A stretch of DNA of 64,000 bases from Eledone cirrhosa (taxonomy: Eukaryota): the NCBI GenBank assembly GCA_964016885.1, contig OZ024761.1, positions 16,182,001 to 16,246,000 on the forward strand. Direction: 5' to 3'. The position numbers and the translations under genes were made by a program. Positions 1-64,000 of this stretch are shown here, piece after piece. Position 1 is the first letter of the stretch. Each line of letters begins with the position of its first letter. The notes below the pieces were generated by a model. That model worked only from the letters and a program-made list of their open reading frames with translations. It made no database searches and was not told where the DNA came from.

Positions 1-226
1 GTAGGTGTCACGACAAAAAAACACACAGTCCACGCTGTAATGTGGCCGTGTAGGTAACACGGTAAAAACCTCCCAGCCCCACACTGTAAACGTGGTTGGT
101 GTTAGGAAGGGCATCCAGCCGTAGAAAACCCACCAGACAGTCCTATACGAGCAGGACAACCAATCTTGCCTCAAGTGGGAAAACTCCCGTCCAAACCCAT
201 GCAAGCGTGGAAGATGGACGTTAAAC

Positions 227-260
<34 letters not shown>
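1..260 (+). mobile_element. RTE LINE 3' UTR / SINE-like tail (tail type C) ending in (GAT)n
   Basis: Nearly identical to 32058-32291, the 3' UTR of the RTE copy. Other copies at ~50603-50770 (+), 53067-53416 (-) and 60888-61125 (+). Confidence 0.8.
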
Positions 261-262
<2 letters not shown>

Positions 263-537
263 AGGATAACAAGGACGATTGGTTACTCCTTCATTACATT
301 TATTGTTATCCTTTCAATATATTACACTCTGTATAGCTCTACACCTCAACACAGAAGTGAACCTAAACGTCGAGTGCTCACCCGGGTGAACCTGCAGTAA
401 CTCCAAGTTACACTCCTTAGATATATATATATATATATACATATATGTATGTAAAAGGTAAACAGAAATAACAACACAATCGGTACAGTATATGGAAGGT
501 ATATATTAGGTTAACGCTTAATATAGCAGGAAGAGGG

Positions 538-573
538 TCTTAACGTTTCGGACACTAGTCCTTCATCAGAAGA
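538..573 (-). ncRNA. Minimal type I hammerhead ribozyme (Penelope pLTR type)
   Basis: Minus strand TCTT CTGATGA A GGAC-TAGT-GTCC GAAA CG TT AAGA, with palindromic AACGTT in place of stem III. Confidence 0.7.
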
Positions 574-1524
574 AAGTATGAGAAATAAAATAGATTCAGG
601 GGACGGGCGGGATGGAATTGGAAAAAATGTCTTTAGATAAAGATAACAGGTCCATTCATGTTGACATCTCTTGCAAAATCCTTTCACGTTCCGTCCACTG
701 TGTCAATGACACAACAGTCCACACTGTAAGGTACTTGTGTAGGAGACACGGTAAAAAGGCTCCCCATCCAACCTGTAAATGTGGTTGGTATTATATATAT
801 ATATTAGTAAAAGGAAAAGAAAATGCTGACAAATTTTTCCCAGTGAAAAATAGTTTAATTAGGAATAAGTATTGGTTAGTATTCAGTTTTAGTTTTAAGT
901 TTTTACCGGTTGCGCATTTCTAATGCTTTTCAAAAATAATTTTGAGATAGAGCGCCCGTGATGTTTGCTCTAATATATATATATTTATTTATTTATATAT
1001 CCTTTCCCGTTTTTTACAGCATCTAGCTGTAAAAACAAAAAAAACCTGCCAGATACACTTCCGTATGAGCGAGACACAGTCTCCTGACCATTCCCATATC
1101 AAATGGAACAAAACTGTCTAACCCATGCTAGCATGGAAGATGTACGTTAAATGATGATGATGATCTATATATGTATATATATATATAATTCAAAATTCAA
1201 TAAGATCAAGGATTATTATTATTATTATTTATTTATATATCACTACAGGTGTTTCAATGTGGCTACAGTATCCCATCCATTTGTAGAGAAAAAAAACTGG
1301 ATATTATCAGTTATTTTACTCCATTATGAGTGCCCCATCCACACCATATCTCTGCCCTTTATTCATCCAGTTTCTGCTTGCTCCTGAATAACGAAGGGCT
1401 AAAAAAGTGCCTCAAGCTTAACTCATCTTACCAATGAAAATGGTGAACTGTTACACTATAACCATATATATCATCATCATCATCATCATCATTTTAAGTC
1501 CGCTTTTCCCTTCTTGCAAGGGTT

Positions 1525-1566
<42 letters not shown>

Positions 1567-1714
1567 CGAAGGAAATGTGGTAAGGAACCAGGTGGACCAT
1601 AACGCACCAAAGTACTCAATACTTAGGGTAGTAGAAGAGTGGGTAATAGGAACCAGTAAGACCAGAATTAGCCGTCGAAATGGCTTGTGCTCAGCTGTCG
1701 GGGTCTTACTGGTT

Positions 1715-1758
<44 letters not shown>

Positions 1759-1976
1759 TGATCGAGTATCGAAAAATCGGCGTACGAGTTCACGACAAAC
1801 AAAATTCGATATGAGCGGCAGAGTGCTCACTGATTTAGATAAATCAGAGCTATAACTATCGTTAAAATACCGTCACACACAGAACAAGTCTATAATCAAC
1901 CGCACGATCGAAAATTTGCGATTACGGAAGATTCGGGACACTCAGATAAAAAATCTCAATAATTCAATAAATTAAA

Positions 1977-2041
<65 letters not shown>

Positions 2042-2106
2042 AAGCTGTCGAAATGGCCGGAGTTCAGCCGTAGGGGTCCTGACACTTTTCCTATACATAT
2101 ATATAT

Positions 2107-2140
<34 letters not shown>

Positions 2141-2455
2141 TTCATCATCATCATCATCATCGTTTAAAGTCCATCTTCCATGCTAGCATGGGTTAGATGG
2201 GTTTGTCCCATTTAGAGGCAAGTTGGGTCGGGTGACCGTGACTCACTCATATACAACAGTTTCTGGCTGGTTTGCTATGGCTGGATGCCCTTCCTAGTGC
2301 CAATCAGTTGTAGCATCTGGCAGGAAAACAATGCCTCAAAAATTCCCGTCAAACCCATGCCAGCATGGAAAAGTCGATGTGAAAAATAATGATGATGATG
2401 ATACGTAGTACATACATACGATACATACACAATACAGTATATATATATATTTATA

Positions 2456-2500
<45 letters not shown>

Positions 2501-2654
2501 TTACATATATATATATATATATATGCAAAAGTTTTATTTAAAATTGTTGGGTTACAACAAGTAAATATTTTATAACTGATATAAAGCACTCAACAAGTTT
2601 TGGAGTAGATATACGATATTAAACAAATGGAAACTATATTTATAAAACCATATT

Positions 2655-2720
2655 TATTTCATTATACATATTTCGGGGATACCATATTAAAAATATGGCA
2701 TGCCTTCTTCAGATAAAATA
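2655..2720 (-). ncRNA. Type I hammerhead ribozyme motif (left arm of palindrome 1)
   Basis: Minus strand reads UAUUUUAU-CUGAAGA-A-stem II-GAAA-UAUGUAU-A-AUGAAAUA. Confidence 0.7.
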
Positions 2721-2841
2721 CAATATATAAACAGTTTTATAAATAATTTTGACGTACCATAAATATTGATCAACTTCTTACATAAAAGTTGATCAATATT
2801 TATGGTACGTCAAAATTATTTATAAAACTGTTTATATATTG

Positions 2842-2907
2842 TATTTTATCTGAAGAAGGCATGCCATATTTTTAATATGGCATCCCCGAAATATGTATAA
2901 TGAAATA
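2842..2907 (+). ncRNA. Type I hammerhead ribozyme motif (right arm of palindrome 1)
   Basis: TATTTTAT CTGAAGA A GG-C-ATGCCATATT-TTT-AATATGGCAT-CC-CC GAAA TATGTAT A ATGAAATA. Core boxes, stems I-III and an AUA cleavage triplet are all present. Confidence 0.72.
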
Positions 2908-3149
2908 AATATGGTTTTATAAATATAGTTTCCATTTGTTTAATATCGTATATATATATATATATATATTTATATTTATACATATATATATATTTATATT
3001 TAAATATATATATATGCGGAGGTTATATTTAATTTGTTGGGATTCAACAAGCTTAAACATTTTTATAACTGATATAAAGCACTCAACAATTTAGTGGAGT
3101 AAATACACAATATATTAATAAATGGAAACTATATTTATAAAACCATATT

Positions 3150-3215
3150 TATTTTATTATACATATTTCAAGGGCCACCAAGGCAAATTATGGTGCGCTT
3201 TCATCAGATAAAATA
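3150..3215 (-). ncRNA. Type I hammerhead ribozyme motif (left arm of palindrome 2)
   Basis: Reverse complement of the 3322-3387 motif with one difference in stem II. Confidence 0.68.
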
Positions 3216-3321
3216 CAGATTTGTTTTATAAATATTGACATACCCAGAAAAAAAGAATCTCCAACCGTTAAGGTTGTCTTTTTTTCCGGGTATGTCAATA
3301 TTTATTTATGAAACAAATCTG

Positions 3322-3387
3322 TATTTTATCTGATGAAAGCACACCATAATTTGCCTTGGTGGCCCTTGAAATATGTATAATAAAATA
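3322..3387 (+). ncRNA. Type I hammerhead ribozyme motif (right arm of palindrome 2)
   Basis: TATTTTAT CTGATGA AAG-CA-CACCA-loop-TGGTG-GCC-CTT GAAA TATGTAT A ATAAAATA; perfect 8-bp stem I. Confidence 0.7.
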
Positions 3388-3427
3388 AATATGGTTTTAT
3401 AAATATAGTTTCCATTTATTAATATAT

Positions 3428-3465
<38 letters not shown>

Positions 3466-3567
3466 TATTTATATTTATATATATATTTATTTATATTTAT
3501 ATATACATATATATATATATTTATTTATTTATATATATATATTTTTTTTTATATATATATATATATG

Positions 3568-3651
<84 letters not shown>

Positions 3652-5002
3652 AACAAATTTCCTGAATTCTTCCGATCCCCTCTCTCCCCTTTCTCCCCTC
3701 CCCCCTACCCTGTTGTCCCCCTCACACACTTGCAGTCAGTTCCTATCAGATTTTCTTCCCCCACACCACACACACACACAGACTAACTCATATATACACA
3801 CACTAATTTACACACACACAGAGACTTACCCACATACACACAAACATATTTTGTCAGGGTTCAACAATGGAACTCTTTGTGTTCTGCCTAAGTACCAACT
3901 TCCTGGGTTTCTCTCTCTCTCTCTCTCTCTCTACCTTTATATATCTGTCCATCTTTCTCTGTCTGTCTGTTTACCCCCCCCCCCCCCTCTCTGTCCGCCT
4001 GTCTGTCTTACCCCTCCTCTCTCTCTCTCTCTCTCTCTCTCTGTTTATCTCTCTCTCTCCCTCTCTTCCTCTCTCTCTCTTTCCCTATCTCTCCCTATCT
4101 CTCTTGCTCTCTATCTCTGTCTATCCTTCTTTCTCTGTCTGTCTGTCTCTCTCTCTCTCTCCCTCCCTCCCTTCCTCTCTCTCTGTCCATATCTCTCTTG
4201 CTCTCTATCTCTATCTATCCTTCTTTCTCTGTCTGTCTGTCTATCTCTCTCCCTCCCTCCCTCTCTGTCCCTATCTCTACATATCTCTCTGTCCATCTGT
4301 CTATACCCCCCCCCCCCTTCTCTTGCTCTTTATCTCTGTCCATCTCTCTCTCTCCGTCTGTCTCTCTACCTCTCTCCCTCCTCTCTCTATTGCTCTCTCC
4401 CCCTCTCTCTATTGCTCTCTGTTCCCTGATTCTATCTCCTGTCAAAGAGCAGGAGAGCTTGTAGAATACTTTCTTATTTGTAACACTGGAGCTGTATGTA
4501 TGGTTGTGTGTATGTATGGTTGTGTGTATGTATGGTTGTGTGTATGTATGGTTGTGTGTATGTATGTATTATGTGAGTATGTATGGTTGTGTGTATGTAT
4601 GTATGTATGTATTATGTGAGTATGAATGGTTGTGTGTATGTATGTATGTATTATGTGAGTATGTATGGTTGTGTGTATGTATGTATGTATTATGTGAGTA
4701 TGTATGGTTGTGTGTATGTATGTATGTATTATGTGAGTATGTATGGTTGTGTGTATTTATGTATGTATTATGTGAGTATGAATGTATGTATGAATATGTA
4801 TGTATGGTTGTGTGTATGTATGTATGTATTATGTGAGTATGAATGTATGTATGGTTGTGTGTATGTATGTATGTGTACTCTATGCATGTATGAGTATGAA
4901 TGTATGTGCATATATATGTATGGATGTGTGTATGTATGTATGGATGTGTCTATGCATGCATGTGAGTATGAATGTATGTGTGTATGTATGTATGTTTTTT
5001 GT

Positions 5003-5537
5003 ATCATCATCATCACCGTTTTACGTCCACGCTAGCATGGGTTAGACGGGTTGTCCTGTTGTGGGCAGTGTCCGGTCAGCTGACCATGTCTTGCTCATAC
5101 AGGAACTGATTCTGGCTTGATTTCTACAGCTGGATGCCCTTCCTAACACCAACCTCATTTACAGTGAGTGCTGGCTGCTTTTATTTTTGGTACCTCCACG
5201 TCCACTTTACAGTGTGGGCTGTGTGTTTTTTGCCGTGGCACCTCCACAACCACTTTGCAGTGAGTGCTGGGTGCTTCTTTTTCCGTGGTTCCTCTACGTC
5301 CATTTTACAGTGTGGGCTGGGTGCTTTTTTTTCTGTGGCACCTCCACGTCCACTTTACAGTGTGGGCTGGGTGCTTTTTTGCAGTGGAAAGATAGTGACC
5401 CCAGTCCCTATCATCTCATTTCTACAGCTGAGTGAACTGAAGCAATGTGAAATAAAGTGTCTTGCTGAAGGAAACAACACATCACCCAGTCCGAGAATTG
5501 AACTCACAACCTTTTGATTGCAAGCCTAATGCTCTAA
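5003..5537 (-). mobile_element. tRNA-derived SINE, family A, with expanded internal subrepeats and tail type B
   Basis: Minus strand head GGCGCATGGCTTAGTAG...GAGTTCAATTC (A/B boxes), GCAAGACACTTTATTTC body, several ~43-bp subrepeats, GGAAGGGCATCCAGC motif, (GAT)n tail. Confidence 0.8.
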
Positions 5538-5554
5538 CTACTAAGCCATGCGCC

Positions 5555-5612
<58 letters not shown>

Positions 5613-5615
<3 letters not shown>

Positions 5616-5918
5616 TCATCATCATCATTTTATGTCCGCTTTTCCCTGCTTGCAAGGGTGGGACAGGAACTGATTCTGGCTTGATTTCTACAGCTGGATG
5701 CCCTTCCTAACACCAACCTCATTTACAGTGAGTGCTGAGTGCTTTTTTGCCGTGGCACCTCCACGACCACTTTGAAGTGGAATGATAGGGACCCCAGTCC
5801 CTATCATCTCATTTCTACAGCTGAGTAAACTGGAGCAATGTGAAATAAAGTGTCTTGCTCAAGGAAACAACACATCACCCGGTCTGAGAATTGAACTCAC
5901 AACCTTTCGATTGCAAGC
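5613..5918 (-). mobile_element. SINE family A (5'-truncated), tail type A
   Basis: Same body as 24098-24424. Confidence 0.8.
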
Positions 5919-5943
5919 ATATATATATATATACATATATATA

Positions 5944-6360
5944 TCATCATCATCATCATCATTTTAAGTCCGCTCTTCCCTACTTGCAAGGGTGGGGCGG
6001 GTCTTATTCAGCACAGCATCTCTCCACTTGTCACGGTCCTTCGTCATCTCCACCATGAGCTTCAGAGATCTGAGGTCTGTTCTCACCACCTCCGCCCATG
6101 TTTTTCGTTGTCTACCTGTACCACGTCTTCCTTCAACTGGTATTTCCTGGCACTTCTTCACCCATCGGTCATCCTCCATGCGCATCACATGTCCATACCA
6201 CCTCAGTCTCCTCTCCTCCACACTACATTCTATCCCTCGCAGACACAGTTTCTCTCTCAACACATTCATGCTGGGTCGTTCACGCACATTGACACTGCAC
6301 ATCCAACGGAGCATGCTTGCCTCATTTCTCTCCAGCCGTCGCATATCCTCTGCAGTTGCA
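5944..6360 (-). mobile_element. RTE-clade LINE 3' fragment
   Basis: TAEDMRRLERNEASMLRWMC...RRLRWYGHVMRM...GRRGTGRQRKTW...DRDKWRDAV, then a (GAT)n tail. A shorter copy is at ~60728-60860 (+). Confidence 0.9.
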
Positions 6361-7203
6361 TATATATATATACACATGTATGTTGCATATATATATACAC
6401 ATGTATGATATAAGCACGAATGTATGTATGCATATATGTATGCATGGATGTATGTATGTATAGATGGATATGTGTATCATCATCATCATCGGCTAACCTC
6501 CATTTTCCATGCTAGGATGGGTAGTACATATGTATGTACTCTATATATGCGTGTGAGTATGAATGTATGTGTATGAGTGTGTGCATGTATGTATGTATGT
6601 GTGTGTATATATGTATACATGTATGATGTAAGCATGAATGTATGTATGTATAGATGGGTGTATGTGTATGTACTCTATGTATGCATGTGAGTATGAATGT
6701 GTGTGGGTGTGTTTATGTATGTATGTATGTGTGTATGTATGTATGTAGGTATGTATGTATGTGTGTGTGTGTATATGTATACATGTATAATGTATGCATA
6801 TCATGATAATAATAATTGTTTCTATTTTTTTTTTTTTTTTATTTTTTATTTATAATAATAATAATAATGAAATTATTGTGTACAGTGCTCAGGTGCACTA
6901 CAACTCATCAAAGGTGCATGTATAGTACATAGTACTGTCAGGATTGGTTGCGATGCACTGTTCAAATTCAAGCACTGCCTTCTTTGTCACTTGCTTGAGA
7001 TGGTTATATAATTGTTTGATAATAATAATAATGAAATTATTATGTACAGTGCTCAGGTGCACTACAACTCATCAAAGGTGCATGTATAGTACATATATGT
7101 ATTCATATATGTATGTATGTATGTATGCATAGATGTGGATTTATGTATGTATATATGTATATATATGTATGTATGTGTATGTATGTATGTATGTGTGTAT
7201 ATA

Positions 7204-7274
<71 letters not shown>

Positions 7275-7451
7275 ATATATGTATGTATTTGTAGATATAT
7301 ATATAGATGTATATATATATAGGTATGTATATGTATAAAAACACATACTTGTGTATATATATATATATGTATATACATATATATATATATATATATTAAG
7401 TAAGTGCCATACAAAGAGTGAGAAATGAAATTTCGTTTTCATTTTGTTTCA

Positions 7452-7513
<62 letters not shown>

Positions 7514-8498
7514 TTATGTAAATACATACATACGTACATCTGTGTGTGTTGTATACATATATAAAACACACACACACACACATATATATATATATTTATA
7601 CATATATATATATATATATTGCACACACACACACATATGTACAGTCATTCAATGTTGAAGAATCATTTGACCTTTCATGACCTCCAATTTATAAGTAAAA
7701 TCATGAAGTTATCAACACCTGTTTCATTTCAAACAAGAAATCAAAGCAAAGTTTCCAGCCATACCTCACCCTGCTTCTACTCCACATTCCATACAATTAA
7801 ACACACCTGTTACCTTGTTCTTAATACCTTTGCTCTGATTATCTAGGTACACACTAGTTATCTCCCCTGCCACCGCTAATAATTTTACTGAAATCACTGT
7901 TTTCTCTTCCCACTCACTATAACCGTATGCATGTATGTGTGTATGTATGTACGTATGCATGTATGTATGTATGTGTATGTATGTATCATCATCATCATCA
8001 TCATCATCATCATCGTTTTTACGTCCATTCTTCCATGCTAGCATGGCTCAGACGGGTTGTCCTGTTGTGGGCAATGCCAGGTCAGGTGACCATGTCTAGC
8101 TCATACGGAACTGACTTTAGCTTGATTTCTACAGCTGTATGCCCTTCCTAATACCAACCTCATTTGCAGTGAGTACTGGGTGCTTTTTGTACATATGTTC
8201 TTCTGGTTTTATAATTTCACACATTTTTGCCAAAAGAGAGAGAGAGAGAGAGCTGGTTTCTAACATAGATATAAGACTCTCTCATTGGAATTTACACATC
8301 AGCTAGGTAGATATGTCTGCATGTCTGCATGCATGCGTGTGCAGGTATAGATGTTATTGTATGTGTGGATGTGTGCATGTGCATATGCTTTGTATCTTTG
8401 TATATACAGTTATTAGATGCAGAATTTTTGGAATAGTTTACATATTTTTACTGTTCCATTAATGGATTGTACTTGTAATTTCCTAAGTAGTCATATTG

Positions 8499-8713
8499 GT
8501 TTCTTATATAGGCACAAGGCCAGTGATTTTGAGGGAGGGGAAAGTTGATTAAATCGACCCCAGTGCATGACTGGTACTTCATTTTATCGACCCCGTGAGG
8601 ATGAAAGGCAAAGTTAACCTCGGTGGGATTTGAAATCAGATCATACAGGGCCGTAACTCTTTGCTGCAAAGCATGGCGTCCGACTCTCTACCGATACTGC
8701 CAATCCACCACCC
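8499..8713 (-). mobile_element. tRNA-derived SINE, family B (Meta-domain-like body), with 19-bp TSD
   Basis: Body CTTTGCCTTTCATCC..GGGGTCGATAAAAT..AGTACCAG; TSD TTCCTAAGTAGTCATATTG at 8480-8498 and 8714-8732. Other copies at ~12099-12277, 15244-15424, 21669-21850, 29142-29337, 58401-58616 and 58679-58865. Confidence 0.8.
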
Positions 8714-8735
8714 TTCCTAAGTAGTCATATTGTTT

Positions 8736-9206
8736 GCATGTATGTATGTTCTCTTTCTCTTCATTTCAAATACATTTTTGACTGGCCATCTTCCTGGTGG
8801 CAATGCTGTAAAAGAAAAGAAATTGTCATTCCTTGAATTGCAAGATTGTTTTACAAATTTTGAAGGTGCCAGATATCGCGGCCATTTGTAGTCTATGGAT
8901 TAGGGAGTTACTTTTTGTCCACAAATCCAAATTCAGTTATACTTTGGTTGAAGAGGGTTGGTATATAATCTGTGACTCCAATAATAATGCTTTGAAGTTG
9001 AAGGTGAATCTTGGATACTGGATCTGCAAACTCCTTATCAATGGCCCATAGATGCCCTCCTTCTCCTGCATTTTTCTTACAACGTTGACATCAAATGGGA
9101 AGCTGATCTCCACAGCAGAGCACAGTTTCAATCTGTAGTCCTAAACAACAATATCAGGCCAGTTATGCTTTAATTTGGTGACGGTTTTTATCTTCAGGTT
9201 CCCCAT
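8736..9206 (-). mobile_element. R4/Dong-like non-LTR retrotransposon 3' fragment (restriction-like endonuclease domain), decayed
   Basis: KHNWPDIVV*DYRLKLCSAVEISFPFDVNVVRKMQEKEGIYGPL matches the (R)PD...E...P...K..K..Y pattern of RLE domains; contains in-frame stops. Confidence 0.75.
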
Positions 9207-9687
9207 ATGTATGTATGTATGAAGGCAAATCAGAAAACTGGGATAACTCCAACATAAAACCTGCAGCTCAGTAGTTACCGATGATGTTGATCTTTTCATC
9301 TTTTCGGGTTATAGCTACTGTCGCTCAGAGAGTGGGATTGGCTCAGTGCACAGTCTTTCCTCACTTGAAAAAAAAAAACTTCACACACAGGCATTGTATG
9401 ATAGCATTAATTGATAATTTTTAATAATATTACATCGGGCAATGGCCATACTCGATAACGAGGGGGCAGCCATCATGTATGTATGTATGTATGTGATTGC
9501 ACTGCTCATCTGCCCTACACATACCCTCCCACACAACATACCATTTGCTATCATCATCGTCACAACCATCCTACAACCCCCTTTTCACCCCACCACCACT
9601 ATCATTACCATGCCACTATGCCTTCACATTTGATACCACTTCCAAATCTCCTGCCACCACTCCTCCAACACCAACAACAACAATCAC

Positions 9688-10122
9688 AACACCCTTTCAC
9701 ATTGGATACATCCAACACCCCCATCACACATTCCACCCCACCCTGCCAACTCCAATATCACTAATAACAACAACATCACTAACAACACCCTTTCATATTA
9801 GATATCTTCTCCAACACCCCCATCACACATTCCACCCCACCCTGCCAACTCCAACATCACTAACAACAACAACAATAACAACACCCTTTCATATTAGATA
9901 TCTTCTCCAACACCCCCATCACACATTCCACCCCACCCTGCCAACTCCAACATCACTAACAACAACAACAATAACAACACCCTTTCATATTAGATATCTT
10001 CTCCAACACCCCCATCACACATTCCACCCCACCCTGCCAACTCCAACATCACTAACAACAACAACAATAACAACACCCTTTCATATTAGATATCTTCTCC
10101 AACACCCCCATCACACATTCCA
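9688..10122. repeat. 96-bp minisatellite, ~4.5 copies
   Basis: Unit CACCCTTTCATATTAGATATCTTCTCCAACACCCCCATCACACATTCC... recurs every 96 bp (e.g. 9788, 9884). Confidence 0.9.
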
Positions 10123-10429
10123 CGTCCTCCAACAACAACACCAGGGTCACATTCCTTCCCCTTGCAATCCCAGATTTCCTCAAATTCTCCTCACTTTAAA
10201 TTGTCATCCTGTAATATTTCATCCTGGCACCATATGAACATGAGCAAACTTTTCAATCTTCAGTAATTGTATAAACCCAGGGATTACCAATGACCCAGGA
10301 CACATACATCCCTTTGTAATCCAAGATCTCCTTAAATCCTCCCCAGGTTTTTTAAATTGTCATCTAGTAATGTGTACTTAAAAGAAAATTTGGCTGGGCA
10401 GAGCAAGGAGTCTTCTTCTTCATTCACTT

Positions 10430-10990
10430 ATTCCTGAGATGGGTCATGGGGGCTGAGTCCCCAAACACTCCTTCCTGTCAGAAGCAAACATCTCTAACTG
10501 ATCAGGCTGGATCCCCAATCGGAACCAGCCAAGCTCATGGATGTTATCCAACCATCTTGCTCAGGGTCTACCCCTGAGTTTCTTGCCTGTTGGTTTTGCC
10601 CATAAAATCTGTCCATAATTATTTCCTGAGACATTCTAACCACATACCCATAGTATCAGAACTGTGATCTCTCAATTCAAATAAGTAGTAACTCTACCTG
10701 GAGTGACTCACTGATCTCCAAGTTACGCACTTTATTGAGTAGCATTGCTCCAAAGACCCTTCGGGAAAATCCCATTTTGGTCGCTTGTATTTACAACATA
10801 TTCTTTCGGTCATTACCCAAGATTCATAACCATGGGTAAGGGTTGGCTCAAAAACCAAATTGAAGACTGTGTGTTTGGCTTTTATGCCTACCTCCCTTCT
10901 TCTGATAACTGAATGTTGGCCACTGCTGTTTGTTATGTTAATTGAATCGATGGACAAAATTCCATGCCTGATTCGCTTAACAAGTGGGGT
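10430..10990 (-). mobile_element. Decayed RTE-clade LINE 3' fragment
   Basis: AKHTVFNLVFEPTLTHGYESWVMTERI..., YYGYVVRMSQE..., KPTGKKLRGRP*ARWLDNI; contains frameshifts and stops. Confidence 0.75.
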
Positions 10991-11052
10991 GGAAATCATC
11001 AAATTAAACCAATGTTTCCATTGGTCTTTCTATTTGTTGTCGTCAGCTGAGT

Positions 11053-11460
11053 TTACACTCGCAAAGATTCAGCACACTCTCTCCAATCATCCCAGTCGAG
11101 CATGACATTTCTCAGTTCATCGATGTTATCAATGTTGGCATCTCTCAGCAGGGTATCAATGAATGAGACGGCCTGCCTTCCCACGCTTCTTCGTCCAACC
11201 GCCGGTTTCCACAGCACAAGTTGTGATGCTATTTCTTCTGGATGACGGATGCACTGCCCAACCAGTTTCATTCGTGTGCAGGCAACTTTTTTTGAGACTG
11301 GTGGTAGTGATCTGTATAGTTCCCTATTGGTCAGTTTCTGTTTCCAAGAAATGTTAAGAGCCATTCTCAACATCCTCGTGTAACATCAGTCAAGTCTCTT
11401 GCATAGCACTTTGTCAATAGTCCACGTTTCACTGCCGTAAAGCAGGAGGGACTCAACAGT
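11053..11460 (-). mobile_element. RTE-group LINE 3' fragment (second family)
   Basis: TVESLLLYGSETWT...CYTRMLRMALNISWKQKLTNRELY...GQCIRHPEEIASQLVLWKP..GRRSVGR. A related 3' end is at 41984-42200 (-). Confidence 0.8.
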
Positions 11461-12429
11461 GGTTATCTACTGATACTATCTACCAGTCACAACATCTGGC
11501 AGAAAGAGCAACATGAAATAAAGTGTCTTGCTCAAGAACATAACACATCACCCTGTCCGGGAAGTATCACAATTGCGACTTCAATTCTCTAACTGCTAAG
11601 CCACGTGCCTTATTAAGAAAACTTCTGATCAAAGCATGTCACCCGTGAAAAATCACTTTGCAAAATTGGGAATATTTAAAGGATGGGGACATTATGTGGG
11701 ACTGAAGCATCGAACCACAGACTATGCAGCATCTCCTGTTATGCCCCCTGCTGGAACACCTCTGCACAGCATTGGACTTGGCAGAGTTTAATGAGAAAGA
11801 ACAGCAATGTGTTCAGCTGTGGCAGAACCACATCCAGCCAAGCTCTGTAACTGACACTCTTGTGGATATAAGAACCTGTGAAATTCTCATGTTTTTTTCT
11901 CACAGTTTATCCAATGCGCCTGTATTTTCCTTTGACGGTCGGACAAAATTTGAAGGAGCTTTGCCTCTACCCCAATGATGTGATGTGTGGCCGATTGTCG
12001 TACTGGGGAGGGGGGGGGGGGGTGAATTGCACACCCCTTTCTCTTTTTGCGCTTATATTTGTATATATTATATGTTAGTGTTTTCGTTTTGTAAGCATTT
12101 GGCAGTATCAGTAGAGAGTCGGACGCCATGCTTTCCAGCATAGTTACGTCTTTTTACGGACTGAGTTCAAATCCCGCCGAGGTTAACTTTGCCTTTCATC
12201 CTTACGGGGTCGATAAAATAAAGTACCAGTAATGTACTGAGTAATTGCTGGCCTTGTGCCAAAAGTAGAAACAATTATGTTATTATATTTTTATACAACT
12301 GTGAATAAAAGACGATCATTGTATATGCAAACAAAAATTACAATAGCTAGCTAGATTAACCGGACTGATGAAAGGAGGGGAATTTCCTTGAGTGGTACAC
12401 TTTCAATATATGTACGTTCAGTGGGAATA

Positions 12430-12490
12430 AATACACTTCCGGAAGTGATGTCAGCGCAGATTTCGGCTGCTTCATTGAATCCGGAAGTTA
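12430..12490. promoter_or_regulatory. Probable core promoter of the FAM234-like gene with ETS/GABP-type sites
   Basis: Palindrome CACTTCCGGAAGTG (12434-12447) plus CCGGAAGT (12481-12488) in locally CpG-richer, repeat-free sequence just upstream of exon 1. Confidence 0.65.
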
Positions 12491-12801
12491 CTATCGTTCA
12501 ACATATAGAATATCCTAACAAACTTTGTCGCTTTGTTTAGTCTTTCGATCCGACGTCTCTGTGTCTTGCTTGTTTTTTGCTTTTTCATTGTGCTCGGCCC
12601 AACAAATGCTACCTTCGGCCTGTTTACTCTACTCACGACCGGGCTTGTGCCATTATCATCATCTCAACTGATCTATCTGCCTATTTATTTATTTCACTCC
12701 CTTCTAAACATATACATCTTCGTCTGTTTGTATACATATATACACACCTATATACATCGTCTGTATAGACTATATATATATATCCTGTTATCTGTCGCTC
12801 T

Positions 12802-12817
12802 ATGCAGAAATTTCGAA
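12802..12817 (+). CDS. FAM234B: FAM234-like coding exon 1 (MQKFR + 1 nt)
   Basis: ATG CAG AAA TTT CGA A followed by a strong GTGAGT donor at 12818. Phase 1 matches exon 2. Lies ~350 bp downstream of the ETS motifs. Confidence 0.7.
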
Positions 12818-13053
12818 GTGAGTATATTTTTAAATCCTCTTTCGTTTTCTTAACTTTGTTTCCTTATGTAAAGGAACGTCACATTAATAAGATCCTCCAC
12901 GCCCAAACTGTCTTTTTAAATCAATTTCTTTCTTTCCCTTCCCCATCTGTCTAATTCTCTCCCTCTCACTGTTTCTTTTAACATGACTGACCAGTTTGTT
13001 ATGCTAATCCAATCTTGTCCCAACACTCTTCTCGTTGTTTCGGTCCCATACAC

Positions 13054-13084
<31 letters not shown>

Positions 13085-13184
13085 TGTAAAATGCCGACCA
13101 CGGCACCGCCAAGCGGTTTCGGCTTGTGTGGTCAAGCAACCCTTTTCAATGGTGACAAGTGGATACCCCGATCTCAGCACCACC

Positions 13185-13252
<68 letters not shown>

Positions 13253-16200
13253 CGAGGCCATATTCATTTGGTTTTGGTTTATTAAAATCAGTAATATACA
13301 GTTCACTGAGGACTGTCAGTTATGACAACCTGAGCTTCTCAAACGGTAAACCGTGTCATATGTTTGGCGTTTTGATTTATATGAATATAGATAAGAATAA
13401 ACATTTATTGATTTATTTTCCATCTTTGATTGCCCGGGACTCTGTGTTTGGCTACCAGTGCCTAATTTAAAGGCGATTCTCAGAGTCAGTCCGAAGAAAG
13501 GAAATTTAGAACAAGTTCGATTTGGGAATAGGTATGATTCATTTTTATTTGTCGTCTCACTACTATGGTCTCCGCAATAGTCAAGCAGTCCTGTCTATTA
13601 TTCTCTACGAGAAGGGATCCTCGTGGATCGACAGAGTCTATGGAGCATCGGACAAATCTAATGAGCCTGAAGGCTCACCAGGCCAGTACTTATCCCGGTT
13701 CCTGTGGTATGAGGCAACTGAGAGTACATGACCCGCTCCCCTCCCGTTGGACAGGAAGCCAGTCCATCGCAGGGTTAAATTAATCAGCTGAGTACACTGG
13801 TGCAACGTGAATTGAAGTCTTTTGCTCAAGAACACAACACACAACCCAGTCTAGGAATCGAACCCACAACATTTATGATCTTAAGTCCAACATCCTTACC
13901 ACTTGACCATGCGCTTCCACTTGGACAAATAAATGCTTAGTAATATTTGTTCCGGCTCTTTATGTTCTGAGTTCAAATCACGCCATGGTCTCAGCTTTGC
14001 ATTTCATCCAGTGAAATACGGGAGTCGATAAATTCGATCTCCCCTCCCCCAAATTTGCTGACCTTGTGCCTTAATTAGAAATCGTTATTCTCAGCACACA
14101 GAGAACGAGAAGGATTTTCTTAGGTATTTCTATTTTTTACGATTACACCAGTCTTGCATTGGTAGTAAAATCGAATAGGCTATGTAGCCGGTAAACCCTA
14201 AAGGGACACAACACACATCGCTATTGCGTTTCACCAGCCCCTTCCTTCTGTTGTCTGTATCTGTTTATGTTTTTACGTGTAGATGTGTGTGTGTAACTAA
14301 AGTGTAACGTATGTTACGAATGGACGACTAAATGATTTTAACTTGTTTTTTTGTTTTTTTTAACAATTGATGGTGGAAAAGATTTCAAATTGTCTTAACT
14401 CGGGTCGCATCTCATGGTGTCCGACACTCTTACCGGCTATATAGCCTCTTCCAAAATATGTTTATCCGATGGTTTTTTTAATCTGTTTTGAACGAATATG
14501 GCCTTCAAGACCCGCAAGAAATTATTCGTTTTTGTTTTAGTTACCTGGGGAATACCTTTTGGTCACTAGGTGTACTCGATAAGGTTTGGCCTGGGGTTAA
14601 ACAACAGAAACTAAGTCTTTTCTAACACTTACACAGACAGCCGCGACGTGACCACCCCGTCTCTTCTCTCTCTGTCACACACAACCGTGACCCTCTTGTC
14701 TCTACTCACGCTTACACATACAAACATGCACGCAACAGTGACCATTCACGCACACACACACACAACCTAGGCATTCCTTTTAGTGTTGGTGGTTGTGGCA
14801 GTGGTGGTGGTGGTAATAGTAGTAGTGGGGTGATGGTAAAAGTATTAGTGGTGGTGTTTGTGGTAATTGTGATTGTAGTGGTGGTGGTGGTTGATGTGTT
14901 AGCGGTGGTGGTTGTACAGAGTGACTAATATTTCGACGATTTGAAGGTGGGGTTGTTTTGCTCAAGCTATGAACAAAATGAAACAACAACAATGGTCACT
15001 GTTTGTGTTATTGTTTAGCCCCAGGTCAGCTCTGACCAAGCAGACCTATCTATGATAGCCCCTATTTAATCCTTTAGTCAGAATTCTCTCACCTCTTTCT
15101 GTTCAAACCAGCTGCTCATACTTATATTAAGGTATTGTTCTCAAAGTAAATAATATCAAAATCTCATAGATTCGATATTATGTTGGATAATTATGTGAGG
15201 TAAAGCTTTTACTGTGAAAATATAATAGTAAATATAGAATAATTGTTTCTACTTTAGGCACAAGGCCAGCAATTACCCAGTGGATTACTGGTACTTTATT
15301 TTATCGACCCCGTAAGGATGAAAGGCAAAGTCAACCTCGGCGGGATTTGAACTCAGATCGTAAAGGGACGTAACTATGCTGGAAAGCATGGCGTCCGACC
15401 TTTTACCGATACTGCCAATCCACCAGTAAATATAGAATAATGTAAATGCTAAAGGGTTAAATTTAAAGTTTTTAAAATGGATGATTTTATTTCAGAACTA
15501 GAGTTGGTTTGGGCTAGGCTGGTATCAAAAGAGTTAAACCACTTTACTTTTTCTACTTTCCAGGAAACAGCCGTGACAATCATGCCTACGCTCCGTTAAG
15601 ACAGAACATCAGCGATGATGATGATGATGATGAAGATAAAATCCTCTTTGACCAAAATCCGACTATCAGCTCGACTTCTCGGAACGGTTCCAAGAGATTT
15701 GGCAAGGATGTCATAGAGTTGGAGAATTTACAAGGCAGTCGCATAAGATTGCGAGGTCACCACCGACAATCTCAAGCTGCCGTCTGTCACAGAGGCTGTC
15801 CCACTAGAAAGCAATGGTGTATACTCATTGCCATCACTCTCATCATCATATTTGCCACTGCTGGCTATATGTTCATGCCCAGTCATTCTCATCACACTAC
15901 ATCATCTGATTGGAGTCACAGTTTTGGCAACTATAGTAAGGAGACTTTAAACATTCTCTTGTTTATTTCATGATGTTGTTTCATACATTTTATCACAGCT
16001 TTACTGTCTTACTGTGTCACAATATTGCTGTCACACTGTATCACAACATTATTGTCACAGTGTTGCTGTCACATTATTGCTGTTACATTGTGTCACAATA
16101 TTGTTGTGATACATTTCATATCTCCACCCACTCCCACATTTCATATTATCTCCAGCCCCTTAACTAACCCATCCCACATTTCATATTATCTCTAACCCCT

Positions 16201-19200
16201 TAACTGACCATTCCCACATTTCATATCTCCAACCCCTTAACTGACCACTCCCACATTTCATATCTCCAACCCCTTAACTAACCACTCCCACATTTCATAT
16301 CTCCAACCCCTTAACTAACCACTCCCACATTTCATATTATCTCTAACCCCTTAACTGATCATTCCCACATTTCATATCTCCACCCCCTCAACTAACCACT
16401 CCCACATTTCATATTATCTCTAACCCCTTAACTGACCATTCCCACATTTCATATCTCCAACCCCTCAACTAACCACTCCCACATTTCATATTATCTCCAC
16501 CCCCTCAACTAACCACTCCCACATTTCATATTATCTCTAACCCCTTAACTGACCATTCCCACATTTCATATCTCCAACCCCTCAACTAACCACTCCCACA
16601 TTTCATATTATCTCCACCCCCTCAACTAACCACTCCCACATTTCATATTATCTCTAACCCCTTAACTGACCATTCCCACATTTCATATCTCCAACCCGTC
16701 AACTAACCACTCCCACATTTCATATCTCTACCGCTTCAACTAACCACTCTCACATTTCATATTATCTCCACCCCCTCAACTGACCACTCATATATATCTA
16801 TATCTATATCTGTTATTCTTATTCTAACCAGTCAGTGATTCATGTATTCGGCTGGTTGACGTTGACAAAGATGGCCAGCTAGACATTCTTGTCAGTTTGA
16901 CCACACCAGACTACGAAAATGGCAACACCACCAACCTTAAAGAATCCTGCAACGCGAAAGGTGAGTTTTCAAGCTCTGCCAACATCAATTTAATCTAGAG
17001 AGCCTATATGTTCGTCTGCACTTATTTGCACAATCATGTGCGTACACCCACAAACAAAGGTGCATACATACCCATGCCCCTGGAGATATAGATAGTTATC
17101 TGTTTATAGAGGTGAGGTGCATTCATCACCATCATCATCATCATCGCGTCCGCTTTTCCCTGCTTGCAAGGGTGGGACGGGAACTGATTTTGGCTTGATT
17201 TCTACAGCTGGATGCCCTTCCTAACACCAACCTCATTTACAGTGAGTGCTGGGTGCTTTTTTTTGCTGTGGCGCCTACACGTCCACTTTACAGCGTGGGC
17301 TGGGTGCTTTTTTGCCGTGGCACCTCCATGACCACTTTGCAGTGGAATAATAGGGACCCCCAGTCCCTATCATCTCATTTCTCCAGCTGAGTAAACTGGA
17401 GCAATGTGAAATAAAGTGTCTTGCTCAAGGAAACAACACATCACCCGGTCTGAGAATTGAACTCACAACCTTTTGATTGCAAGGCCAATGCTCTAACCAC
17501 TAAGCCATGTGCCTCCATGGCACATAAGTCCATGTATATCTTCACATATCTTCACATACATATTTATCATTGGCAAATAAATACTGCTCGATGTGCCGAC
17601 AGGCGTGGCAGAACCTAAGACTAAGACAAATAGGCTGTACAGTTATTATGGTATAGATTGTTATATTATTATATGTTTTTCTCTTCTTATATTTTCTTGT
17701 CTTCTTTTTCACTGTTTCTTCTTCTCCTTCTCCTTCTCCTTCTTCTGCTTCTTCTCCTCCTCCTCCCCCCTCCTCCTCTTCTTTCTCCTCCTCCTCCTCC
17801 TCCACCTCCTCCCCCTTTTCTTCTTCTTCTTCTTCTTCTTCTTCTTCTTCTTCTTTTTCTTCTTCTTCTTCTTCTTCTTCTCGTTCTTCTTCTTCTCGTT
17901 CTTCTTCTGCTTCTCCTCCTCCTCCTTCTTCTTCTTCTTCTGCTCCTCCTCCTCCTTCTCCTTCTTCTCATTCTTCTTCTCGTTCTTCTTCTGCTCCTCC
18001 TCCCTCTTCTTCTTCTCCTCCTCATCCTCCTCCCTCTTCTTCTTCTCCTCCTCCTCCTCCTCCTCCCTCTTCTTCTTCTTCTGTTTCTCCTCCTCCCACT
18101 CCTCCTCACCCTCCTCCTCCTTCTTCTTCTTCTTCTTCTTCTCCTCACTTATTCCTGGCAGGGTCCTGTCAGAAGCAACCATCTCCAACTGATCCAGCTG
18201 GACCCCCCCCCCCCCAAACTAGACTCCTCCTCCTCTCCTGGAGTCAATACTAGAAGGGTTGTCATGTCCTTAGCCTGACAGGAAAGTTTTCTCTGCCTTT
18301 TCTGGCACAAATGCCTATCACTTTACAGAGTCTACTGGATGCATTTCGTGATGGCATCAGCACTAGAGAGGTTGTCATGTTTTTGGTTATTTCCTTTCTA
18401 CTTTGACAGGACTGCCCTATCCGTGTGCTGGTCAACTACTTGCAATACGTGGTCGTGATGGTCAGCAGTTGTGGGAACTGCCTACCAAATCCAGTATACT
18501 CTCCATACATTGTAATGAGCTGGACGCTGATCATGATGGTCTCCATGACTGCCTGATTAGTGGTTATCATGCAACACTACAAGCTATCAATCCTCGCAGT
18601 GGTAAGTCTACTGTTTTTCCATCTGTCTCTCTATGAAAGCCTTTTTAAAATATTTTTTAAGCCTTTCAATATACTATACCATAACCCTTTAGCACCTCTT
18701 TCTGTTTAAACCAGTTGTAACTGGCCGCGCATACTGATGTTAAGGTATTGTTCTCAAAATAAATAACTATTGTTTCAGCCCACAGCTGTGTAGGTTTAAC
18801 TGATCTCCTTTTTGGTTGCATCTCACTAGGGTTTCTTGGGTGTTTTAACTGTTTTCAAACACATTTCTAATGAAATACACCCTATTTCAATTATTTAGTG
18901 AAGAATTTTGAGGGATTTACTAAAATGATCAATTATTTATCACTAAGGTTGTTGTATAAAATTATGCTGGAAGATTTTAATTTAAATAGAAGTCCTTTTA
19001 AAATAAGTGGGTTTGTTTCATAGAACCAAAGCCAGTTTTTGGCAGGTTGCAGATCCCACTTAAACAAGTCTGCTGGTCTTCTATGAGGTTGTAAATCATA
19101 GTTGGTTTCACAGAGGTTTTAAACTTTTAAGCCTTTTGTAATTGTATTCCTATTGAAATATACTTTATTTCAATTACTTAACGAAGATTTTGGGAGAGTT

Positions 19201-22200
19201 ACTAAAATTATCAATCATTACATCACTAAGATAGTAACTTAATATATAATTCTCATATAAAATATGTTGGAAGATTTTAATTTAAATAGGAATCCTTTAA
19301 AATGAGTGGGTTTCACTTCATAGTACTGGATACAGTTTGGCCAGGCTGGTATAACCATCATAGTTTTTACATCAACTTTTTCCATGCTTTCATAGCTTAG
19401 ACGAGCTGTCACAGTCATACTGAGGTTTGACGGATAAAGTGACGATGTCTTGCTCATACACTCTGTTTTTGGCCTGGTTTTCACCAGCTGGATGCTCTTC
19501 CTAACACCAACCCCTTTATGGTGTGTAGTGGGAGCATTTTATTATGACTCTGGCACTACTACCATACAGGATGGATTTGGTGCATTTTGTTGTGGCACCA
19601 ACACTATCACAATACAGTGTGGACTAACTGCTTTTTATTGTAACACAAGCATTACCACTTTCAAAGTGTTACTGGATACTTTAATCATGGTGCCAGCACT
19701 ATCACTTTACAAAGTGCACTGGATGTTTTTATCATGGCATCAGCACTACCTAGAGTGGGCTGAATGCATTTTATCATAGCACCAGCACTACCACTTTATA
19801 GAATGGGCTGGATGCTTTTATTGTTGCCCCAGCATTATGTCATTGCAATGCTAGTTGCTGGAATATATTGAATGTGTATCCAGTTTAGAATACATTGCCT
19901 CAAAATAGATCATATAAAAGAGGATGAAGCCTATTATGAGTCCCACAAGGCTAAATGGACTTAAACATTTTATTTGGAATATAACTTATCATTTTAGAAG
20001 AACTTCTGTTAAGTTAGATAGCTATAACTATTTTAACCTTTTTGCTATCATATTTCTAATGAAAGACACTACCTGTGATTTTCAAATCATTTTAAAAATA
20101 AGCAAGAATTTGAAAAGGTTTAGCAATATAACTAACTGACTTCCTCTTTATTAATCTGGTGTTTGGAACATAACTTAACAAACGTGCCTACATAAAATTA
20201 TTGTATCCTAGAACCAAGGGTGGTCTCAGGTGGTTTTTGGTATCAAATACTTTTTGTGTTGTGTTTTCTGTATTCTCATTATTAAGCTGTTGTTTGGAAC
20301 ATAACTTAACTAAGGTTCTTACATAGAATTATGATGGAAGATCTTTTTAGATAGATGTAAACTCTTTAAAATCAACAGCCTTGCATCATAGAACCAGGGG
20401 TGGTCTTAGGTGGTTTGGTATCAAAAGCTTGTGTTGCGTATTCTGTTGACTAAATGTTGTTTAAAGTTTTAAAAAAAATTAATTTGTCTGTCTGTGTCTA
20501 TTTCAATTTTGTCTTGGAGGTGTTGTGATATGGTCAGCAGACTCAAAATATCTAATTGACCACTGGCACATCTACCAAGTCCTCGTGGTACCTGATGTTA
20601 ACCAAGACAATATAGATGATGTCCTTATTTTACATAGTCACTATTGCTGGGATGATGATTTTGTGAGTATTTTACTGTTTACTATGGAGAATTTGCGAAG
20701 GCACATGGCTAGTGTCGGATTCACAATCGTGAGGTTCTGAGTTCGATTCCAAAACCGGTTGATGTTTTGTGTTTTTGAGCAAGACACTTTATTTCCCATT
20801 GCTACAGTTAACCCTTTAATGTTCAAACCGGCCAAAACCGGCCAGAATTCTCTACCTTTTTCTGTTGAAACTGGCTGTAACTGGTAACTCAAACTGATGT
20901 TAAGGTATTGTTCTCAAAATAAATACTTTCAAAATCTCAGATTCGATATTATGTGAGATAATTATGCAAGGTAAAGCCTTTACCATGAAAATATAATAGT
21001 ATATATAGAGTAATGTGAATGCTAAAGGGTTAACTCAGTTATAGAAATGAGTTGCGACGTCACTGGTGTGAAGCTGTATTGGTTTTTACCTTTCCCTTGG
21101 ACAACATCAGTGGGGTGGAGAGTGGAGGACTATGTAGCGATGCTACTTGCTTGGCGTATTTATAGGCTATTTATATTCTGTAAAGTGCGTGATTTGGCTA
21201 AGTCAGGCCAATCGTAAGCTGTGCACGGATATACATTTAACGAAGACCTTTAGGTGTCACCCAAGGTTCAAGGCATGGACAGATCTCGCTACATATATTC
21301 CAACTTCTGCCCAAACAAAGATTTTCCCGCTTCTTTCATATATACTCTCTCTTTCTTGCTGCTTGGACTTTGAAAGGAAAAGACATTATTATGTAACGGT
21401 GAGATCTTCACTTTGGCCTGTCGGCCTCCTTAGGCTGGGCACAATGCCACATTCACTTCTTAACTCTTAATTTGTTTATTCCTTTGTTTGACATGTCAAC
21501 TCAACTTAATTAGTTGTGAATAAAAACATGTAAAAATGTTATCGAAGACTTTACGACTATATCAACAAATATTAACTTTTGGCTAACATTGCCACATAAC
21601 AAAACCATACTTTTCCTGCTACAACAAAAATACATATTATTATTATTATTATAAATTATTATTTTTCTTTGGCAGTATCGGTAGAGGGTCGGACGCCATG
21701 CTTTCCAGCATAGTTACGTCCCTTTACGATCTGAGTTCAAATCCCGCCGAGGTTGACTTTGCCTTTCATCCTTACGGGGTCGATAAAATAAAGTACCAGT
21801 AATGCACTGGGTAATTGCTGGCCTTGTGCATAAAGTAGAAACAATTATTATTCTGCTAAACTGGTGACCCCGACATGGGAATATTTCCATACGAAATATT
21901 CCTAGATATTTCAAAAACTGGTATGCACGGGTGACTGCTGGTCTTCCACAAAAATACTTTGCTTGGATTTGTGCCTCAGAAGGTAAACTTTCTAGGTTCA
22001 AATCCCACAATCATATGTACTCAGGTGGAAACATTAAAGAGACCTTATAGCACTATTTCATATTCTGTAGAGTGTAGCTTAAAATTGATCTATGTAATCA
22101 ATCATCGAAGAAATCAATCAATATAATCAATCATCAAAGACAAACTATCGATTCTAATTAAACCACAGGAGACTCATATATATATATATATATATACATA

Positions 22201-25200
22201 CACACACACATATTTTATATCTTGAATATATTCAGTTGTACATAAATAAATGTACACTCTACATAAATCTTTCTGTTTCCTGTTGCAGTCTTCTTCTGAA
22301 GATGCTGGTCGTTTCCTGCTGTTTTCTGGGGCCACTGGTCAATCCCTCGGGACCTTTGTAAATGCTACTTCGAAGAACCAATGTATCGACAAGAATCTTG
22401 TCCTCTACAAGTCATCAGATAACAACCTGAACATTCTCTTTAGCGGGGGCCAGCAACCTTTACCAGGTATTTATTTATCTATTTCCTCTTGGGTCCCTAA
22501 TAATCGGGGAGGCTGAGGGTGGGGGGTTGGAATAAGTGGTACTTTTAGAAAATTGGTAATTTTTCTAGGTTGTCTCATTGATTTTTTTTTAAAAACCAGA
22601 ATTATTGGTTTAGTTTACATATTGAGACCCTGAAACCTACCTGTTTATTTTATAATATATGGGATTTCTAGTAATGTATTTTTTGGACCATGTGAATGTT
22701 TTTTTAATGTATAAAGAAACATTTCGCCAGAGAGGGAGTAGCAAAATTTAATGGGAGGAGAGTAAGAACGCGGAGGAGGGGCGGGGGAGTATAGGCCTTT
22801 GCTTTTCTCTTGGACAACATCGGTGGCGTGGAGAGGGGAAACTTGTATGCATGAGCGACTGCTGGTCTTCCACAAACACCTTGCCTGGGCTTGTGTCTCA
22901 AAGGGGAACTTTCCAGATGCAAATCCCAGGTTCATTGATGATTGAAGGAGATGTTTTTACTTTTCATGTATATATATATATACAAACAATAAATGGAAAC
23001 AACAAAGTGAACAACACAGTATAAAGAAGAAATATATTAGTTTAACACTAAATATAGTAAGAAAAGGGTCTTTATGTTTCAGACACTAGTCCTTCATCAG
23101 AAGATAGAATGAGAAATAAAAAATGAAATAGGAAGCTAGAGAGCAAGAAGAGAAAGGAATGGAACTTTTTTTTTATGAAAGTATGTGTGTATCCAGCCAG
23201 CCAATATGTATATATACAAAAGCAAGATGGTAAAGGACAGAACAAAGGAGAGATACAAAATAAGAAATTAGTCGCAGAGCTTTGACAATATATAAACAAC
23301 CATCCGGTTATTGAACTCGCCAACCAGAAATTTATGATAAATTGAAGGGAAATCCAACAGGTGCATGTGTTTTTATTGGCAGCATGACCCTCCCAAAGTG
23401 GTCGTGGAGGTGCCACGGCAAAAAAGCACCCAGCCCACACTGTAAAGTGGACGTGTAGGCGCCACGAAAAAGCACCCAGCGCTCACTGTAAATGAGGTTG
23501 GTGTTAGGAAGGGCATCCAGCTGTAGAAATCAAGCCAGAATCAGTTCCTGTATGAGCAAGGCATGGTCAGCCGACCAGACACTACACACAACAGGACAAC
23601 CCGTCTAACCCATGCTAGCGTGGAAGAACGGACGTAAAACGGTGATGATGATGTTAGTTAGGTGTTTAATTACAGTTACAGGCAGCTACGTTGTTCGAAG
23701 TACTCAATGCTTCATTTGGGTTGTATTCCAGAGTTAAGGCAGCTGTAGTTCACAGAGGGTAAATAGATCAAGAAGAATCGAAATCAGTGTTGCAGCATAA
23801 GTACAAACTTTATTGGCATATTACAATTGCTTTGATTGATATCGATCAGCTCAGAGTGCAATCAAGATGTCGGGGCCCAACTCTTTTTCGACAGCTTGTC
23901 AAAAATAGTTACAACCAAATATTGCTTTTAGAAAATAGGAAGGCATAACTGCGGTACGTGAAGAGATTTTTTGAAATATTTTCTCAGTTTCAGAAGATCC
24001 CGTGTAGGGTGAAAGCAGAATTTCTTTGCTTAAACTTTGATCGGTACTAATAATAAATATTTTTTCTACGGGTTTATATATACATATATATATACATGGA
24101 GGCACATGGCTTAGTGGTTAGAGCATTGGCCTTGCAATCGAAAGGTTGTGAGTTCAATTCTCAGACCGGGTGATGTGTTGTTTCCTTGAGCAAGACACTT
24201 TATTTCACATTGCTCCAGTTTACTCAGCTGTAGAAATGAGATGATAGGGACTGGGGTCCCTATCATTCCACTCCAAAGTGGTCGTGTAGGCGCCACGGAA
24301 AAAAAGCACCCAGCACTCACTGTAAATGAGGTTGGTGTTAGGAAGGGCATCCAGCTGTAGAAATCAAGCCAGAATCAGTTCCCGTCCCACTCTTGCAAGC
24401 AGGGAAAAAGCGGACGTAAAATGAAGGAAAAAATGAATGAAATACAATCCTTATTGAGCCCTCTTTGGATTTTGGTCTTTGTATTTATTATTCCTATATA
24501 TATATATATATGTATATATTTGTACTTACTCTCCACAGGTGCTCTACATCATATACATTGGGATGTTTTAAGAAAACAGATATTGGATCCCAAAGTAGAG
24601 CAAATCACAGACATCAAAACCATCTATGAGTAAGTCCTTAATCTCTTTTGTTATAAGACTACCTGAAACAACCAGTGATTCTATGATACAAAACTCATCA
24701 TCATCATTGTTTAATGTTTGTTTTCCCTGCTAGCAAGTACAGACCTGTCTGTAATCACGTGGAACTCCTCAACTCTCAGACAGGTCAGTGGGATCCTGCA
24801 TCTCGCTTGCATGCTATCCCGTGCTCTACCAAGTGCAATTTTATTGTGGTACCAGCGCTAAGGAGGTTGTCATTCATATCTCCTCCTTTTCTTCTTTTTC
24901 TTCTTCTTGTTTTTCTTCTCGTTCGTCTTCTTCTCCTCCTCCTCCTCCTTTTCTTCTTTTTCTTCTTCTTGTTTTTCTTCTCGTTCGTCTTCTCCTCCTC
25001 CTCCTCCTCCTTTTCTTTTTCTTCTCGTTCGTCTTCTTCTTCTCCTCCTCCTCCTCCTTTTCTTTTTCTTCTTGTTTTTCTTCTCGTTCGTCTTCTTCTC
25101 CTCCTCCTCCTCCGCCTTTTCTTCTTTTTCTTCTTCTCGTTCGTCTTCTTCTTCTACTCCTCCTCCCTCTTCAATTGTAGATCATGTGTTCAATTATTGC

Positions 25201-28200
25201 TGTCTTTCTTTTCCTCATCATTTCATTTATACCCCCAGGAATTTGACGAAAGGGTTCGGTGCTCCACCAGTCATAGCGGATGTCCACAATGACGGTGTTA
25301 TGGACATTCTGGTGAATGCTTTTGATGGAAACCTCATTCTGTACGACAGCCGGACTTTTAAAGTCAAGTGGAAAATCAACTTTGATGGTTACGAGTCATT
25401 CAGGTGAGTTGCTATGGAAACCAAAAGATCTTTTTAAACATTTTAATTGTTTTTTTTCTTTTCGTTTTTGTATTTTGGTAAAAAATGATAAAAAATGAAG
25501 TTGTTTTGTTTTATTTTCAATTGCCACTTGTACTGTGTAGAGCAGTGATTCCTAACATGGGGCACACACCCTAGGGTAACAATTTGAATATTTAAGGGGG
25601 CCATTTGAAAATGATGTTAATGAGAACAAACCTTCAGGTTTTACTTTATTACTTTTATACCAAGACAAATTTGGTACACATTACTGTCAGAAACTCCTGT
25701 CTCACCTCCTCCACATGTTATTGTACATCTGGCACCATCTATATGGTACATATTACTGTCAGAAGCTCCTGTCCCACATATCCCACACATGTTATTGTGT
25801 ATCTGGCTCCACCTATATGGTACACATTACTGTCAGAAGCTCCTGTCTCACCTCCTCCAGATGTTATTGTACAACTGGCACCACCTATATGGTACACATT
25901 ACTATCAGAAACTCCTGTCTCACCTCCTCCACATGTTATTGTGTATCTGGCACCACCTATATGGTACATATTACTGTCAGAAGCTCCTGTCCCACCTCTC
26001 CCACACATGTTATTGTGTATCTGGCACCACCTATATGGTACATATTACTGTCAGAAGCTCCTGTCCCACCTCCTCCAGATGTTATTGTACATCTGGCACC
26101 ATCTATATGGTATATATTACTGTCAGAAGCTCCTGTCCCACCTCTCCCACACATGTTATTGTGTATCTGGCACCATCTATATGGTACATATTACTGTCAG
26201 AAACTACTGTCTCACCTCTTCCACATGTTATTGTACATCTGGCATCACCTATATCAAAGGTTCTCAACGAGGGGCATATGCACCCCCAGGGGGCGTTTGG
26301 GAGCAAGGGGGCATTGGGGGGGGGGGAGGGGGGGTTGGAGCTTTGGAATGCACTGGAAGGCTCTTTACTTTAGTAAGTTTTATAAGCCATATTTGTATGT
26401 CTTTGAGACAGCCAGCGTGAATGCATTTGAATGAGCATGCAGACAGCATAACTATGGTCTGACCGCAGGTGTGCAGGCATGTTTAGACATTAACCGGCAA
26501 TTGAGATCCTAATAATAGAAAAACCCACAGTCAACTGGGTCAAGGACACTTCAATCGCAGCCAGTTAGAATCTTGTCTTTCCTTCACCGATAACAATGTA
26601 TTTCATGTCTGAAATTATTGACTCAACCATAATGAGTTAACACTATGTAGATCTATTTTATTTCCTATTGTATAAATAATATTACAAATAAAAAAAAAAC
26701 AAAAAAAACACAGAAGCGAGTAGCACACACATCTAGGACCGCATACAACACATAATCAGATAATACATACATCTAGGACCACATACAACACATAAGCAGG
26801 TAATACATATATCTAGGACCACATACAACACATAAGCAGGTAATACACACATCTAGGACCACATACAACACATAAGCAGGTAATACATATATCTAGGACC
26901 ACATACAACACATAAGCAGGTAATACATACATCTAGGACTACATGCAACATATAAGGAGGTAGCACACACATCTAGGACCATATACAGCACACAGGTAAG
27001 TAATACATACATTTAGGACCACATACAACACATAAGCAGGTAATACAAACATCTAGGACCACATACAACACATAATCAGGTAATACAAACATCTAGGAGC
27101 ACATGCAATACATAAGCAGGTAATACACACATCTAGGACTACCTACAACACACAGGCAGGTAATACATATATCTAGGACCAAATACAACACACATTGTAT
27201 CATGTGCTATGGACGACGCTAGAGCAATGGTTGGCCAACATAAGGGTTTCGTCACTCTTCTGAAGAAAGAAAATCTATCTTATTTGTTGTTCATTGTGTC
27301 ATTCATCGACAACACTTGGCTGCGAAGAAACTCAGCGAGCCGCTGAGCAAGTCCTTGCAGGTGGCCATTGATGTCATCAATTTTATCAATTGGCATTCTC
27401 TCAATGAACGAATTTTCCGGCAACTGTGCCAAGATAATGACGAAGAATTTGTCAATTTGCTCCTTCATAATGAAGTGAGGTGGCTTTCAAAGGGCAAGTG
27501 CCTTACTCACTTCTTTGAACTGTTTGACTCTATCATTGAGTTTCTGCGAGGACGCAACACAGAACTGTACAAGAAAACTCTCGATGTGAGGCAAAACTGC
27601 GCCAACCTCACCGACATCGTCGACAAACCACTGTCTCCTCTTTCACTGTACCACCACACCACCACAGTCTTCTCACTATCACTACTTCTGCCACCACCAC
27701 AGTCCTCTACCACCACCACCGCCACCTCTATTAATGTCTGCTCTCTCTCTCTCTCTCTCTCTCTTCAGTATTCCAGCTCCCGGCTACTTCAACAATGATG
27801 CTTACCTTGACTTCATGCTGCACCTCAACTATGGTACATACCCTGCCTACACACATTCCATGGTAGGTCCTATACTATCACCTCAACTAGAATACCCTAT
27901 ACTCTGTCTACACATACTCCATTGTGGATCATCCTCTAACCCTTTATTATATGGACCAACATGTATTAACCGCTGCATACCAAATAAGGGCAACCAGCCA
28001 TAGAAAACTTGCCAAGCAAAGCATTGAGAGGACTCTTCACTCCCTAGTGCTGGTGTCATGGTGAAATACCCTCTTCACTCCCTAGTGCTGGTGTCATGGT
28101 GAAATACCCTCTTTACTCCCTAGTGCTGGTGTCATGGTGAAATACCCTCTTCACTCCCTAGTGCTGGTGTCATGGTGAAATACCCTCTTCACTCCCTAGT

Positions 28201-31200
28201 GTTGGTGTCATGGTGAAATACCCTCTTCACTCCCTAGTGCTGGTGTCATGGTGAAATACCCTCTTCACTCCCTAGTGCTGGTGTCATGGTGAAATACCCT
28301 CTTCACTCCCTAGTGCTGGTGTCATGGTGAAATACCCTCTTCACTCCCTAGTGTTGGTGTCATGGTGAAATACCCTCTTCACTCCCTAGTGTTGGTGTCA
28401 TGGTGAAATACCCTCTTCACTCCCTAGTGCTGGTGTCATGGTGAAATACCCTCTTCACTCCCTAGTGCTGGTGTCATGGTGAAATACCCTCTTTACTCCC
28501 TAGTGCTGGTGTCATGGTGAAATACCCTCTTTACTCCCTAGTGCTGGTGTCATGGTGAAATACCCTCTTCACTCCCTAGTGTTGGTGTCATGGTGAAATA
28601 CCCTCTTCACTCCCTAGTGTTGGTGTCATGGTGAAATACCCTCTTTACTCCCTAGTGTTGGTGTCATGGTGAAATACCCTCTTTACTCCCTAGTGCTGGT
28701 GTCATGGTGAAATACCCTCTTTACTCCCTAGTGCTGGTGTCATGGTGAAATACCCTCTTTACTCCCTAGTGCTGGTGTCATGGTGAAATACCCTCTTTAC
28801 TCCCTAGTGCTGGTGTCATGGTGAAATACCCTCTTTACTCCCTAGTGCTGGTGTCATGGTGAAAAACACTTACTAAAACGAGTGATCATATGTAAGCAAA
28901 ATTCAACACCTTGGCCCCTTGGAGCAAGGGATAGGGAGCGGAAACTCACATAAGTGAGATGCCTGCCCCTGCCTATGATCCATTTGGCAGTTGAGTAGTA
29001 ATCGGTCTGTGTTGATCCATTCAACCCTTGGTAACAGGGAAAAATGGATGTTTAACGATGATGATGTTGAGTCTAGTGATCGATCTATAACATTGTAGAC
29101 CAATCCATATCAGTGTAGTGACCGATACCTACTATATGTAATGGCGGTGGATCAGCAGTATCGGTAGAGGGTCGGACGCCATGCTTTGCAACGTAGAGTT
29201 ACGCTCCTTTACAGTCTGAGTTCAAATCCCGCCGAGTTTAACTTTGCCTTTCATCCTTACGGGGGTCGATAAAATAAAGTACCAGTAATGCACTGGGATA
29301 ATTGCTGGCCTTGTGCCAAAAAGTAGACACAATTATTTGTAATAAGGTTGATCCATGCCATTGTGTATTAACTGATCATATCACACCATACCATACCATA
29401 CCAATCTCTTTGTTTCTTTCTGTCCTTCTCCTTCTTCCTCACTCACTAGGTAGTGGTGGTCAGTGGGAAGGACGGAGCAGTCCTTTGGAAAATAGCTTCC
29501 TCGTTTCCTTCGTTCAACTCTGACCTCACTTTGCAAATGGTTGAACACCAACGTGACATGTTCGTGTTTAAGGTATTTGATCGCGAAGGCCCTGTTTATG
29601 TGGACAGCAACGAGGTCTTGAATGGCGTCGACGGTCGGAAATATGTAAGTTGATTCTCTCTCACCTTATTCTATCACCCTCTCTCTCTCTCACCTTATTC
29701 TATCACCCTCTCTCTCTCTCTCACACCTTATTCTATCACCCTCTCTCTCACACCTTATTCTATCACCCTCTCTCTCTCACACCTTATTCTATCACCCTCT
29801 CTCTCTCTCTCTCACACCTTATTCTATCACCCTCTCTCTCTCTCACACCTTATTCTATCACCCTCTCTCTCTCTCTCACACCTTATTCTATCACCCTCTC
29901 TCTCACACCTTATTCTATCACCCTCTCTCTCTCTCACACCTTATTCTATCACCCTCTCTCTCTCTCTCACACCTTATTCTATCACCCTCTCTCTCTCTCT
30001 CTCACACCTTATTCTATCACCCTCTCTCTCTCTCTCACACCTTATTCTACCACCCTCTCTCTCTCTCACACCTTATTCTATCACCCTCTCTCTCTCACCT
30101 TATTCTATCACCCTCTCTCTCTCTCACCTTATTCTATCACCCTCTCTCTCTCACCTTATTCTATCACCCTCTCTCTCTCTCACACCTTATTCTACCACCC
30201 TCTCTCTCACACCTTATTCTACCACCCTCTCTCACCTTATTCTATCCCCCCTCTCTCACTCTCCATATTCTATCCCCCCTCTTTCACTCACTCCCTTTCA
30301 CCTTACTCACCATATTCTACCTTCTCTCTGTTGTAGTTGTTCAACAATTCCGAAATTCCTTCAGCTTCTAGTAAGTATCTTTTAAAATATATTGTGGCCT
30401 TGTGGTGAGGGTGTTGGACTGTTGACCAAAGGGAAGGTGCGTGGTGTGGCCTAATGGTTCGGGTGTTGCACTCACAATTTGAAGTTCTTGGGTTCAATTC
30501 CTGGACCAAGCAGATGTGTCTTCTAGCAGGATGCTTCATTTCACATTTTAAGGATAAAACAGGAGCCCTCTATTATTAAAGCATCTGAGAAACGAACAAT
30601 GAGATACAAACTTACATTTGTGTGAGCTGTACGATCATCATACATATGTTTGTGTTTGATAGGACTGGAGCCGCTACCAGGAAAACACCCAAGAGACCTC
30701 TTATGAAATGTAACTTTGTAGGAGGCCAGCTAAACCTGCATAGGTTTGAGCTGTAGCAACAACATGATAGGACTAGGGCCCCTACCATGAAAACACCTGA
30801 GAAACCTATTGGGAGACCTTAGTTCAAAGCATCTATTATACAAGTTTAAAAGATATATGGAGAGAGAAAAGGCATATATCATTTGAGAAACACATACCAT
30901 TTTGTACACATATATAGAGCAAACAATATGGCGGAAAATATACATACTTTAAGATGGTAATAACTCTAAATTTCTCATCTTAAAGTATGTATATTTTCCT
31001 ACATATTGTTTGCTCTATATACATGGAAGCATGGCCTAGAATCAAAAGGCCTTAAAATTAACCTGTCTAAGACTAAAGTTCTAGTTTGTAGGAAGGAAAA
31101 TAGGGCACCAGTCCCATCTGGGAAATGGTCATGCTCAGTGTGTAGGAAAGGAGTAGGCAGAAACTCCATTTTATGTCCCAAATGCAAAGTATGGGTGCAT

Positions 31201-34200
31201 AAAAGATGTAGTGGGATCACAGGTAAGCTAACTAAGAATATAGATTTTATATGTGGCCGGTGCTCTGGTGCAATAAGTAGCAGCAAGTGCCCACAGAATA
31301 CTAGCTCATTCCATTGCACAGATGGTTCTATAGAAATAGTGGACACCTTCCGTTACCTGGGTGACAAAATCAGCAGTGGGGGAGGGTGCTCTGAAAGTAC
31401 AGTAGCTAGAGTCAGAACGGGATGGAAAAAGTTCAGAGAGCTTATACCACTATTGGCCGCTAAAGGGTTCTCTAAAAATGAAAGGTAGGTTGTATGATGC
31501 CTGCATATGAACAGCAATGTTACATGGCAGTGAGACCTGGGCATTGTGTGCAGAGGATATACGCAGACTGGAGAGGAACAAAGCTTGCATGCTCCGCTGG
31601 ATGTGTAATAGTAATATACGTGAACGGCAAAGCATAAACAAACTAAGGGAGAAATTAGAAATAAGAGGGATCAGATGTTGTTTACTCGAGAGAAGACTAC
31701 GTTGGTACGGTCAAGTGATGCGCATGAAAGACGACAGCTGTATAAAAAAGTGCAGGGCGATAAAAATAGACGGTAGCCACGGAGTAGGCAGACCCAGAAA
31801 AACCTGGGACGACTTGATAAATTCCAACCTCACACACTTACACCTCTCCAAGACAATGTCACTGGACCGAGAGCTTTGGCGCTACACAGTAATAGAGAAG
31901 ACCCGCCTTGCCTAAGTACAAAGCGAAACCTACAGTCAGTAGGCACCTCTAACAAAAATACACCCCCGTCCCACTACCCCCACCCCATCCACACCACCCC
32001 TTTCGATGTAAAGTTATGTTGGTACTACAACATCCAGTCCGAAACAAATGAGGTCATGTAGATGTCACGACAAAAAAACACTCAGTCCACGCTGTAATGT
32101 GGCCGTGTAGGTAACACGGTAAAAACCTCCCAGTACACACTGTGGTTTGTGTTAGGAAGGGCATCCAGCCGTAGAAAACCCGCCAGACAGTCCTATACGA
32201 GCAAGACGACCAATCTTGCCTCAAGTGGGAAAATTCCCGTCCAAACCCATGCTAGCGTGGAAGATGGACGTTAAACGATGATGATGATGATGTGCGTGCG
32301 TGCAAAGTGTCTGTTTGAGTGTGTGTGTGTGTCCACTTTGTACTCAGAAATTAAAAATTATGAACACCTACAAAAATATATAATTTGTCTGGCAGGTCAC
32401 TGGACAGGTAAGAATAATATTTATTTCAATGTGTAAAGTTTCTGATTCATCAGTGCCGTAGATGAGATAACTCATCCTAAAATGTACGCATTCCAGTGCC
32501 ACGGACGAGATAACTCATCCTAACATGTTTGAACTCATTTCCAACAGTTCATAACTTCAAAGTTATAAATTTCTTTCCAGTGCATCTCCCTTACCATCCT
32601 CCGGGGAAACGCCTTCTACATCCTGTCCGCCAGGGCTGTGGGGAGGCCAGCACGTGGGACCCCATTTGCTCACCATACAGATTAATAGGCAAAGTTATAA
32701 GCTATTGTAAATGGCATTTGTTCGTGTTTCATATAATCAAAAAAAAAAAAAAAAAAAATTTCCCACTTCAAAGTTATAAACTCTTTTCCAACAGTTCATA
32801 ACTTCAAAGCTAGATGGGGTTACTAGTTTATTGATGTGACATTTATCAATCATTCAGATATGTCTTGTTAATAAATGTTTGTTTAAAAAAATAATCATTT
32901 TACTGAAAAAAAACCCACCACAGCAACTGTAGCTGTGTAAAATATATGCGGCAGTCAACAGGTTAAAATTTGTTTATGTCTCCATATTCATATTCATCTT
33001 GCAATAAAAATTAAAAAAAGAAAAGAAAGAGAAGCAAACACACAGATATGTATACAAACACAGACATATTTTGTAATGTGTGTAAAAATTTATTGTTACT
33101 TTCATGAAATAGTTTGGCATTGTCGGGTGCCTTTGCTAGTATTAAATTTAAAAAAGATTCCTTGATAAATTTCTCTGATTATTTGTTTAATGTTTATAGA
33201 AACAGATTTCCACATTTCATATTCAAATCGCTATTTCCGTGTTTGTTCTGTGGATAATCTGTCGTCCCTCACTGAGGAAGTCTTCCTAATGGATCGAAGT
33301 AACATGGACAGACCATATCTGTTGGCAGACAATAAACATTACCGTGAGTATTACTATTTCATTCTGTAACCCTTTTGATACTACCTTTGGTTGTGCAATA
33401 CAAAACTGTTTGTTGTAAAGTGTTTATATTTATCTAAGAACCCATAAGTTATGTTCCAAACACCCTCTTAACCGTTCGATACTAAATTGCCTGAAATTAA
33501 CCCTGGTTCTATGATATGAAACTCTTTGTTTTAAAGTGTTTGTATTTAACTAAAAACCTTCCATAATAATTTTGCTTAACAACCTTTGTTAAGTTATATT
33601 CCAAACACCAGCTGAATAATTAGGAAATCACTCCAAATTATTTATTATTTTCAAAATTATTTATAAATTGTAGGTAGTGTCTTTCATTAGAAATATAGGA
33701 ACAAGTTATGGTAAAGGGTTAATAAGCTATGATGATGACACTGGAAATAACAACACAAGTAGAGAAGCAACTTCACCTGTGGTACCTTTTTACAGCTAGA
33801 GGCACTGAGCTGTTTAGAGTTACACACACATATATGTATATATATATATATTGTCCTTGGACACAATCATTTCAGTGCAAACTCTACTTAATGCTTTAAA
33901 TTACACCAGTTGTAGCAACTACTGACAGCTAGTGTCATACAGTGTTTCTTGGGTAGTTTTAAAACCTGGCTCATGGCTTTTGAAGCAAAGGCTTATGTAG
34001 ATGAATTGCAGGATAATCTACAAGATGGTGGCCAAAGTCCTATGGCTATGAAATTCATTTCTTTGGTCGGAATACAAGCATTAACCCTTTAGCATTTACA
34101 TTACTCTATATTTACTATTGTATTTTCATGGTAAATGCTTTACCTCACATAATTATCTCACATAATATCGAATCTATGAGATTCTGATATTATTTATTTT

Positions 34201-35149
34201 GAGAATAATACCTTAACATCAGTATGAGTGGCTGGTTACAGCCGGCTTCAATAGAAATAGATGAGACATTTCTGGCCTGATACCGTCAATTTAAATGCTA
34301 AAGTGTTAAAGATTGTCCAAGATATTAACATCCCGAAGAATGTCATGAGGAAGAATTGACATCAATATTAGACATAGAAGGTTGAAAGGCAAAGATTTAA
34401 TTACTGACAAAAGTGTCTAGATGTTGTGCCTTAACATTTTATTTCTTTCTTATTAATAGCTTTCCCAAATTCAACATCGGGACAACGGCTGTGTATTGTT
34501 GTGAAACGTTTTGGTCGCGGAACAGGTAAGTACTGGTGTGTGTATGTGTGTACATCTAAATATATATATATATATATATGGAGGCACATGGCTTAGTGGT
34601 TAGAGCATTGGCCTTGCAATCGAAAGGTTGTGAGTTCAATTCTCAGACCGGGTGATGTGTTGTTTCCTTGAGCAAGACACTTTATTTCACATTGCTCCAG
34701 TTTACTCAGCTGTAGAAATGAGATGATAGGGACTGGGTTCCCTATCATTCCACTGCAAAAGTGGTCATGGAGGTGCCATGGCAAAAAAGCACCCAGCACT
34801 CACTGTAAATGAGGTTGGTGTTAGGAAGGGCATCCAGCTGTAGAAATCAAGCCAGAATCAGTTCCCGTCCCACCCTTGCAAGCAGGGAAAAAGCGGACGT
34901 AAAATGAAATGATATATATATATTTCACCGTATTTTTGACTAAAGAAATTTTTACCCTGATAATGGGGTTTAGAACCCTCAGATAAATAGAAAAAGATGA
35001 GTATTGACGTACATACTCATCTTTTTCCATTTATCTGAGGGTTCTAGACCCCATTATCAGGGTAAAAATTTCTTTAGTCAAAAATACGGTGAAAGCTATT
35101 CTATTTTCTAATTTCAAACCTGCTCACTGTTTCAAAATATACTTACTTG

Positions 35150-35187
<38 letters not shown>

Positions 35188-37328
35188 AGATCAAAAGATG
35201 GTTAAAAGAGTTCCATGTATTTTATTATGCGCATATACTTGCGTTCACATCAGATAAAATAGGGAGACATGATATGAAGTTTAAAAAACACTTGCGAGCA
35301 GTGAAGTGTTAAATCTACATATACTCCAGTCCTATAAACCGTTGAGTGCTACTTATCTGATATTTGCATTGCTTTATTGTGCTACAATAAAACTCACCTC
35401 CTACATATATATATATATGGTTAGAGCATTGGCCTTGCAATCGAAAGGTTGTGAGTTCAATTCTCAGACCGGGTGATGTGTTGTTTCCTTGAGCAAGATG
35501 CTTTATTTCACATTGCTCCAGTTTACTCAGCTGTAGAAATGAGATGATATGGACTGGGGTCCCTATCATTCCACTGCAAAGTGGTCGTGTAGGCACCACG
35601 GAAAAAAAGCACCCACCACTCACTGTAAATGAGGTTGGTGGTAGGAAGGGCATCCAGCTGTAGAAATCAAGCCAGAATCAGTTCCTGTCCCACCCTTGCA
35701 AGCAGGGAAAAGCAGACGTAAAATGATGATGATGATATATGTATAGTAAATATAAATGTGAAGACTAAAGTCTGTAGAAAGCTCGATAAGGATTATATAT
35801 ATATATATATATATATATAAATATATATATATATAGAGAGAGAGAGAGAAAAACCTGTAGAACAAATATTTATTATAAGAACAGTTTAAAGTTCAAGCAA
35901 AGAATCTTTGCTTTAATCTGTTCTTATAATATATATATCATCATCATCATCGTTTAACGTCCATCTTCCATGCTAGCATGGGTCTGGACGGGAATTTTTC
36001 CACTTGAGACAAGATTGGTTGTCTTGCTCAGGACTGTCTGGCGGGTTTTCTACGGCTGGATGCCCTTCCTAACACCAACCACGTTTACAGTGTGGACTGG
36101 GAGGTTTTTACCGTGTTACCTACACGGCCACATTATAGCATGGACTGTGTGTTTTTTTGTCGTGAAACCTACACGACCTCATTTGTTTTGGACTGGATGT
36201 TGTGGTACCAACATAACTTTACACCGAAAGGGGTGGTGTAGATGGCGGTAAGGGTAGTGGGACGGGGGTGTATTTTGGTTAAGAGGTGCCTACTGACTGT
36301 AGGTTTCGCTTTGTACTTAGGCAAGGTGGGTCTTCTGTATTACTACGTAGCGCCAAAGATCTCGGTCCAGTGACATTGTCTTGTGACATTGTCTTGGAGA
36401 GGTGTAAGTGTGTGAGGTTGGATTTTATCAAGTCATCCCAGGTTTTTCTGTGTCTGCCTACTCCGTAGCTACCGTCTATTTTGATCGCCCTGCACTTTTT
36501 TATACAGCTGTCATCTTTCATGCGCATCACGTGACCATACCAACGTAGTCTTCTCTCGAGTAAACAGCATCTGATCCCTCTTATTCCTAATTTCTCACTT
36601 AGTTCATTTATGCTTTGCCGTTTGCGTATATTACTATTAGACATCCAACGGAGCATGCAAGCATGCATATATATATATATATATATATATGCAAGCATGC
36701 ATATATATATATATATACTTCATTTTTGAATATGTTTTGCAATATTTCTTATTTGAAAATGTGTGTTGAAATGTCTGATGTGTTTAATGAAATGTTTGGT
36801 ATGTTTGATGAAATCTATGTTTGATGAAATGTTTGGTATGTTTGATGAAATCTATGATATGTTTGATGAAATGTTTGGTATGTTTGATGAAATGCCTGAT
36901 ATGTTTGATGAACTTTTTATTTGACAGGAGCCATCGGTGATGTTGATGGAGATGACCAGCCCGATTACATCAGCTTGAACAATCTAGCCACAGTTATGTA
37001 CACCTCAATAGCAACAGAGATCTTACAAAACGTCACCCTACACAAGAGAGCGCTATCATCTGCTGTCAACATCCACGCACAGGTGCCACTCAAGGTCTTC
37101 TCATCGCTGCCAAACAACAACAACGGAAAGGAGAGTGAACAGCAGGCTGAGAAGGGGCTCAAGTTTGAGCCACAGCAGGAGCAAGTGTGGACCGAGTATT
37201 TGGGCTCTAAACAGACAGGGGTGTATCGAAGGCAGCATCTGAGTGATGGGGGCAACACAATGTCGAGACGCAGCCGCATTCTCTACTATCTGGTCGTCTT
37301 CTTCACCATGCTGGTTGTTCTTCTTTGA
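12802..37328 (+). CDS. FAM234B: FAM234-family (FAM234B/KIAA1467-, ITFG3-like) type II membrane FG-GAP beta-propeller protein; spliced gene span, 14 coding exons, 739 aa
   Basis: Manually joined exons sum to 2220 nt with consistent phases and GT-AG introns. N-terminus YAPLRQNISDDDDDDEDKILF resembles FAM234B YDPLTQADSDESEDDLVL as I recall it. TM helix WCILIAITLIIIFATAGYMFMP; repeated DxD/NxDG loops (DVDKDGQLD, DADHDGLHD, DVNQDNIDD, DVHNDGVMD, DVDGDDQPD); PAPGYFNNDAYLDFML resembles FAM234B PTPGYFTDDQTLDFLL. The symbol is a family-level call (probably co-orthologous to FAM234A/B). Confidence 0.85.
13660..13920 (-). mobile_element. tRNA-derived SINE (third family, V-domain-like)
   Basis: Minus strand tRNA-like head (GGTCAAGTGGTAAG...GGTTCGATTCC), TTCTTGAGCAAAAGAC, AACCCTGCGATGGACTGG body. 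Confidence 0.6.
15070..15456 (+). mobile_element. piggyBac-like MITE interrupted by a family-B SINE
   Basis: TTAA|TCCTTTAG...CTAAAGGG|TTAA. The SINE at 15244-15424 is flanked by the 17-bp TSD AGTAAATATAGAATAAT. Confidence 0.7.
15564..15935 (+). CDS. FAM234B: FAM234-like exon 2 (cytoplasmic tail + TM helix)
   Basis: Polypyrimidine tract + CAG acceptor; open frame NSRDNHAYAPLRQNISDDDDDDEDKILF...WCILIAITLIIIFATAGYMFMP...WSHSFGNY; GTAAGG donor at 15936. Confidence 0.88.
16113..16790. repeat. 37/40-bp intronic minisatellite
   Basis: Unit CCCACATTTCATA(TTA)TCTCYAMCCCCTYAACTRACCAYT repeated ~17 times. Confidence 0.9.
16832..16960 (+). CDS. FAM234B: FAM234-like exon 3
   Basis: CCAG acceptor; SDSCIRLVDVDKDGQLDILVSLTTPDYENGNTTNLKESCNAK; GTGAGT donor. 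Not in the ORF track. Confidence 0.9.
17147..17517 (-). mobile_element. SINE family A, full length, antisense in intron 3
   Basis: Reverse complement of the 24098-24424 element with one extra subrepeat. Confidence 0.85.
17700..18145. repeat. (CTT)n/(CCT)n polypyrimidine microsatellite
   Basis: Seen directly; a similar tract is at 24880-25170. Confidence 0.95.
18410..18601 (+). CDS. FAM234B: FAM234-like exon 4
   Basis: CAG acceptor; LPYPCAGQLLAIRGRDGQQLWEL...ELDADHDGLHDCLISGYHATLQAINPRS; GTAAGT donor. Confidence 0.92.
20520..20662 (+). CDS. FAM234B: FAM234-like exon 5
   Basis: Uncommon GAG acceptor; VVIWSADSKYLIDHWHIYQVLVVPDVNQDNIDDVLILHSHYCWDDDF; GTGAGT donor. Confidence 0.85.
20812..21029 (+). 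mobile_element. piggyBac-like MITE nested in a SINE
   Basis: TTAA|CCCTTTAATGTTCA...TGAATGCTAAAGGG|TTAA. The host SINE reads through as GCTACAG-TTAA-CTCAGTTATAGAAATGAG. Other copies at 34085-34305, ~57650-57846 and 62948-63167. Confidence 0.8.
22289..22466 (+). CDS. FAM234B: FAM234-like exon 6
   Basis: TTGCAG acceptor; SSSEDAGRFLLFSGATGQSLGTFV...NILFSGGQQPLP; GTATTT donor. Confidence 0.88.
23069..23104 (-). ncRNA. Minimal hammerhead ribozyme, decayed second copy of the 538-573 family
   Basis: Minus strand TCTT CTGATGA A GGAC-TAGT-GTCT GAAA CA TA AAGA. Flanks (~22985-23125) are homologous to ~455-590. Confidence 0.55.
24098..24424 (+). mobile_element. SINE family A, full length (reference copy)
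   Basis: GGAGGCACATGGCTTAGTGGTTAGAGC (A box)...GAGTTCAATTC (B box), V-like TTCCTTGAGCAAGACAC, hairpin, GGAAGGGCATCCAGC, RTE-type tail. Near-identical copies at 34580-34911, 35418-35735, 43662-43999, 50778-51120, 51420-51752 (-) and 56207-56555. Confidence 0.9.
24539..24629 (+). CDS. FAM234B: FAM234-like exon 7
   Basis: CACAG acceptor; ALHHIHWDVLRKQILDPKVEQITDIKTIY; GTAAGT donor. Phases 1 to 2 fit the neighbouring exons. Confidence 0.85.
25239..25403 (+). CDS. FAM234B: FAM234-like exon 8
   Basis: CCCAG acceptor; NLTKGFGAPPVIADVHNDGVMDILVNAFDGNLILYDSRTFKVKWKINFDGYESF; GTGAGT donor. Confidence 0.92.
25672..26253. repeat. 72-74-bp minisatellite, ~8 copies
   Basis: Unit TGGTACAYATTACTGTCAGAAGCTCCTGTC...TGTTATTGTRYATCTGGCACCAYCTATA. 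Confidence 0.9.
26720..27195. repeat. 40-bp minisatellite, ~12 copies
   Basis: Unit TAATACATACATCTAGGACCACATACAACACATAAGCAGG. Confidence 0.92.
27195..27627 (+). mobile_element. hAT (Buster/Charlie, ZBED5/SCAND3-like) transposase fragment
   Basis: CAMDDARAMVGQHKGF, then a frameshift to HCVIHRQHLAAKKLS...RIFRQLC...LLLHNEVRWLSKG (CxxH and RW motifs of hAT transposases). Confidence 0.88.
27769..27862 (+). CDS. FAM234B: FAM234-like exon 9
   Basis: (CT)n + TTCAG acceptor; IPAPGYFNNDAYLDFMLHLNYGTYPAYTHSM; GTAGGT donor. Confidence 0.92.
28033..28865. repeat. 38-bp minisatellite, ~22 highly homogeneous copies
   Basis: Unit CTCTTYACTCCCTAGTGYTGGTGTCATGGTGAAATACC; no variable spacers. Confidence 0.95.
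29450..29644 (+). CDS. FAM234B: FAM234-like exon 10
   Basis: TAG acceptor after a pyrimidine tract; VVVVSGKDGAVLWKIASSFPSFNSDLTLQMVEHQRDMFVFKVFDREG...GRKY; GTAAGT donor. Confidence 0.9.
29655..30320. repeat. Composite minisatellite CACCTTATTCTATCACC(CT)n filling intron 10
   Basis: Seen directly; unit length varies with the (CT)n run. Confidence 0.92.
30337..30370 (+). CDS. FAM234B: FAM234-like exon 11 (34-nt small exon)
   Basis: TTGTAG acceptor, LFNNSEIPSAS, GTAAGT donor. Needed to convert phase 0 (end of exon 10) to phase 1 (start of exon 12). Confidence 0.7.
31021..32291 (+). mobile_element. 5'-truncated RTE-clade LINE with PHD-type zinc finger, 3' UTR and (GAT)n tail
   Basis: GLKINLSKTK; CSVC...CPKC..WVHKRC...CGRC; FRYLG; LHGSETW; RRLRWYG; GRPRKTW. 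One frameshift near 31470 and one in-frame TGA; ORF ends at 31915. Confidence 0.92.
33200..33343 (+). CDS. FAM234B: FAM234-like exon 12
   Basis: TTTATAG acceptor; TDFHISYSNRYFRVCSVDNLSSLTEEVFLMDRSNMDRPYLLADNKHY; GTGAGT donor. Not in the ORF track. Confidence 0.8.
34460..34525 (+). CDS. FAM234B: FAM234-like exon 13
   Basis: AATAG acceptor; FPNSTSGQRLCIVVKRFGRGT; CAG|GTAAGT donor. Joins in frame to GAIGDVDGD. Confidence 0.8.
35939..36665 (-). mobile_element. Same RTE LINE family, shorter 3' copy in opposite orientation
   Basis: ACMLRWMSNSNIRKRQSINELSEKLGIRGIRCCLLERRLRWYGHVMRMKDDSCIKKC...; 3' UTR matches 31916-32291. Confidence 0.92.
36928..37328 (+). CDS. FAM234B: FAM234-like terminal coding exon 14
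   Basis: TTGACAG acceptor; AIGDVDGDDQPDYISL...WTEYLGSKQTGVY...ILYYLVVFFTMLVVLL-stop. Confidence 0.9.
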
Positions 37329-37839
37329 GGGGTGAGGGTAGGGTCGGGTATGGGGTGTTAAGTTATTGTTTTTGTTTCTGTTAATTTTTCAACCCTTTCC
37401 TTGCCATATTTCTAATGAAAAACACTGCCTATGGATTTTTTTCCAAATAATTTTGAAAATAATCAAAAATTTGGAGGGATTTAGTAGTATAACTAACTTT
37501 CACATTATTAAGATGGTGTTTGGAACATAACAAAGAATCTCAACATATAAGATTATGATGGATTGAGAAATATAATTTAACACTTTCCTTGCCATACTTC
37601 TAATGAAAGTCATTAACTATGATTTTCAAATAATTTTTTAAATAATCAAGAATTTGGAGGGATTTAGTAAAATAAATAACATTCTCATTGTGTTTGAAGC
37701 CTAACTGAAATGTGTTTAGAGCCTAACTTAAAAGGTTCTTACATAAAATTATGATGGAAGGTTTTTAGATAAATATAAACACTTTAACCCTTTTGGTTTT
37801 GTATAGTAGAACCATTAGTTTTAGTTAAAACTGTTTATA

Positions 37840-38023
37840 CAGTGAAATTCTGTTATATCAATATTCACGGGGTATAAAAATTCTTTATAATGAGATCGAA
37901 CAAAACAAATCAAGCATTTTTTTGTTATTACCCCGGGGATTGAAAAAAACTTTGTTATACTGAAAAATTTGTTATAATGAAAAATTCGTTATAATGGTAT
38001 TCGTTATAACGGAATTTTACCTG
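37840..38023. mobile_element. Tc1/mariner-pogo type MITE
   Basis: TA|CAGTGAAATTCTGTTATA ... TATAACGGAATTTTACCTG|TA: imperfect TIRs with a TA target duplication. Confidence 0.7.
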
Positions 38024-38554
38024 TACTTGACTAACCTTTATAACTTACTTTCTCATTATTTATCTGGTGTTTCGAACATAACTTAACAAAGGCTCTTGCA
38101 TAAAATTATAATGGAAGGTTTTTAGATAGATGTAAACACTAAACTTTTTGTTACCATATTTCCGATGAAAGACACTATCTGTGATTTTCAAATAATTTTG
38201 AAAATGATCAAGAATTTAGAGTGATTGAGCTGGTGTTTGGAACATAACATAACAAAAGTTCCTACATGAAATTATGCAGGAAGTTCTTTAGAGGAATATA
38301 AACACTTTTAAAGTTTTATATCTTAGAATTTGAGGCTGTTTGGTATCAAAAGGGTTAAGAAAATGTCCAATTTCTTCCTAGTTGTTTGTTTAAGGAAATA
38401 CTTTTTGTTTCATATTTTCTTTTTATATTTACTTTGATGTTTTTTTATCTTTTAGTTGTTGATTTTTGTCTTTTTTTTTTCAAATATTTTTGTTAAAGTA
38501 TATATATATATGTATATATATATAAGGAAGAACATCCGGCCGTATATATGTATG

Positions 38555-38641
<87 letters not shown>

Positions 38642-38688
38642 TATTTATGTTGATTTTTGTCTTTTTTTTTTCAAATATTTTTGTTAAA

Positions 38689-38732
<44 letters not shown>

Positions 38733-38890
38733 AAGGACATCCAGCCGTATATATGTATGTATGTGTATATATATATATATGTTGTTTATTTATGTTCAAG
38801 GCTCAATATTAACCATATCTCCAGATTGTAAGAGGGATCAAATTTTTGTCCTAAGGTTCTGTTAAATATATGTATATATAAATATATACA

Positions 38891-38924
<34 letters not shown>

Positions 38925-38929
38925 CAACC

Positions 38930-39490
38930 TGTCTCATGGTCGGGTCGTTGGCGACTAAACTGGCAACCCCACCAAGGTTTCTTGGTAAGGAGGGTGACTT
39001 TAGACATCCTGCAGGTCTAAAAGCAAAACCTGTCAAAGGGCAAAGGAGCTCTTAAGAGTCAATGGCCATCCAAAATCACCGGGAGAGATGACCCCTTAGC
39101 CTTTGTCAAGGCAGAATTCTAGGAGAAGGAAAACTCTGATATAACACCTGCAACCCTGATGGTATCCAATGATGTTGACTTGTTCTTCTTTTTGGTAAAT
39201 ATCATCTTGGTTAAGAGAGTGGGACTGGCTTTGTGCAGTGCCTTTGCTCACTATTTAAGCTTCACGGCACAGGCATTGCTTTATATCTGGAGATCTCTCT
39301 GCACTTACCGTCACATGGTACCATGGGCCCAGCACTATGTGTCAATAATTGTCACAAGTGTAGTGTTTGTACCAGAGTTTTCAAGTCGCTGGCTGGACTA
39401 AAAAGTCACACTCGTTCAGCGCATCGGTAGGAGTTCTCCTACATGGATATAAAGTAGTGGCCATACTCGAAAACGAGTTGGCAGCCACCA
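38930..39490 (+). mobile_element. Internally deleted (bipartite) non-autonomous RTE element
   Basis: RTE-5'UTR-like CTAGGAGAAGGAAAACTCTGAT, followed by the C-terminal C2H2 remnant CSVCTRVFKSLAGLKSHTRSAHR* and the tail TGGCCATACTCG..AACGAG..GGCAGCCA. Related copy at ~9222-9475. Confidence 0.55.
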
Positions 39491-39665
39491 CATATATATA
39501 TATATATATATATGTTCCAAAGAGATTGTTTTGGTAAAAGCACGAGAAAGCTCTCTCAGCAATCGCAGTTTTTAGTTATGATGGAGATTTTTATAAAAAT
39601 AACAAATAAAATGCTGATGTAACATAATGATTAAGCAATTTATGTAACATCACCATTTTATTTTG

Positions 39666-39707
<42 letters not shown>

Positions 39708-40635
39708 ATATATATAAAATTTAAAAGTGGAATTAAGGACTCACAATCATCCCCTATAATTTAATGAGCTCAAGGAACAGATTCAGGGCTCTTTATAAAT
39801 CAGCATATAGAGAGAAGTACACATTGAAATATGTGTTCAATCATAGTGGATTTAAAACCACCAGTGGGCTCAGGCGTATATATATATATATATATATTTA
39901 TTTTTTTTATTTTTTGTTTGTTTTTTTTTGTTTTTTTTTGTTGGGTTTTTCCTTTTTCAAACAAAACAAAACAATTTTTGTTATGTTATTAATTTGTTTT
40001 TGAATTTTATTTTATGAATTATCTTGTTTGCTTTTTTTTTACTTTAAGAAATTTTATTTTTCTTCCTTTTTTTCCCCCCTAAATGTTATTAACACAGTAT
40101 ATTTTTATACAGCAACTTTTTAAAGAGATCTGTATGTGGTGTGTGTGTAAGGAGATACTATGTATGTGTGTGTGTGTATGTATGTACTACATATGTATGT
40201 ACTATGTATGTATGAACTATGTACGTGTGTGTGTACATATGTATGTATGCATGTATATACGATGTATGTATGTACTATGTATGTGCGTGTATGTATATGT
40301 ATGTACAATGTATGTCCTATGTATGTATGTACAATGTATGTACTATGTATGTACTATGTTTGTGTGCATAGTTATGTATATGTGAGTATGTTTACCTGTG
40401 TGTGTATAGATGTATATATGTGTAAATGCGTGTCTATGTATGTATGTATGTATATATGTGTAAATGTGTGTCTATGTATGTATGTGTAAATGTGTGTGTG
40501 TATGTATGTATATATCTGTATGTATATGAATGTATATGTGTATATATATATATATATATACATATATGTAAGCAAAAATATATGATGGAGAAAACAAGAC
40601 TCTTAAGAACAAATTGTTTCATATATATATGTATT

Positions 40636-40669
<34 letters not shown>

Positions 40670-42197
40670 AATTGTCCGTCCAAACCCATGCAAGCGTGGA
40701 AGATGGACATTAAACGATGATGATGATGATGATGATGATATATATATATATATGTGTGTGTGTGTAAATGAGTATATACTGAAATCTTTCACTATACAAC
40801 CATCACATCAACCATTCTCATTTCTGGGCTCTTCTTCCTCTTCTGTCATAGAAAAAACAATCTTTGCTATATTGTTTCTGGTGATGGCTTCTCTCTAACT
40901 CCTCCTCCTCTCCTTCTTCTCCTTCTTCTTCTTCTTCCTCTTTGTGCTTTGTCTCTTCCCCTCCTTTTCGTGATCATATAATCCTCACCCCGTAATTCTC
41001 CACCACTATCACTATTCCACCAACATATCTCCACTTCCCACCGTGTAATTCTTCACCATTCCACCAACAGACCCCTCCACCCACCCTTGTAAATCTCACC
41101 ATCCACCCGTGCCCCCCCCCCCCCAATCCACCTTGACCTTCTCTGCAGTTATTTTAACAATGTTGTCAGAAAAAAAAAACCCATTTAATGCCTTCCTCCT
41201 GAGTTTACTGGTTCCATCTTCCATTTATCGCTCGCTGTTTCTTTCTCACCACCACCGCCGCCGCCATCATCACTACAGCTAGGTGACTCTCCCTACCAAC
41301 ACCACTACCACCACCATCATGACAGGTAACTGAACCCCCACTCCACCCCCACCCTGTGTACTACATACAAGAAGGAACTGTAACTTCTGATAGCACCCCT
41401 CCCTCAATTGTAATTGGTCACCTGTTGCTCTCCCCCTGGGGAGGGAGTGGACACAATTCTGGGTAGGGTGCAATGCATTGGCAGAGGTGTTAGAGTGTTG
41501 GACAAATGCTTAGCAATGTTTGCTCCAGCTCCTTATGTCCTCAGTTCAAATCTTGCCCGAGTCAACTTTACATCACATCCTTTCGAAGTCGATAAAAAAA
41601 AGTACCAGTCGAGTATTAGGGATGATTCTTCCTCTTTATATCTTCCTCTCTTTTTCTCTCTATCACACTCACTTTCTCCTTCTCTTCTCTGGAAAGAATC
41701 AGTTGTGGTTCAGACCTGGAGAGGGGATAGGTTCCACTAGGAGTTATGGGTTCTTAAGGTCAAGAGTATATGGGAGAGGGTGGAGCTAGGCTTATTACGT
41801 AATGGGGTCATAGTCGCTGCAGATAATAATACCTTTGGCTTTATTATATAGAAACTATGTAATATGACAGCTGCAGCTTCATAATACCAGTCTTCCCTAT
41901 TGGGTATATCTGGTTGCCATTCCATCTTTGGTATTTGCTAAGGGTGAATAGACATATATATATATATATATATATCTATCTATCTAAGGCGGGTAAAATT
42001 CCCGAGATCCATGGACGAGTTCTCTCCAGCGGTCTCTGTCCCTCATTATCACTGCCATGTCCTGCGTCTCCAACAGACCAGTGTCTGTCCTTAGGGCATC
42101 AACATACGTTAACCTTGGTCTTCCTCTTCTAGTGTGTCCATGTAGGGGCTCCCAAAGGAGTACTGAGTGCAATGTCAACTCTGGATGTCGGTTAGCT

Positions 42198-42277
<80 letters not shown>

Positions 42278-44090
42278 TGCCCCTTCGTTATTGAGTATGG
42301 CCATTGCACGAAAAAAACAACATAATAACGACAATAATAATAATTAAAAAAAAATTTATATATATATATATATATACACAGACACACATATACATATCTA
42401 TATATACATATACACATAAACACACACAATCAGAATTAACGGTGCTGCGATCGAATGTGGCTTTTTAGCCCAGCCAATGATCTAAAATGTCTTGCACAGA
42501 GTCGGCAACCAAAACATTCACTGGGAATAGCCAGCCCTTCCTAATGCCAACCACATTTACAGTGGGTATTGGGTGCTTTTTTGTCGGAACACCTACACAA
42601 TAAAACCATAATGATGTTCCACGCTGCCCTTCATCCAGGAAGACCACAATAAAAACCTTTTTAATGATGTTCCATACTGCCCTTCATCTGTGGTGGGCCA
42701 CAATAAAACCCTAATGGTGTTTCACCCTGCCCTTCATCTATGGATGGGGGTCACAATAGGTCCCTAATGGTGTTCTACACTGCCCTTCATCTATGGGTGG
42801 GTGAAGGTCACAATAAAACCTTCATCTAATTAGAATTGTTTGTATTAATGTATTTTGGAATATCTGAATGTAGCACAGTTGACTGGTTAAGAGGTTGACT
42901 TCGCAATTATTGGGTCCCAGGTTTGATCCCAATGTATGGCATCTTGGCTATGTGTCATTTACCATAGCTTCAGCGCGACCCATGTCTTATGAGTGATATT
43001 GGGTAGATGGAGACTGTTTGGAAGTCCGGATGGACTGTATCTGTAATTGAAAGGGGCCAAATTTGTCACACAGTCTTGAATCTCCTTGAGAACTATGTGA
43101 AGCTTACACATGTCTGTGGAATGCTCAGCCAATTACACCATAAAGGATGGACTGTACCTGTAATTCAAGGGCCAACCTTGTCACAAACTGAGTCATGCTG
43201 AATCTCCCTGAGAATTGCTTTGAGGAATATGTTGTTATCCATGAATATGCATATATGCATGTGTTTGTGTATATATATATATGTATGTAGATATCTATGT
43301 GTGTAGATGGCTATGCATGTATATGTGTGTGTAGATAGCTATGTGTGTATATATGTATATAGATACCTGTGTGTAGACAGCTATGTGTGTATGTAGACAG
43401 CTATGTGTCTATTTAGAGATGCATGCAGATTTGTATGTATTCATTTAGGAGTGTTAAGCTGGAACATAGACTGTTTTGTGGTATTCCTTCCAGTTCCCTG
43501 CAAACTGTGTTGAAATCCCTGAGGTCAACTTTGCCTTTCATTCATTCGAAGTCGATAAAAAAAAAAATGTATCAGTCCAGTACTGGGGTTGTCTCTTTCT
43601 CTATATTTCTTTATTATCCTCGCTCTCACTCTATATACATACACTCTATATACATACAGATGGAGTCACATGGCTTAGTGGTTAGAGCATTGGCCTTGCA
43701 ATCGAAAGGTTGTGAGTTCAATCCTCAGGCCGGGTGATGTGTTGTTTCCTTGAGCAAGACACTTTATTTCACATTGCTCCAGTTTACTCAGCTGTAGAAA
43801 TGAGATGATAGGACTGGTGTCCATATCATTCCACTGCAGAGTGGTTGTGGAGGTGCCACGGAAAAAAAGCACCCAGCACTCACTGTAAATGAGGTTGGTG
43901 TTAGGAAGGGCATCGAGCTGTAGAAATCAAGCCAGAATCAGTTCCCGTCCCACCCTTGCAAGCAGGGAAAAGCGGACGTAAAAAATGATGATGATGATGA
44001 CCACAAAAACACTCCTTGTTTTCAAATACTTATAATATGAAAACTTAAATGAATATTTTTACAATATTGGAGTGTTTTGTGGTCACCCTG

Positions 44091-44123
<33 letters not shown>

Positions 44124-44621
44124 TTTTTCCCCTCGCTGTGGTTTGTATTTTTTCTATCACCTTACTGCTATCCTCTTTCTCTCACCCCCTTCTCTCTCCT
44201 TGTACCTCTTGCTTTCATTCACCCCCCCTCTGCTGATCACACACTCTCTCGGCTGGCCTCTTCCTCACACTTTCACTCACTCACTCTCTGCTACTCCCCC
44301 TCTCTCACTTCCTCCCGTCTGACCTGTGTGAAATCCTTTTCTCTCTCACTTTTCGCGTGGTTCGGACGTGTCTGCCTCTTCTTGTTGATTGATTTGTTCG
44401 GACTTAAGTCCACAAGTTTCATTGACTTGTCTCTCTTTACGTTGCATTACTACCATGTTGTTTGTTTACTTTCCCCTTCCAATTCGCTCTGTCCCGATAA
44501 CTTATTTTAGTTATCGCTCGCACTGATTTTGAGGTATCTGGTCTTTAATGCGAGGAAATACCAATGATAATCAGCAGACCACTGATGATGGACAGTCCCA
44601 TTTCTCGGTCTATTTTCTTTC

Positions 44622-44668
<47 letters not shown>

Positions 44669-44999
44669 AAATCAGCTGTGTTCAGACCTGGAAAGGAAAT
44701 GGGTTCCATCAGGAGTTACGACTCCATACATACATTCAGGGACATATGTAGATAGCTATGTGTGTGTGTGTGTGTGTGTGTATGAGACAATAAGGAACAA
44801 AGAGAGAGAGAGAGAGATATGGCCAAGGAACAATACTAACCACTGATGTAATATATTTAAGTATTACATTTGTATATCTTCATTTTCATTGTTGTTATAT
44901 AATACATGTATATACCAGAGTTGTTAATGAGAACTAATTAAAATCTTTTGAAAAAAGCTTTCGTTTCTTTGGGGTTTTTCTTTTTCATTACCTTTCATT

Positions 45000-46160
45000 T
45001 TATAGTGTGGCGAAAGCCCCTATATCATTCATCCCGACTCACAAGTCCCTTTCTTCAAATGGTGTGCCCTCGTCCCGATTTGGCGGAGGAAAATGGCAGC
45101 CAAAGAACCAAAGACACTGAAGGTTTCAATAGCTACAAGTAAACAAGGGAAACTGACAATATCTGGTAAATATATATTTTCAGTAATTCTTTTTTATTTT
45201 AAATTACACACGTCTCGCGCAGGAGGAGAAAATTGGTTTCATTGTGTTCTTTTTTAATGTATTTTGAACGAATCTGACCTTCAAAACCGTCGGAAATTAT
45301 TCGTTTTAATTTTTTTTTTTCTTAGTTAACCTGAAGTGGGAGAGTTGCACCCTCAGAACTTTCTTTAAAGTTACACTCGTCTTGCTTTATTTGATGACAT
45401 CTATGTCTGACATGTTTTTAATATTTTGAACGAATCTGGCCTTCAAAACCATAAAATAATTGCCGAAATTTTCTTATATTTTAAACCTCAATTCTGTATT
45501 ACTGATGTGGATTTGATCGACTAAATCAAGGCAGTGTCCAAGCATGGCCACAATCTAATGACTGAAGCAAGGAAACAAGTACTAACCCATTTTGTCTGAC
45601 AGTTCCACCAACATAATTGTAAGTGGAGGTGGCGAATTAGAATCGTTAGAACGTCAGATAGAATGCTTTCCGTCATTCGTTCCCGTGTCCGCTGAGGTCA
45701 ACTTTGCCTTTTTTCCCTTTCGATGTCGATAAAAAAAGTACCGGCTTAGTAATGTAGTCGATTCTTTCTCTATATCTGTTTCTCGCGTTCTCAGAGGGTG
45801 TAGTATAGGCAGAGAGCCGGAGCGAATACCACTTCGCTTCTGTAAACATTGTAAACGCGAAAAATGCAAAGGGGGAGAAAACTCTGCTTTCTTGGCTGGA
45901 TGGTATATATCTGTTGTGCTCTGCGGAGAAGATGGCGAATCGTTGCAGCAAAGAATACTCCACCTCACGTGGCTCAATCCTCAAGTCTGGTGCCTTCGTT
46001 CTGATCAGGCGAGGGAAAACGGCAGTTTAGGGGACTAAGGACCGAGGACACCGGAGATTCCATTCCATTTTATGCAACAACATAGAAATTAGCATTGCTA
46101 TAAGACAACAACAATTATCTCCCTTACAGGCATTTGAGGCAAGGGAGATAACTAAGGTAA
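45000..46160 (+). promoter_or_regulatory. Possible promoter / first-exon region of a second, unidentified gene
   Basis: CpG-richer, largely unique sequence; YY1-like AAAATGGCAGC (~45090) and AAGATGGCG (~45929); TCTCGCG motifs (~45213, 45781); donor-like TG|GTAAAT (~45166) and AAG|GTAACT (~46157). Confidence 0.4.
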
Positions 46161-46424
46161 CTATTTTTAGCAACTAATAGTTTTTATCTTCATCGTATAA
46201 TATCAATTATTATTTTTCCATGTTAGCTTCAGATTTCCTCGTCATTAATACGTTTAAAAATAATGTAACTATGATTAGATCAAAATAACACGCATATATT
46301 TATCAGAGTCTTGTCTGGTGATCCTGTTAGCACACAGGTGAAACTCCAGATTAACCCTAACACTTAGCCATAAAGAATATTTAAACTCTTTTTTGGTGTT
46401 TAGCACTTGTTATCCCGTCCATTA

Positions 46425-46498
<74 letters not shown>

Positions 46499-46859
46499 AG
46501 ACTTAAAATTAGCAAAGAGAAGACAAAACAACGAACGAAAACAAGACAAAACGGGAAACATTAAAAAATGTTTTTTTTATATAAAAATACAAACGAAAGA
46601 CACATATATATACATATATGTGTGTGTGTGTGTGTGTGTGAACTAACACAAACCCACATACTATGACTGAGGGCCGTGTCATCTTTTTATGCCTCTCCTA
46701 TATTTATGAAGCCAGACTAGAACTTCACTGCACGTAACGCCTGACTAGTTAATACACGTTATAAAGTTATCACGTGATATTAAATTTAAATTCAAACATT
46801 TGCCACTTCATGTTATCGTAGTTATTATATGATAGTTGAGGTGGAAGGGCAATGTTTCC

Positions 46860-47126
46860 AACTTTGTCTCTCTTTCGGCCTGTCTGTCTGTCTGCCTGTC
46901 TATCTGTCCGCCTGTCTGTCTATCTATGTTTGTCTGTCTGTCTGTCAGTCTGTCCATCTGTCTTTCTGTCTCTCTGTCGGTCTATCTGTCTACCTGTCTA
47001 TCTGTCTGTCTATCTATCTGTCTGTTTATCTGTCTGTCTGTCTCTCTGCCTATCTCTCTATATCTGTTTATCTGTCTATCTATCTGTCCATCTGTCTATC
47101 TGTTTGCCTGTCTGTCTGCCTATCTC

Positions 47127-47181
<55 letters not shown>

Positions 47182-47396
47182 GCCTATCTCTCTGTCTATC
47201 TATCTGTCTATCTGTTTGCCTGTCTGTCTGTCTGTCTGTCTCTCTGTCTATCTATCTGTCTATCTGTCTGTCTGTCTCTCTGCCTATCTCTCTCTCTGTC
47301 AGTATGTCTGTCTGTCTGTCTGTCTGTCTCTCTGCCTATCTCTCTCTCTGTCTGTCTGTCTGTCTGTCTCTCTGCCTATCTCTCTGTCTGTCAGTA

Positions 47397-47429
<33 letters not shown>

Positions 47430-47496
47430 GACTATCTCTCTGTCAGTCTATCTCTCTGTCTGTCTGTCTGTCTATCTGTCTATCTATCTGTCTATC
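46860..47496. repeat. (TCTG)n/(TCTA)n microsatellite
   Basis: Seen directly. Confidence 0.95.
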
Positions 47497-47726
47497 TACT
47501 CCTGGAGATGAGGGTTGCACATTTTTTGGGGGGGTATGTGTTACCCATATAAACTGTCTCCCCCTATTGGGGAAAATCGACTAATTTTTTAAATTGCATT
47601 TGTGATAACATTTTACACGTTTTTATTGTATGTAAACTTCCCCATTTGTATTTGTCCCCTTCTTTTGTGCCCCTGTGGCTAATAAAGAAATATATCTATC
47701 TGTCTATCTATCTGTCTATCTGCCTG

Positions 47727-47778
<52 letters not shown>

Positions 47779-48548
47779 AGGTGGGTGAAAGTGGCGAGAA
47801 TGGCCCGAGTGAATGGGCCTTCTCTCTATATCAGCCTGTAGGTTGAGGAAAAGGAGGAGGAGAGGAAAGGAGTACAAGCTCTTCGTACTCCTGGAGATGA
47901 GGGTTTCACATTTTTTTTCGGGGGTATGTGTTACCCATATGTAATGTCTCCCCCTATTGGGGAAAATCGACTAACTTTTTAAATTCCATTTGTGATAACA
48001 TTTTACACGTTTTTATTGTATGTAAACTTCCCCCTTTGTATTTGTCCCCTTCTTTTGTGCCCCTGTGGCTAATAAAGAAACATATCTGTCTGTCTATCTG
48101 TCTATCTATCTGTCTATCTATCTATCTATCTTCTTTAAGTATCACTTTAGAAGGAGAATCAGGGTGGAGAGAGAGGCAATGCACCCCAGTAAATTTACTG
48201 AAAGGTGGGTGAATGAAGCGAAAATGGCCCGAGTGATTGGGCCTTCTCTGTTTATAAGCCTGTAAGTTGAGGAAGAGAGCAAAAGGAAGAAAGGAGCACT
48301 TGCACAACACGCTCCTCGAGTTGAGGGTTGTTCTATCGACGGGGAATCAAACAACCCATTTGTGGCGCCTCCCCCCTATTGGGGATTTCAATTGTTGTAA
48401 TTGTTTGTTTTTTACACGACTATGTAAAATCCCCGGCATGTCTTTGTATTGTCCCCTTTTCTTGTTGCGCCCTTGTGGCTAATAAAGAAATCTATCTATC
48501 TATCTATCTGTCTCCCCTTCTTTTGTGCCCCTGTGGCTAATAAAGAAA
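47497..48548 (+). mobile_element. Four stacked 3' ends of an L1/Tx1-like LINE separated by (TCTA)n
   Basis: Segments 47497-47690, 47778-48080, 48131-48490 and 48509-48548 all end in TGTGGCTAATAAAGAAA. The longer ones begin in an ORF C-terminus FFKYHFRRRIRVERE...FTERWVNEAKMARV. Confidence 0.65.
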
Positions 48549-49009
48549 TATATCTATCTGTCTATCTGTCTGTCTATCTATCTGTCTATCTGTCTGTCTG
48601 ACTGTCTGTCTGTCTATTGTCAAGGTTGACCCAACAAAGTCTCTTTAGAAAAGTCAACCTGTAAATCCATGGTGGTTAATTTTTTTTTTCCTGTTGTGAC
48701 ATACTGACACATAAAGTAAGGAGAGAGGGTGGAGGACATTGGGGAGAGTGGAGAGAGGGGGTAATTGAAGGTGAGGTGGGAGGGGGTGTTTGAGGGAGAG
48801 GAGAGCAGAGAACAATGGCGAGAGGGAGGGGTTAGTTGTGGGAGAGGTGGGAGGGGTAATTGAGGGAGAGGTGGGAGGGGAACAATGGATGGAGGTGGTA
48901 TTTGAGGGGAGGAGAGAGGGGTGAGACAATGGAGGGGGAGAGGGAGAGATGGACAATGGAGGGAGGCAGAGAGTCAAACAGGGAGTGAGGCAGAGTTGCA
49001 GATAGGCAT

Positions 49010-50150
49010 GTACATAGACAGATAATAGACAGACAGACAGACTGATGGTAGACAGACTGACTGATGGTAGACAAACTGACAGACAGATGGTAGACAGATT
49101 GACAGACAGATGGTAGACAGACTGACAGACAGATGGTAGACAGACTGACAGACTGACAGACAGACTGACAGACAGATGGTAGACAGACTGACAGACAGAT
49201 GGTAGACAGACTGACAGACAGATGGTAGACAGACTGTCAGACAGATGGTAGACAGACTGTCAGACAGATGGTAGACAGACAGACAGATGGTAGACAGACA
49301 GACTGATGGTAGACAGACTGACAGACAGATGGTAGACAGACTGACAGACAGATGGTAGACAGACTGTCAGACAGATGGTAGACAGACTGTCAGACAGATG
49401 GTAGACAGACAGACAGATGGTAGACAGACAGACTGATGGTAGACAGACAGACTGATGGTAGACATACTGACAGACAGATGGTAGACAGACTGACTGACAG
49501 ATGGTAGACAGACTGTCAGACAGATGGCAGACAGACAGACAGATGGCAGACAGACAGACAGATGGCAGACAGACAGACTGATGGTAGACATACTGACAGA
49601 CAGATGATAGACAGACTGACAGATGATAGACAGACTGACTGATGGTAGACAGACTGACAGATGGTAGACAGACAGACTGATGGTAGACAGACTGAGAAAT
49701 GGTAGACAGACTGACAGACAGATGGTAGACAGACTGTCAGATGGTAGACAGACTGACATACAGATGGTAGACAGACTGTCAGATGGTAGACAGACATACA
49801 GATGGTAGACAGACTGTCAGATGGTAGACAGACTGATGGTAGACAGACTGATGGTAGACAGACTGACAGATGGTAGGCAGACTGACATACAGATGGTAGA
49901 CAGACTGTCAGATGGTAGACAGACATACAGATGGTAGACAGACTGACAGATGGTATACAGACTGTCAGATGGTAGACAGACAGACAGATGGTAGACAGAT
50001 TGACATACAGATGGTAGACAGACAGACTGATGGTAGACAGATTGACATACAGATGGTAGACAGATAGGCATACATATGGTAGACAGACAGACAGATACAC
50101 AGACAGACAGATGGTAGGTAGACAGATAGACAAACAGACAGGTACGCAAG
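49010..50150. repeat. (GACA)n-derived composite repeat with recurrent GATGGTA
   Basis: Seen directly. Confidence 0.92.
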
Positions 50151-50555
50151 CAGACAGCCTCTGTTGCCTCCTGGCTTGATGTTCATCACTTTGCTGATCC
50201 AGGCCTCACTGCACTGGACATGGCCGTACCAGCGCATGCGTCTCGTGTGAAGCACATCCTTGAGGATGTTAACCAGTGGTCTTTTCAGGAGCTAAGTTGA
50301 GCTGATATCAACAAGGGCCACTGCAGTGGGTATAGTTTCATCATCATTTCATTTTAAGTCCGCTTTTTCCCTGCTTGCAAGGGTGGGACGGGAACTGATG
50401 CTGGCTTGATTTCTACAGCTGGATGCCCTTCCTAACACCAACCTCATTTACAGTGAGTGCTGGGGAGGGGATGTGTCTGATAAGCCGTCAAATATGGTAT
50501 TTATTGATGGCTGGAAATTATTTCATGTACTTATCAACAAAGCATATAACTCATT

Positions 50556-50604
<49 letters not shown>

Positions 50605-52044
50605 CACTGTAAATGTGGTTGGTGTTAGGAAGGGCATCCAACTGTAGAAAACCTGCCAGACAGTCCTATGCGAGCAAGACAATCACTCTTGCCTCAAGTG
50701 GGACTACCCCCGTCCAAACCCATGCAAGCGTGGAACACGGACGTTAAACGTTGATGATGATGATGATGATGATATATGGAGGCACATGGCTTAGTGGTTA
50801 GAGCATTGGCCTTGCAATCAAAAGGTTATGAGTTCAATTCTCAGACCGGGTGATATGTTGTTTCCTTGAGCAAGACACTTTATTTCACATTGCTCCAGTT
50901 TACTCAGCTGTAGAAATGAGATGATAGGGACTGGGGTCCATATCATTCCACTGCAAAGTGGTCGTGGAGGTGCCACGGCAAAAAAGCACCCAGCACTCAC
51001 TGTAAATGAGGTTGGTGTTAGGAAGGGCATCCAGCTGTAGAAATCAAGCCAGAATCAGTTCCCGTCCCACCCTTGCAAGCAGGGAAAAGCGGACGTTAAA
51101 TGATGATGATGATGATGATATATATATATATTATATATATATAATTGAAAAGGTGGAGAATAACATGGTCAACAGTACAAAAAAGGGGATTAACAATTGT
51201 TTCACTGACAGAGATGTCTAAAAATTGCTGAACACACTTGTTGACCATGTTATTCTCCACTTTTTCAATTTTATTACTCCAAGATAAACTTACTCGTCAT
51301 CTACGTAAACCTCTTGTTGAGTCAAGCAACGCCGCATGCTAAAACTATCCATGCTAAGAAGTATTTACAACCTTTAATTGGATTACCTATAACTATATTT
51401 TGTTATCCTTTATATATATCATCATTTCATTTTATGTCCGCTTTTCCCTGCTTGCAAGGGTGGGACGGGAACTGATTCTGGCTTGATTTCTACAGCTGGA
51501 TGCCCTTCCTAACACCAACCTCATTTACAGTGAGTGCTGGGTGCTTTTTTGCCGTGGCGCCTACACGTTTACTTTGCAGTGGAATGATAGGGAACCCAGT
51601 CCCTATCATCTCATTTCTACAGCTGAGTAAACTGGAGCAATGTGAAATAAAGTGTCTTGCTCAAGGAAACAACACATCACCCGGTCTGAGAATTGAACTC
51701 ACAACCTTTCGATTGCAAGGCCAATGCTCTAACTACTAAGCCATGTGCCTCCATATATATATATATATTTATATTAATTCAAAATATTAATAAATATAGA
51801 CATTTATGTGATCAAATATATTTTATTATATATAATAAAATATATTTGCTCACATGAATGTCTATATTTATTAATGTTTTGAATTAATATTAATAACTCC
51901 AGAAAACTTACTTGTTGAGGGCTTCTAATCTATTGTAAAACTATATTCATTGATTAATCAATGAACTTTGTTTAACTTTTGGTATATATATATTTATATA
52001 TATAATATAATATAATAAAGAGAGACAAACACATATATATACAT

Positions 52045-52553
52045 ACCATCTCGCCAATTGCAACCCTGAGCGCCTCTTTGATCTCCATGTGTCTAATACA
52101 AGATCAGAAAACAGCACAGCTCCCATGACTTTCGTAGACATTTTTTCACGCTCAGAGTTGCTGAAGCATGGAACAAACTGCCTGCGTCAGTTGTTAGCTG
52201 CCGAGACACTGCATCCTTTAAGACACTCATGCTTCCCGAAATATGCCAAAACTACACCTGATGTACCCCTTCCATACACATGCACACATGTGTGTATCAT
52301 GACTCGTGCACTGTTCATTTCACTGATGTTTGTGCATTGCCCTATGTACTGTACATGTGACTTTTTTGATGAGTTGTGGTGCACCTGGGCACTGTACACA
52401 ATATTTCATTATTGTTATTATTATTATATCATGACTCATACACTGTTCATTTTCCTGACATTTGTACATTATTCTATGTACTATACATGCACCTTTGATG
52501 AGTTGTAGTGCACCTGAGCACTGTACACAATAATTTCATTATTATTATTATTA
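52045..52553 (+). mobile_element. CR1-group LINE 3' fragment with duplicated 3' UTR
   Basis: Homologous to 59309-59709; tail TGATGAGTTGTAGTGCACCTGAGCACTGTACACAATAATTTC(ATT)n. Tail-only copies at ~6860-6935 (-), 7020-7095 (-) and 60364-60437 (+). Confidence 0.8.
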
Positions 52554-52719
52554 TATATGCATTCAAATCATAAGGGACGTAAACTGTCTGGATGTTGATA
52601 GTTATCATAATTCGGTTTGTAATTCCTAATTTATCCTTTTAATTGAGTCTAGCAAACTGTATTATCCTTAGTTAGTATTTTCTTCACCCTGGCGGTTTAT
52701 GTCCCTTATGATTTGAACG

Positions 52720-52772
<53 letters not shown>

Positions 52773-52882
52773 GTGTTTGTCTCTCTTTATTATATTATAT
52801 TATAAAGCTCGGATAATTTTTTCCTTGAGCTATTTTAATTATAAGGGACTGTTGTGAGTTTTTAACTCAATATATACTTTTG

Positions 52883-52914
<32 letters not shown>

Positions 52915-53824
52915 ATATGCATATGTGTATGTATGCATATATATATATATGTGTGTATGTGGGTGTGTATATATATATAAATAAATATGAATCATCATCA
53001 TCATCATCATCATCGTTTAACGTCCATCTTCCATGCTTGCTATCATCATCATCATCATCATCATCATCGTTTAACATCCATCTTCCACGCTTGCATGGGT
53101 TTGGATGGGAATTTTCCCACTTGAGGCAAGAGTCTTGCTCGTATAGGACTGTCTGGTGGGTTTTCTATGGCTGGATGCCCTTCCTAACACCAACCACGTT
53201 TACAGTGTGGACTGGGAGGTTTTTACCGTGTTACCTACACGGCCACATTACTGCGTGGACTGTGTGTTTTTTTTTGTCGTGACACCTACACGACCTCATT
53301 TGTTTCGGCCTGGATGTTGTGGTACCAACATAACTTTACATCGAAAGGGGTGGTGTGGATGGGGTGGGGGTAGTGGGACGGGGGTGTATTTTTGTTAGAG
53401 GTGCCTACTGACTGTAGTATATGTATATGTATATGTATATATGTAGTATATGTATATGTATATATATATGTAGTATATATATATGTATATATATATATAT
53501 GCATATATATATATATGTATGTCATCATCATCACCGTTTTACGTCCGTTCTTCCACGCTAGCATGGGTTAGACGGGTTGTCCTGTTGTGGGCAGTGTCTG
53601 GTCGGCTGACCATGCCTTGCTCATACAGGAACTGATATATATATATATATATATTGTTATACTTGGGGAGGGTCATATTTGTGTAATATTGCCAGAATTA
53701 ATAACAGAACACACTCACTGTTTGGTTGGTTTTCGCTTTTCGCTTCTGTGTCTTTTATATCGGTAATCTAATTTATTCGGTCCTCAATGTTGCCATTGAC
53801 TGACCAACGGTCAAAAATACAGAT

Positions 53825-54608
<784 letters not shown>

Positions 54609-54749
54609 ACAATAATTAAAGGCAGCAATGTGTTGAGAATCTGTTCAAGAAAATAAGAGAGATCAGCTCAGAAGGTGTGGAAATACTTTACGGCACACAG
54701 CAGCTAATCATGTGATCAGTAATAGGTCAGCTGACATTTTAACGCTGTA

Positions 54750-55032
54750 ACTTCATCATCATCATCATCATCGTTGTCATCTTGATCATCATCATCGTCG
54801 TTGTTTTCTTCATCATAGACATCATCATCATCATCGTCGTTGTTTTCTTCATCATAGACATCATCATCATCATCATCATAGACATCATCATCATCATCGT
54901 CGTTGTTTTCTTCATCATAGACATCATCAGCATCATCATCATCATCTTGATCATCATCATCATCATAGACATCATCATCATCATCATCATAGACATCATC
55001 ATCATCATCGTCGTTGTTTTCTTCATCATAGA

Positions 55033-55063
<31 letters not shown>

Positions 55064-55158
55064 TTGATCATCATCATCATCATAGACATCATCATCATCA
55101 TCATCATAGACATCATCATCATCATCGTCGTTGTTTTCTTCATCATAGACATCATCAG

Positions 55159-55191
<33 letters not shown>

Positions 55192-55194
55192 AGA

Positions 55195-55225
<31 letters not shown>

Positions 55226-55260
55226 GTCATCGTCATCAGTATTGTCATCAGCATCATCTT
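54750..55260. repeat. (ATC)n-based composite minisatellite
   Basis: (CAT)n interrupted by recurrent CATAGA and GTCGTTGTTTTCTT blocks. Confidence 0.92.
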
Positions 55261-55522
55261 TTCCACTAGCACCATCACCGACCGCCACTATCCCCACAGC
55301 CATTACCGCCATCATTACCCTACCACCTCAACCAGCACCACCACTGACACTTAGCAAGTGGCTAGAAATGTCATCAAAGGTCTATTGCTACAGGGACAGA
55401 GTGAAAGGCAGGCAGGCAGGCAGACAGGCAAACAGACTGACACACAGACAGACCGACGGGCAGGCACAGTGACAGACATACAGGCAGAATGACAGATAGA
55501 CAGACAGACTGACTGACAGAGT

Positions 55523-55554
<32 letters not shown>

Positions 55555-57215
55555 GTTTACAAAGCAGTGTCTGCTGCCATGAACATATATATATATATAT
55601 GTATGTGGGTGTATATATGAATACACACTCAGGCACACACACATATACACACACAATTATATATATATCATCATCATCATCATCATCATCATTTAACATC
55701 CATTTTCCCCTGCTAGTAAAAGTTGGCTGAGTCGTCACAAAACAACTGAATCTTTAATTAGAAACACTGACCTCTCTGACCAGCCAAGTCCCTTACATAT
55801 ATTCCTGCACTTTACAGAGTGTACTGGGTGTATTTTATCTTGACACCAGTATGAGAGAGGTCGTCATGCCTTTAACACAGCTGTCAAGTTCTTTTGACCC
55901 TTTTTTTTGGTGGGCTCTCTCAACCTTTGTCTGGTGGGCCCTCTCGACTGTTTGTTTGGTGGGCTTTGCTTGGTTGTATTCAGGTATTTACAACTGTCTC
56001 TTTATATAGTATACTGGGTGTGTTTTATTGTGTCAATAATACAGCGAGGTTGTTGTACCCTTGACACACACACACACATCTTATATATAATAGATCATAT
56101 ATATAATAGATCATTATCCTCATTGATTAACATCTGTTTTCCTTGCTAGTATTGGTTTGACACAGTTAAAGGGTCCTCCCGGCCATATATTGATATATAT
56201 ATATATGAAGGTACATGGCTTAGTGGTTAGAGCATTGGCCTTGCAATCGAAAGGTTGTGAGTTCAATTCTCAGACCGGGTGATGTGTTGTTTCCTTGAAC
56301 AAGACACTTTATTTCACATTGCTCCAGTTTACTCAGCTGTAGAAATGAGATGATAGGGACTGGGGTCCCTATCATTCCACTGCAAAGTGGTCGTGGAGGT
56401 GCCACGGCAAAAAAGCACTCAGCACTCACTGTAAATGAGGTTGGTGTTAGGAAGGGCATCCAGCTGTAGAAATCAAGCCAGAATCAGTTGCTGTCCCACC
56501 CTTGCAAGCAGGGAAAAGTGGACATAAAATGAAATGATGAATGATGATGATGATATATATAGATAAAAGCTGACGTTACCCAATTACACCTCTCAAAGGC
56601 AATGACACACGACCGTGACCTCTGGCCTCACGCAGTAATACAGAGTACCCGACCTCCCATGGGTACAAGCTGAAGCATATAGACAATTTGCCCCCACACC
56701 TCCCACTGCAAGGTGGTCGTGGAGGTTCCACGGCAAAAAAGCACCCAGCCCACACTGTAAAGTGGACGTGTAGGCGCCACGGAAAAAGCACCCAGCACTC
56801 ACTGTAAATGAGGTTGGTGTTAGGGAGGGCATCCAGCTGTAGAAATCAAGCCAAATCAGTTCCTGTATGAGCAAGGCATGGTCAGCCGACCAGACACTGC
56901 CCACAACAGGACAACCCGTCTAACCCATGCTAGCATGGAAGAATGGACGTAAAACGGTGATGATGATATATATATATAGATGTCAGGACAAAAAGTACCC
57001 AGCACACACTGTAAAGTTCATAGGGTGACTGTGAAGGAGTGATGCTAGAGCTGTGGAATCTTGCATGCATCAATTGCAAATCTTCTTATTAATGACTGCA
57101 TTGTTTCTTTCCAGAGACTATGTTGAAAAATAAACTTCATTTGGTCATTCCATGAGAGTATCTTGGTCAGCCTATGAACTTTTCAGTTGACCCTGTGAGT
57201 CGGGTAGGGATTGGT

Positions 57216-57397
57216 CAGGCATGTCAAACTGAGGGCCACATGTGTCACATATGTGTTGTCTGAGGGCCACACATTACAACTATTTTTTTTTTCATTTTAT
57301 ATTACAAAGATAAAACTTGCTCGCGCTGTAAAAATATTTGTGTGTGCTTGTAAAAATAAAGGTGTGCTTGTATAGGGCCACATGTTTGACATGTCTG
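57216..57397. mobile_element. hAT/Charlie-like MITE
   Basis: TIRs CAGGCATGTCAAAC / GTTTGACATGTCTG with internal GGGCCACA motifs; no clean 8-bp TSD. Confidence 0.6.
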
Positions 57398-59092
57398 GTG
57401 TAGGTAATATGTTATGTTTTATTCTTAATCACAATTATAGAGCTACTATCGTGAAAAAACGAGGCCAGTTTTATTGTAGCTTCTGCCTTTTATTGCCATT
57501 GAATTGAGTCATTCAACAGCACAACTCTCTATACACAACATATCCCATGTGCTATACTTACAGAGAGGTTTCTGTTTTGTTTAATCAGTGTGAGGCCATA
57601 ACATCATGCCCCATATTCTACATCTATATATGGGTTTCTGGTTTGCTTTGCTCTTTAGCATTTAAACCGGCCATATCCGGCCAGAATTCTTCTACTGCTT
57701 TCTGTTCAAACTGGCCAAAACCGGCTGCTCATATTTACATTGAGGTATTGTTCTCAAAATAAATATTATGTGAGATAACTATTTGAGATAAAGCCTTTAT
57801 GTGAAAATAAAATAGTAAATATAGAGTAATGTCAATGCTAAAGGGTTAATCATTGTTTAACCATAACACCAATATATCCCATATGCTATACCTACTCAGA
57901 GGCAGTGGTGTATTGCTGGGTATGCGTGAGGGTGCAGCTGCAACCCCACCAAAAAATTATTTGTTAGAAAATCTGGTTTTGTTGGAATATTCTTAAATTT
58001 TCAGAAAATGCTTATTTATTTTATTTCTATCTCAGTTGCTTCTCTGATTTGCCTACCTGTTGAGTCATTTCTATGCTTAGATATTATTAACATTTCTATG
58101 TTGTCTATATTACCGTCATGTCTTTGTCTGGCGTGTTCATATATTACTGAACCGTTTTTTGTCCTTTTAATTCCACCCAGTGCTGGTCTATTCTTTCTCC
58201 TATGCTTCGAGCTGTCTCACCTATGTATGTCGTTGTCATGTTTCTGCAAGTGCCCTCTGTACATCTTATGCTATAGACTACATTTCTAGTTTTACAATTT
58301 ATCTGGGGGTTCATTCTACATATAACACATTTCTTATTCGTACAGTGGGTTTCCCATAGAAATGGAATAGCTTATTTATTTTAATTGCACGAAACATAAT
58401 GGTTTCTCATTTAAGCACAAGGCCAACAATTTGGGGGAAGGGGAAAGCCAATTAAATCAACCCCAGTGCATTACTGGTGCTTTATTTTATCGACCCCGTA
58501 AGGATGAAAGGCAAAGCTAACCTTGGCAGGATTTGAACTTAGAACGTAAAGGGCCATAACTCTATACCACAAAGCATGTTGTCCGATGCTCTACTGATAC
58601 TGCCAATTCACCACCCTAATTACACGAAACATAATAAAGTATGTACAATACTGTAACAAATAAAGATGTCATAATAATTGTTTCGACTTTTGGCACAAGG
58701 CCAGCAAATACCCAGTGCATTACTGGTACTTTATTTTATCGACCCCGTAAGGATGAAAGGCAAAGTTAACCTCGGCAGGATTTGAACTCAGAATGGCAAG
58801 GGCTGTAACTATGCGTCAAAGCATGGCGTCCGACCCTCTACCGATACTGCCAATCCACTGCCCTTGATGTCATAATAATGATTGGCGTGCATAAAAATTT
58901 TTTTCAGAAAATTAATATTTTTTGGTGGAAAATTATGAACGTCTGCACCTCTAAAAATATGATAGGAGAAATACACTTATGCAGAGAGGTTACTATTTTG
59001 TTTAATCATTTTGGGAGTATAACACAAGTATGTGTAATCTGAGTACTTGTATTGATAAAAAGCCATTTAATCAAACATGCATAGAAGGCAAC

Positions 59093-59709
59093 ACTTTGTA
59101 GGCCACACTTAGAATTTGCATCACCAATCTGGAACGTCTATCTTCCTCAGAACATTGACCTCCTGGAAACTGTTCAGAGATATGAAACCAAGCGCATACC
59201 CTCCATCAGGCATCTACCATACTCTGAACGCCTTGCTTCCCTGGGCATGGATACATTGAAGCTCCGACGTCTGGCAACTGACTTGGTAAACACCCACAAA
59301 ATTATTAACCATCTTGCCAACAACAACCCTGAGTACCTTTTTGAATTCCATGTATCTAACACACATGGGCATGCCTACAAAGTCAGAAAACAGCACAGCT
59401 CCCATGACTTTCGGAAACATTTCTTCATGTTCAGAGTTGCTGAAGCATGGAACAAACTACCTGCATCAGTTGTGAGCTGTCGAGACACTGCATCCTTTAA
59501 AACCTCCATGCTTCCTGAAATTTGCCAACACTACACCTGATATCCCCTCTCCATACACACACACACATGTATATCATGACTCATTCACTGTTCACTTTCC
59601 TGACATTTGTACATTATTCTATGTACTATACATGCACATTTGATGAGTTGTAGTGCACCTGAGTACTGTACACAATAATTTCATTAAAAGCATTATTATT
59701 ATTATTATT
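59093..59709 (+). mobile_element. CR1-group LINE 3' fragment
   Basis: RPHLEFASPIWN...LETVQR...LPYSERLASLGMDTLKLRRL..DL...HKI...TxGHAYK...RKHFF..RVAEAWNKLP is a typical CR1 ORF2 C-terminus; (ATT)n tail. Confidence 0.9.
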
Positions 59710-61142
59710 TGGTGTTAGCTTAAACCTTTAGTTACCAACCTTGCCAAAACCGGGTCTGGTTCTATGAAATAAAACCACCCATTTAAAAGGTTTCCAATTT
59801 AAATTAAAATCTTCCAACATAATTTTATATAAGAACCCTACATTAAGTTACTATCTTAGTAATAAAGTAATTAATAATTTTAGTAAATCCCTCAAAATAC
59901 TTCATTAACACACACACACACACACATACATGTGCACACACCTATACATGCAACCACACAATACACCACAACAACCACACATACCAGCATATACATACCA
60001 GCATACACACACTCACAGATATGTACGAACACACACCTCCACCAACAACACACTTAGCACCCACACACGCGCAAATGCATCGTAATGTGCACCCCACCTA
60101 CACATACACTCACCCCCACCCCCACACCACTCCCCCTCTCCTCTTTAATATTTTAATTTTTGTATTTTTCTTTCTAAATTCATTTTTAACAACCTTTTAA
60201 ACAGGTAGGGGACCCTGGTGTAGACCCTGGGCAAGATTATTGGATATCATCAATGAGCTTAGTTGATCTTGCTTGGGAATCCAGCCAGATCCAGTTGGAG
60301 GTGGTTGCTTCTGACAAGACCTGCTGGGAGGAGTGTTTGAATAAGTGGGCAAAGAAAAGAAAAGACTATACATGCACCTTTGATGAGTTGTAGTGCACCT
60401 GAGCACTGTACACAATAATTTCATTATTATTATTATTAAAAACCTTCTATTTATTTTTTTGTATTTTTCATTCTTTAATGTTATTTTCTTTGTCAGTTTC
60501 CTTTTGTGTTATTCCTGATGAAGGGCAGATGCCTGATACGTTGACTATGTAACTCATTCTTCTCCCATCAAGCGTGAAGCTAATACATTTTATGTTATTG
60601 CATCCTTTTCTTTGTTCATGTCTTGTTTCCTTGACTTATATATATATATATATATTTATCATCATCATCGTCATTTAAACGTTTGCTTTCCCTGCTATAC
60701 ATACATATAGTTATATATCTATATATATAGAGATCGCTGAAACTCACCGAGGAGATGACGAAGGACCGTGACAAGTGGAGAGATGCTGTGCTCAATAGGA
60801 CCTGTCCAACCCTTGCAAGCAGAGAAAAGCGAACGTAAAATGATGATGATGATGATGATATATATATATATGTACTTATATATATAAAAAAAAACACACA
60901 GTCCACGCTGTAATGTGGCCGTGTAGGTAACACGGTAAAAACCTCCCAGTCCACACTGCAAACGTGGTTGGTGTTAGGAAGGGCATCCAGCCGTAGAAAA
61001 CCCACCAGACAGTCCTATACGAGCAGGACAACAAATCTTGCCTCAAGTGGGAGAACCCCCCCCCCCGTCCAAACCCATGCAAGCGTGGAAGATGGACGTT
61101 AAACAATGATGATGATGATGATGATATATATACATATATGTG

Positions 61143-61178
<36 letters not shown>

Positions 61179-61519
61179 CACACACACATGCACATACACA
61201 TACACACATGCACACACAAACGCACACAAACTGAGGAAGCACTAGGGGGTGAGGGCGAGAGGTGGTGGCCTAGTTGTAATAATTTATAAAGTTTGTATTC
61301 TTGCAGGCTTTCTTTGTTGTTATTTTCTTTCTTTGTCTGTACACACACACACACACACACTCACACTCACACTCACACACACATACACACACACATATAT
61401 ATATATATTTGCCTTAACCTACTTAAAACTCTACTGGCCTACAGCTTTCTTTCATCCAACATTTAAGACTTGTTTTTTTTTCTAGTATTTTTTTTTGTTA
61501 CTGTTGTTTTGCTTGTTGT

Positions 61520-62354
61520 AGTTGTGGTTTGTGTGTGTGTGTGTGTGTGTGTGTATTTGTGTCTGTGTGTGTGTAGTTGTGTGCATGTGTATGTGTGTAT
61601 TTGTGTGCATGTGTATGTGTGTGTGTATTTGTGTGCATGCGCGTGTGTTTGTGTAAGTGTGTGTGTGTGTATTTGTGTGCATGCGCGCGTGTGTATTTGT
61701 GTGTGTGTGTGTGTATGTATTTGTGTGCATGCGCGTGTGTGTATTTGTGTAAGTGTGTGTGTGTATGTGTGTGCATGTATGTTTGTGTGTTTGTGTATGT
61801 GTGTCTGTGTCTGTGCATGATGTGTTTGTGTGTGCATGTGTCTCTTTACGTGTGTGTGTGTGTATTTGTCTGTATGTATGTGTGTGTGTGTGTGCATGTG
61901 TGTCTGTATGTGTGTGCGTGTGTGTGTGTGTGCATGTGTGTCTGTATGTGTATGTGTGTGTGTGTGCATGTGTGTCTGTATGTATATGTGTGTGTGCATG
62001 TGTGCCTGTATGTATGTGTGTGTGTGTGTGCATGTGTGTCTGTATGTATATGTGTGTGTGTGTGCATGCGTGTCTGTATGTATGTATGTGTGTGTGTGTG
62101 TATGTGTGTCTCTATGTATGTATGTGTGTGTGTCTGTATGTATATGTGTGTGTGTGTGCATGTGTGTCTATGTATATATGTGTGTGTGTGTGTGCATGTG
62201 TGTCTGTATGTATATGTGTGTGTGTGTGTGCATGTGTGTCTGTATGTATGTGTGTGTGTGTGTGTGTGCATGTGTGTCTGTATGTATGTATGTGTGTGTG
62301 TGTGTGTATGTGTGTGTGTCCATATGTATGTGTGTGTGTGTGTGTGTCTCTATA

Positions 62355-62385
<31 letters not shown>
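61520..62385. repeat. (TG)n-based composite microsatellite
   Basis: Seen directly. Confidence 0.95.
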
Positions 62386-62392
<7 letters not shown>

Positions 62393-62794
62393 AGAGAAAG
62401 ATGTGGAGAGAGAGAAAGAGAGATATTTCTATTTATTTATTAGTCTTTCTCTTTTTAGCTTTTCCTTTCTTCCTTTTTGCTTTCTTCTATCTCCTCTCTC
62501 TATCCTCTTTCATGTATATGTGTGTGTGAACGTGTTTGTGTGTGTGTGTGTGTGTGAATCAACCTCACGATCATGAGCCTAATTCCTTAACCACAGAGCC
62601 ACGCACCTTCATACATTTATAACTGCACCTACTGTCATCATCATCATCATCATCATCATTGATGGCCCAGGCAAGTCTTTTCCAGTACAGCCTCCTTCAA
62701 TTCATTGCAGACCTTCCTCATCTCCTTGATAAGTTTCAGTGTCTTCCTTGGTCTCCCTTTACTGCAGCTTCCTTCCACTGGGATTTCTTACCAA

Positions 62795-62930
62795 AGCAAC
62801 TAAAGCATTCCTGAGAAAATTCCAAACCATTGAACAGAGCATTGAATATCACGAGGATCATATTTTCAATGTAGATAAGACAGGGTTTATATTGGAAAAG
62901 AATGCCTTTTAGGACATTGGTTGCCATTAA
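62795..62930 (+). mobile_element. pogo/Tigger transposase remnant
   Basis: HIFNVDKTG, then a +1 frameshift to LYWKRMPFRT, matching the IFNxDETGLxWKxMP motif. Confidence 0.65.
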
Positions 62931-64000
62931 AGTAAAGTCTTTATTAACCCTTTAGCATTCACATTATTTTATATATACTATTATATTTTCATGGTAAAGG
63001 CTTTACCTCACATAATTATCTCACATAATATCGAATCTATGAGATTTTGAAAGTATTTATTTTGAGGACAATACTTTAACATCAGTTTGAGCGACCAATT
63101 ACAGCCAGTTTCAACAGAAAGAGGTAGAGAATTCTGGCCGGTTTTGGCTGGTTTGAACACTAAAGGGTTAAGATTTAAACCTTTTTGATACCAACCTACC
63201 CAAAATTCTGTCTTTTTTATGAGACAAAACCAACCAGTTTAACCCTTTAGCATTTACATTACTCTGTATTTTCGCAGAAAAGGCTGTATCTTATCACTGT
63301 CACTTTCCTGTATTATTCTGAAAAAAAACAAACCTTTTGTAGTTCACCCTTCGTATGTGTCCGGCTTTAGAACTACTACACCATGTGTCCGGCTTTAGAA
63401 CAATTCCAGTATGTGTCCCTATGCATCACTGAAGGTGACAAATTGGCAGAGTCATTAGAACGCTGGACAGACTACTTTGTGGCATTTGTTCCAGATCTCT
63501 GCTCCCTGAGTTCAAATCCAACCGAGGTCAACTTTCTCTTTCATTCATTTAACCCTTTACATTACTCTGTATTTACTATTGTATTTTCACAGTAAAGGCT
63601 TTACCTCACATAATTATCTCACATAATATCGAATCTATGAGATTTTGAAAGTATTTATTTTGAGAACAATACCTTAATGTCAGTATGAGGGACCTGTTGG
63701 GGCTGGTTTGAATAGAAAGAGGTGAGAGAATTCTGGCCAGATATGGCCACTTTAAAGTATTCTACTTTTAAATTAAAATCTTCCAACATATTTTAATCTA
63801 AGAACCTTCTGTTAATGAAATGATTAATAATTTTAGTAAATCTCTCCAAATTCTTCATTGATTAATTCAAATTCAGTATAATTAGAAATTGTAGGCCCCT
63901 GGGTAAGGTTGTTTGTGGAAGACCAGCCGTCTCCTATGCATACCAGCCGTCTCCTATGCATACCAGCCTCTCCTCTCCATGCCACTGATGTTGTCCAAGG

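Follow-up and report, generated by a model that had tools for sequence, protein, structure and literature searches.

The 64-kb stretch of Eledone cirrhosa DNA analysed here, referred to as the window, contains two adjacent long palindromes with a hammerhead ribozyme motif in every arm, and the question raised by the locus is what these structures are and how they came to lie in (TA)n microsatellite sequence. The original prediction had recognised two long palindromes with hammerheads, and this is borne out: a generic type I descriptor applied to both strands of the 64 kb gives exactly four matches, one per arm, and the cleavage positions proposed at the time, 2899 and 3379, are the cuts that the descriptor predicts. 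The boundaries have been moved, as 2525-2608 and 3016-3104 are the 3' tails of the elements and not flanking sequence.

The palindromes and the element behind them

Palindrome 1 has arms of 171 nt each (2606-2776 and 2786-2956), 99% complementary with differences at 2 sites, around a loop of 9 nt. Palindrome 2 has an ungapped core of 135 nt (3100-3234 and 3303-3437) that is 97% complementary, and its arms overlap over ~155 nt once one 4-nt indel is allowed. Sequence comparison identifies each of them as an insertion into (TA)n of a Hydra-clade Penelope-like element (PLE), 5'-truncated and 5'-inverted, with the element oriented along the minus strand of the window. A hammerhead is found in every arm because both arms copy the same element end. 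In element 1, the tail stops at a site designated B (2525) and the inverted arm at a site designated A (~2948-2953), both against (TA)n, and the two arms are joined at a 6-nt microhomology (2771-2776). The parts of both elements are collected in Table 1.

Table 1. Features of the two palindromic insertions and their surroundings, in window coordinates
Feature	Position	Strand	Basis or remark
Left flanking (TA)n-type tract	2436-2524		Sequence
Element 1 sense arm	2525-2776	-	3' UTR end + pLTR with hammerhead + ~89-nt tail; 99-100% to pLTR+tail of full-length L021/L022
Putative start-site hairpin 1 of element 1	2585-2606	-	RCUC..UG-UY-GAGY-RCU, ~7 nt 3' of site A on the RNA
Type I hammerhead motif	2655-2720	-	Predicted cut after 2663; A.C at 10.1-11.1
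Element 1 inverted 5'-truncated arm	2771-2953	+	BLAST against full-length L022; relatives end alike
Type I hammerhead motif	2842-2907	+	Predicted cut after 2899
(TA)n-type tract separating both insertions (target microsatellite)	2949-3015		Sequence
Element 2 sense arm	3016-3256	-	pLTR + tail as far as site B (3016); ~80% to element 1, sister subfamily
Putative start-site hairpin 1 of element 2	3078-3100	-	Hairpin pattern
Type I hammerhead motif	3150-3215	-	Predicted cut after 3158
Element 2 inverted arm	3260-3432	+	Ends at site A, against (TA)n
Type I hammerhead motif	3322-3387	+	Predicted cut after 3379
Right flanking (TA)n-type tract	3433-3647		Sequence

The minus strand of 2525-2776 yields 1,723 first-look candidates in the genome, and 13 of the 40 matches scored are 100% identical over all 252 nt, at the top score; upstream, the copies extend to different points. 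A whole unit is present at locus L022, which comprises an inverted arm, a pLTR, a broken ORF, a 3' UTR of ~1.7 kb, another pLTR, the tail and (TA)n; the unit spans 4,091 nt between successive hammerhead cuts. The pLTR that is 99% identical to that of the window flanks RT/GIY-YIG frames. The genome-wide search with the arms and its link to an ORF, both of which had been suggested at the outset, thus support the proposed PLE origin and the inverted pLTR copies. Tail ends adjoin TA runs in nearly all fetched loci, and assembled contigs from four sequencing runs contain many variants of the family.

A piece of the RT gives 27,766 first-look candidates in the genome, and 20 loci chosen for long frames contain 21 open frames of 737-775 aa. 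DKT (as VKSDKTN) is preserved in 21/21 frames and CxCX5C in 20/21; RIRWR, Y.DD and CxxC occur in all 20 frames listed and CxH in 17 of the 20, with RWK in 8 of 11 aligned homologues. The frames with YRDD and a C-terminal IIY..YVG are, by motif and alignment, an RT followed by a GIY-YIG-type EN, and CCHH is absent from them in the alignment as inspected by eye. Pfam searches with ORF pieces and an intact frame gave neither RT nor GIY-YIG at the cut-off (RVT_1 E=0.027), and a PDB sequence search with the element protein gave no match, so the domain assignments depend on motifs and on a resemblance, judged by eye, to published Hydra proteins. Among named proteins, the best relative comes from Argonauta hians (39%). 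The pLTR of element 2 adjoins a homologous ORF start in 7 of the 10 loci fetched by its tail pattern, the five longer of these matches having aa identities of ~72-77%, and element 2 is, as judged by likeness, a sister subfamily of element 1 (~80% identical). Because these pLTRs flank or adjoin RT/GIY-YIG ORFs, both window elements are regarded as truncated copies of coding elements.

Motifs, alignment and by-eye comparison with published proteins place the family in the Hydra clade. Members of this clade are described as having RW[KR], DKT, CxCX5C, CxxC, CxH, a C-terminal EN, a single ORF and (TA)n targets, with a type I hammerhead near the 3' end, a length generally <3 kb and a tail of 30-40 nt (Craig et al. 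2021, PMC8557442). The supplement to that paper describes Penelope-13_HM as having a 5'-truncated inverted copy, with hammerheads listed for both strands, and the palindrome layout with hammerheads on both strands is in that respect already published. The present family shares with these elements the ORF motifs (a single ORF, RWK/DKT, CxCX5C and CxxC/CxH without CCHH), the (TA)n insertion, the hammerhead, which lies in the pLTR, and the inverted copy, as in Penelope-13_HM. Features of EN+ PLE units are likewise found, namely 5' truncation, an inverted 5' copy, a one-sided tail and partial tandem pLTRs. Compared with the typical Hydra elements of that source, the family differs in its unit of 4.09 kb with a ~1.7-kb 3' UTR, which accounts for the excess over a length tendency that is not diagnostic, and in its tail of ~89 nt. 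The stem II insert, at 26-32 nt, exceeds that of the canonical Hydra entries in the published table, and the hammerhead sequence differs from that of Hydra-1_Obim, which points to another family.

Several copies elsewhere have features of their own. L075 (G000:C4:320953000-320962999) contains two open 737-aa frames head to head within one ~7.5-kb palindrome, and beside one family copy at L009 (2585-3250, minus strand) there is a 222-aa open frame, which we take to resemble a Tc1/mariner transposase. In the window itself, 54357-54597 weakly resembles the 3' UTR of the Hydra unit (71-77%) in both orientations and is taken to be an old fold-back fragment.

Hammerhead motifs and their predicted folding

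The four motifs have the CUGANGA/GAAA core, the NUH site and the helices I-III with covariation that are characteristic of type I hammerheads; stem I is 8 bp in each, and the stem II insert is 26-32 nt in hammerheads of the window type. Exact occurrences of the family pattern number 55,685 in the 3.0 Gb of genome scanned (28,016 on the plus and 27,669 on the minus strand), against 0 for the reversed control, and the motifs are therefore not due to chance. An Rfam scan of 1500-5000, the check originally suggested, returned no hammerhead match up to E=5 and only microsatellite noise.

Selection on the hammerhead structure had also been proposed, and covariation supports it. In an alignment of 27 hand-picked sequences (4 from the window and 23 of 65 distinct variants), both sides change in 12 of 19 pairs, and in 8 of the 9 pairs of stem II. 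Pairing is preserved in 93% of the alignment cells, a value that 0 of 500 shuffles reached, with 36-55% in slid controls. Conservation of the core among these 27 sequences is by construction, because the search pattern required it. In an unfiltered BLAST set of 138 pLTR matches, 75 passed the strict hammerhead pattern, and the other 63, inspected by eye, are mostly truncated or carry the ATATATAT helix variant, with a changed core in ~5. The statement that stem II is completely different between the two elements and still pairs holds for the covariation but not for the complete difference: 15 of 31 letters are equal without gaps, including a CCA/UGG core, so that the two inserts are better described as diverged homologues than as unrelated sequences.

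PLE hammerheads have been described as type I, with an enlarged helix II and a palindromic helix III, and as predicted dimers, and in Schistosoma dual hammerhead motifs on opposite strands are reported at distances of 100-700 bp (Cervera and de la Pena 2014, PMC4209133). The type with a short palindromic helix III is described as needing dimers (PMC4209133; review PMC6765202). The window motifs resemble the hammerheads of the first of these sources in type, in the enlarged helix II and in the palindromic helix III. Unlike those hammerheads, the family has mostly A-U (84/142) or A.C (43/142, with the A.C mismatch in element 1) at 10.1-11.1 instead of G-C, and its 8-bp stem I has a predicted distal extension of 12-13 bp. 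Helix III consists of 2 bp and a self-complementary loop, in three variants that account for 80, 61 and 1 of the 142 sequences within what the pattern allowed, and the computed energy of the 8-mer self-duplex is -2.2 kcal/mol. With a helix III of this kind, cleavage would likely need a dimer or a protein. The distal helix, formed by 2817-2828 with 2914-2925 on the plus strand and by the mirror positions, prolongs stem I past an internal loop in both subfamilies, and a tertiary contact with loop II is possible.

In the predicted folds of whole elements, CUGANGA is paired with P=1.00 in all four cases, on either strand, and the duplexes have predicted energies of -246 to -265 kcal/mol with the core fully paired. 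The earlier suggestion that the core is masked in a read-through transcript is supported, as a prediction, by these folds. Free cleavage of transcripts that start at the centre, which had been proposed as well, appears doubtful in light of the 2-bp helix III and of the cost of the hammerhead fold in its natural flank, which is 5.5 kcal/mol above the best fold in element 1 and 2.8-3.3 kcal/mol above it in element 2.

Other hammerheads were encountered alongside this family. At L023:2902-2972, on the minus strand, a distant family shares the hammerhead layout and the ATATATAT helix III but has unrelated stems; this sequence contributes much of the covariation in stem I. The window contains a different, minimal type I hammerhead at 533-575 (minus strand), whose stem II is 4 bp long and whose helix III is the palindrome ACGT. 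A decayed relative lies at 23064-23106 (minus strand), and the two probably represent another PLE family.

Two fixed ends and the origin of the inverted arms

The ends seen in the window recur at other loci. Among 156 hammerhead copies, most of them at loci retrieved with tail-bearing queries, a choice that enriches for B ends, (TA)n is reached at +47..57 from the cut in 54 and at +137..150 in 67, with 8 ending elsewhere and 27 lacking a TA run in reach. Site A accordingly lies at ~+49 and site B at ~+138 from the hammerhead cut. When 38 head-to-head neighbours were classified, with the A end assigned by the absence of hairpin 1 and some copies therefore misclassified, 27 were A+B, 3 A+A and 1 B+B, and 7 had an internal pLTR; at loci picked by position (L080-L109), all 5 head-to-head pairs were A+B. 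Genome patterns gave 2,388 A-end and 1,161 read-through matches, counts that are not a ratio test because the A pattern spans more subfamilies. Within the first 100 matches listed, pairs less than 5 kb apart comprise 19 head-to-head, 2 tail-to-tail and 3 same-strand cases, and 7 pairs lie within 600 bp, which extrapolates roughly to a few thousand short palindromes in the genome. Arm lengths and turning points differ from copy to copy, and the longer arm can be either one (L126 versus L128).

With a probability of roughly 0.9, the palindromes are short Hydra-clade PLE insertions of two head-to-head hammerhead-bearing ends, likely produced when the two ends of one cut in (TA)n prime cDNA synthesis, each at one of two fixed positions on the RNA, and the products are joined. 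The identity to the pLTR and tail of ORF-bearing units, the two fixed ends, the A+B pairing of arms, the 6-nt joint and the covarying hammerhead are direct observations. In the proposed sequence of events, the hammerhead, as a dimer or with the help of a protein, would process the full-length RNA, and the template would be either a circular RNA joined at the hammerhead cut or a tandem transcript left uncleaved. A dimeric RT/EN would cut both strands of the (TA)n target, and cDNA would start at site A (~+49) and at site B (~+138), each start being positioned by a small hairpin 6-9 nt downstream; the two short cDNAs would then be joined into a palindrome. Such two-ended priming fits the ends, the pairing, the joint and the upstream reach of the arms. 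A circle would explain why L022, L126 and L128 cross the hammerhead cut site twice, and tandem precursors would do so equally. Between the arms and pLTRs of a single insertion there are mostly 0-2 differences over 110 sites, a closeness that does not separate the two templates because other copies are often as close. The motifs in the window stubs would be passengers, predicted to be locked in a duplex of ~155-170 bp if read through.

For Poseidon PAc in vitro, both strands are reported to be cut and extended from two RT start sites bounding the tail, at AT-rich targets and with little homology at priming (Frangieh et al. 2024, PMC11167929). The present family resembles that system in its AT-rich target and in two putative RT start sites bounding the tail, and differs in that Poseidon PAc belongs to another clade.

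The main alternative, for the same element, is that a single cDNA folded back and primed itself, or switched template, to give the inverted arm; self-priming has been proposed for inverted PLE junctions (PMC3846280). Element 1 does turn at a small natural hairpin (CAACTT..AAGTTG) with 6-nt microhomology. However, the inverted arm stops at the fixed site A without mirroring the tail (27 of 38 pairs being A+B), it reaches further upstream than the sense arm in both window elements, a stretch that could not be copied if the sense cDNA simply folded back, and the turning points vary among copies; this route is unlikely.

Far less probable is a non-autonomous retrozyme or MITE-like family in which the palindromic unit is mobile as such, the first of which had been part of the original prediction. 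Metazoan non-LTR retrozymes are described as tandem non-coding monomers with type I hammerheads, a link to PLEs and very high copy number (PMC7229834; bioRxiv 10.64898/2026.07.22.740005). The present family is similar in its hammerhead type, its PLE link and its very high copy number, and the locus has no ORF, with short palindromes being common (the 7 pairs noted above). In contrast to retrozymes, the window palindromes are truncated ends of a coding element of which ORF-bearing full copies exist, and they are 99% identical to the pLTRs of these units. Their arm lengths and junctions vary by copy, and tandem monomers are absent, with no such array in the window. The sole candidate for a tandem derivative, L124 (G000:C4:319061500-319070000), has three repeats of the post-cleavage 200 nt at ~1.06-kb spacing without hammerhead cores, and was rejected. 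A host-selected RNA switch, in which dsRNA masks the ribozyme or feeds ADAR/Dicer at the window locus, is just as improbable: the predicted duplexes (-246 to -265 kcal/mol) do pair the core fully and cephalopods show heavy A-to-I editing, but the copies are young (as the 13 identical matches among 40 indicate), this is one of thousands, and the geometry already follows from the insertion mechanism.

A small hairpin beside the two ends

A hairpin of the form RCUC..UG-UY-GAGY-RCU begins at ~+56 and again at +146..153, 6-9 nt past each end. The second hairpin is confined to the 5' UTR of internal junctions, with 12 exact genome matches in the subfamily of element 1. Within the genome, 2 of 7 pairs have double changes, a result equalled in 420 of 500 shuffles, and the search pattern itself required the basal stem of the hairpin. 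Its structural support in this genome is thin, and the support it has here is positional and sequence-based.

The published Hydra consensi offer a broader comparison, made by eye. Hydra-2_Amil and Hydra-2_Ajap have the same hairpin frame with different, fully paired upper stems, located after the TA-rich junction on the 3' side; two copies occur at the 5' end of Hydra-1_Ajap, Hydra-1_Crog has variants, and the Hydra-1_Amil and Hydra-1_Obim consensi contain no clear copy. Over these six consensi the tally is 3 clear, 1 variant and 2 unclear, and the hairpin-bearing elements include coral and sea-cucumber ones. It is tentatively suggested, at somewhat less than even odds, that in Hydra-clade PLEs a clade-wide duplicated hairpin (RCUC-stem-loop-stem-UH-GAGY-RCU) sets two RT start sites, one per dimer subunit. 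Under this hypothesis, more-than-unit copies would be primed at site B on a hammerhead-cut, ligated circle of ~4.1 kb, the palindromes would be footprints of two-ended priming, and the spacing of the hairpins would set the tail length. For such copies the scheme requires a circle because the second hairpin occurs only in the 5' UTR. Among the literature titles and abstracts searched, none concerns this hairpin or family, and the main text of an O. vulgaris repeat annotation (PMC13282606) mentions neither ribozyme nor palindrome nor Hydra.

The palindromes are, for the most part, ordinary PLE debris, from a new and very abundant family of a known clade with a known insertion pattern. Less ordinary are the two fixed ends beside a repeated hairpin, which constitute a putative, testable start-site signal and make the family a handle on an unsettled step, namely how PLEs choose their RT start sites and give rise to inverted copies with one tail. 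A PAc-type assay could test the signal directly, because the family is young and has intact frames, tens of thousands of copies and two sharp ends. The ~55,000 hammerhead motifs, many of them in fold-back pairs, may also be a large source of dsRNA.

Other repeats in the window include many short ones that carry (CAT)n at their tips and sit within (TA)n, at 1-2420 and 4985-6010, and a GC-rich motif that is found at 1670-1705 and again at 2043-2078.
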